Source of the DNA: Guillardia theta CCMP2712
Taxonomy: Eukaryota; Protista; Cryptophyta
Reading direction: 5' to 3'
Assembly: GCF_000315625.1 (NCBI RefSeq)
Contig: NW_005434533.1
Location: forward strand, 93,821 to 157,820
Length of the DNA: 64,000 bases
Under the pieces are notes generated by a model, which saw only the letters and a program-made list of their open reading frames with translations, had not been told where the DNA came from and did no database searches. This document shows, piece by piece, positions 1 through 64,000 of the stretch. The position numbers and the translations under genes are program-made. How positions within the stretch are numbered: the stretch's first letter is position 1; each line of letters opens with the position of its first letter.

Positions 1-39
1 TACTCTCCTCTCCTCTCCATCTCCTCTCCTCTCTCTCAG

Positions 40-1107
40 CTTCTTTCAGAACGCCAAGTTCGTCGGTCCCTCCGGTTCTCTTCCTCCCCTCCTGGTACTC
101 GAGGCGGCGGCGGGCGAGCAGCCGCTGAGTCGCTGCCGACAGGTCAAGAGCCACGGGGGTCCCACAGCAGCCGCATCAACAGCCTTCAACCTCGGGATTC
201 AGGTGCTCCTCCTCCTCCTAACTCCTCCTAACTCTTCCTCCTAATTCCTCCTAATTCCTCCTCCTCCTCCTCCTCCTCCTCCTCCACTCTCATCCTCTTC
301 TTGCTGCTTTATTGTTCCCTTGCCCCCCTCCTCCTCTCCACCCTCCGGTGATCGTCCTACGCTCATGTTTCCCTCCACACCCTCCTCCTTCCTCTTGCTC
401 GTCTTGTCTCTCATCCTCCTTCAGTTCTGGACCAGCAGGGGCTATGCCGTAGCAGATGTGGACTACTCCGGGTCCTCGGGGTACGGCAGGAAATACCGTG
501 AGAGGCTCAAGGGGAATTGGGGAATCTATGATGTAGAAGACTGCTGCAGGTGTGCCATGCTCCTGACCTCTCTCCTCCTCTTCCCTGCTCCTATCTCTCC
601 TTCCTCCCTCCTCCTTCCCCGCACAGCATCTTCTCCCTTCTTCCTTCCTCCCTTCACTTCCTTCTTGCCTGCTTGCGCTTCACTTGTTCTCCACTCCTCT
701 GCTACCTCCTCCTCCCATGTACATCGCTCGCTCCTCCTCCTCCTCATCCTTGCCTTGCTCTTGGCTTCCTTTTCCAGTCCTTCTCTCCTCCTCTTCGCCT
801 TCTCACTCTGTTTCCACCAGCGCCGCCAAGTTCCTTGAGCAGCAAGGACTCGTTGACGGCAGCAAGATGGCCATTGATGGAGGAAGGTAAAGGAGGGAGG
901 GAGGAGTAGGAGATAGGAGGCAGGAGGCAGGAGGCAGGAGGCAGGAGGCAGGAGGGAGTGTCTTAGGTGGTGGAGGAGGGGAGGAGAGTCTGATCAGGGT
1001 ATGATCCAGTGCTGGCGGATACACCACCCTCTGCTGCTTGACCTTCAAGGATACTTTCAAGGTAGATACTGTTTCTTCCTCGCTGCTCCTCTTCCTAACC
1101 ACTCCTC

Positions 1108-1143
<36 letters not shown>

Positions 1144-3490
1144 CCCTTCGCCCCCTTCTCCCTCCCCCTCTTGCTCCTGCTCCTCCTTCCTCTCCCTCTG
1201 CCTCTTGTACGCCTGACGACGACCAGGCTGGCTGCTCCAGCTACGGCATCGGAGACCTCGAGACGCTCGCGAGCGACACGCACAAGTTTGAGAGTCGCTA
1301 CCTCGACTCACTCGTTGGACCCTACCCGGAGATGAAGGAGGAGTACCGGTGACCTCCTCCTCTCCTCCTCTCCTCCTCCTCTCCTCCTCCTGCTCTCCTG
1401 CTCTCCTGCTCTCCTGCTCTCCTGCTCTCCTGCTCTCCTCTTCGTCCTCGTTGTCCTCTTTCTCCTCCGTTTTCTCGATATCTTCTCCAACTCACGTTTC
1501 CTCCAGCAAGCGCTCCCCCATCAACTACGTCGAGCAGCTCAAGTGCCCGATCGCCTTCTTCCAAGGAGCTGAGGATCGAGTCGTTCCCCTCAACCAGGCC
1601 GAGGCCATGCACAAGGCCGTCAAGGTTAGGAGGACGAGGACGAGGAGAAGGGGGAGGGAGAGGAGGACGAGGAGGAGGGGGAGGGAGAGGAGGAGGAGTA
1701 GGAGGGGGAGGAGGAGGAGGAGGACGAAGAGAAGAAGGGGGAGGCACCCCCCCCCCCGAGGAGGAGGAGGGTTATGAGAAAAAAGATTAGGAGGAGGAGG
1801 GGGGGGGAGGGGCAGGAGCAGGAGGAAGACGATTAGTGCGCCCCCCCCCCCCCCCTCTGAAAAACGCACGGGGGGGGGCTAGTTTTATTCTTTTTTTTTT
1901 TTTCATTTTTTTCTTACTTTTTTTTTTTTTATTATTTTTATTTTTTTNNNNNNNNNNNNNNNNNNNNNNNNNNNNNNNNNNNNNNNNNNNNNNNNNNNNN
2001 NNNNNNNNNNNNNNNNNNNNNNNNNNNNNNNNNNNNNNNNNNNNNNNNNNNNNNNNNNNNNNNNNNNNNNNNNNNNNNNNNNNNNNNNNNNNNNNNNNNN
2101 NNNNNNNNNNNNNNNNNNNNNNNNNNNNNNNNNNNNNNNNNNNNNNNNNNNNNNNNNNNNNNNNNNNNNNNNNNNNNNNNNNNNNNNNNNNNNNNNNNNN
2201 NNNNNNNNNNNNNNNNNNNNNNNNNNNNNNNNNNNNNNNNNNNNNNNNNNNNNNNNNNNNNNNNNNNNNNNNNNNNNNNNNNNNNNNNNNNNNNNNNNNN
2301 NNNNNNNNNNNNNNNNNNNNNNNNNNNNNNNNNNNNNNNNNNNNNNNNNNNNNNNNNNNNNNNNNNNNNNNNNNNNNNNNNNNNNNNNNNNNNNNNNNNN
2401 NNNNNNNNNNNNNNNNNNNNNNNNNNNNNNNNNNNNNNNNNNNNNNNNNNNNNNNNNNNNNNNNNNNNNNNNNNNNNNNNNNNNNNNNNNNNNNNNNNNN
2501 NNNNNNNNNNNNNNNNNNNNNNNNNNNNNNNNNNNNNNNNNNNNNNNNNNNNNNNNNNNNNNNNNNNNNNNNNNNNNNNNNNNNNNNNNNNNNNNNNNNN
2601 NNNNNNNNNNNNNNNNNNNNNNNNNNNNNNNNNNNNNNNNNNNNNNNCCTCCCTCGCCTCGCCTCCCTCCGTCCCGTCCCTCCTTCCTCCTTCCTCCTCC
2701 CTGCCTGCCTCCCTCCGTCCCGTCCCTCCTTCCCTGCCCCCTCCCCCCTCTCGCCCTCATGGTCTTCTTCAGGTTTCCGCCAGGCCAAAAACATCCGAAC
2801 TGCTCTCGACGGCGAGCTCTTCTTCTTCAACTCCGCGTTCGGACTCAAGGCCACCATGCCGGGTGACCTCGATGTAAGATGACTCTTTCTCCCTCTCCTC
2901 TTCTCCTTCTCCTCTCCTTCACCCTGGGGCTGCTCCTCCTCTCCTCCACTCTTCTGGTGCTGGTGTTGAAGCCGCAGCAGGAAATCGTCATGGACAATTT
3001 TGATCCCTTCCTGCCCAATGAGCCGCGAGGATACGTCATCATCGAGGGCTACGAGCTCGAGTGCGGCCTTGAGTCGGGGATCGTGAGAGTGGTGACGATA
3101 AACTACATCCTCCCTCCTTCCTGCTACTGTCTGCCCTGTTCCTCCTCTATCTTCCACCTTCTTCTCCCCTTCCCTCCCCATCGCTCTCCTCCTGCCTCCC
3201 CCACTCTCCTCCTGCCTCCTGCCTTCTCCATTGCCTTTTGCCTTCCCCTCTCCTCGCATCCCACTGCTGCTCCCTCTCCCCTTCTCTCGTCAATCCTCCA
3301 TCTCCTTCACGCTCCTCCTCCCTCTTCTCCGATTCCTTCCCCTCCTTGCCCTCCTGACGAGCTTCAGATCGGCTACGAGAACGTCGAGGGAGCCGCATAC
3401 TTCCCGGAGGATCGAGCGGATCAGCAGGGCGGGATGATCTTCAAGGAGAAGAAATCGGACAAGATTGAGGACATAGTCGAGTGGTTGTAG
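40..3490 (+). CDS. S9 (prolyl oligopeptidase/acylaminoacyl-peptidase-like) serine peptidase, 3' part; multi-exon, 5' end outside window, one exon lost in gap
   Basis: Spliced exons give VKSHGGPT..., [37 protein letters not shown] (GxSxG, Ser codon split AG|T by an intron), [28 protein letters not shown]; stop TAG at 3488-3490. Confidence 0.9.
1948..2647. other. Assembly gap (N run) with low-quality homopolymer-rich flank
   Basis: 700 Ns. Confidence 0.99.
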
Positions 3491-3783
3491 GAGTCGACCC
3501 AGAGATAGAGCAAGTGCTGTAACCCTGGTGAAGGAGAGGAGAGGAGAGGAGAGGAGGGAGGAGCGGTGGGAGGAGAGAGAGGAGAGGCGAGCATGAGCAA
3601 GTGTAGGTAAAGGTGAACACCCTTCACTGCACGATAAGACGTTTTTCTTCAACACACGAGCATGCGATCAGTTACCATCGCACGGCACATGTAAGTACTC
3701 GCCATCTTTCGATACTTTCTGAAACCTCGACATAAATAATAAGCACAAGACGAAGCGGAGGAGACAGCACGTGACGGAGCAGG

Positions 3784-4716
3784 TCAGATCACGAACCCCT
3801 CCAGCTCCTTGGCTGTCTCCAGGACCTTCTCGGACTGTCGAAGCTCTTCCTCTAGAGAGCTCAGCTTCTTCTTCGTTTCCGCTGCTTCCTTCGACGCTTT
3901 GGACGACTGTGCGTTCGCATCCTCGTTCCTCTGCTTCGCCTTCTTTGCCAGGCCTTCTCGCTCTTTCGCCAGCGTCTGCGCCTTGTTCGCGACGTCTCTC
4001 GCCTCCTTCGCTGCTTTCTCGAGCTCCTTCGCTCGCTCCTCTGCTGCCTTCGCCTCCATGGCCGAGATGTCGTGAAGCTTCTGCGTCTCCTCCATCTCCT
4101 TCTTTGCCACCTCCGCCTCCTTGTTCAAGTTCTTCTCCTGCGCCTCCAGCTCCGCGTGCGACTTCTTCATCTCAGCCACCTGCTTCTGCAGCTCCGGGAT
4201 AGACTCCATCACCCGAAACTTCTTCGACCATGCGCTCACCAACGACTTGAACTTCTCCCCGTCCTCTGAGGTGACCAGACTCTTCGACACTGGAGCCAGG
4301 GCAGGGTCTGCAATGTCAACCTTAGAGTCGTACGTCACTCGGTAGATCTTCTCATCTGCATCGAAGAGCACTCCTTCGATCGGACAGTCGCTCACAAACT
4401 TCCCTTGAAAGCACCGCCCGTCCGGCCATAGCCATCTCCCCTGTCCGGTAATCTCGTCATCTTTCCATTCCCCCTCGTAGATACGTCCGTTGCTCCATGT
4501 GTTCAGCCCCCTCCCCTCCTTTTTGTCGTCCTTCCATTCACCCTCGTAAGTTCCTCCCCACTTCTCCTCCATCTTCCCCCGTCCGTTCTTCTTGTCCCCC
4601 TTCCAGCTCCCGGTATACACCCCTCCCCAGGAATACTCTTGAGTACCATCGCCATCCCTCTTGCCATTCTTAAGATCGCCTGTGTACTTGCCGTCGGAAA
4701 AGTGCTTTTCCTTCAT
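3784..4716 (-). CDS. MORN-repeat protein with C-terminal coiled coil
   Basis: Repeats YTGDLKNGKRDGDG, YTGSWKGDKKNGRG, YEGEWKDDKKEGRG, YEGEWKDDEITGQG, followed by ~130 aa of E/K/A-rich heptads. Confidence 0.88.
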   Translation of the reverse strand: MKEKHFSDGKYTGDLKNGKRDGDGTQEYSWGGVYTGSWKGDKKNGRGKMEEKWGGTYEGEWKDDKKEGRGLNTWSNGRIYEGEWKDDEITGQGRWLWPDGRCFQGKFVSDCPIEGVLFDADEKIYRVTYDSKVDIADPALAPVSKSLVTSEDGEKFKSLVSAWSKKFRVMESIPELQKQVAEMKKSHAELEAQEKNLNKEAEVAKKEMEETQKLHDISAMEAKAAEERAKELEKAAKEARDVANKAQTLAKEREGLAKKAKQRNEDANAQSSKASKEAAETKKKLSSLEEELRQSEKVLETAKELEGFVI

Positions 4717-5164
4717 CGCCCTGCCAGGACATGTCAGAGAGCCTCTTTACAGGATCAAAATCCATGACTTGACAGCGAATCCGTCCCTTCAAAAAACACA
4801 GCCCTAGGATCTTGATACTAGGATACAACCATTTCACACACATGGAGTTACAAATCATGATCAAGATTGCTGGAGGCTCGTCACAGCAAGGTATTCCTAT
4901 GGCAACTCAACATTGCATGACACCTTTGGACTGACAAGCAGGAGGGTTGAGCGACTGAGAAAACACTAGCAACGTCGTACAACAAAGGCGGGAATCGGCA
5001 ATGAGTTACATGCTACCAATCAATCCAAGTTTCTCATTCACTCCTCTTGCTCCCTCCTCTCCTCCCTCCCTCCCTCCCTCCCTCCCTCTCTCCTCTCCTC
5101 TCCTCCTTGCGACTCTCTGGCCACCATTTGCAGCTGCCCCTCGGGTTGAACGGCGGGAACATAA

Positions 5165-5300
5165 AACTGCTCTCGTGTCACCGGTAACGTGAATTGTAAC
5201 GTCTAATAACTGTTATGTAACTCTCATAACTGCCGGATGGCTGGTTAAGTAAATGATTTTACGGTAGATTAACTAAAACTTAGTACCCTGTATTTGTTAC
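5165..5300. promoter_or_regulatory. Divergent promoter (MORN / ClpR) with cluster of TAAC/GTTA words
   Basis: gtaacg, gtaacg, ataactgttatgtaact, ataactg, ttaact, gttac within ~130 bp between head-to-head genes. Confidence 0.4.
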
Positions 5301-5360
5301 TTCTCAAGCACCCCACCCCCTTTTCAGGACTTCCACCACCCCACCACAAACAGCTCAGCC

Positions 5361-6798
5361 ATGGCCGCTCGATGCCTGCTTGCCATGATGGCGGCAACCG
5401 GCGCCTACGCCTTCATGGCCCCACCCTCCTCCTCCCCTGGACTCCTAGCTAATCCTAGAGCTCCCTCGACACCAGTACCCTCCAGCCTGCGCGGATTCCG
5501 AAGAAACGCAGCTGGTGGGCTCAGGATGGGAGGTTCCAATGTACCGCGTGTGCCATATAAAGCGCCGGGGGATCAAGTCTACCAGGCAAGTGCTTGTTGG
5601 GACGAGGAGAGAGATACAGCGAGGAAAGAGATACACGGAGGGGGGATGAGGGAGGGAGTGAGGGAGGGGATGAAGCAGGTGACGGTGAAGGGAGGGTGGG
5701 ATGGAGGGGATAGGGTGAGGGGGCGAAGAGGAGGCAAGGAGGGGGCGAGGTTGCCGATAGAAGATTGAGAACAGCGCATTGAAAGCTTTCAATACCGAGC
5801 TCACCATTCTTAGAGTTTAGAGGTCTACCAGCTCTGAAATTGTTGTCTCCTCTAGTTCATGGATATCTGGAATCGCATGTACAGAGAGCGCATTCTATAT
5901 ATCGGACAAGATCTCGACGATGAGTTCGCCAACCAGGTTGGCTTTCTCTGGCATGCAGAGTCAAAGTTGTGATTCTGGGATTAGATGATTGCGGTTTTGC
6001 TCTGGCTGAACAACGAGGATGCTACCCAAGGAGTGCAGATGTACTTCAACTGTCCTGGCGGAGAGGTAGTCAGCCTTGCTGGGAATCTGCAGTATTTACA
6101 CTCAGCGATGATTGTATGCGACAGGTCCGTGCTGGACTTGCAGTTTATGACACCATGAACAACATGGACTTTGACGTCACGACCCTCAACCTGGGGATCG
6201 CAGCCTCCATCAGGAAAGTTACCACGCAATTTGTATGTACGTCTTGACAGTTCTTCCCTCAGTGCCTTCCTCTGCGGTGCCGGAAAGAAGGGACAGCGAA
6301 TGGCCTTGCCTAACGCTCGCTTCCTCCTTCAGAATCCCAAGCTTGAGGATATGGGACTCTCCCAGGTAAGGGATAGTGGTGGAACCGTGGAGGTGTTTGT
6401 CTTCGACATTTGAGGGCCGACAGGTGTTGTATGGACAAGCATCTGACGTATCGATCGAGGCGACCGAGATTCTACGAATGCGTGAGAAGGTGTTCAAGGT
6501 GTGTTCGAATCATGGATGAGAATAGGAATCGTACATTGTATTGTAACTTCAGCCCTACAGGGACTTTCAAGATTTACTGGCCGGAAATACGAGGATATTC
6601 GAAATGACCTGACCCGCGATCTCTACCTGACTGCTCCTGAGGCCGTAGAATATGGATTGATTGACAAGGTTGTCTTCGTTGAGGGCTAACAGTCAAAGCC
6701 TAATTTCCCTTTGCCAGGTTCTCCTGCCCCTGAAGCGTACGGAGCAGGAAATCAAGAAGTACATCGGAGAAGATAACAGAAACTTTGGAAGGATCTAA
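5361..6798 (+). CDS. clpR: Plastid-targeted Clp protease subunit, probably non-catalytic ClpR type
   Basis: Signal peptide ending AYA|F plus transit peptide; exons give VPRVPY...YQ|[55 protein letters not shown] (catalytic His position is Q), [20 protein letters not shown]. Confidence 0.85.
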
Positions 6799-7097
6799 AG
6801 AGTATTGCGAGGTCATCGGGTGTTCTTTGACATGCTTGGAAAAGCGTAAACAGCTATTGCGCGTGTGGAACCTGCTGAAATTAAATTTTCAAAGTAAGTG
6901 CGCAAGCGTTCTTACAACTGTTCCACATGGTTAAGGAGAGAAACACGTTGAAAGATCTAGTGCCAAATGTCTTGGAAGAAAGCATGGTCGTACTCAGATG
7001 TGGTAACTCGATAGCTCATTCACAGTAACTTTATTGATCAACCAACCAAAAATGACCCAAACTTTTCACTAGACTCCTTTTAAGAAATACATGAGGT

Positions 7098-7859
7098 TTA
7101 CATGACGGTGTCAGGGCGCTTGGCCTCCCACTCCTTCACCTTGGGGTGGTTGGCAACAGCCTCAACCACAGCCTTCATCTTGGGGCACTTCTCCTGCAAA
7201 CACATAAAAGTAACCACTTCGTTGTTCTAAGGCAGATGAATATTACCCAAGCAGCCTTGTTGGCAGCCTTGTCGTCAAAGAAGAAGATGGCAAGGTAGTA
7301 GATTCCAATGTCAGCAAGAGAGAGCTTGCTTCCAACAGCGCATCCATCCTTCTTGGAGGTCAAGGCAAGCGACTTCTCGAGCTTTCCGTACCACTGCGAT
7401 AATGTCACCATAACAAACTTGAAGCGTGTGGAACAAGCTTACAGTGGGGAGATCAGTGGAAAACCACTTCTCGATGGCCTCCTTCTTGGCGGCCTCGTCG
7501 GTGATGCTCCTGGGCTTCTGGTAGGCATCGACGATGTCCTTAACGTGCTCGAAGGCGGCGTCAACCTGGGCAGCCTCGATGTCGTTGTCACCCATGAAAC
7601 CGTACTTGCGGGCAACATATCTGGCGATGGGGCGGGACTGACCAATGACTTGTCCATCGATCTCGAGGAGGGGGATGCGGCCCATGTTCATGTCGAAGAC
7701 ACCCTTGGCCTGGTCAGCGTCGAACTCAGGGCGCTTGAAGCCATTAGCCACATCGATCGGGTAGCGGTTATCCTCGTACTCGACTCCAGCGATGTGGAGC
7801 ATGTAGCGAGTGTGCTCGGCGAGACCTCTAAGGTTGAAGTAGGTAAGCTTGATCGTCAT
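7098..7859 (-). CDS. GST: Glutathione S-transferase (sigma-like)
   Basis: KLTYFNLRGLAEHTRYML, GRIPLLEIDG...GQSRPIARY, GSKLSLADI; two short introns near the 3' end; stop at 7098-7100. Confidence 0.93.
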
Positions 7860-8280
7860 GGCGGACTGTCGTAAGCTCTTCGGGGAGATCCTCTGGATTA
7901 TATAGCAGGGGGAGGGGAGGATGGTACCGGTACTTCACATGGGAATCTGAGGGGTACAATTGTGTTTTACCAAAGTGTTTATAAGGTATAAGGCCAGCAT
8001 TTTAGGGGGATGCCAGTCTCCCCAGGGCGGTGGGTCAATAGCAAACGGTGGGTGGTTTCAGGTATAAATAGGGGTGGGGTACTTCCAACAATGGTCAAGC
8101 ACGTAAAGACTGGGGGTGGGGTAACCTTTGCCAGCGCAACCAAGTCCTTACTACCGGTCATTTTACCCGAGAGGAATAAGATATGAAAGGGGTGGGGTGG
8201 GGGCCAAGGAAGAGTCGCAACTATCATTGCAAAACGGCATTCAATCACCTTCACCAGTAATAATAATTCTCTCACTTCAG

Positions 8281-8610
8281 AGACCGTCCGGTCCGAGCCC
8301 CGGGAGTCCGGCGGACTGCCAGGGTCGCCCGGCCCGGCCCGTTCCGAAGAGTACCCGTGGCAGCGGCCGGGCCGCAGGTGACGGTGCCCGGCGCCCGGGA
8401 CTGTCAGTTTTGCTGATGAAGGCTTTGACTCAGGCAACTTTGAGTAAAGACGGTTCTGGGAATCTCACTGCTCTCGGAGCGGCTCCCGGCGGAGTCCCGG
8501 CCCGGGCCCGGAGGCTCAGTGACCGTCAGCCGTACCGTGACTACGGTACCCAGTGTACAGTCACACCGTGGTATCGGCCCGGCAAACGGGGCCGGGTGCG
8601 CCGGTAAGTT
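8281..8610. other. GC-rich palindromic-word island (one of eight)
   Basis: ccggcccggcc, ccgggcccgg, cggtacc, cggccg, gtgacgg/ccgtca words in non-coding DNA between divergent genes. Confidence 0.6.
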
Positions 8611-8711
8611 CCGGGTGGGTTATGAGGGTTATGCAATCTGTCCTTTGGGATGCGATGATGGCTTGTGTTGAATAGCGCTTCCTCTAACTATGAAGTCCTT
8701 CGCTCACGCTA

Positions 8712-8815
8712 TCCTCTCCTCCTCTCCTCCTCTCCTCCTCTCCTCCTCTCCTCCTCTCCTCCTCTCCTCCTCTCCTCCTCCCCTCGTCCTCCTCTCATCC
8801 TCTCCTCTCCTCCTC
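8712..8815. repeat. 11-mer (CTCCTCCTCTC)n simple repeat
   Basis: Tandem ctcctcctctc; the same unit recurs as the complement at ~25140-25190 and ~54020-54095. Confidence 0.8.
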
Positions 8816-9480
8816 ATTTCATCCTCCTCCTTTTCTGCCTCCTCTCCTCCTCTCATCCCTATCACCTACCCCTGTTCCCTTGTCTCTCTTGGTCTCTTGG
8901 CTTCTTTTCCTTCCTCACCCTCATTCTCCTCTCACTTCCCTCGCCTTCCCCTCGACCTCAACTCCAACAACTTATTCAACCCACTTCCCTTCTCCACTTC
9001 ACTATACCTATCCATCCCCTCATCCCCTGCTGTATTTCACCCTTTCCTCCCTTTATCTCGTTCCCGTTCCTCTTCCAAACATTCCTCCCTTCTCCACATT
9101 GCTTCCTAACCAATCACCTTCCGCCTCCCCTTCTCTCACCCCATCGTCTATTCTATCTTTTGTTGCTCTAGCCTAGACGTGCTCGCTTCTTCATTCACCG
9201 TCCACTCTACGTTGTTTGGAACTTCCTTGCCTTCCTTGCACTTCTTCTTGTGTTTTACCACACATTTTGTCATTGCAAGGTTGAGAAAGTATTTGTCTTG
9301 TTTACTTTCCCTCATATTGCTCTGGACATCAATGTCTTAATTTTGCCCTGATTATCTGCTCTGTTACCTACACTCTTCTGTGGCTTTGCGCTCCCTGAGC
9401 AATTTGCACAGGATGATGGTTTTGACTTGTCTCTGTTAGGTCCAGAGAGATGACGGGGAAGTAAAGCTGATCGAAGAGAC

Positions 9481-10611
9481 ATGTCATCGCAGCCCGAGCC
9501 TGAGTTGACCAGCCGCCAGTATCAACGCAAGGTGGCCGCTGAATTCACCGGCTCCCTCCTGTTTCAGTTCCTTGCCGGAGTTGCCGCCTTGTCCAGCGTC
9601 AAATATGGCCTAGCTGCTGCTGCGCTTGGTATTGGCTTCAGCTACATGGTCATATCGTTTGCGCTGCGCGGCATCAGTGTTGGGCATCTGAACCCCGCTG
9701 TGACTGTTTCCCTCCTCGTTACACAACCCAAGGGGTACAACATTGACTGGGTTCTGTGCTGCATGTACATCACAGCACAGATCATCGGCTCCATCATCGG
9801 CATGTTCATGGTGGTTTTCCTCATCCCGATGGACACCCCGCCCTGCAACAATCCTGACGGCTGCAACCCTGTCGATCCTCTTGTCTACTACAGCCTCTTC
9901 ATGGCTCGTGGGACCCTGACTGGCTCGCACGGCCTCTCTGGTGAGTGGAAGCCTGCTTGCCCCTTGTATCTGCAGTTAATGCGCAATGGCAGTGTTCCTC
10001 ATGGAGTTCTTCTGTACCTCGGCTCTGGTCTGGGTGTTCTACGGAACTTCTGTTGATCCCCATGGCAAGGTGAGTTACAATCTCGGAGGAGGATCGAGAT
10101 GTGACAAGTTGGTTCGATAGGCGCACAACCTAGCTCCTCTTGCAATCGGTTTTGCCATGATAGTCGGTGTCTTTGCAGAAGGACCTGGGACTGGAGGTAA
10201 GGAGAACCCTACGTGACGGAGAGAACGTGCCCAACTGAACCTTTTCTTCGTCAGCGAGCATGAGCCCAGCGAGATCTTTGGCTCCTGCCGTTGTTAAGGG
10301 GAGCTATGAGTATCTCTTTGCTCCCTTGGCGGCCACCCTGCTAGGTGCAGTAGGTTCCGTCGCACTGCATAGCAGCTGACTTGAGCTTTCAGCTGGCATC
10401 GTGACGGGGTTGGTGTACAATTATTTATTCTTATTCGACGAGCACGTTCCCGATCTGTAAGTGACTTCTCCTCCTCCTCTTCGCGTCCTCTTACAAGCTC
10501 TGATCTCCTTCTGTGCCCCTCAGATACCACATCACTGCTGCGCCAGGACAGCACGATGCCGAGGGCTATCAGAGCAAAATCAAGGGCGGTGACGGCTACT
10601 CAAGACTGTAG
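9481..10611 (+). CDS. Aquaporin / major intrinsic protein with NPA + SPA motifs
   Basis: AAEFTGSLLF, GHLNPAVT, YITAQIIGSIIG, FLMEFFCT, APLAIGF, ASMSPARSLAPAV; ends GDGYSRL* at 10609-10611; in-frame stop upstream supports ATG 9481. Confidence 0.9.
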
Positions 10612-10731
10612 CTCCTCAACTTGCCTTCTCGCCACATGCATGAACAAACTTCTCTCACACACTCAGTGTAAACCTTAAACATGGTACGTAAAATCACAAA
10701 ACCGCGTCCATCGTTGCAGTGGCAAGCACAG

Positions 10732-10908
10732 TTAGAACTTGTCCTCTTTCGATCGCTCTTCAAGCATTTTCCGTTTCCTCTCAGCATCGGCTTCATATGG
10801 CGACGGAATTTCCGAGAACCCGCGAGTATCGTGTTCTAACTGCATGTACAACATCGCAGCGATGGGAACAAAACCAGCTAAGAGCAAGGCTGGGGCAGCG
10901 AAGACCAT
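10732..10908 (-). CDS. Possible small single-pass membrane protein
   Basis: MVFAAPALLLAGFVPIAAMLYMQL followed by a charged tail; canonical-looking intron just upstream; no homology recognised. Confidence 0.3.
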   Translation of the reverse strand: MVFAAPALLLAGFVPIAAMLYMQLEHDTRGFSEIPSPYEADAERKRKMLEERSKEDKF

Positions 10909-11375
10909 GATTCGAGGAAGTCTCAAAACTTATCGAGGTACCTGCGGGCATCGTATCACTTTCCTCCACCCATTGGCTCACCATCAGCAACGAGTGCGCG
11001 GCAGCAAACACAGAAGGAGCATGGAGATAGAAATCAGAGCAAGAAGAACAAGCTGGATGTAGCAAACAGTGAAAGGAAGTTTTCTAACTCTAGCACTCTA
11101 CAAACCCATGCTGACCCCGGCCTCTTGCTTCCGCAACCTCTGACTCTTTTCACACTCTCATCTGTGTGAGCATATCCATAACCTGTTCTGATCATCAACC
11201 CGATCAATGTTTCATATCATGCCATGCTATCCGTCTCGTCTCCCTCGCCCCCTCTCATATCCGCCTCTTCTACAGCCAGCATCTTCAAGTGTCACCATGT
11301 AACCGTCTAGTAACGAACGTTATATCTTCTACTGTATAATTATGTATATCGTTATACAAATATTAATCAAGCGCA

Positions 11376-12966
11376 ATGCCCTCCCTTGCTCTAGCAGGGA
11401 GCTTGCTTGCTGTGGTATGTGCGGGGGCGTTCGCCATGCCGGCTCGTCCATACCGTGAGCTCCGAGTGGGTCAACGAGACAGACACCATGCTACCTCGAT
11501 GGATGGCAACAACTCCCGCTGGTTCTCGCAGCGGGTAGACCATTTCTCCGACAGCCCGGAAACTTGGATGCAACGGTACTTTGTGAACGAGACGTTCTTC
11601 CGCATGGGATCCGGTCCTGTCTTCCTCTGCGTAGGAGGAGAAGGGCCACCCATGACGGAGCAGGTGGTTGTAACAGGGGAGAACCATTGCGCTCTTATGG
11701 TCCACCTGGCGAGAATTCATGGCGCGCTCATCTTGGCGTTGGAACATCGTTACTATGGCGAGTCGCATCCACGGAAAGACTTGTCCGTTGAAAACATGAG
11801 GTTTCTTTCGAGCAGACAAGCTTTAGAAGACATCGCTTCTTTTCATTCGCACATCAGGAGCGCATTTGCGATCTCGTCCAAGCAACGATGGATCACGTTC
11901 GGAGGAAGTTACCCAGGAATGCTAGCGGCATGGAGCCATGCGAAATTCCCACATCTCTTTCATGCCGCGGTGTCCTCCTCGGCGCCTGTTCAGGCCATAC
12001 TCAACATGAAAGGCTACAACAACGTCGTTGCGAGTGACTTTGCCGACGAGACGCTGGGAGGATCCATGCTGTGCTTGAACACCATCAAAGGGGCCTTTGC
12101 GCAGGTAGGAGAATATCTGTTGAGCTACGAGGGCAGGAGGTATCTCAAGACAAGATTCTCCGTCTGCGGAGGGGACGATGTTCTAGAAGACATCAAGAAT
12201 CGAGCATTGTTCGCAGAAACGCTGAGCGACCCGCTCATCCCTCAGTCCAACGACCCCAGTTGCACCTCCCCCCTCTGCGACATCAGGCGGCAATGTAAGT
12301 TCCTGACGGATCAGAGCCTTGGGAAGCCGCTGGACAGGCTCGTTGCGATGATGGACAGCGTGCGAGACGGTTCTTGCCTTGACACAGACTATCAGATGAT
12401 GCTTGCTGGGTTGCAAGATATAAAGATCAGCGAGGACAGGACTGACAGAACGTGGTTCTATCAGACCTGCACTGAGTTCGGGTTCTATCAGACATGCGAT
12501 CCCGACTCTCGCTGCCCCTTCGTGTCAAGTCCTCACCTGAACAACGTGTACTTCTCCACGGACATGTGCAAGGTTGTCTTCAACATGAGCTTCGAAAAGA
12601 CCGCTGAGTTCGTCCGAGAGTCCAACAATGAGTACGGGGGGCTGAATCTCCAGTCTTACAACATCATCTTCGTCAATGGCGGAGCGGACCCATGGAAGTC
12701 TCAGTCCATGCTCCACCCGTCGAACGCCTACGTGCAGACTGTCATGGTCAAGGGGGCGTCGCACCATTTCTGGACCCATCCTGAACTCCCTACGGACTCA
12801 ACTGAGGTGAGGGTTTGTGAGAAAGCTTCCGCTCCTTATCAAGGTTTTCATTCTTATCTCGCAGGTGAAGCATGCTCGCCGAATTATCGCACAGTTCGTC
12901 CGTGATGTCCTTGCGCAGAAGGCCTCCCACTCCGAAAGATCCCGGGCAGCGGACGTCCTGACATAG
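11376..12966 (+). CDS. Serine carboxypeptidase family S28 (PRCP/thymus-specific serine protease-like), secreted/lysosomal
   Basis: WFSQRVDHF, FLCVGGEGP, LEHRYYGES, SSRQALEDIA, FGGSYPG, WFYQTCTEFG, NGGADPW, GASHH; one intron at ~12807-12864. Confidence 0.93.
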
Positions 12967-13634
12967 CAAGCATGATCAATTGTAGCATACACAAACTCTT
13001 GAGAGGATCCTGTACAGTAAAGCAGCTCGTGCTCTTGTCGTTATTGCGCTACTTTGCATTCTTCTCCTCTCCTCCCTCTTCTCATCCGCGAGTCTTAACT
13101 CCCCTTCTTCTCCATTCGCGCCATTGCGTCCAATCAAATGGATTTAGGGGTTATCCTGCAAGTGCAGGGGGTAGGGGGTACTATGTTTTGTTATGAGAAC
13201 CCGCCTAATTGTAGTAGAAAGTAGGGGTTACAGATTTTTAGGAAGGGTTACAAGTCGGTGGGGTAAGGTACGTAGGAGGGGGTTCTGAGAATGGCCGACT
13301 GGATGCTCTATGTGCGGAGAGGACTAACGATGCAGCCGAGGAGGAGACGAGGCAGAGGAAGAGGAGAGGGATATGCAGAGATCATGGAGGAAGACAGGGA
13401 GAGATCGAGAGGGAAGGGCGGGAGGGAAGGAGAGGAAGAGGAGGAATACATGACCAGGTGGAGGAGGTGGTGACGGAACAAGAGTGAAGGTTAGGACCGC
13501 GCAGAGAGCGTGAGCTCAGTCAGGGAGTGACCGAAGAGCAGGAAAGAGAAGGCAGAGAGAGAGTGGCAGAGAAGCAATGGCAGAGCGCTTCTTGGACTCA
13601 TGTAGCTTCTAACCTTGACGTCTACAGCCCCCCC

Positions 13635-14991
13635 ATGGCTGGCTGGAAACACTCGATCATCTTGCTCCTGGCCCTGGCTGTCAGCGACGGGTTCTACTCT
13701 CCTGCTCCATTGCGTTATCACAGACACGAAGCAAGTGCTCCTGCTCTCTGCCAACAGGTTGTGGAGGGGAGGGGAGGGGAGGGGAGGGGAGGGGAGGAGG
13801 GAGGAGACGAGGAACCTGACGCCGTCCTCTAATCCTCAGAGATGCCTCCGCCGTCCCCGTGTGCTGAACCTGCGGATGAAGGTAAGCTCCCCCATGTGCT
13901 CAAGGAGCACAGTGAGGCTTGAGGCTCAGATGAACCCGGAGGACGAGGATGCGCTCCCAGGAGATGAAGGGATGAGCATGCTGAACCCGGTCGCGTGCTG
14001 CCCTGCTCCCTTCCTTGCTGCTCCTGAGACGCGACAGGTCGAGAAGGAGTTCATGGAGAACTGGAACGAGCTCATGTACTCGGAGCTGAGGATGCGAAAT
14101 GCGGTAGCGCTCTTGTTGGCAGCATGCCGCGCCTGGGTGATGAAGTGCGTGAAGGTCACCGGGGAGGCTGGGATTGCGGATAGAATCATGCCGGACGCGT
14201 CGATGGAGCCTCGAGATGTGATCGCGACGGTGATGGGGATGATGGGGATGAGAGCAATGGTGGTGGTGCCACCGACTAGCAGGAGGAGCGAGGGGGCGAG
14301 GGGGCGAGGGGGCGAGGGAGGGAAGAGGAGGGGGAGGAGGAGGAGCAACAGCAGCAAGCTACATGAACAGCAAGAATGTCTTCGATTGATGTTCTTGTCC
14401 TCCTGCAGGTTGTCAACGCGCTTATGATCAATGATGTTCCTTCGGTGGACAACGGATGCGCCATTGCGATCCGTTTCAGCAGCAGCAGCAACCCCCTTGG
14501 CAAGCTCACAGCAACGGATTTGTCTCGTTTTTTCCGATCGACGGGGTTCAACGTGAGAGATACTTTCTCACCCTCTCATTTACGTTCCGCCAAGATGTAC
14601 TTGTCGAGTGTTGAACTCAGTGCTGACGGATGCCTTGGGCAGATTCTCGTGTCGTATCCCGACGAGTTCATCTTCGCAGGGGAAGCGTTCATTCAGACTT
14701 GTGGGGAAATTTCATACGCATTGCAGGTAGGAAGGTAGGAAGGGGAGGGGGGGGTGAGGTGTTGAAAAAGGAAAGGAGTGGGAGTGGCGGAAGGAGAGGA
14801 GAGGGAGAAGCGGGAGGAGGGGGAGGACGGGGAGGGGAGGGAGTGCTAGTTGTGAAACCTGTGCTGTCTGACAGGATGTTGAGATTTCGAACTCCATGAC
14901 CAACTCAACGGTTACACTTCGGTTTTTATTGGTCCGAGAATCGGAGAGCCTCTCATGGCTCATTGAGTCCCTTTCCTTAAGACCCGAATAA
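13635..14991 (+). CDS. Plastid-targeted protein with DUF4864-like (NTF2-like) domain
   Basis: Signal ending SDG|F; spliced core PDASMEPRDVIATVVNALMINDVPSVDNGCAIAIRFSSSSN...RFLL...WLIESL resembles the P..V...l.AL..ND.P..D.G.....FaS pattern. Confidence 0.6.
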
Positions 14992-15117
14992 TCTTCCTTC
15001 CAAAAGTTTCGCACAAGTTAAAGAAACACTCGCAAACAGAGCTCAGGCGCATGGCCGAAGTTAGTGTGAACGTTCGAGATATCTAACTAGAAGCGCATCG
15101 CGCCTCTCACGCCTGAC

Positions 15118-16530
15118 TCAAGACGATGGGTTTGGGAATGTCAACTTTCTGCAACATCCACGAGCCTCGCTGGTAATCGCTCGAGAGCACTTTGGAGTTG
15201 AAGACCTCCTGCTCGTCACAGATTTCAGTTCCATGATCACATCATTTCTTGTTATTCTTATTGGACCTGCTCTTGCGACGATTCGCTTTCCTTCAGTCTC
15301 CTCTGATGGAAAACCCTCGGGATCAAGCACTTGGCACTGACAGTTGGAAAACTCCCCAGGCCGGCCACAACGCCAGAGGGCGTGAGCTAGTGGCAGTCAA
15401 AGGACAAACAGAAGAAATAGACTGCATCATGGGTCGCACCTGGACAGCTTTTCCTCCAGGAGCAATGTAGATCGTCGATTTGATAATGTCCAACGTCTCC
15501 ATCCGCTCCTCCATCGCCATGAGGCGATTCTCCTGCTCAGCCGTCAAACATCATCACGTCATCTGAGCCATCGCGTCGCAACCTGCAGTCTGACAGCCGC
15601 AAGCATAGACTTCAACTTCTTGTTCTGGTGTACGTTAAACTTCCCCGACAAGCACTTGACGAACTTGTACCTTGGTTTTGCCGTCCTTGACGGCCGAGAC
15701 CTTCTTGTTGAGTTCTTCAACCTTTGCTCGCTGTTTCACCAATTCTTGCTCCTGAGGACGGCAAGGAAGTCAGGACCCTTCCAGATCATCATCGCCTCCA
15801 TCACCTTCTCCATGATCTCCCGATAAATCTCGTTGCGAAGGAAAACTCCATCGATCTCCACAAGGAACGAAGTGCTCTTCAGATCCTCGTCCTTGGACAC
15901 GCCATAGAACTTGTTGGCCGGCACAGAGGTTATCGTGTGCTTGTCCTCCACCTCATTCTTGTTCCAATCCAATGATCGAGCGGCGCTGGACAGGCTTCGC
16001 CCTCGTGCTATTTGAGGGGTCTCAGGAACTTTCTCGGGGGACTGCTTACATAACCCTCAGCGCTCTTCCTCGCACGTCGTTCACGTACCTTTGAGCTGGA
16101 TGGATTCGAAGTTCTGCCTCTCTTGCTGATCCCCTGGGAAGAAGACGTGTCCTCCTGCGAGCGTTTCGATCCTCGATTGAAAAGCAACCGCGGGGTAATG
16201 AAGGCCCCGCCGACATTCGGAGACAAGGAGTCCGAGTCGGCCGGTGTTGAGGAAGGGAACGTGCGAGAGCGATATCTTCTCTGGCGCATCGCATCCGTAC
16301 GCTCCTTGCCTGCTCAGCCAATCATTCAGAACAACCCCACCCATGGCAGGACTGGCACCTGCTCCAGAAGTCATGGGCGTACCCCGGGTGAGGGTTGATG
16401 GGGCAGGTGTTTCAGGTGTGTGAACCTCTTCATCCTGGATCACTTGCTGTGTTCTTGCCCTGGTTGTCCTCCCCTCTCTCACGCTAGCACGCGCCCCCTC
16501 CTCCTTGCTTCCTGTACCCTTGCCGCGCAT
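15118..16530 (-). CDS. Hypothetical multi-exon protein with coiled-coil segment (ends uncertain)
   Basis: Successive GT-AG-bounded open segments (FESIQLK; SLDWNKNEVEDK...; QELVKQRAKVEELNKK; ENRLMAMEERMETLDII). Confidence 0.5.
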
Positions 16531-16790
16531 AGCACTGCCTGTTGGGACTTTCCTTTTTCGGCAAGTCGGGTTACGTGACGCCGGGTAGCCCGGCTGTACC
16601 GACTCGCGGCGCCTGGCTCCAGTAACTGATCCGCCGATGGCCCGGCGTGATAGGCCCACGCCCGGCCCTTCACGAGTCACTGCCGGGATCTCATATGACC
16701 GCCGCCGGACCGTGACGGTCGCTGCCAGCGGTCCGATAACTTGGCATGATGGCCCCCGCATCGGGCCGCGCCGGGCCCGGCCCGGGCTGA

Positions 16791-17492
16791 TGGATTGATG
16801 GAACGTATGCCAGCCGTGCCAGTCAGATAGCGCCGAGTTAACAAAAACTCTCCTGTAAACCAAGACGACTTACGTGGCAGGCGGCAATGTAGTACATGTG
16901 ACGAAGAGGAGGCCTTCCTAGCCGTCTTGCTAAGGTCCCCTCATGTCTGGATGCTTGGGTTTCACTTCCTAGCATACAGTCTATCTCTCATGTGCTCCTC
17001 AATTCTGGTTTCGTGTGCATTAAACTCGGTCTTGAGCAAAAACTGTCTTGTTGAGATTAAGGTCGATGTGATATCTGCGTGACTTTGGACTAGTACAAGT
17101 CTAACAAACTTGTATTCCGTCATGGATTGTGACGGAGCACTGGCAACTTAGTTGCCACTGCCGTTAGACTTGTACTGTGCCAAAGTTGAATTGCTCAAGC
17201 ACAAAAACAGAATTGAGGAGCACATGAGAGATAGACTAGTATGCCAGTGCTAGGATACCAGTGACTTGAACCCAAGCATCCAGACAAGCCTCCGAGGGAA
17301 AACCCCCGGCTGCATCGTCCCACTATCATACTACATGGCCGCCTTGTTCGGAGTCACGCCGTAACGATCGGGCATCGTCTTGGAGAGTTTGTTAACTCGG
17401 GACTACAGCCTGGGACTCGGAGTTTTGTTACTACAAGAGAGTTTTGCCAGTTGCTATCTGACTGGCACGGTTGGCATCATCGGCGATCCATC
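16791..17492. repeat. ~700 bp imperfect inverted repeat (foldback; MITE-like or hairpin-RNA locus)
   Basis: Nested arm matches, e.g. atgccagccgtgccagtcagatagc/gctatctgactggcacggttggcat; tgtctggatgcttgggtt/aacccaagcatccagaca; agtctatctctcatgtgctcctcaattctg/cagaattgaggagcacatgagagatagact; agtacaagtctaac/gttagacttgtact. Confidence 0.9.
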
Positions 17493-17639
17493 CGAACTGC
17501 GGCCGGCAAGTTCAACGGTTGCCAGTTTATGAAGTCACTCACGGTAGGGTACTGAAAGTGAACTTGAAGCGCGCGATCATCGGATCATACTAGCCTATCT
17601 CTGAACAAAAATCTAACTTGAGACTTACTTGACTTGGGC

Positions 17640-18075
17640 TCTATATTACCGTACCGCGGCGGCTTCTGGCAGTCTGGCAGCCCGCCGGGCCCGCCCGTAA
17701 TCACGGTACCGTAGTACGGTAGTGGTAGTACCGTGGGCCGGATGTATGGCCGGGCAGTCCGATCATCCGGCGGGCCGGGCCCAGTGCCGATCCGTCGGAT
17801 CCGATCGGACCGGGCCCCGCCCGCCGGGGCCGGCCCGGCGGTCTGCTGATCAGATAATCGGCCGGCGGCGTGACCGTCAGCTGCCGGGCCGCCCCTGGGA
17901 GGCCCGCCAGCCGCTCACGGTTGCCAACTCCGACTTTAGATGCCATCGGATGGCCCGGCGGCCCGGGCCCCGCCGCGCCCGCGCATCCCGGCCCGACGGT
18001 TGGGTGCCCGGCCAGTCACGGTGTGACCTCGCGCCGCCGGCCGGGGCCGGAGACATCAGGCGGCAAAGCGGGGAC
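17640..18075. other. GC-rich palindromic-word island
   Basis: cggtaccg, ccgatcgg, cggatccg, ccgggccc, gtcacggtgtgac. Confidence 0.6.
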
Positions 18076-19259
18076 GAGGGGCACTGATGGGGGAGGGGTT
18101 CCAGTAAAAGGTTGATAGAGAGTCGTAGAGGGAGGCATTGAGGCAGTCATTTGAGGGGGGATGAGAAATGCTCCCAAGAGGGGTAGGGGTAGTCCTCCTA
18201 ACGTCTCTCTCACCTCCCAAAGAAGGGGAGGGGTGTCATCATGTACCCTCAGTTTGCGCGAAATAATCGTATAAAAAGTTGGGTAGGGTACTGTTTTGTA
18301 TGTCTTGGGGTCCCTGATAAGATAAGGCAAGGGGGTGGGGTGAACCTGGTCTTTGAGGTAGTCATGGGGAGACGTAGGAAAAAGAGTAAAAAGAACCAAA
18401 AAAACTTTTAAAAAAGACACGGCTAGATCGATAGGGGTAGTTTCATGGTGTAGTAAGGGGTACTCTTGAGCCATGGTCGAAAAGGAGTGTTTTAATTGTT
18501 GACCAAAAAAAAAAGGAGTCTTTCGCAATGCCGGCTCTGCTCCAGTTCTTGAAATTTGAATATAAACTTTCAAAATTTCAAGTAAAATTTCTCCATTACT
18601 TATCTTTTTGCTCGGACAGTCACCTACGCCCCGTCGATTGTATCAGTGCGGTAAGGGTCCGGCCCTATACTGCAGGTACCACTGATTTGGGTGGGGGTTG
18701 TTCCTTCCGGTCTATGAGGGGGTAGGGTAGTCTTGCAGTTCCTTGCCAGGGGGGTTCTCCATCAGATCGGGGATCGAACTCGCAAACGGTGGGATCTCCC
18801 GGTAGTAACTGGCAATCCTGGGGTCGTTGTTAGGTTCATTAAGTTCGAGTGGGGGTAGGGTCATTGTGGCAGAGCTCGTGACCAGGGGTGGGTTGGGGTG
18901 GACTTTTGGAGGGCCCCTGACGTCCCAACAGCCTGGAGACAACCAGGGTGTACGGCATGTTGATAGGACCGGTGGTTGGACACGGGTGCTTTAATTATAG
19001 GGGCTGTGACCAAGAACGGGTGGGGTGCCACGGGGGTAGTAACGGATGGGGTAAAAGGTGGGTGGGTAGTGGGGCGAGGGGATGTAGAGGAGACGCTGGC
19101 GCCTTGTTTTTCCAGCCATCTCCCTCCTCTCCCAATCGCTCTTTCCTCGGAAGACCCCCCACGGACCTCTCCCCTCGCAGGTTCCAAGGCTCTCCCTCCT
19201 CCTCCCCTCCCTTGATAGCGAGCTCCAACTCCTTCAACTTGAGTTGTTCAACAGAAAGT

Positions 19260-20903
19260 ATGCGTGTAGCTCTCGCCCTCTTGGCGATCCTGTCCGCCAC
19301 GGTGGATGCAAGGAAATGTGATGTGTGCTGGTTGACATCCCTGCAATGTACCCCGCCCACAGGCACTCCATCCGCTGGAAAGCCAATTGCAACCACGAAC
19401 TGCAACTTCGGATACAGTGATGGGTCCTTCTCAAAAGATGATACCGACAACGGTTTGGAGCCTCTCAGCTACCAGGTCGCAATGTACACCGGCTGCGGCA
19501 AGGGTGCCACCGACCCTGCCTATTGCAATGCGACTTCGAGCGCGATGAAAGCGAAGATGGTCTTTGGAAGTGATGGAAGCAGTCTCAGTTATGCTGCTAC
19601 CATTCCATACATCGACCATAGCAAGGGTGTTCGCCTCTTCTCCCTTGCGGCTGTTGGCAGCGACATTCAGATGGTTGAGCTGAGCTTTCCCAGACCTGAC
19701 TCTAAGACCAACAAGCTCTCTTCATGGAAAGGAAAGGATGTCACTGACTCCAACAAGGTCCTCATACCCTCCACTGAGCCACTTGCTGCCATCCAGGCTG
19801 GAAGCTTGTCCACCTGGTGCACATTCCTCGGAGCAAGCGGAAACTGGTTGATCGAGAGCAGGGTGGAGATTAACATCCAGGCGACTGTGCTCTACCGCTA
19901 TGCTGTTGGTCAGATCCCTAAAATCACTGCCACATATGCCATGCCTGACAAGAAGACCCTCTACGTGGCAAACGACAAGTACTTGTTCATGTTTGTTTCC
20001 GATCATGCCAAGGATCTCACGTCCGGGCATCTCTATGTTGCTAAGATGGGCTCCAAGGACGTGAAGTGGCTCGACATGGGCAAAACCAATGCTACTGCCG
20101 TCAAGGATGAGATGAAGAAGGGCCTGAAATTCGATGACTACAAGTCCTCGGGCAAGATCAAGGCTGGTATGGAGGGAGTTGCTTCCAGGTTGTTCCCCGA
20201 AGATTATGCAAGCATGCTTGGCGCCACCGAAATGAGCGGAATCACTGGTTTGACTTACAACATGGACGACAAGGGCGCCACTGGCAAGGAGGCTGCTCTC
20301 GGTGCATTCTTTGTGTCGTTTGCTGGAAGCATGAAGAGCTCGGCCTTTGGAGGTACTGATCAGACTTGCGGTACCATCTACAAGTTCGACGTTGGATCTC
20401 TCACCACCTGCGATCTCTCTGGAGCCAAGTGCACTTCTGATGAGAAGAAGAAGGCCAAGGCCGTCTGCTCTCTCGGTCTCAAGACCTTCGAGCCGGACTT
20501 TGTCGCTGGTGGCTCTTGCAAGAAGATCCAGGACCCGATCTACATCAACTTCGCCTCCTACCACAACATGCTCTTCGTCGCCGACTCCAAGTCCAAGGTC
20601 TGGGCCGTCGACTTCAGTGGAAACGGCATCTCGCAGGAGCCTGTCCTCATCTTCGAGGCTGTAGGAAACATTGCCGGAATCACCTGGCTCAGCAACCTCG
20701 TTGGAGATGGCCGCTCCTATCTGTCAATCAACGTCGGAGATGCTAAGACCGGAAACAGCTACATTGGCTACCTCGGTCCGTTCACTCTCAAGGGATACAT
20801 GTCTGGATCCTACGACGTGCTTCACAACATCGGCTGCCCCATCCGCGGCAAAGATGACTACTTGTACGAAGCTACCAAGTATGTCGACCCTGTAGTGCAG
20901 TAA
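19260..20903 (+). CDS. Secreted PhoX/DUF839-fold (beta-propeller) protein, intronless, metal ligands degenerate
   Basis: Signal MRVALALLAILSATVDA; AGSLSTWCTFLG, YAMPDKKTLYVAND, LFMFVSDHAKDLTSGHLYVAK, ASRL...YASMLGAT, CGTIYKF, YIGYLGPF match the algal/bacterial PhoX block order. Confidence 0.75.
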   Translation: MRVALALLAILSATVDARKCDVCWLTSLQCTPPTGTPSAGKPIATTNCNFGYSDGSFSKDDTDNGLEPLSYQVAMYTGCGKGATDPAYCNATSSAMKAKMVFGSDGSSLSYAATIPYIDHSKGVRLFSLAAVGSDIQMVELSFPRPDSKTNKLSSWKGKDVTDSNKVLIPSTEPLAAIQAGSLSTWCTFLGASGNWLIESRVEINIQATVLYRYAVGQIPKITATYAMPDKKTLYVANDKYLFMFVSDHAKDLTSGHLYVAKMGSKDVKWLDMGKTNATAVKDEMKKGLKFDDYKSSGKIKAGMEGVASRLFPEDYASMLGATEMSGITGLTYNMDDKGATGKEAALGAFFVSFAGSMKSSAFGGTDQTCGTIYKFDVGSLTTCDLSGAKCTSDEKKKAKAVCSLGLKTFEPDFVAGGSCKKIQDPIYINFASYHNMLFVADSKSKVWAVDFSGNGISQEPVLIFEAVGNIAGITWLSNLVGDGRSYLSINVGDAKTGNSYIGYLGPFTLKGYMSGSYDVLHNIGCPIRGKDDYLYEATKYVDPVVQ

Positions 20904-22163
20904 TGCTGGCAAGTCTTTTGTATGTAATTTTCAAGATCTGTTTGTGAGAGACTTGAAAAATGTTTGTTTGTTGAATATATTTCGTTATTCTCAACTTCTC
21001 CATTCAATCTTCAACCGCGCTCAATATTTGAGTTGCTTTTGCTAGTTTGCCTCACAATCCAAACACGATATCAGCGCACGAATATACAATCATCTCACAT
21101 GATTGAGTGAAGTATGTGCCTTGTCCTCTGGCAGCTTCTCCTTCACTGTCATCTGGGATACCTGCTGCCGATCTCATTCCTCGTTTTCCATCTTTCTTGA
21201 CTCTTTCCCACCATGTGAATGTAGCTTCACACTTGTGTCAATATGTCAGTCACGTGCTGTGCTGATAACTCCCGTCTCCTCCTCGACTACCTCGCGATCG
21301 CCTTACATGACTTGCGAGGAGTAGTTGGAGAGTTGAAGCCGGAGAGATTCAGGACCGGGCAGTGGCATACTTGGTCGTGCTTTCCTACGAGCAATCCTTA
21401 TGAAAGGAAGCATTAAGAAGGAACGGGAAGCAGGGGACAGAGAAAAGGTGGAACAGAGGAGCGAGTAGGAAGAGAATACTCATGGGGGGGGGGCTGCGAG
21501 GAGGGAATGTAGACAGTGGCAGTGTCGAAATCGACAATCCATGGAGACGAGAAGAGCGAGATGCTGATGGCAAGAAGTAGTTGTGATGGGGGAGGTTGAG
21601 CAGAGGTGGTGGAGGAGAGGCAGGGATAAGAGGACAACAAGAGGATGAGGAGGATGAGGTAGCAAGAGGAGACAGAGGACGGGAAGACAGCATCGAAAGG
21701 AAGGGAGGAGGGGATAGCACTTTGACTTGACTTGTTGTTTCTTGTACATCTCCAGTTTCCTACAAAATCATTACCCCTACCCCCTATTTCATGGTCTAAT
21801 CAACGGGTGCTGTTACATCCCACATAAAAGCTCACCGTCCTCCTTTCGCGCCTGTTCCTCATCTGGTTATCTTGCCTCCTGCCTCTGCTTCCTCCCTATC
21901 CTATCCTCTTGCCTGCCTTCCCTTCCGCTCTCAACCCTCCCTCCTCTCCTCTTGTTGCTTCTCCCTTGCTTGCTTCGGTACCCTCTTCCTTTCATCTCCT
22001 TGCTCGCTCGTTCGTTCAAGTCTCGTCTCTCGTCTCCTTGCGGTCTGCCGTTCTCTGTCATCCTCCTCTGGTCTTCTGCTCTCTTCTTCATTCCTCCCTC
22101 TCCTTCATGCACACGAAGCCATGATCGTTCAACGTGTAGTATGCATGGGTTGAATCCAAGGAC

Positions 22164-28151
<5,988 letters not shown>

Positions 28152-28228
28152 GAGGGAGGAGGGAGGGAGAGACGAGAGAAAGAGGGGGGAGGTGAAGAGG
28201 GAGAGAGGGAGAGAGAGAAGAGAGAAAG

Positions 28229-28259
<31 letters not shown>

Positions 28260-28592
28260 AGAGGTAGAGGTAGAGGTAGAGGGAGAGGGAGAGGGAGGAG
28301 GGAGGTGGAGGAGGGGGGGGGGAGCAGGAATCTTGAGGATCAGATCTGTTCGAACTTGCTCGTTCTATTGACATTATTGGGGGATGGGAGGATTATCGGT
28401 AAACATTGTTTGCCTTCAACTCCTCCACTTCCTCCCCTTCTCCTGCCTGTCCTCCGGTTTCACGGTACCTTCTTCCTACTTCCTCCTTCTGTTTTACAGT
28501 CAAATCGTTTTGTACAGCATCCCGCAAACCTCTACTCTATTCCGCTCCTGCCCCTGCCCCTCCCTCTTCTCGTGCTCCTCGTACTCCTTCTC

Positions 28593-28595
<3 letters not shown>

Positions 28596-28649
<54 letters not shown>
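28596..28649. repeat. (CTG/CAG)n immediately 3' of the stop codon of the minus-strand gene
   Basis: Directly visible. Confidence 0.9.
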
Positions 28650-28650
<1 letters not shown>

Positions 28651-28651
<1 letters not shown>

Positions 28652-29793
28652 CACGCCCATCCTTTCTGGTGGAATCCCATCCCGGTGTCTTCGAAGGGCA
28701 GTGCCACGTCATCATCAATGTCTTCCTGCAGCTCCCAGCAGTCGACCGCCTCTGCTCCATAGCCGATGCCTGCAGAAAGATCAAAATGCGCATGTGGAGG
28801 AAAGAAATTGATCCACGTCATTATCATCATCTATCAGATTCATCACCACCATTTTCTTCTTTTCCTTCATAATCATCTTCTATACCATCATCACCACCAC
28901 CACCACCACCATTACTGTTCCAAACATCTCTAAGATGGTCGTGAAGTTTTCTTCTATCGCCATCATCAAAATCATCTACCTCCTCCGAGCGAAGGGATGG
29001 GTCGTTGACTCGGATACACATCAAGCACCTGATAAGGAAGGTGTATCATCATCCAGAAGGAAGAAAAATCATGCTATCAACAAAGATGACTGAGCACGTG
29101 GTGGCGATGGTGGTGGATGATGAGGGAGGAGGGAGGGAGGAACGGACGTGGAGGGGGTGAGGAGATAGGAGGAGGGGGCGAGGAGAAAGGAGGAGATGTG
29201 TGGGGGCAGGAGCGCATCAAATATTGCTGCAAATTGAGAAGGAGCAAGAAACTATCATCATCGCATACACTCACCCGGACAATGTTCGCCTCGTCAAGAG
29301 TGAAAGGAGCCACCCTTGAGTCCGCGTACCTGCCGAGTTCTGTCAAACAACAGGCAGGAGCAAGGAGGCAAGCGTACAACTCTTTGCTTCCCTGCTCCCG
29401 AACACAGAGCAGCTGTACCACGAGACTGTCTGCATCGATCAAAGCTGCCAACCCCTTCGTCTTGGGCTCGTGCTGGAGCAGGAGATGCTCTGGAAGAAGA
29501 ATTTCGAGGCAATCCTTCTCGAACAATTCTTGTGATGCCATGGAAAACGAGAGCCTCCTCGGTGACTGCCACAGATCTGCGAAGCATGACCTCCTGCTCG
29601 CGCATGGCGATCGTGCCCCCAGTGCCCTGCCCACGGACAAGCGGTGATGGCTGATCCTGCTCGGGAGCAGGCAGCTCGTAGAGACGAACATCAAGGAGGA
29701 GTAAGAGGGAGAAGCCAAAGGGACGGCAAGAGCATGCGAGAGGAGGAGGAGGAGGAGGAGGAGGAGGAGGAGGAATGGAAACCCTTCCACCAT
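28651..29793 (-). CDS. Hypothetical, probably plastid-targeted protein
   Basis: Poly-Leu signal plus S/R-rich transit-like region; spliced exons ...VQLLCVREQGSKEL|YADSR...NIVR|VLDVYPSQRPIPSLGG|GIGYGAEAVDCWELQ...QKGWA*. Confidence 0.65.
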
Positions 29794-29919
29794 GGGCGCA
29801 AACCTCGGGGGATATAAAAGTGGGAATGAGGGGGGACGGGGGCTACTATGATGCTGGGAGTGAGGGAGGATGAGGGCTGACGGAGTGGCAATTTTGCGAA
29901 AGGTCAGCCCGGTTCCGCC

Positions 29920-31793
29920 ATGGCGTACGGAGACCTGGAGAGGCGCAGGACGCGCGTGTTTGCGATGGCAGGAGGCTCCTTCCTCATTGCCCTGGCATGC
30001 CTGAACATGATGGCAAGCTTCAAGAGCACGAGGACGACCATGCTCAAGTCCAAGGTCCCTTGCTGCTCTCCATCTCTGTCTCGGTCCCTTCCTCTCCTCC
30101 CGATCGACTGCAGATCAGCTGCATCTCCGGCTCCTGCTGCTCCCATGTGTTATCATTCCCGCTCTTATCAGATTCTCCTTTGTATGCCTGCCATTCATGT
30201 TCTTGGTTGCTCGCAGATGGACCCGTACGTGAGCTCCCGCGCTGCCAGGAGTGATCTCAACAGCTACTTCGACAAGCTGCCAGTTCACAAGGGCAAGAGG
30301 TGAGAAGCCCTTGCAACGATCTCCTCCTCACTTGCTTCCAGGATGGGCATCTCTGCTCGTCGTGCCCGCATGCAGCTGAACAGCATCTTCCAGCAAGGTG
30401 AGCGTTGCTCCTTGCTTTCTCGAGGCCTCGCATGATTTTCTCTAGACCCTTCTGTGATGCATCAGGCGAAGGCTCTCAACCAGAGAGTGAGGAGGCAGGT
30501 GGTTCAGGACCTTGCCTTCAGCTCCAAGAACGCCAAGGACGACATCGACTCCTACTTCGATTCGATGCAGCCCGAGACGCACAAGTACTCCTACCACCAC
30601 CACCAGCACGACAAGTCTGATGCCGATGAGGTCCAGTGTGCTTGCTGCCTCTCGTCTCTGATGGGAAGAACAGGGCTTGAGCCACGCTCAGCTCCAGGAG
30701 AGACTCGTCAAGTTCAAGAAGCAGAACCCTGAGTTCGCCAAGAAGGTGGAGGAGGTTGACCACAGCGCTCTCGTGCTGCCCATGGACTTATCCGCATGCT
30801 TCCAGGCGCATGCGATGTGGATGAAGAACCACAAGGCTCCTCCTAAGACGATGAAGGAGAAGAAGGAATACGGCGTGCTCCTGAACAAGGTTGTCTCTCC
30901 TTTTCCCCCCTCTCGCCTCATCATCTTGCAGTACGTCGGAGACATGGCGGCGATTCTTTCGGGCAAAGAGGCACCCCAGCCAGCCAAGGCTTCCAAGCCA
31001 GCCAAGGCTAGCCTCAAGTCCCAGGCGTTCAAGGCCTACATGGCACAGCATCCTGATACCAAGAAGAAGTTCATGAAGGTAAGATACAAGGAGGACGAGT
31101 GGGAAGAAAAGTACTTGGAGGGCGAAAGGAGGGAGATGGAGAGGAGGACATAAACAAGAATGTGACGATGTTGGCAGGCTCAGGGAATTTTCTTGAAGAA
31201 GTATGGTCACTTGCCGCAGAACGATGGAGAGAAGCAAACGTTCAAGGCTCTGCTCAAGAAGTACGTCGGACATCTCGACATCTCGGTTAAGAAGACGCTT
31301 GGCAAGGGTAAGAGGCCTGGAGGGACTTGACAGGCATGGAGTATGGCGAGTGAGGTGGAAGGGTGGAGGGATCAGGGAGAGGAACTCTCAGGGATGGGGG
31401 GATTCATGTCTTGCCATCCGCTCATGTTCCCCGACAGATTCCGCGGACGTGAAGTCTGGAGCTGACGACAGCACCGCCAGCAAGGTGCGAGGAGGAGGAG
31501 GCAAAGGTTGCTGGCTCGAGCATGCTGATCGTTTAGCGCAGGTGGACGATGAGACGAAGCAGAAGATGTTGAAGACGATGGAGAAGAAGGACCCAACACT
31601 CCAGCAGAAGCTCAAAGAGGTCGGACGAGGTGTAGTTCGTGATGTGCCTGACATGCTCTTGAAGGCCCACGACGTCTGGATCAAGACCGGCCATAAGGGA
31701 CCCCCCAAGAATGCAGAGGAGGAGAAGCAGTACAGGAAGCTCCTCGACCAGATGGTCGGCGAGGAGAGGACCAAGGCTGTCAAGTCCATGTAA
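29920..31793 (+). CDS. N-terminally anchored repeat protein (SYFD repeats + three ~46-aa helical repeats)
   Basis: TM at residues ~13-32; many short GT-AG introns join in frame; stop TAA at 31791-31793. Confidence 0.75.
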
Positions 31794-31894
31794 ACATTGA
31801 GATCCTTTACTTGGCTCTCCCCCTATTCCTCCCCTGCTACCCGCCTCCTCGCCCTCGGGCACTTGTGCGCCAGTGTTAACTCCCCCCAACGTCG

Positions 31895-31981
31895 TCATGT
31901 CTTCTTGCCACCCTTTATCCCACCCAGCACGCCAGTGTGGGCTGGACGGAGTTTGCGCAGTTCCTACAAAGTTGATCAGGG

Positions 31982-32057
<76 letters not shown>

Positions 32058-35000
32058 CCTGTGCGAGGACGCAGTTGGCTTCATCCATCTCAGCCAGTCG
32101 GATCTTGCTGGTCGTGAGCTCGTGTATGAGATCCTCGTACTGACAGCAGTCGTCAAGGAATGGTGGAGTACGTAGAGAGAGGGGGAAGGAAAGGAGGCCG
32201 ACGAAGAGTATAGCAAGGAGGAGGAGGAGGAGGAGGATGAAGGGCTAGACACTCACTTCAGGCTCGAGCTCCTTGAGCCTCTCAGATCGCTGTTGCAGGT
32301 CCTGCAAGTGAGTTAGAGAGGCCTTACTCGCTTCCTCGAGCATACCGGCAGGTTCACTTCCTGCCAGTGCCTGAAGTTGTCCAGCTCCTCCTCCACTTTC
32401 ACCCTCCGTATGTTGGACTCTAGCAGCTGCTCTTCCAGTGTCGCCTTCTCTTCCTCCCACCGGCTCGTCTTCTCCCGCAGCTCTGCCTCCTGCAGCCGAA
32501 CCATCTTCTGCATGCCCTCGTATACTTCCTTCCTGCCCCTCAGCTCCTCGACCTCCTTCTCCAGCTTCTCCGCATGCTGCAACGCCCGCGAGAGCTCGGC
32601 CGTCTGCCTCAGCCCGACACGCGCGACCTCGAACAAGTTTTCCAGCTCGATCAGGTGGCGGCGAATGCCGGAGAGCACAGCTTGTCCCTTCACCTCCTCC
32701 TCCGACGGCATCCCCGCCATCAGGCCCCGTAGGCTCGAGTGCTTGAGGACCAGAGGAGAAGAAGCCCCCGCCTGTGATGCTCCCACGACTGCGAGCAGAC
32801 GCTCCCTGTCCCGCAGCAGCTGCTCCACCTCCTCAGCATCCACCTCCTTCCCGCTTGAGAGCCTGACGACGCCTCCTCCTCCACCCCCTTCCAACCGACC
32901 CGCCGAGTCAGTCTGTGTGCCGGCCTCGCACATCTCTGATAGGATGTGGGCGAGGGAGGGAGCAGCGGAGCCAGTGAAGCTCGTGTTGCGGACCAAGGGG
33001 GCGGCCTCTGCATCCTCTGTGAGATGCCTCGGAGACGAGCTGGAGCCCGCAAACTTCTCGAGCAGGAGGCGCTGCCGCAGCTTCGCCTCGTTGACCCTCA
33101 GGCGCGTCTGGCGGCCCCTCACCATCTTCTGCAGGAGGGTCGCTGACCCCCTCTTCTCCCTCAGCCTCTGCACCTCCTCGTTCCTCCGCAAGCAGCTGCC
33201 CAGCTGCTGGACGGCAGACAGCTCCATCAGCCTCTTGATGTGCTTCTGCTGGGCTGCAGCTCGGCGAGCCCGAGCCTCTAGTTCCTCTGCCGCTCTCCTC
33301 CACGCTTTCATCGAGCTTGTCCTCCTCCTCCTCACGCTCCCCTGCAGCAGTGCCGCCGCGTCCGTCAGATGGTGGGAGAGCACCTCCTCCAGCCGCGCCA
33401 GGACCCCTCCCTTCATGAAGATCTTGTGCTTCCCCAGCTGGTACAGGGACGAGTCTGAGCAGAAGTCCAGCAGGATGCTCCTGCTCTGCTCCCGCGCCTC
33501 CTCCAGGGTCTTGACGTGGCTGCCGCGGACAAGCATGCGGTAGCGGGTGGCGAAGTCGAGGAAAGAGATCCTGGAAGGATACCCTGCCTGCGCGATCTTC
33601 ACTGCAGCGTACACCCCCGAGCATCGCAACTGGTGGTCGACCATCCCAGCATGCAGCAGCAACGGCGCCTTGGCCGCGTTGGGTTTGATGCAGCGGACGA
33701 AGGTCGGGCGAGTCCTCGCAAGCGTCTTCATGAGCTGCTGCAGCTGCTCGCGGAACTTGGCAGACACGCTGATGTGCTGGGAAGCCTTGGAGCCGAGTTG
33801 TCTCCCCATTTGGCGGGACTTGGAGGAGGAGGAGGAGGAGGAGGAGGAGGAGGGGGAGAACATGTCCTTGATGATGGAGACTCGAGAGCTGGCGAGGAGC
33901 TCGGTGAGGTCAGAGTAGAGCTGGTCCTTGTTCTTGTCGAGGAAGCCGAGCACGAGATACTCGACGGAGCCGGCAGAATGCTTGACGAGGAAGGACGTGT
34001 GCTTCAGCTTCGGCTGCGTGAAGTCCTTGGACGACGCATGCTTCTTGCTGAGCACCTGCCGGGACGGTGAGGAGAATGTTATCCGAAGAGAGGGAGGAGA
34101 GAAGAGCAGGGATCTGATGGATGAAGGAGCGGAACAGACGACAGGAGCTAAAAGTGAAGAATGATGAGGGGGGAGGAAACGAGTCAATGAACAAGGAGGG
34201 AGGGAGGGGCAGGAAAGGGAGGGAGGGGCAGGAAAGGGAGGGAGGGGCAGGAAAGGGAGGGCAAGGAGTGAAAGGTCTACCTGCAAGAAGGACGAGTCTG
34301 TAGCTGTTGCAAACAAACACTGGTCGTCCAATATGGGCAGGATGCCCTCCGGCTTTCCCTCTAGCAGCTCCAGCACAGACAAGTTGTCCTCGTAGTCCAC
34401 ACGGACCCACTCCACCTCCTCTGCTGCGTACTCCTCCTGCTCGCTAGAAAGCATCTGGTCGTTGAAGTACCTCTGCAGCTTCTCGTTGGCATAATTGATA
34501 CAGAGCTGCTCGAACCCATTCTCCTCCAGAATCTCGAAACCAAAGATGTCGAGGAGCCCGATGCATCCAACGGAGGAGGAGGAGGAGGAGCCGCTGACCT
34601 GAGCCGAAAGGACCTCGTTGATCCTCTCCAGCAGCCAGTCAAAGAGCCTCGTGTAGAGGGCGCGAGAAACAGCATCGCGCGATAGGATTGCCTCCATCCT
34701 GCTCTTCGGGACCTTAAAGGCCGTCAAAAACTACCGACATGGACCTCTCTCCCTTTCTCCCCTCCCCAGCCCCCCCCCCTCTCCTCTTCCTCCTCCTCCT
34801 CTGACTTCCTCCTCTCACCTGCAAGACTTCCAGTCCAGCCTTGATCTTCCTCTGGCACAACGCTGTCCGAGCATCCGCTGGTTCCAACCCGAGCACACGG
34901 CATGCCACGTCCTCTGCTCCATCGTTCATGGTCCCCGACCCGTCCTTGAGCGCTCCGAACTCGATGTCTCCGAGGTGCAAGATACCAGCAAGAATTCGCC

Positions 35001-36220
35001 AGATCCCCTCCTGGGCTGTAGGTGGAATCCCGACGGAGGACAGCGCGTTCTTGGTGGTGCGGAAGTCGGCGGAGTCATCAACGCCGGGGATGGAGAGGCA
35101 CTTGCCCTGCCTTGAGAACTTGTGGGCTGATGCTGCCGACAGCTTGAGGACGGCAAGCATGTCCTCTCCTGCTCCCGCGCAGAGCTGATAGAAAATGTGA
35201 TAGTTTCTCTCCCCCTCCGCCTGATGCGTGACCCTCGATTTCTCAAGGAGGTAGTGCTCGATGTACGCCTCACTGATGCGGTGGCTCTTGGTCACGTGGA
35301 TGCGGATGAACTTGCCAAACCTCGAGCTGTTGTCGTTCCTGATCGTCTTTGCGTTGCCAAACGCTTCTGTCAGAGGGTTTGTCTGCAGGAAAACTCTCTC
35401 CATGCTCTTCTCCCCTCCCTCGTCCTCGCTGCTCCTGTCTCCTCCCGTGCCATCGCCGCTTTCCATGTTCCAGAAGGCGAGGTAGCGCATGATGGACTTG
35501 GCAGCCTCAGTCTTCCCTGCTCCGCTCTCCCCGCTGATCACGATGGACTGGTCCATCTTATCTCGAAATAGAGACTGCAACGCGCTTTCCGCCGCTGCAA
35601 ACACGTGCGGGTCCTTCTCGCTGACATTGGAGCCCCGGTAGGAGGACATGGTCGAATCATCGTACAGCCCTGCGATGGGTTGGAACGGGTTGATGGAAAT
35701 GAGCAGCGGGCCTGTGTAGGTGTAGATCAGGCCAGCTCGGAAGCGAACAACCAGATTGTGAAGGAGGCAGGGAGCACTGAGTTCAGAGAGGCGGCACATG
35801 TCGGCTACTCCATCGAACCGGGAGGGGTTGGCGAGGAAGACGTCCTCTAGCTGAACCTGCTTCGTCAGCGGCACCTTGCCGCTTGGGAACGTCTCTCCTA
35901 CTTTGATCATGAAGGTCGGGTGTGAAGGGTTAACATGCTCGTCCAGAACGTCCTCGACCTGTCCAAGCTCCCACCTGCTCTCGTTTCAACTCCATCACTC
36001 CTAACGAATGCACGTACCTGGTGATCAGCTTGATACATCCCTGCGAGAGCTCCTTCCTCCTCGAGCCCTCTTCCCCGCCCTCCAGCTTCGCATCGGCTGG
36101 ATGCTGAGGCCTCCATGGGTAAAGCGGAGCACCAGCATTGCGCACGATCTCGACGTCGTCCTGTGTGCGGATCCAAACGACAGAGCGCTTGGTTGGGTGT
36201 AGGAGATTTGAGCCTGACAT
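31895..36220 (-). CDS. Myosin heavy chain (motor, ~4 degenerate IQ motifs, coiled-coil tail)
   Basis: IYTYTGPLLISINPF, SGESGAGKTE, EAFGNAKTIRNDNSSRFGKF, LLDIFGFE, EQLCINYANEKLQ, FVRCIKPN, QLRCSGV, YQLGKHKIF. Confidence 0.95.
31981..32056. repeat. (GAGCAG)n hexamer in the last myosin intron
   Basis: Lies between donor GCACAG|GT and acceptor TTTGTAG on the minus strand. Confidence 0.85.
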
Positions 36221-37134
36221 GCTTGCGGGGAGAGAAAGGAGGAAAGATCTGCTAGCTGAAGGGGTCAAAATGAAAGCAGGACCGTATCGCGCATTATGTT
36301 CATATCCTTCAGTTCCTTATCTGTGGCAGGCATCAGTCAGTGAATCTTCAAGGAAAAATGTTGTCCATCAATGTTTTCCTTCCTCTGCGCACCTTATCTC
36401 CGCAATCCTATCACCCTGTCTACCTACATCAACTCAAGTCCTGGCTCCCTCCCTCTCCTGGCTCTCTTCCACAGCGTCATACTTCCTCCCTCCCTTCCTC
36501 CATCTCTTCCGCCTTCCCTCATCGTTCTCCTTCACTTCCTCGTAAAATCTCTTGCTCGCGTCTACCCTTCCTGCTCCTCCCCATCCTCCCTCCCACTTCG
36601 TCATCGCCACCGGTTCGACCTATGAGCATTTTCCCCTCTGAATGTGGGGGGATGAGGGTAAAAGAATGAGGGTGATGATTTTGTGAGAATGAGGGTGATG
36701 AAATTGAGATGGGATGAGGGGGGATAAGGGAGTCAAGGAGGGTTGATTGTAGTGTCATGCTGTGCATATATCCTTCTTTTCTTTTGAGACCGGTACTTTA
36801 GACTGCAACTTTGCCACAGAATACTGGGTGGGTATACCGCACCACCCCCTCTAATTGCACCCAATTCAAGATTCCCGACCTGGGTCATTGGGGTTACGTG
36901 TGCTTACAAGAATTGGATGACAACAGGTGGGGGTGGTGTTTATACCCACCTTTTTCCTTCAGAATAAAGGCAAATACCTGGTAGGGTAGTATATCCCAGG
37001 AGGGGTGTATAGGGTACAAGGGGAAGCTTTCGGACATGGTTGCCGGGATTTTGGGAGGGGGGCGATGGCGGGAGGCAGCGGCTGCAGCGATGGTGATGAT
37101 GATGACAGAGGATCCTTCCTATGGTTGATGAAGC

Positions 37135-39130
37135 ATGCAGATTCTTGCCCTCGGGTATTCATTCGCCCGGGCTCATCCCAACCGGCTGGCGGGGTCGGCA
37201 TGGGTGGCTGTTGTTTTATCTTGGGGATTATGGAAGAGAAAGGAGGTTCGTATAGCCTTCTCAAGTCTTTCTGATGTCCGGCGCCTTCGAGTTGCTGTAA
37301 ATTTTGAACCCTCATCGCACTCTTTGTTTTCAGGATCTTGTGAAGGACCTTGAAGGGATTGAATTTGTTCCCTGGACGCAAGTAGAAGCGTTTGCAAGCG
37401 AGATGCTGGTGGTGAGAAGAAGATTCGAATCAGACAGTCTTCGAGTCATACTAACACGGTGTTTGTATTGTAGTTGGATTGTACACATTCGACACTCGAC
37501 TGCCTGACGCACCATAGGGTATGTCGCCGAATTATGTTCTTGGAATTGAAAGTATTCTTTGTGAAGTCGCAACTTTGCAGATGCCTTCTGCCGCTCCAGC
37601 AGCGATAGCGGGGGACACAACATCAGCCATGGTGCTCAGTGCTGTGAAGCAAGGGCATAAGATCCTCTCCTGCCACAAGAAAGTCTCGGTCAACCATTTC
37701 GACATCGACGCTTTCATCAGCGTGTGGAGCGCCTGCAACCCGTCCCTCACCAAGGACTTCTTCGATGCGCTGCTTCAGGCAGCGGCCATCGGCGACTTCA
37801 GAGAGTTCGATCAGACTCAGCTCGGATCGGACCTGGGGCTCAAGATCTGCTGCTGGATCAACACGATGGAGAGGTGGGACCGGCACATCGCGTGCCGACG
37901 GCTAAAGACTGTGAACAGGCGACTGTTCTCGCGTCCTTTTGAGGACGGGGACGAGGACAAATGGCCATACTTCATGCAGGAGGTGAGAGCTGATCTTGTT
38001 GTTCAAACATGCCTGGCGACTGATGGGAGGCTAGGGCCGTTTCTTGCACTTCCTGAGGAACCCTGACGAGCACGAGGAGGAGTGGAAAGAAGAATATTCG
38101 AGGTGATTATATTCCAGGAGAGCGATGAGAGGGCGTTACTTGGTTCTTCTAGGGTCAAGAGCGATCTTGTTTCCATCGAAGAGCTCGGAAGAATCCGATG
38201 GTAACTCTTCGGCTCCCTGAAGCAGACCTGACCCGCCTGGCGTCCTTCAGTTATGACGACATCAGCCTTTGTGTCGTTCAGGTACCCGAGCCCATCCACT
38301 ACTATGCTCTTTTCAGGTAAGAAATACACAATCTGTCAGCTCGTCAGTGATTGTTGTATGGAGTGTCTCGAAGGGATACGATGTGGTCTTGTCCGGTTAC
38401 AGCAGAAACCGACATGAGATTGAGCAGAAATACACTCAGGTGTACCTCCACTCTAAGCACGGAAAAACATTCTCTTGACTTTTCACTGGCAGTTTGTAAA
38501 CCTGGCAAGTAGGAGGACGCTCCCAAGGCTGGAGTTGGCGACCCTTTGCAAGACTTTGAATGAGTTGGAGGAGTATGCAGCAAAAGGTTCATACCTTCTC
38601 GCTTGCCTTCCTAGGTCTGCTGAAAGTGCTATAGCGGCCGAGAGACGGACGATAGGAGCGATGAGGAGGCGTAGCGCGAAGAAGGAGTCTCAGATGACGT
38701 GGAAATGTGAGCGAGTGGTGGACACAGGCCCTCTTCTTCGCCTGGAAGACTCGGAGAGTCCGGAGGCGATGACTAGAGCTCAACGGTATGACTTGATGGT
38801 TGTGCTATGATGACATGCCGTCAGCTATGCCCACCCGTATGAGAGAGACATCCAGTCCTCCAAGATCAAGTTGAACTCGATGGAAAGGTGAGACTTGTTC
38901 TCTTTGCAACGATCCCCCCTGAGGATCTGACCGTTGACCCGTTGAACCGTCTATTCGCCGCCCGTCTCGTCGCCGTCCTCAGGCTGCTCGTCTCGTACAT
39001 GACACATTCTTATAACGGCGTTACTCCGAAGCTGCGATGGACCTGGAATGACATCCATCACTTCAACAAGAGCATCCGCTACGACAACTGGAAGGTTGAT
39101 TTCGAAAGCCTCGTTACTGCCGCCCTATAG
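37135..39130 (+). CDS. DUF6687-like / DHH-related conserved protein (start uncertain)
   Basis: LDCTH..LTHH, GDTTS, VSVNHFDIDAFISVW, AAAIGDFRE, EQKYTQFV...RRTLPRL, DTGPLLRL, RYAHPYER. Confidence 0.65.
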
Positions 39131-39540
39131 CCTCAGCCGGCGGGGCCGCCGGGCCTGCTGGCGGCACTGCACTGTGGCTGGCGCTCTCACCACCGTTGTG
39201 AAGTGATGAGCAGTCACGAGTCTCATCAGTGATAGTTCAGTAAAGATATTGTTAGTTTCAAGCCTGAGCGCGGCTGCGCCGCGGGGGGGGCGGGGTAACC
39301 GGAGCACTGCCAGCCTGAGGCTGAGCCGCCGGCGCTGTGCCATGCTTGTGCGGCCATCCGATCGGTGGCATCGCCGGGATCACGGGTCCGCGGCCCGGCC
39401 GCTGCGCGGCCGGGCCTCAGTTAGTAGTAGCTGCGGCCGCGGCCGCTGGGCCTGGCACGAGAGAACGGTGCCACCAGGAGGGCCCGGGCCGCCGAGTGAC
39501 CCGTGAGGCCCGGCCGGGCGACTCCGGCTGACTCGGGCGA
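39128..39540. other. GC-rich palindromic-word island
   Basis: gcggccgcggccgc, ccgatcgg, gggcccgggcc, cccggccggg; starts right after the upstream stop codon. Confidence 0.6.
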
Positions 39541-39968
39541 TGAGGTTAGAGGGAATGAGGGCGATGATCGTTGAAGTCTCGTGGCCACGTCAGATGGGTA
39601 GTGGTAATTTTGTGAGGGGTGGTGGGAAGTTGTAAATTGGGGGGTGGGGGTGATCATTAGCATCTCACTGGGGTGGGTACACGACTCTCAACTCCTGCGA
39701 ATGTGGAACGAACTGATTTTGTTTAGCCTCAAAATTTCCAAATTTATTTTTTTAATGAAATTAGAAAATAAATTTCATATATTAATTGAAATATTTCATA
39801 AAATCCAAACTGCTGGTATTTTCGTTCTCCCTCCTGTTCTGAGGTGAACGATCCTGATCGTTCAGGGTGGGTGGTACCCCTGCAAGGGGAGTGTGGGGCC
39901 TCTTGAGAGGGGGTGGGGTCAACCAGGTAGCAGTAGCAAGTGACAGGGTCATCGGCCTATCTGGATCA

Positions 39969-42796
39969 ATGCTGGGTCGCGGCGGAGCAGCGGGATGGCC
40001 AGCGTTGGCGCTGGTTGCGATGGCAATGGTGGCGTGTGTGCAGGCAGAAGAAGTCCTCACTCTCACAGAGTCGAACTTCGATGAAGCTGTAAGCTCATCC
40101 TGATCCTGCTGAGTCTTGTGGAGAGTTTCCCTCCCCAAAGTCGATACTCTTTGTTTTCACTTCCTCCTTGAACGGGAGGAAATGCATTGTTGATATGATT
40201 TTCTTCCCACCAGCATGTTCGTACTTCCACTAGACAGCCCTCCTCCATGGATGCTTTCCATTTCTAGGATGCCTGACACTCATTTAAGGTCAAGAAACAT
40301 AGCTTCATGGTTGTTGAATTCTACGCTCCATGGTGAGTTTCATCGGGCTGCTCAAGGTAGCATGGTTTGACTTGTCCTTCTGCAGGTGCGGACACTGCAA
40401 GTCGCTGGCCCCTGAATATGAGAAGGTAAGAGCATTCACTGCTCCTGCTGTCGGTGGCAGCTGTTCTTGTCGTGACGTTCCATCGCAAACACCTTGTGGG
40501 CACGCACCATTGCGCTGAGATGCATGAGATTCCTGATCGCTCATGTCAACGTTGCATTACTGTTCCTTCACATGTTACCCTCTCAATCGAACAAGGAGCT
40601 CGCGCTCAGTGTGGACGCTGATGCTGCTTCTCTCAGGCTGCCGTCGCCCTCAAGGGAGACAAGTCTGCCGGGCAGGAGATCATTCTTGCCAAGGTCGACG
40701 CCACCGTTGAGAGGTGGACGAGCTAGCGCATGCTCAGGAGGCAGAGCCTGACAGCAGCATGCAGGAACTTGGCGGAGAAGTACGGCATCGGAGGCTTTCC
40801 TACCCTGAAGATCTTCGAGAACCATGACGCCGCCGCTCCTTCAGAATACGCTGGGCCCAGAGATGCGACGGGCATTGTCAGTTTCTTGAAGAAGCGAGCA
40901 GGACCAGCATCGCTGGAGGTCACAAGCGATGCACAGGCCAAGGAGCTCAAGGTAGCCTCTGCCCTTCCTCTCTCGCTTTGTGTTGATGGTTGGGAGCAGG
41001 AGAAGAACTCTGTTATCGTTGTCAACACCGGAAAGGCAGACAGCACGTGGACGTCGATCGCTAACTCCATGCGGGATGCAGTGCTCTGGGTTCACACGTC
41101 CAACAAGCAGGCTATGAGCGCGTTCGGCGTGAAGAGTGGGACGATCACGATGCTGAAGACCTTCGATGAGAAGACTGTGACTTACTCCGGGTCGCTCACC
41201 GATGCCAAGAAGATCAAGGACTTTGTGAACGAGCACAGGGTTGAGATCGGCCTGTTCGTGAAGAAGGGAGACCAGGGAGCCCTCAAGATTGTGTTCGAGG
41301 ACGAGAACAAGCCCAACGTGTTCCTCTTCACCAACGATGACAAGGCCGGGCTTGACGCCCTCAAGGCTGTTGGCAAGAGCCACCGCAAGGACATGGTCTT
41401 TGCTTACTTCGTCGCTTCCGACTTCCCCGAGGCGTTCTCCCACTTCAGCATGGAGAAGTTCGTCGACTCCTCCTTGCCCAAGGTTCTGATCGAGGACAGA
41501 AAGGAAGGACTCCGCTATCTCATGCAGGAGGCCGTATCTCAGACCAGCCTGCAGAAGTTTGTCCAGGGCTACAAGGCCAAGACTATCGAGCCCTACCTCA
41601 AGTCGGAGGAGGCGCCGGCCGACAACTCCGGGCCCGTCAAGGTCATCGTGGGCAACACGTACGAGGCTGATGTGCTCAAGAGCCAAAAGTGGGTCTTCCT
41701 TGAGGCGTACGCGCCATGGTGCGGCCACTGCAAGCGCCTGGAGCCCATCTGGACTGAACTCGGCAAGGCGTTCAACAAGTGAGGATGGAGGATGAGGATG
41801 GAGGAAGGGGGGCGGGGGGGAGAAGGATGGTGTATGGATGTGGAGACAGGGAGGTTGGAAGCAGCGTCAAGGGCGCGAGGTGGGGAAGTAGATCACTGAT
41901 GACAGTCTGGGAGCAGGGAGGATGTGATCATTGCCAAGGTTGACGCAACTGCCAATGACCTTCCTAAGTCACTCAACATTAAGGTTTTTGCCCCTTCTCC
42001 TCCATTTCTTCTCGCTGAAGCTACAGTAGGGCTTTCCTACCCTGATGCTCTTCAAGGGAGACGGGTCACTCCCTGAGATGTACAGCGGTAAGTTGCTTTG
42101 AGGAATAGGAAGGGGGGGGGGGGGTGCTGGTTAGATCGCATGCGCAGCGTTGGGGATGTGGCGAAGTCGGAGGGGTCGGAGGAGACGGAAGAGGCGGAGG
42201 GGAGGAAGAAGATTTAACCGGCTTCAACAGGAGGAAGAGAGTTCAATGATCTGGCAAGCTTCGTGACCTCCAAGACTGGAGCCAAGGCATGAGCCTCTTG
42301 CGCTCGCGTCGTTTGCTGACTTCCTTGTTGTAGATGAAGGAGGGATTCAAGCCTTCCGTCACAGAGCAGGGCAGCTCAGAGACCACAGAAAAGAAGATCC
42401 TCCGCTTCATGGCTACCCAGTTCCAGGTATGTTCCCCTCCTCCCTCCTCCCCTCCCTCTCTCCCTCCGTCCGCTTTTCTGTACTCCCGGGCCCCTCCGTT
42501 CAGAACCGCTGGTCTGAATGACTTCTCCTTCCCCCTTGTCTGCTCTAGTGCTCAACCTAACCTCGCCTTCAGCTCCCTCTCATGGGCCCTGAGTACACCG
42601 TGAGCGGCCTCTGGCTTGCAGCCATGGTGGTCTTCCTCCTCTTCATTGCCTCCGTGTCCCTCGTTATCGCCTGCATCTCCAAGGATCCAAGCCCCAAGGC
42701 CGCGGTAAACTCCCACTTCTCCCTCCCCCTCTCCCTGGCCATGTTGCTTTTCCTAACATCAGTGATAATCTGCAGGGTAACAAGAAGACCGACTAA
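39969..42796 (+). CDS. PDI: Protein disulfide isomerase (a-b-b'-a') with C-terminal TM and KKxx
   Basis: Signal peptide; FYAPW|CGHCK, AKVDAT, GFPTLK; second YAPWCGHCK; TM GLWLAAMVVFLLFIASVSLVIACI; ends GNKKTD*. Confidence 0.92.
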
Positions 42797-42939
42797 GACG
42801 AGCACGAGAAAATATTTTATTGAGTAGAATTGAGTTGCGTTAGAACTTTAAACATGCTGGAGGGATCACAGTGAACTTGTGAGAGTGTGCCGGAGGCTCC
42901 TAGACACGATCCCTGCCCTTCCTCCTTCTTTCTCTGCAT

Positions 42940-44709
42940 TCACGCGAAGTGAGTCTTATCGTCCCAGTTGTCCGTCTCCAGCAGGGGCTTGCGGTAAGGT
43001 CCCATGAAGTCATGGTCAATAGTAGACTCGCCCAGCTCTCCCTGCTCACTGACGTCAGTGCGAGGAGGGGAGGAGGTGGGAGAAGCAGACTGGGAGGCTT
43101 CAGGGGCAGGAGGGCAACGAGGAAAAGGAGGGAGTAATCATCAGCAAACGCAGCACCTTGAGGTGGATCCCAGTGATTTGCTGCGAGACAAGCGACCCGA
43201 CTGCAGGAGCAAGCTTGAAGCCGTGCCCTGGACGACTGACGTCAGCAGTGGAGAAAAGAGAGGGAGGGAGAACAGGAGTAAAGGAGCAATTTTGCTATGG
43301 CAAGAGGTTGAGAGTGAAGGCAAGGACAAAGACCTGAGAATCCGTTGCATGCCCACAAGCCCTTCACTTTGGTCTGACCGATCATGGGATGGACGTCATC
43401 CTACATAATCGTCAGTACGAGCGCAAGGACATATTGAGCGCGATTCACCTGGTTCACGGTGTACATGCTCGAGAACCCGACGATGCTTCCGGAGGTAGGG
43501 AGGCCGGGAAGGCGGTGGAAGACGGCGTTCAAGTACTCCTGTAGAGCAAGTTAGGAACCAGCCAGCCTCTCCACCACTTGAAATCACCTGCTTGAAGTCC
43601 GGATCGAGGTTCTGGTTGTAGTCGTCGGGATCAACAATCTCTGACTCGAATCTGAGGTGATCTGGTAAGAAATATTCTTGCCAGCACTGAGCAAGTGCGA
43701 TCTCTTACCTGTGATCGACGGAGCCGAACACGAGCTGGTTGTTTGCTCTACGTGGCATGAAGTAGATCCCAGACGCTCCCCAGGTGTCCGCAGTGAAGGG
43801 AAGATCGCAGTACTCGTCAGGGATCCACTTGTGACCCACCTGGATGCGGGTGGGAAGGGCGCTGGTCGAGAGCTTGATGTCGACGGTGTCATTCAACTTG
43901 TTGAACCAGGGTCCAGCCGCGTTCACAACCACAGGCGTATCGATCACCGCGCCTCCCACAAGCTGCACTCCTGTGAGCTCGGCTCCGTCTCCCTTCTGTC
44001 CGTTCTTGGTCAACAGAGTGTCGACCTTCTGCTTGAACCTGACATCCGCTCCAACCCTTTTCGCCGCAGCGAGAACATCCAGCAGGCAGGTGGAGGAGTC
44101 CAGGTGGCCACATCCATGCTCATACAGCACGGAGAACGGCCCAAGGTTCTGATCGACCTCGTTTCCTTCCTCGTCGAACTTCGGGAATGGCTCCGGGTTC
44201 ATGAGGGGGAACTTCTTGCGGAATTCGGCTTCATCGAGAACGTCAGAGTCGACTCCAATCTTCTTCAGCCTCCCCTGCATCATCTGATTGAAATCCTTTG
44301 GCTTCCCAAGCATCCACAACGCGCCAGTTTCAGTGAAGTACGCCTGGGCCTCAGGGTCTCTCAAGTACTCCTTCCAGTTCTTGTAAGCAGTGGTTCCAGA
44401 CAGGGCCAGCTGCATGGTCGGATCGAAGCTGTAGAAGGCACGCTGGAATCCGGTGGAATAACCTGAGGAGCCGAACCCGACAGCTGCCGCTTGCTCGAGC
44501 ACAATAACCTTGAGGTTCTCAGCCCTGCGCTTGAGCTGGTAGGCGATGTTGAGACCCATGATACCTCCTCCAACAATCACAACATCGGCTGTCTCCTTGG
44601 AACTCATCCACCTTGCTCTTCCCGCCTCCTTCAACAGCCTCCCTCTCTTTCCTCCTCCTCTTGCCATCGCCCGCATGCCATGCGCCGCAGCACTAAGCCA
44701 CCCCTGCAT
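42940..44709 (-). CDS. FAD-dependent oxidoreductase, sarcosine oxidase beta/DAO family, likely mitochondrial
   Basis: R/A-rich presequence; DVVIVGGGIMG, GSSGYSTG, VVNAAGPW, ACNGFSGHGFKLAPAVG; ends KTHFA*. Confidence 0.88.
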
Positions 44710-44742
44710 TGTTGACCGTGACCACACCCCGACACCCACCCC

Positions 44743-44752
44743 CTATTTATAG
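44743..44752 (-). promoter_or_regulatory. Candidate TATA box
   Basis: CTATAAATAG on the minus strand ~35 nt upstream of ATG 44709. Confidence 0.35.
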
Positions 44753-46296
44753 ACTCCAAATACACCCCACCCATCAAATGACCAATGCCACATGTCATCA
44801 AGGTGGGGTACCTACCACTACCCCTGCTCGGCGAGAATGGGGATACCACCCCTCCTTTGATAGAGCGCCCCTTTTCTTCTGCTCTTGCTTCACCACCATA
44901 TTGACTACCCCTACCCTACCCATTTCTCAAAATACCCCTCAAAAGACAGCCTCAACGAGGGGTAACTGATACACCCTACCCCATTTTTCAGCAAACCATC
45001 AGTTCCTTGTCTTTTGTAACCCATGATCTACCCCTACCCATTGTTTCCAACAAAGAGCAGGTACCCCACCTTTGAATCTCATACCCCTCTTCTTCGTTCA
45101 GGACCCATAAAATTTCATACCAAAGTACCCACTCATGAAGAATATTAGACTACCCTCACCCCCTTGCAAAGAAAATTCGCCTTTTTATACCCACCCTTTC
45201 GGATCATTTCGATTACCCACCCCGCAACCCTGCAAAGTCCCTGCACGCCACCACCCCCCAGTATATTCAACTTTGTTTGTAACCCACCTTGGTCAGACAA
45301 CAAACGGATTCAGTAAAAGGGACGGGTCACTCTCCTGTAAGTCTAGTACCCACCCACCCTCACAAATTCTGCTGTCCTTGCATGGCACGTGTTCCATTCG
45401 TAGTCAGTAGATCGTGAAGATATTTTGTCCTTGTACTTTCATATGATGTCTATCTGAGGCGGATTGGAAAAACTTACCCGTGTAAAGTGCACTGGTCAAA
45501 TGCTATTGGTCAAAATGGTTCAAATCATGGTCAAATTATGATCCGATGGTTTCTTCAGTTCAGTGCCATCTCGGACCAGTCAGGGCCCGGGAAAGCGAAA
45601 TCCGATCGGACTCCGGGTCACGGCCAGGCCCCCGCCGGCGGGCCAACTAAAAAGCCCGCCTCAATGTCGTGAGGGGGCAGAAGATTCAACATAGAAAAAC
45701 ATGCGAGCGGGAAGAGGACAGCAGTTCTAAATGCGCACGAAGAGACGAGGAATGCACTTTGTACAGAAATGAACAAGGATGACAGGAGGAAGATGGAGAG
45801 ATGGAGCAGAGGAAAAGGGAAGGCAAATGATGAGATGCTTTGGAGGGAGAGGAGTTGGCGATAAGCGGAAGACGGGTTGGGATCAGGAAGAATGAAGAGG
45901 AGATAGGTTGTTGTCAAGTTTAGATGGAACGAAAGGTAGGGCAAGCATTAGGAGGAAGATAGCAAAGGGACAGGTAAAGGAAGATGAATAGACAGTCGCA
46001 CAATCATATCAGTGACGGATCGAGGCATCAAAGGGATGACAAGGCGACTAAAGGAGGAAGGGGTATAAGATTCGATAGAGTCTTTCGTGGAGGACAAGTC
46101 TTTCCCACACTCTCACTCCCTTTTTTCTGTTTTCGCTCATTGCTGATATACTCATTTTTACTCAAGGCCTACTTCGAATACATTCATTCGGCGTGTTCCT
46201 CGAGATTCACCATCAAATAGAGCGTAGCAGCAGCTGCTGATCCAAAGGACAGCTTACCCTGTATTGCGGCGAAATCCGGATCTCTCTTTGTTGATC

Positions 46297-47390
46297 ATGG
46301 TCGTTCAACTGTATCACAAGCATCCAAGGCAGCGGAATGCTGCGGCCAAACACGAGGACGGAGTGGATGAAAATGATGACTGGCCCTCATCCTCCTCCTT
46401 TGACGGCGGGCTACAGTCAGCGATGCAGCAGAGACTGGTGGGAGTTTCAAGGCGATGGAAAGTCCGCAATCATGGAGCCTGGGAGCCTTCAACGAACATC
46501 TCGACAGAAACGTTCAATGATGACTACTTCCGCAGAGTGAGGGAGGAGAATCGCCGCACCCTGGACAAGCTCAGGTCCAGTCACGCTCAGCACCTGGAGC
46601 AGGCGCACCAACTTCTACTGCGGGGCGACGCCATGACGACGGAGTTGGACAGGGTGGAGCTGACACTCCGCCTGCTGCCAAAGCTCAGCTTCTCTAATCA
46701 GCACGAGGCTGCTGATGGTCCCTCCATCCGCCCTCACAGCTGGGCCAACAACCGGTGGAGGAGCGAGGATGGGGAAGGACATGTGCATGCGGCAGGCAAT
46801 GGTGGCAAGACCGCCATGCGACATTCAGATGGACTGATGAGCAGCAGAGCGTATGCCGAAGTCTCTGCATCAAGCACGGAGAAGGAGGAAGGGAAGAAAG
46901 ACTACGGCCTCTTCAGCGGAAGGATCGGCGAGGTGAGGAACCGCTCAACCGGGAAGAACGGCGGGACGAACGGCGGGACGAATGTCGCGTGCTCGGGAGG
47001 AGAGAGCTGGAAGGAGCAAGGGACGATGTCGGCAGGTCTGTTGGAGATGAGAAAGCTGGAAGGTGTGACTCTGACATTCATGGCATCGGCAGCTGTTGCT
47101 CCTCGGTCAAGAGACAGGTCAGTAGGTACCCCTAGCCCACACACTTGTGATTCCTTTGCTGTGTCAGGATCGTTGGGCCCGAGGACGTGGTCAAAGACTT
47201 TCACGAGAGGAAGTCCAAGGCCCTTGAGCTGATCTGGAGGCACTCGGGAGAGGAGGGGATGAGGAGGAGGGGCGAGTTTTGGGTGGAAGGGTTGGATAGA
47301 GTCATCGACGAAGTGCAGAGGAGGAGTGAGAATCGCAGGGAAGACAACGACAGGATGAAGCATGCGACGCTCTCCTCCTTTGTAGTCTAG
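46297..47390 (+). CDS. Hypothetical protein (two exons)
   Basis: Long open exon, then intron AG|gtcagt...tcag|G joining in frame to IVGPEDVVKDFHERK...SSFVV*. Confidence 0.55.
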
Positions 47391-47802
47391 CTGGATCACC
47401 GGCATGCTCTTAACGAGACGGCACGCATGATGCAAGGATACTGTTTCGAATGGATTTTTCTTTCCCACATCTCTCCTCCTTGCCGTCGTCATTTTTCCCT
47501 TCCGCTCACTCATTCTCTGCCCCTCTGTCACTCAAGCATCCTTCATCTTGCTCCTCGCTACCGCCCTCTCCCTGCCCCGCCCATCCCTCCCTTCCCCCCT
47601 CCCCTCGGAAGCTCTCCCGTCCTTATCCCTCAGCTCTTTTCATATATTTGCATAAAGCCCGCTCCCTTGCCCTCGTTGCAATCCCCCTCCCCTCCCCTAC
47701 CTTCCCCCCCCCGCCCCACCCGCCCCCGGTCTCCCTCCACCCCCGCCGTCCTTCCCGCTCGCTTCACACCACAGGCCAGTACTCCTCGCCTCCCTTGCCA
47801 GC

Positions 47803-48990
47803 ATGTCGGAAGCGCAGATGAAGTTCTTGGAGGAGAGGAGGAGGCAGCGAGCTAGCGAGAGTCAGCAGACGTCCAACGGCTCTGCTCCAGACGATGGCGC
47901 AGGGCAACCTCAGCGGTACACCGGCTACGGGTCGTTCGGGGCACAGGAGGAGGCGCTGCCTGTGGTCAAGACGGAGGATGTGTGGCGATGGAAGAGCGGG
48001 GAGGGGAGGCTGGGAACCTACTTCGTCGCGCACCATCAACCCACAGGCGCGACTGTCGAGCTCTTGCAAGGTCCGTGATTGACCACTTGCGGCAACATGC
48101 TGATCAGCGTCCTCTTGCTCCTCACAGACATGGTTGGAGGCTTCTCCTTCCAGCGCGTCAGGGGGAGTCAGGTAGAGGGAGGAAGAGGAGGGGGAGGAGA
48201 TGGGGTGGGGGAGGAGACCCTGTTTGATGTTCGATTATAGATCAAGTACTGTACTCCTCTCGGAAGCATCCAGGATGAAGACTCTCCCTTCGCTCCTGCT
48301 GTCATGCAGTCACTTGCCAACGTTGTCCCTTGTTGCGACACGAAAGCTGCTGACATGTGCACGTAGGGAGGAGGAGCGAAGCTGGTGGCAGGAACGGACA
48401 CAGGAGCATGGGGGAAGCTCAAGGTATGACCTGTTCCTGCATGGAGATGGGGAAATTGTCGCACTGCTCACTTGAGGATCATTACAGGAAGCGAAGCACA
48501 ACCTCGTCTTGAATGCAAAAGTTCAGGAGAGTGACCGCAAATGTCGCTACATGTGCATCTAACGATATCTCTCTCTTCCCCCCCCCCCCCCCTCCCCCTT
48601 CTTCTTATTTCGATGGTTTCCGAACTCTCTCCTGCTCCCAACTCTCTCGCCGGTCTCCCCTCCTGCACACGACTTGCATTTCTTCATTCTCCCGACTCTG
48701 CCTCACACATTTAATTCCTCTGTCTCTCGTTGCCACTTCTTCTATACAGGAGCGGTCGGGAGAAGAAAGTGCGGAGCTACACTTCACTGTGGATGGGTTT
48801 ATCTTCAAATCTGTGATCATCCTCATCAACTCGCTTTCAGTCACTGAAGGTGCTCGTGGTTAGGCTTCAGGTGCAAAGAACGTGCTGGTCAAACAAGGAG
48901 AATTCTCCGTAATCAACCTTGATGAGGTGAGAGTATCTGTGTATGCGACATTGCCGATGACCCTCTCCCAGTTCCATCGTTTGATACGAT
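47803..48990 (+). CDS. Hypothetical multi-exon protein
   Basis: MSEAQMKFLEERRRQ... first exon followed by several GT-AG-bounded open segments; no homology recognised. Confidence 0.5.
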
Positions 48991-49255
48991 AATCACAAAC
49001 CATTCATCATCAGATGTTTCATTTCCATTCTACATCCACCTCCTCCATCCGCATTGCAGGTTGTGAGAATTTTGCTTGCATCAGAAGCACATGAAACAAA
49101 TCAAAACCCCTGATTTTTTACACAAACTGTTGTAGAAGAAATGAAGACAACATCGTGATAAATTTGATGGTTCAATAAGAAAGGATGTAGAAACGCCAAG
49201 ACCACGTTCCATCACTTCTACAGTCGACAACGAAAACAGAGAAGCCGACAGGGAC

Positions 49256-49516
49256 TTAATCATCTTCCTTCTTGGGAGGTTTGCCGCAAGGAGAGAGCAT
49301 CTTCTGCAAGTACTGGTACTTCAAACGCCCGATACTCTCGTTCTCCGCCACTGAGTTGTACGCTAGCAGGGAGTAATGCCCAATGTACGCGGCATACGTG
49401 TCCCGGTGTTGGTTCACCGCCCATTCCCACTTTGAAGTATCGGCATGGCCAGTGCCGACATATTTCATCTGCAGGTGCTCCTGCTGACTGTAGACTGACT
49501 TGGCATCGGAGGACAT
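49256..49516 (-). CDS. SF3B5: Splicing factor 3B subunit 5 (SF3b10)
   Basis: EHLQMKYVGTGHADTSKWEWAVNQHRDT...IGH...ENESIGR...MLSPCG. Confidence 0.96.
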   Translation of the reverse strand: MSSDAKSVYSQQEHLQMKYVGTGHADTSKWEWAVNQHRDTYAAYIGHYSLLAYNSVAENESIGRLKYQYLQKMLSPCGKPPKKEDD

Positions 49517-50244
49517 CTTTGGAAATAAAGTTTGACCGCGACTGAGTTAGAAGAGAAGTGTATCTGATTGGACCTTGATCTGTGTTTATCTGCTCTGCAC
49601 TCTGCAACCCCCTTCTTCTTTCTATGTCGTCCTGTTCCTGTACTGCCGATGCACTTTGATCCTCGTGCTCGTCCTCGTGCTCGTGCTCGTCTTCTCGTAC
49701 CTCCTCTACCTCCTGTACCTCTTCCTCTTCCTCTCCCGCGCGCGCACCTATATAAATATGTATCCTTATAAATAATTTTATTGTGATTTTTGTATAGCAT
49801 TTAATTTTTTGTAGTACTACAAAATATTTGGTTTATACAAATTATAAAAACAATATTTTATTATTGAGCCGGCTCAGTAATTTAATCGTAGTGTTACTAA
49901 AACCATTCATAGTATCAATTTTATATCTCTGGAAGGTTTCAAACCAGTGAACGGTTTCAACCGAGACGCCCGGGCCGGGGCGTGTAAACCGTTCACGGTT
50001 GAACTGAGAACCACCTGGCCCGGGCCGGGCCCGTCACACTTGGCCGGGCTCAAGTTTTCAAACAGTTCGGAGCCGCGAAGTTCGGAGGTTCTCAGAACTT
50101 CACATGAGTGGCCGGGAACCATGGTCGATCCTGGCACCTACTCAGTCACTGACGGTCATCCGAGCCTTGGATCTTTACTTGGAGGCTGGTAGTACGCTCT
50201 TTAAACCCTTCCTGAAGGCTAGTATGGTACGACTTTAGGCTAGG

Positions 50245-53338
<3,094 letters not shown>

Positions 53339-53652
53339 GCCATCTGCAGATAACGAGCAGTATCCGTGAAAGTATCCGTAGCAGTATCCATGCCAAACCG
53401 CCTCATGAGACTCAGACTCAGATGCAGTGCCATGATCCCGGCGGGCCGCCGGGCCGCCGGCCTCAGTACGGTACGGTACGGTACGGTCACCCGGCCCCGG
53501 GCCCGGGAGTCAGACCTTAAAAGTCCATGTGCTCCTAACTTCCTTTGAAAACGAGCCTCCTGGCAGCGGATGAAACCACCGTGACCGGAGGGCTCCTCAT
53601 TCCATCTGCATCGATTTCCAACATCCCGGAGTCCTGCCTACTATCATAGTAG

Positions 53653-53834
53653 CCTACTTTTACTCAAAGTTAAGTTAAAGATCAGTACGAGGACAATCAG
53701 GAGAGTCGAGGAGGCTCATAGTAGCCTGTAACAATTGATCGGACTCAGCCTTGCATTAAGCCGCCACTTGTCACCTCCTCGACTCTCCTGATTGTCCTCG
53801 TACTGATCTTTAACTTAACTTTGAGTAAAGTAGG
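53653..53834. repeat. Near-perfect ~61 bp inverted repeat with ~59 nt spacer (MITE-like / hairpin)
   Basis: cctacttttactcaaagttaagttaaagatcagtacgaggacaatcaggagagtcgaggagg vs its reverse complement at 53774-53834, one T indel. Confidence 0.93.
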
Positions 53835-53972
53835 TCACCCCGACAGTTGCGAGCTCTTACTTGATGGGCCGGGAAGAGGCCCGGGGGAGGGGTCCTACTG
53901 GTTGTGATGGATTCTGTGGGGTGGTGGGGGTGAAGTTGAAGGGTAGGTCCTACTGCATATCTCATAGCGAAA

Positions 53973-56356
53973 ATGCGAGGGTCGGACTTGGCGCTGATGC
54001 CATCATACAGCAGGTAAGGAGAGGAAGAGAGGAGGAGAGGAGGAGAGGAGGAGAGGAGGAGAGGAGGAGAGGAGGAGAGGAGGAGAGGAGGAGAGAGCGA
54101 GCAGGTTGCAAGACTGTCGAGCCTCGGATACCAGAAGAGATGGCCATCTCTTCTCCCCAATGTGGAGCGGGAAACTTAGGCCCGACAATGCAGGATCCAG
54201 TCAGTTGTATCGTGATGAGGATTGAAACTGCCATAGCAGACAGGCAAACTTTTGGGTGTTTGGCCAGACGGTGTTGAGAATGTTTCGTTAGAGGAGATGG
54301 TAGACATGCTCTCAACTGCAACCTCAAACTGCAAGATGTCAGGATGTAGAGACACTGATCTCTGCACGCAACTATCGCAGATCTCGTCGAACTCCCGCTG
54401 CTGAAGTTCACTTTGCAAACTTTGCCATTGAGAAGCTTGAAAGTACATTCACTTCTCACGCGGCTGGTGATGTTCCGGATTTCCATGTGCTCCCCTGATC
54501 AACATGTCAACAGAAGGAGAGTCAAGAAGGATCGAAGAGCCAGCCTCCTCGCATCCGTCCTCTGCATCTACCAAGGAAGCTAGGGAGGTTCCTCTCTACT
54601 CATCTCCAAGGAGGAAGAGCAAGACAGACGGCTCAGGGTACGAGCGCAGGCTGCGCGTGCCATCAGTGATGTACGAGAACTTTGTAGGCGGGGCAACGGG
54701 CTCACGATCAACAAGGAGAGCATCCTGAAGCTGGAAGTCAACAAGGGCGACACAGTGAAATTTGTATCGCAGCTCTTCTGATTCGTGAGCAGCACTGACA
54801 TGACCTGCAGTTGGAGCACATCTCAAGTGAGCTCGGAGACGCCGGGTACTTCCATCCTGCCGCATCATGAGCAGAGACATGCTCTCCGGTGGACCTCTCA
54901 CTCCTTCCTGCAGCATCATCAAGAGCAAGAGGAGGAGTTTCCCCTCGAGGACGAAGCGAAACACGTCTCCCCGATCGAGGAGCTCACGTTCATCTGCTCA
55001 TGTGCGGATCGTTGCTTGCTCCCTACCCCAGCGTTTGATCGCCTCGCAGACTAGGAGAGCAGTCTCCACAGCCCTCAGCTCCCTCCTCCCTACAGATCCC
55101 TCCCGATCCTTCCCAGCTCTTTCTCCTCAGCATCCAACTGGTGGACAGTCGGTTGGTTCATCCTTCTGCTCTGCTCTACCCTCCCCTGGTCCCCTCCCCT
55201 CACCTCTCCCCTCCTCTCCCCTCATTGCAACATCGCTGTGAACTCTGTACCCAGCAGGTCCCATCCAATCAGCCACACCCCTCCCCTTCCTCATGGGTGA
55301 TCCTCTCCTCTTCTCCTATAACTCCTCATATCCCTGGCAACGGCAGGGGCTGGTCGACAGCTTCCTCTTGTCAAAGCCCAACATTGAAAAGCAGCTTCAG
55401 GTGCAGGGACATGTTTTGAAAGCAAACTCGCTTCTAACTTTCACGCTCACATCAGTTGCTCGACGGCAATCACACGAACTCCCCGGGTGCATGCCTTGGT
55501 TCACAACCTCCGACCCATGACGTGGCTGGGCAGGTTCGCAATCCTGGGACACGGCCGACAACTCCAAGGCGTCTAGCCCAGTCATGTCTGACATGTAAAG
55601 CAAGCGCTTGCAACACGAAGTGAACTGAGTTGCGACCCTCCAGTCCCAGGTACGACGAAGCCAGGCTAAAGCTTGACAGGGAGGTCGAGCAGTACAACGG
55701 CAGCGATGACCTCTACGAGACTGCTCTGCAGGCGTATAGGATCGACCACCTCATCAGTCGTGCCTCCAACCCCATGCTCATTACCAAGTGCCACTTCTAC
55801 TTCCCCGCGAGGTTCGGCATCTGAACGAGGCCTCGTGCTTGTGACTCGAGGTGGCAGGAAGTCCGGGCAAGAGACTCTGCTGCAGCCCTCCAAGAGCGAG
55901 CAAGGCAAGGGAGAGCAGCAGCAGGCAAAGAGCAGAGGACCGTCCAGGCTCGAGGACCAGGGGGAGCTGCCGAATCTCAAAGAGCTGTACCAGCAGGCCA
56001 CCACCATCTATCGAGCAGATCAAGCTCTGACCCGCACCAGCTCGAACCCCCTCAAGATCTTTCCTCTCTCCAAGTTCCCTGCGAGGGGCAGCAACACATC
56101 CCCCTTCATGGCTGGCGAGGTCCCGCAGGAGGAGGCCGCCCAGGGCAAGGGCAGGGTCAGTCCCAAGAAAGTCCGGAGGCAGTTCAAGACTGGGAGGGCC
56201 CGGTCGAGGACGGCAGAGAGGAGCCTGTCTCGCGGCCTCCCGCTGTCCCCCCGGTCATCAAGTCCGCAGGAGCACTTCAAAATCAAGGACTGGGGCCGAG
56301 GAGGAGACTTGTTGATGCTGGGAAAGAACGTCCTGATGCTACCCAGCCAGCCATAG
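53973..56356 (+). CDS. Hypothetical multi-exon protein (5' end uncertain)
   Basis: Donor CAG|GTAAGG at ~54012; later exons YDEARLKLDREVEQY...HFYFPAR|KSGQETLL...MLPSQP* join in frame. Confidence 0.5.
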
Positions 56357-59300
56357 GCTGCGGACCAGAAGCTCGTCGGAGGATGCGAGGCGGCGCAGCA
56401 GGGAGGATGATCCGAGGTAGGCAGACTCACTTCATCCTCGTCGATGTTCAGGAGCTCTGAAGGCCGGCGCTGGCTCTCCGGGTGAGCTCGCCCTCCTTGC
56501 CTTTCACTGATCCCTCTTGTGATTGTGCGTGCCTGGTGTAGGAGGACGTGGCGACCTGCAGCTCCTCTTTCGCCTCGTTGGGCTTCCCCTTGCCCTTCCC
56601 TGCTGCGTGCGTCTTGCCCTGCTTGACCCTCGTCTTCTTCTTACCGTACATCTTGGTGTAGGTTCGTTGCATCCCTATGGTCCTGAGCCCTCCTGACTGG
56701 TGAAAGCGATCTCCGTCCACCAGAACCAGCTCGGAGTCCCACTCGGAGCCCTCGCTCCATGGCGACGGGGGCGACTTTGGGCTGAACTTGGGGATGCGGT
56801 GGGCATGCAAGCTTCTGCCTGCAGCGGAGAGCTGAAGTTGCGCCAGGTGGAGGAAGGTGAGAGGAGCGGCTCCGAAGCAACCGTCGTTGGGCATGTCGAC
56901 GTTGTAAGATCCCGGGCCTGAGGAAGCGCGTGAGGAGGAGACAAAAGTGGGGAAGGAGAGGAAGAGGTTGGGGGAAGAAAGAGGAGGAGGTGGCAGGGAA
57001 GGAGGGGAGAGGAAGATCACCAGGGGATTTCCTTTCCATGCGATCAGAGGAGATGATCAAGGATTGGGAGCGGCTGTTGCGGGCTGGAGTGATGATGCGG
57101 AGCTTGGGGACATCGGTGGGGCTGAGCTTGCACGGGGAGAGGAGGGGCTCTAGAGAAAGCCCGATGCTCTCCTTGCTGCCAGGACGGAGCGCAGATGTTT
57201 CGATGCCCTGCAGCTGGGAGAAGGGGCGAAGGGTCTGGGCCATGGAATGAAGAGGAGGAGGAGGGCGAAGCGCGAGAGCACGCTTGTCGGGGCTGAGAAT
57301 GTCGTAGCTCCCCGGGCCAGGGATGCGACGGGAAGCGCGCATGAGCCTGTCGAGGTAGGAGGGAATCTCAGCCTGCCCGAAGCTCGCCTTGGGCTGCGAG
57401 TTGTGCGCGATCGAGTCGCCCGGCTGCGGAGATTGTCAGTTACATTGAGTAGCTTCCTCTCCCCTCACCCGTAGTGAGCCAAACTTCTTCCCCCAGGCTC
57501 CTGGCCCGGGCGTTGGCTCCTCCTTTTTCCCTTGCTCAACGAAGTCCTTGGATCCAGGGATGTGGTGGGACCAGGCGTACCCGAGCCAGCTGTAAGGGGC
57601 ATCAGCGAGGAAGAGGAAGCAAGCGACGCAGCGAGCGAGCGGGAGCAGGAGGGGGTGCGAGGGAGCAGAAACAGGATGTAGGTCAGGGAAGAGGAGCAGG
57701 AGGGAGGACGTGGAAGGAGGAGCAGGAGGGTTCAAGGCATCCTCACCCTCCTGGCAGCTTGGCAGCTGAGCTCTGTTCGACCCCGAGGTACTCGCCGGGG
57801 CCTGGCGTATCCTCCAGCTCGGGAGGTTGAGGAGCGGAGCCGAAGGCGACAGCACCGTTGGTCTTGATGCTCAGGTAAGCTGGACGGTGGCAGAGGAAGG
57901 AACTGACCTTGAGGGTGGAGGGCAGCTGATACTGAGCTGGGCCGGGGAGCTGGAAGAGATCTTTGTTGGGGATGGCGAATCTCTTGGAGGACCCGAAGGA
58001 GGCAGCTGGGCCCGAGCTCGGGTGCTCCTGGATGGAGCCGACACCATGGTGGTCAACCAACATCTTGACCTGCACCAGCTTTGAGCTGAGGGGAGGAGAA
58101 GGGAGAGAAAAGAAGAAGAGAAGGACAAGAAGGGAAGAGAAGAGACGGGAAAGGGAGGAGATGACTGGAATGGAGGAGATGAGATGGGATAAGAGGATTA
58201 CTTTTCTCTCATACACAGGGATGTTGGATTTTGTAAACTTGTCCTTCACAGTCGTGCTGTATGCTCCCGGCCCCGGCGTCTCGCCGACCTGACGCAATTT
58301 GACGTCGTCCCACTCAGGCACTAGGGCCGAGTAGTGACGTCCGCCAAAGGAAGGACCGCCCGGCTGACTGCTCGGCTTGCTCCTCCGCACCTCTTCAGCT
58401 GGAAGTGCGTGAGAGGAGGAGAGAGTCGAGCTAAGGGCTTCCAGCAGCTCGTCAGTCAAGCTGGGACGTCGGGGAGGGTCTCCGAACTTGGGACCCTTGT
58501 TGTGCAGGGTGGAAGGAAGGAGGTAGTAGCTCCCTTGCGGCTGCGAGGGGGGGGTGAAGAGGGAAACCCCTGAGAGTCTCCCGATGAAGCCCCCCTTAAT
58601 GCTGGGGCGTGTGGCGGCGTCGTTGTCGTGGACGAATCTGAGTGATGGGTTCGTTCAAGCGTGCAGGTAGGAGGAGGAGAGAGGAAGAAGGAGGAAGAAG
58701 AATGGGTTAGGGAGGAAAGGAGTTGAGAGCAAAGCGAAGAAACAGAAAGAGGTGAAGGTGTGGATGAGGGCTTGTGCCGCGAGAACAGAGAGGGAAAGGA
58801 GGGGAGGGGACGAGTAGGAAGAGGAGTGTAGGGGGGAGTGTGGGGGGGAGTAGGAAGTGGAGAGGGAGGGGACGAGAATGACAACGTACTTTGAGAAATC
58901 ATCGAAGCTCTGTGTGCTCTTCACTTCCTCCCGAGCTGTCTGCACCTGGGTACTTATAGGTGAGACGAGCATGGCCTCTCCTCCCTCCTCACATCTCTTT
59001 GCGCCTCCTGCGCTGCCCTCCGGACCTCTGTCAGACGGGAGATTCTCAGTCGTTCTTCTTCGAGCTGGCTGAGCATGAGATCCGTCTGTACAGCAGTCAA
59101 CGTCGTGCCAACAATCGCGATAGGGTTGTCATACCTCCTTGTAGTCTGACATGTTGGTCACTGATACACATCGCCTCTGAGCTGCACAACGGTCAGTCCT
59201 GGTTCAAGGCAACCAGCGCCCTCCATGCCTTGGATCTCGCCCTTGGATACACCCTTGTCCACGGGGTTTGCCGGTGAATGGCTGCTGCCCACTGCTGTTA

Positions 59301-59979
59301 GCTGTTCTCCTTTTAGCTTCGAGAGAGATTCTGCAAGGTAGTTGAGATTCCAAAATTTTCTGTTCTCAGCTGGTGGGTTCAGAACGAGCTCCTGCTTCGT
59401 GACTCTTTTTTTGCAAGGATCTTCCTCCTCCTCCTCCTCCTGCTGCTGCTGATCCATCTCGTCCCCTTGATACCTAACACGCGATTGATCATTCATGGAC
59501 AGGCTAGAGCTTGATCTCTTCTTCCCCCTGGTTCCCTCGTTGCTGTGCTTCGTTCGCTTCGCCTGCAGATGAGAATTCTTTCCTTGTCGCTCGACGAGGA
59601 AATGAACTGAGTCCCCTGCCTTCCCGGCGGCAAGGAACAGGTGTCCCGAATGAAACGAGCTCTCATCTTCGAACATGTGGATCAATCTGTCTCCGTGAGT
59701 GAGCCCATCGTACTCTCCAGGGTCGATGACGACGAGGTGATTGTTTACTCTCAGCCCCGTCTTCGCATCCCCGTGCTCGGGGCTGTCCCTCCTCTCCTCC
59801 TGGACGCTCTTGGACCGCTGAGGAACGTCGGGGGCAGCCAGATGCGATCGATCCGGTTTGGCTGACTTGGGACGATGGCCGAGGTGGTGGGAAGGAGCGT
59901 CGGAGGGCTGGGAGGACAAGGGATGTCGAGGCTGTAGGGAAATGTCCTTGCATGCCTTCTGCAGCTTCCACCTCAGCAT
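56282..59979 (-). CDS. SHIPPO/ODF3-like PGP-repeat (ciliary) protein; ends uncertain
   Basis: ETPGPGAY, LPGPAQY, DTPGPGEY, PTPGPGAW, IPGPGSYD, GPGSYNV repeats with intervening xSFG motifs. Confidence 0.75.
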
Positions 59980-60308
59980 CACTTGCCAACACTGCTGGAA
60001 GTCGACGTTCCGGTGCCGTGAGGTTGGAAGGGAGGAAGAAGCCCTGCCGCAGAGAGAGGAGGAGAGCTGGTTCAGTACATGCGGGGGGGGCAAGGGAGGG
60101 AGAGGAGGATGACAACGATGTCGATCATGAGCGTGAGAGGAGGAGACGCTCCTAGATCGAGCTGCTGCAGTGACGTTGCCCACACGGCATGACGGCTAGT
60201 CAACGGACGGGACTACCCCACCCTCTAGATTCAAAGCGTGCTGAAAGAGGGGTGGGGGATGAGTTGTGAATATTTTCTCTCTATTGGAGTCTCTCTAGAC
60301 TAGCGCAA

Positions 60309-60553
<245 letters not shown>

Positions 60554-60617
60554 GAGCGGCACTTGTACTTTCATGCTTCACGTGGACCAGATCGAAGCTG
60601 ACCTGCCCTCCTGACCT

Positions 60618-61415
60618 TCAGCACTCCTCCGAGCTGTCCCTTGCTTGCATGTAGTGTTGAATCCCTTCGGCGGTTGGCGGAGCAACCCACTGCGGACTTT
60701 CTATTGAGCAGCTCATGTCGGGAGACGAGCCTGTAGTTTGCTCGTTGCTGTTCAGACACAGCGCGGTGCTATCTCTGTCCCTTCCTCCGCCCTCATCACA
60801 CGATCCGCTCCTGTCTGTCACGTCGCTCGCTGGCCTTGGCGACTCACTCGACCCGTTCCTCCTCTTCACTTCCATTTCCTCCTCTCGCTTCCTCGGGCTC
60901 GATGCCCCACAAACATCTACTGGTACACCTGATGCCTGCCCCCCTTGTTCTTTCCCTAGCAGCAGCGACCCGCTGTCAGAGCTCTGCGAGTATGGAGGGT
61001 CCTTTCTCCTTATTCTTGGTTTCCTTGGCTTCGAATCCTTCGATCCTTTTGGTCGACCGGGACCTCGCGGGTGCCCACGGTCATACTCCAGCTTCTCCTC
61101 CATCGTCCACAGCTGTCGAGTTGTCTTCGCCCACGTCTTCCTGTCCCAGATGTCCCTCACGCACTTTGAGCTGACCGTGTACCTACTCCCAACCTCTGAG
61201 CTCTCTGCCGTCTTGCTCGCTGCTGCCACGTTGCGGCAGGAGTAGATCTCGAGGACCATCACGGGTGTCAGCAGAGCCTTGTCCTTTCTCTCGCTCTTGG
61301 GTTTCAAGACATTGCTGATTGAGGCCGTTTGCCTCAAAGACGCTGGAGAGGAGCTGATATCGTCGGAGCTGCTTGAGGGGGAGGGTTCAGTACCCTGCTG
61401 AGATGTGACGCTCAT
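60618..61415 (-). CDS. Putative DNA-binding protein: HTH-like domain + AT-hook
   Basis: ALLTPVMVLEIY...SEVGSRYTVSSKCVRDIWDRKTW followed by RGPGRPKGSKDSKPRKPR. Confidence 0.75.
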   Translation of the reverse strand: MSVTSQQGTEPSPSSSSDDISSSPASLRQTASISNVLKPKSERKDKALLTPVMVLEIYSCRNVAAASKTAESSEVGSRYTVSSKCVRDIWDRKTWAKTTRQLWTMEEKLEYDRGHPRGPGRPKGSKDSKPRKPRIRRKDPPYSQSSDSGSLLLGKEQGGQASGVPVDVCGASSPRKREEEMEVKRRNGSSESPRPASDVTDRSGSCDEGGGRDRDSTALCLNSNEQTTGSSPDMSCSIESPQWVAPPTAEGIQHYMQARDSSEEC

Positions 61416-62019
61416 CTTGTTTGCGCACTGCACGACACCAGCACCAAGTCAAGATGATCAGGATACTGCTTCGAACCTGATCGTCGAGTTATCAAGAGAT
61501 ACTCTTTGCACAGAACTCAATAGCAACGGATCGTACTTGTTATCAACTGGTGACAGCGGTTCTCTTTATGTTCTGCACGAATGCAATCATTAGATAAACC
61601 ATATTTATGCATGCATGCATGCATTCACTTCGCCGAACTTGGTTGGACCAAGAACAAAAGGAGGGTGCGTTGTAGACAAGAAAAAATGGAAGCAAAATGA
61701 CCTGCACTTTCAACCAAGGGACATTCCAAGAATTGAGCATCAGGATGAAATGAGATCAAGGAGCACTATCATACTCTCACTCTTGCTCTTCCTGATCGTG
61801 CTCTTCTTGCTCTTCCTCGTTTTATCTACACCTTCTCCTGCTCCTGCTCCTCCCCTTTTCCTCCTCCCCACTCCTCGGGTCTCTCAAGGGAGTTGTGGAG
61901 GCGTCGTGGAGGACTCCGGGAAGCAGTATTGTAGTTGCAAGACAAATAGCCCCTGGTACCCCTGCTTTCAAGGGCTAGTTCTATGGTGGTCAGCATCCGA
62001 AGAGATATTTTAGCTTCGA

Positions 62020-62250
62020 GGCGGCGCTGAGTGAGTCTGCTCAGCGGCTGTGGGACTCGGGCCGGGACCGTACTCGGGCCGGCCCGGTGGCGCCGGACCG
62101 GCGCTTCACATAGAAACTTCCCGGAAACTTGTGACGCCCGGGCGCCGGACCCGTCACGCCGGGATCTGCGCGGCCCCCAGCCGGGTCACCAGTGGTGGGC
62201 CAGCCCAGCCTGATCCGATCATCGCCGCCGAGTCGGCCGGAAGCCCGCCC
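62020..62250. other. GC-rich palindromic-word island
   Basis: gggccggccc, cccggg, gcccgggc, gtgacg/cgtcac, ccgatc, tcggccgg. Confidence 0.55.
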
Positions 62251-62324
62251 CAACTTCAAGTGATTTAAGGAGCATGCCACGCTGTAAGTTACATAAGAAG
62301 TGTACTAGCATGCTGACCTCCCCA

Positions 62325-63802
62325 CTAAGAACCTCTGCGAGTTACAGTCCATTTCCCATCCTGTTTCGGGCTGGCCCTCTCCGTATTCCTGGAGTCCTCT
62401 CGGGGTCTTCCACCGCCTCCTCCTCTGCCGCCCCCCCGTCTATTCCTGCATGGGCTCGTCAGGGTTTCTTCAAGACCGACTTGCTAACAACACTTCACCT
62501 GTTCGCTGCGAACTTATCTTCGCTGATGCTGACGGAAATCTCTCTGCCGTCCAGAGGCATACCGTTCAAGTTGCTCACTGCATCCTTGGCGCTCTGCAAA
62601 GAGCCTTGTCAACAACTTCAAGGTGCAGGAGTCAAGAGACAGACCTGTTCATTGTCGTAGTCAACGAACCCGAAGCCCTGCAGACGGCCCCGATCAGCAC
62701 AGGACAAACTAGCGATGCAACTCAGAGTACCCTCGGCCTCCCTGACTCCTGATCGTGAATTAACGACACTGAGACAACCTCGCCATGCTTCTCAAAGAGC
62801 GCTCTGCCCACAAACGGTCAAACCAAGAATCATCGCTTGAAGCAGCAAGCGGAGAAAAACGAGCAAAAGAGCAAGCACTTGGTGCAAACAGACATCTGAA
62901 TCCTCGCATGCATATCTTACTGGAGCTCGGCCTCGGAAATCCTGAAAGGCAAGTTTCCGACGAAAAGCGTGAAAGCTCCCTTGCGATCGTGCCTGAACTT
63001 CTTCTCACCTCCTTGAGAGTTGGCCTGATCTTGCTTCTGCCAGTTGGACACGGGGAACGCTCTGAAGGTTGACCCCGCCGGCGCCTCCGCAAGGCGCGCT
63101 GCTGATTGAAACCACTTGTTGTTGCATACACTGCATTGCACCTTCTGCCCATCCGACCCGAGGTCCGCCGGATTGATGACATAAACTGCACCACACTTCC
63201 CACATGTTGTGTATTTACAGTCAAAGGGAACTTTTCCACTTTGGCTCTCTACCCAAGTGAAGTCCACGGTGGCGAATTCGTCATACGGATCTTCGATGGA
63301 CTGCTCCGAGTCGTAGCTCACCGCCTTCATCTTTAGGAGCCCACTGTTCCTTTCTTGTCGCAAGGACTTCTGCATTGTCAAAAGGTTCAAACCCCGAGAG
63401 CCCCCCATCGCATTGATTGAGGTTGCAAACGTGCCACTGGGAATAGGCTGGCTACAAACCCTGCAAATCAATTTCAGAGATTTGAATCACAAGGAGAGAC
63501 AGTATCAGAATTGAAGCTGATAGTGGGCAATCACAACAAAAGTATATAGATGATAGAGAACAAGAAGAGAAGTGCACTTTGAGTTGAGATCCCTCCTTGC
63601 AAGCAGTGTGTAAACAAAACTTGAACGGCCGGAGGCCATACCTTGCAGTAGCCGACGAAATCCCCTTTGACAGAAGCACATTGCTCTGTCCTTGGAAGGC
63701 TGTCGCTTCATAGCCCATGAAAGTGAGGAGGAGGAGGGAAGGAACTGTACCTACTCTCCTTCCCCTGCTACCCCATCCGCCAGTTACCAGCTGCGCGTGC
63801 AT
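62325..63802 (-). CDS. Plastid-targeted MJ0042-type zinc-ribbon + RRM + RGG protein
   Basis: Signal ending ATA|F; CGKCGAVY...GQKVQCSVCNNKWFQ; LFVGNLPF (RNP2); RPR|GFGFVDY (RNP1); LNGMPLDGREISV; [11 protein letters not shown] tail. Confidence 0.82.
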
Positions 63803-64000
63803 GGCGGCCCCAGTCCTTAGGAGAGGCGGTGTGTAGGGGGGTATTACCCTACCCCCCGTTTACCCAGAGACTGGATCGAGAATCGGGGGGTATCATGTGC
63901 TTGTCTCGGGGGTCAATCCTTTACAACGTTTTATAAAAATGCCTTAGTATTTGCAAAACTATTTATAGGAAACTGATACAGTATTTTGAAATGTGTACCA

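What the first reader, a model, noticed from the sequence alone, without database searches (positions are those of the whole stretch)
19260..20903. Secreted PhoX-fold protein that has lost its catalytic metal ligands (candidate repurposed pseudoenzyme)
Seen: a 547-aa intronless ORF in an intron-rich genome, with a signal peptide, a Cys-rich N-terminus and strong codon bias (AAG/AAC/TAC/TTC). Established: PhoX (DUF839) phosphatases are six-bladed propellers whose Fe/Ca cluster is bound by motifs recalled as C-AGS.TPW.T.L..EE, HE, DD, R..E, PDN, ED and a late E. Here the scaffold blocks are kept in order, but these positions read QAGSLSTWCTFLGASG, PKITA, ND, SGITG, PIY, AD and GNI. The Cys and most acidic ligands are replaced while the frame stays intact. 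Inference: an abundant extracellular or surface protein built from a dead phosphatase, possibly a periplast/scale component, adhesin or phosphate/polyanion binder.
Basis: partly seen in the sequence, partly recalled or inferred. Interest (0 to 1): 0.8.

Follow-up and report, generated by a model that had tools for sequence, protein, structure and literature searches.

The report
Cryptophyte PhoX relative without metal site
This Guillardia theta gene encodes a secreted protein with the six-bladed fold of the iron-calcium phosphatase PhoX, but it has lost almost every residue that holds the metals; it belongs to a small family known so far only from cryptophyte algae, and the same genome keeps an intact PhoX-type gene elsewhere.

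Summary
Window 19260-20903 (+) is an intronless, transcribed 547-aa ORF of Guillardia theta with a signal peptide and 13 cysteines. Pfam does not recognise it. A profile built from it and its relatives hits Pseudomonas fluorescens PhoX at E 1.7e-24. An AlphaFold model (pLDDT 87.5) has PhoX as best structural match (Z 21.4, 378 residues aligned).

Forty-one close PhoX relatives each keep 15-20 of 21 motif residues; the query keeps 3. The positions of C179, E193, E194, E273, R385, E387, D479, D494 and E532 read Q, S, G, T, G, T, I, S and N.

The loss is not private to this gene. Eleven such proteins form one clade (support 98-99). All named members are cryptophytes (Guillardia, Hanusia, Baffinella, Proteomonas).

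The clade also gained features: an invariant Arg beside the one retained Glu, a Tyr-His-Asn motif, and a conserved C-terminal extension whose Cys co-varies with a new Cys in the old active-site loop.

G. theta also has an intron-bearing PhoX-type gene in which most of the conserved motifs were found. Best reading: a secreted, repurposed non-phosphatase propeller whose role is unknown.

The parts
19260..20903 (+). Intronless CDS of 547 aa plus stop (P0001): PhoX-derived six-bladed propeller
19131..21231 (+). Stretch covered colinearly by cDNA-like contigs (5' ends 19131-19157). The 5' UTR is about 105-130 nt. The 3' limit is uncertain because the contig runs into a minus-strand spliced transcript.
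   Evidence: table 8
19260..19310 (+). Signal-peptide-like N-terminus (aa 1-17, hydrophobic core, ends VDA). Equivalent segments are present in the other full-length clade members.
   Evidence: read from the sequence, no predictor was run
19317..19529 (+). Cys-rich N-terminal part (C20, C23, C30, C48, C79, C89). These Cys are invariant in the Guillardia/Hanusia subclade.
19794..19841 (+). Former cofactor motif 1 (aa 179-194). The PhoX C179/E193/E194 positions read Q179/S193/G194. It contains the clade-specific C187. The 24-45-residue loop that follows in canonical proteins is deleted.
19854..19862 (+). E199 (= PhoX E251), invariant in all 58 aligned proteins, plus R201, which is invariant only in the ligand-less clade
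19920..19976 (+). The PhoX H272/E273 positions read K221/T223. The D291/D292 positions read N238/D239, so D239 is kept.
20238..20246 (+). The PhoX R385/E387 positions read G327/T329
20538..20588 (+). The PhoX D479/N480 positions read I427/Y428. The clade-specific Y434-H435-N436 motif lies here. The canonical E-D pair (PhoX T493/D494) reads D442/S443.
20667..20669 (+). The PhoX E532 position reads N470
20787..20900 (+). C-terminal extension (aa 510-547), absent from canonical PhoX proteins. D519, L521, N523, G525 and P527 are invariant in the clade. C526 co-varies with C187. AF2 confidence is low (pLDDT 53-66).

Best explanation
What it is: the gene encodes a secretory-pathway, disulfide-rich protein. 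It descends from a PhoX-type Fe/Ca alkaline phosphatase, keeps that enzyme's six-bladed propeller, and can no longer build the PhoX metal cluster. It is therefore not a PhoX-type phosphatase.

Where it belongs: it is one member of a family of such proteins. G. theta has three intronless copies on one contig, and all named members are cryptophytes. In this family the old pocket was dismantled and partly rebuilt.

What is shown: homology, fold, loss of the conserved cofactor positions, monophyly of the ligand-less clade, transcription, and most of the conserved motifs in a separate G. theta PhoX-type gene.

What is inferred:
- The protein leaves the cytosol through the ER.
- The invariant R201 compensates the charge of the retained E199.
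- A C187-C526 disulfide pins the new C-terminal extension onto the former active-site loop.
- The protein now works as a binding or structural module (protein, glycan or polyanion) outside the cell or in the endomembrane lumen, rather than as a catalyst.
For: Homology:
- Exhaustive phmmer finds 108 relatives. Those with E 1e-13 to 1e-6 that were scanned carry PF05787 PhoX.
- A profile of the query plus 57 relatives hits 3ZWU/4AMF at E 1.7e-24.
- The ESM Atlas neighbours, by features and by structure, are all PF05787 clusters.

Fold:
- The AF2 model has pLDDT 87.5 and pTM 0.90.
- Foldseek's top hits are 4a9v and 3zwu. VIA-align gives Z 21.4 over 378 residues.

Loss of cofactor positions:
- The query keeps 3 of 21 residues; each of 41 canonical relatives keeps 15-20 of them (40 of 41 at least 16).
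- R385 and D292 are named as PhoX active-site residues in PMC11098088.

Clade and constraint:
- The 11 ligand-less proteins are one side of a branch with support 99 and 98. The named ones come from Guillardia, Hanusia, Baffinella and Proteomonas.
- There are 20 invariant columns across the clade.
- dN/dS is 0.27-0.43 among the G. theta copies.

Gained features: R201, YHN 434-436 and the C-terminal extension. C187 and C526 are both present in 9 members and both absent in 2.

Intact counterpart: exons at G000:C44:240781-243358 carry the CAG, GSEE, GHE, DD, RLETR, KWEG, GED and QHP motifs.

Expression: contigs of several studies hold the whole ORF. The same runs show spliced joints elsewhere, so they derive from RNA.
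Against: - No activity or localisation data exist.
- The identity of the PhoX metal ligands (C179, E193/194, E251, E273, D292, E387, D479, D494, E532) is recalled from Yong et al. 2014. That paper was not held. Only R385 and D292 are confirmed from a paper read here.
- Invariant polar residues (E199, R201, D230, H435, N436, D519, N523) could form a new catalytic site rather than a binding site.
- The C187-C526 pairing rests on one co-loss event, in the sister proteins P0007 and P0008. The AF2 tail has low confidence, and the docking test gave no answer.
- The signal peptide was judged by eye only.
- dN/dS of 0.3-0.4 is only moderate constraint, and gene conversion blurs the P0003/P0004 value.
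Confidence: 0.6

Rival explanations
1. It is a retooled enzyme. The family lost the PhoX Fe/Ca cluster but built a new catalytic site from clade-invariant residues (E199, R201, H435, N436, D519, N523, possibly with one Ca2+ held by E199 and D/E442). It would hydrolyse or modify another substrate in the secretory pathway or outside the cell.
For: - Eight polar positions are invariant in the clade, and several are absent from canonical PhoX.
- E199 is invariant in all 58 proteins, and position 442 is acidic in 9 of 11 clade members.
- Six-bladed propellers host many different hydrolase chemistries; lactonases, phytase and SMP30 are among the structural matches.
- The family has persisted in several genera.
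Against: - Most former ligand columns vary within the clade: position 179 reads Q/S/A/V/M/G, and 194 reads G/K/Q/A/S. This looks like relaxation, not a redesigned site.
- The query itself lost E193 and R218, which most clade members keep.
- H435/N436 lie in a hairpin turn that, by propeller topology, probably faces away from the old pocket. This is an inference.
- No match to any other enzyme family was found.
Confidence: 0.25
2. It is a functionless relic: a duplicated PhoX gene drifting towards pseudogene status that still happens to be open and transcribed.
For: - The catalytic residues are lost.
- Identity to the Hanusia counterpart is only 63%.
- dN/dS is moderate rather than low.
Against: - The 547 codons have no stop.
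- Ligand-less relatives occur in at least four genera, with 20 invariant columns and a conserved gained C-terminal extension.
- dN/dS is well below 1.
- Transcripts appear in several independent studies.
- AF2 folds it confidently.
Confidence: 0.05
3. It is still a PhoX-type phosphatase, and the sequence alignment hides its ligands. Shifted or non-homologous residues would take over metal binding, as proposed for the unrelated-looking Psip1.
For: - Psip1 shows that PhoX-like Fe/Ca sites can exist at very low sequence identity (PMC11098088).
- A few acidic residues lie near lost positions (E324, D425, D442, E466).
Against: - Those nearby acidic residues are not conserved, even in the Hanusia counterpart or the G. 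theta paralogues.
- The alignment blocks around each ligand are anchored by shared invariant residues (W186, E199, G217, D230, T233, G321-A322, P426, W448).
- There is no Cys at or near position 179.
- The loop after motif 1 is deleted.
Confidence: 0.07

Closest known systems
Pseudomonas fluorescens PhoX (PDB 3ZWU, 4A9V, 4ALF, 4AMF), the Fe/Ca alkaline phosphatase of Pfam PF05787
   Same: The six-bladed propeller plus its extra elements: Z 21.4, 378 residues aligned over model 26-512 and chain 9-588. Blocks are shared in the same order: TPW, GW..E..GR.., the MPD/T strand, DL..G.LY.A, GAT and W-anchored strands. Both are secreted.
   Different: Only about 15% identity. The positions of C179, E193, E194, H272, E273, D291, R385, E387, D479, D494, E532, Q550 and H551 are all replaced; E251 and D292 are kept. 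It has a eukaryotic Sec-type signal instead of a Tat signal, a Cys-rich N-terminus, and an added C-terminal extension.
The PhoX subfamily that includes green-algal PHOX-type proteins (Bryopsis, Volvox africanus, Coccomyxa, Ulva), Campylobacter PhoX and alphaproteobacterial PhoX
   Same: These are the nearest canonical relatives by sequence (E 1e-13 to 1e-6). They share subfamily blocks that PfPhoX lacks: ASRL....YA..GAT, MPD.(K/R)T and a GY.GPF end. G. theta has its own gene of this type on contig C44. A tree that groups the ligand-less clade with the green-algal proteins is not rejected (p-AU 0.99).
   Different: Each canonical member keeps 15-20 of the 21 motif residues; the query keeps 3. 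The canonical G. theta gene has introns and the query has none. Canonical proteins end at GPF and lack the extension.
Degenerate bacterial PF05787 members, for example the Caenispirillum salinarum protein annotated 'alkaline phosphatase PhoX' (P0020)
   Same: They are PhoX-family proteins with an incomplete ligand set, keeping 6-12 of 21 residues. Loss of the site has therefore happened more than once in the family.
   Different: They do not group with the cryptophyte-type clade. They lack its C-terminal extension, R201 and the YHN motif, and they retain more of the motif residues.
Psip1 of marine picocyanobacteria (PMC11098088)
   Same: A secreted six-bladed propeller compared with PhoX at very low sequence identity.
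   Different: It is the opposite case. Psip1 keeps the PhoX metal-binding residues in space and is an Fe/Ca-dependent phosphatase. The query keeps the sequence scaffold and loses those residues.

Membership tests
Pfam PF05787 PhoX (DUF839) | Match to the family HMM above the gathering score (24 bits) | tested here: not met
   hmmscan of the query at E up to 10 returns no family. A six-frame PF05787 search of the genome also finds nothing at this locus.
Pfam PF05787 PhoX (DUF839) | Homology to members, shown transitively or by profile | tested here: met
   phmmer hits P0012, P0018, P0026, P0028 and P0051 at E 1e-13 to 3e-6, and all carry PF05787 at 70-110 bits. Profile A2 against 3ZWU gives E 1.7e-24.
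Pfam PF05787 PhoX (DUF839) | PhoX-type six-bladed beta-propeller fold | tested here: met
   Foldseek ranks 1-2 are 4a9v and 3zwu. VIA-align gives Z 21.4, rmsd 3.4 A and 378 aligned residues. The Atlas structural neighbours are all PF05787.
PhoX Fe/Ca alkaline phosphatase (functional enzyme) | Cys ligand to iron (PfPhoX C179; role recalled from Yong et al. 2014) | tested here: not met
   The column is C in 39 of 46 non-clade relatives and Q179 in the query. No clade member has C there.
PhoX Fe/Ca alkaline phosphatase (functional enzyme) | Acidic ligand set (PfPhoX E193, E194, E251, E273, D292, E387, D479, D494, E532) | tested here: not met
   Only E199 (=E251) and D239 (=D292) remain. The others read S, G, T, T, I, S and N.
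PhoX Fe/Ca alkaline phosphatase (functional enzyme) | Basic phosphate-contacting residue (PfPhoX R385; K in the nearest subfamily) | tested here: not met
   It is G327 in the query. R385 is named as an active-site residue in PMC11098088.
PhoX Fe/Ca alkaline phosphatase (functional enzyme) | Fe3+/Ca2+-dependent phosphomonoesterase activity | not testable with these tools
   Needs recombinant protein and an assay.
Cryptophyte-type ligand-less PhoX-like clade (defined here) | Membership of the clade; R201, Y434-H435-N436 and the C-terminal extension with D519, L521, N523, G525, P527 | tested here: met
   The clade has support 99 and 98, and all listed residues are present in the query.

The most novel reading that the evidence does not exclude
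Cryptophytes turned a horizontally acquired PhoX phosphatase into a new lineage-specific family of secreted proteins. The five-metal pocket was emptied. A newly added, disulfide-pinned C-terminal segment and an invariant Arg then rebuilt the pocket into a different ligand-binding (or catalytic) site. The family may serve the cryptophyte cell surface or extrusive apparatus while the intact PhoX-type gene keeps the phosphatase role.
Probability: 0.3. Interest if true: 0.6.

Novelty: new variant of a known kind. Interest (0 to 1): 0.45.

Why it matters
PhoX is used as a marker of microbial phosphorus scavenging, and homology-based surveys count PF05787-like genes as phosphatases. This case shows a eukaryotic clade that keeps the fold but not the cofactor site. 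Some bacterial proteins annotated as PhoX also lack much of it. Such counts therefore need a check of the ligand positions.

For cryptophyte biology it gives a defined, lineage-restricted family of secreted proteins, with an intact parent-type gene in the same genome. That is a clean system for studying how a complex metalloenzyme pocket is dismantled and reused. The protein is also a candidate for the poorly known extracellular or periplast proteome.

Tried and rejected
- Pfam scan and PDB sequence search with the single protein, and a PDB profile search with the five close homologues: no hits. The link to PhoX only appears with the exhaustive search and the 58-sequence profile.
- PF05787 search of the own genome found nothing, and also missed the intron-split canonical gene.
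- Word-indexed homologue search with the 58-sequence profile added almost nothing.
- The original PhoX structure paper could not be read. Three other papers and one supplement did not list the ligands. A PhoX plus Cys179 search returned only NADPH-oxidase papers.
- Literature searches for the paralogue locus tags, and for a cryptophyte periplast proteome, found nothing relevant.
- Complex prediction of propeller (aa 20-509) against the C-terminal extension (aa 510-547): no verdict, score 0.03. This counts neither for nor against.
- Raw RNA-seq run X22 gave only 26 reads on the 5.9-kb stretch, too few to define transcript ends or level.
- Contig depths were not used to rank expression, as the tool warns against that.
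- Codon bias as a sign of high expression was rejected.
- A bipartite plastid or periplastid targeting signal was considered and rejected. The folded Cys-rich domain starts directly after the signal peptide, with no transit-peptide-like stretch.
- The exons of the canonical C44 gene were searched and read one by one only. They were not joined, so that gene is not in the trees.
- Earlier scan notes near this place concern other features and did not bear on this finding.

Full report
Source and gene. The window is contig C141:93821-157820 of Guillardia theta CCMP2712. Positions 19260-20903 on the + strand are one open frame of 547 codons plus a stop. The product starts with a hydrophobic signal-like segment (aa 1-17, ending VDA) followed directly by RKC. 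It has 13 cysteines, six of them between residues 20 and 89, and two N-x-S/T sites.

Transcription. Contigs from transcriptome-sized assemblies of several studies contain the whole ORF colinearly, starting at 19131-19157. The same runs show spliced joints, for example a 55-nt GT..AG intron at 22315-22369 in the next + strand gene. They therefore derive from RNA, and the contrast between an intronless gene and an intron-bearing neighbour is real.

Codon bias. It says nothing about abundance.

Is it a PhoX relative? On its own the protein matches no Pfam family and no solved structure by sequence. An exhaustive phmmer search of 1.84 billion representatives gave 108 hits. The more distant hits that were scanned (P0012, P0018, P0026, P0028, P0051) carry PF05787 PhoX at 70-110 bits. 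A profile of the query and 57 of these relatives (alignment A2) hits Pseudomonas fluorescens PhoX (3ZWU, 4AMF) at E 1.7e-24.

Fold. An AlphaFold2 model built on A2 has mean pLDDT 87.5 and pTM 0.90. Foldseek ranks 4a9v and 3zwu first (E 7.7e-11, TM 0.55/0.52), ahead of generic WD40 propellers. VIA-align gives Z 21.4, rmsd 3.4 A and 378 aligned residues for 3zwu. Other six-bladed propellers align over about 240-300 residues. The ESM Atlas neighbours, by features and by structure, are all PF05787 clusters. The homology and the fold are therefore established, although the protein fails the Pfam threshold.

Are the cofactor positions lost? The HMMER alignment of the A2 profile to 3ZWU uses the chain numbering in which the motif Cys is residue 179. 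Combining it with the A2 columns gives this map from PfPhoX to the query:
- C179 to Q179
- E193 to S193
- E194 to G194
- E251 to E199 (kept)
- H272 to K221
- E273 to T223
- D291 to N238
- D292 to D239 (kept)
- R385 to G327
- E387 to T329
- D479 to I427
- N/G480 to Y428
- D494 to S443
- E532 to N470
- Q550/H551 to G493/D494

Subfamily motifs are also gone: RLETRR reads RLFPED. Of 21 motif residues, each of the 41 canonical relatives keeps 15-20 (40 of 41 at least 16) and the query keeps 3 (the E532 column in that table is one residue off, so nearly all canonical rows are undercounted by one; it is corrected here). The loop of 24-45 residues that follows the first motif in canonical proteins is deleted.

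Status of the ligand assignments. That these positions are the Fe/Ca ligands is my recollection of Yong et al. 2014, which the library does not hold. PMC11098088 confirms R385 and D292 as active-site residues and the Fe/Ca requirement. The conservation argument does not depend on memory.

Could shifted residues rescue the site? Acidic residues near lost positions (E324, D425, E466) are not conserved even in the closest relatives.

A clade, not a single gene. The nearest relatives are these:
- a Hanusia phi protein at 63% identity;
- two G. theta paralogues (GUITHDRAFT_119177 and 119176, 42% identity), head to head at C141:41862-43850 (-) and 44834-46801 (+), about 67 kb upstream and outside the window;
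- a second Hanusia protein;
- proteins from Baffinella frigidus (CCMP2293), from Proteomonas sulcata and from unnamed metagenome or transcriptome sources.

In two maximum-likelihood trees these 11 proteins form one side of a branch, with SH-aLRT 99 and 98. All 11 keep only 1-6 of the 21 motif residues. The loss therefore predates the split of several cryptophyte genera, and the family has persisted and duplicated since.

Constraint. Twenty columns are invariant across the clade. Nei-Gojobori dN/dS is 0.27-0.30 between the query and its paralogues (dS 1.5-1.7, near saturation). It is 0.43 between the two paralogues. That last value is blurred by gene conversion: nucleotide identity between the two runs from 54-58% in the first 450 nt to 97-100% at nt 1201-1650.

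What the clade gained. Comparing clade and canonical columns shows four clade-specific features:
- R201, two residues after the retained E199 and so probably on the same side of the strand. It is invariant in the clade and variable in canonical proteins.
- Y434-H435-N436 and F439.
- A two-residue V-G insertion at 481-482.
- A C-terminal extension beyond the GPF end of canonical proteins, with G512, Y513, S517, D519, L521, N523, G525, C526 and P527 conserved.

A possible disulfide. C187 lies in the TPW loop of the old first motif, where canonical proteins have G or N. C526 lies in the extension. Both are Cys in nine clade members and both are absent in the sister proteins P0007 and P0008. This fits a disulfide that pins the extension to the former active-site loop. 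It rests on a single co-loss event. The AF2 tail is of low confidence (pLDDT 53-66). A docking test of the tail against the propeller gave no verdict. I therefore treat the disulfide, and the idea that R201 neutralises E199 in place of a metal, as inferences.

The intact counterpart. Searching the genome with the A2 profile found a fourth, intron-split gene at C44:240781-243358 (+). Its exon translations carry most of the canonical motifs: NPCAGS, GSEEYEPD, PWEV, GRRGHE, ITDDG, ASRLETR, EKWEG, IGEDTS and VVQHP. NPDN was not found and may be split by an intron. This gene is therefore not in the trees.

Origin of the clade. The gene's closest listed relatives are green-algal PHOX-type proteins (Bryopsis, Ostreobium, Acetabularia, Coccomyxa, Ulva, Volvox), which sit among alphaproteobacterial and Campylobacter PhoX proteins. 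A published PHOX tree also reports cryptophyte members and a bacterial origin (PMC10735309). A tree constrained to join the ligand-less clade with the green-algal group is not rejected. It gives p-AU 0.99 and scored 94 log-likelihood units better than the quick free search. An origin by duplication within the algal PHOX lineage is therefore compatible but not shown.

Interpretation. The best-supported reading is a secretory-pathway protein that kept the PhoX scaffold, cannot assemble the PhoX Fe/Ca cluster, and has been retained under selection with a remodelled pocket region. The genome's phosphatase need is presumably met by the C44 gene.

What it now binds or does is unknown. I favour a non-catalytic binding or structural role (0.6) over a new catalytic activity (0.25), for two reasons. 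First, most former ligand columns vary freely within the clade. Second, the query has lost even residues that most clade members keep (E193, R218).

A neutral relic is unlikely (0.05), and hidden PhoX activity is unlikely (0.07).

Novelty and score. Catalytically degenerate members are common in enzyme families, and degenerate PF05787 proteins also occur in bacteria. One example is a Caenispirillum protein annotated as PhoX that keeps 12 of 21 residues. What is new here has three parts:
- a coherent eukaryotic clade, known so far only from cryptophytes;
- gained conserved features in that clade;
- an intact parent-type gene alongside it in the same genome.

I rate this a new variant of a known kind, with moderate interest (0.45).

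Noticed in passing
window 21232-21290: cDNA-like contigs of two runs that carry this gene skip 59 nt in its downstream region. The skipped piece reads CT..AC on the + strand, which is a canonical GT..AG intron on the minus strand. A spliced minus-strand transcript therefore overlaps the gene's 3' region and was merged with it by the assembler. No convincing minus-strand ORF was seen at 20950-21450.
   Followed up: partly
G000:C44:240781-243358 (+) (loci L013, L014): An intron-split G. theta gene of the canonical PhoX type carries most of the conserved cofactor motifs. The PF05787 six-frame search of the genome missed it; it was found only with the 58-sequence profile.
   Followed up: partly
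G000:C141:41862-43850 (-) and 44834-46801 (+) (loci L010, L011): The two head-to-head paralogues (GUITHDRAFT_119176 and 119177) are mosaics. Nucleotide identity is 54-58% over the first 450 nt and 97-100% over nt 1201-1650 of the CDS, which suggests gene conversion between the inverted copies.
   Followed up: partly
proteins P0020, P0066, P0080, P0082, P0104, P0109 (not in the window): Several PF05787-like proteins outside the cryptophyte clade also lack many cofactor residues, keeping 6-12 of 21. One from Caenispirillum salinarum is annotated 'alkaline phosphatase PhoX'. Such annotations may overcount functional PhoX.
   Followed up: no
window 19120-19235: The 5' UTR and upstream region of the gene is a C/T-rich tract with runs of CTCC and CCTC. 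Transcript contigs begin inside it, at 19131-19157.
   Followed up: no
window 22273-25221 (+): The neighbouring long ORF has DEAD/DEAH-helicase-like motifs (a VLDEAH stretch) and a confirmed 55-nt GT..AG intron at 22315-22369. Its C-terminal part is low-complexity and rich in Gly, Glu and Arg.
   Followed up: no
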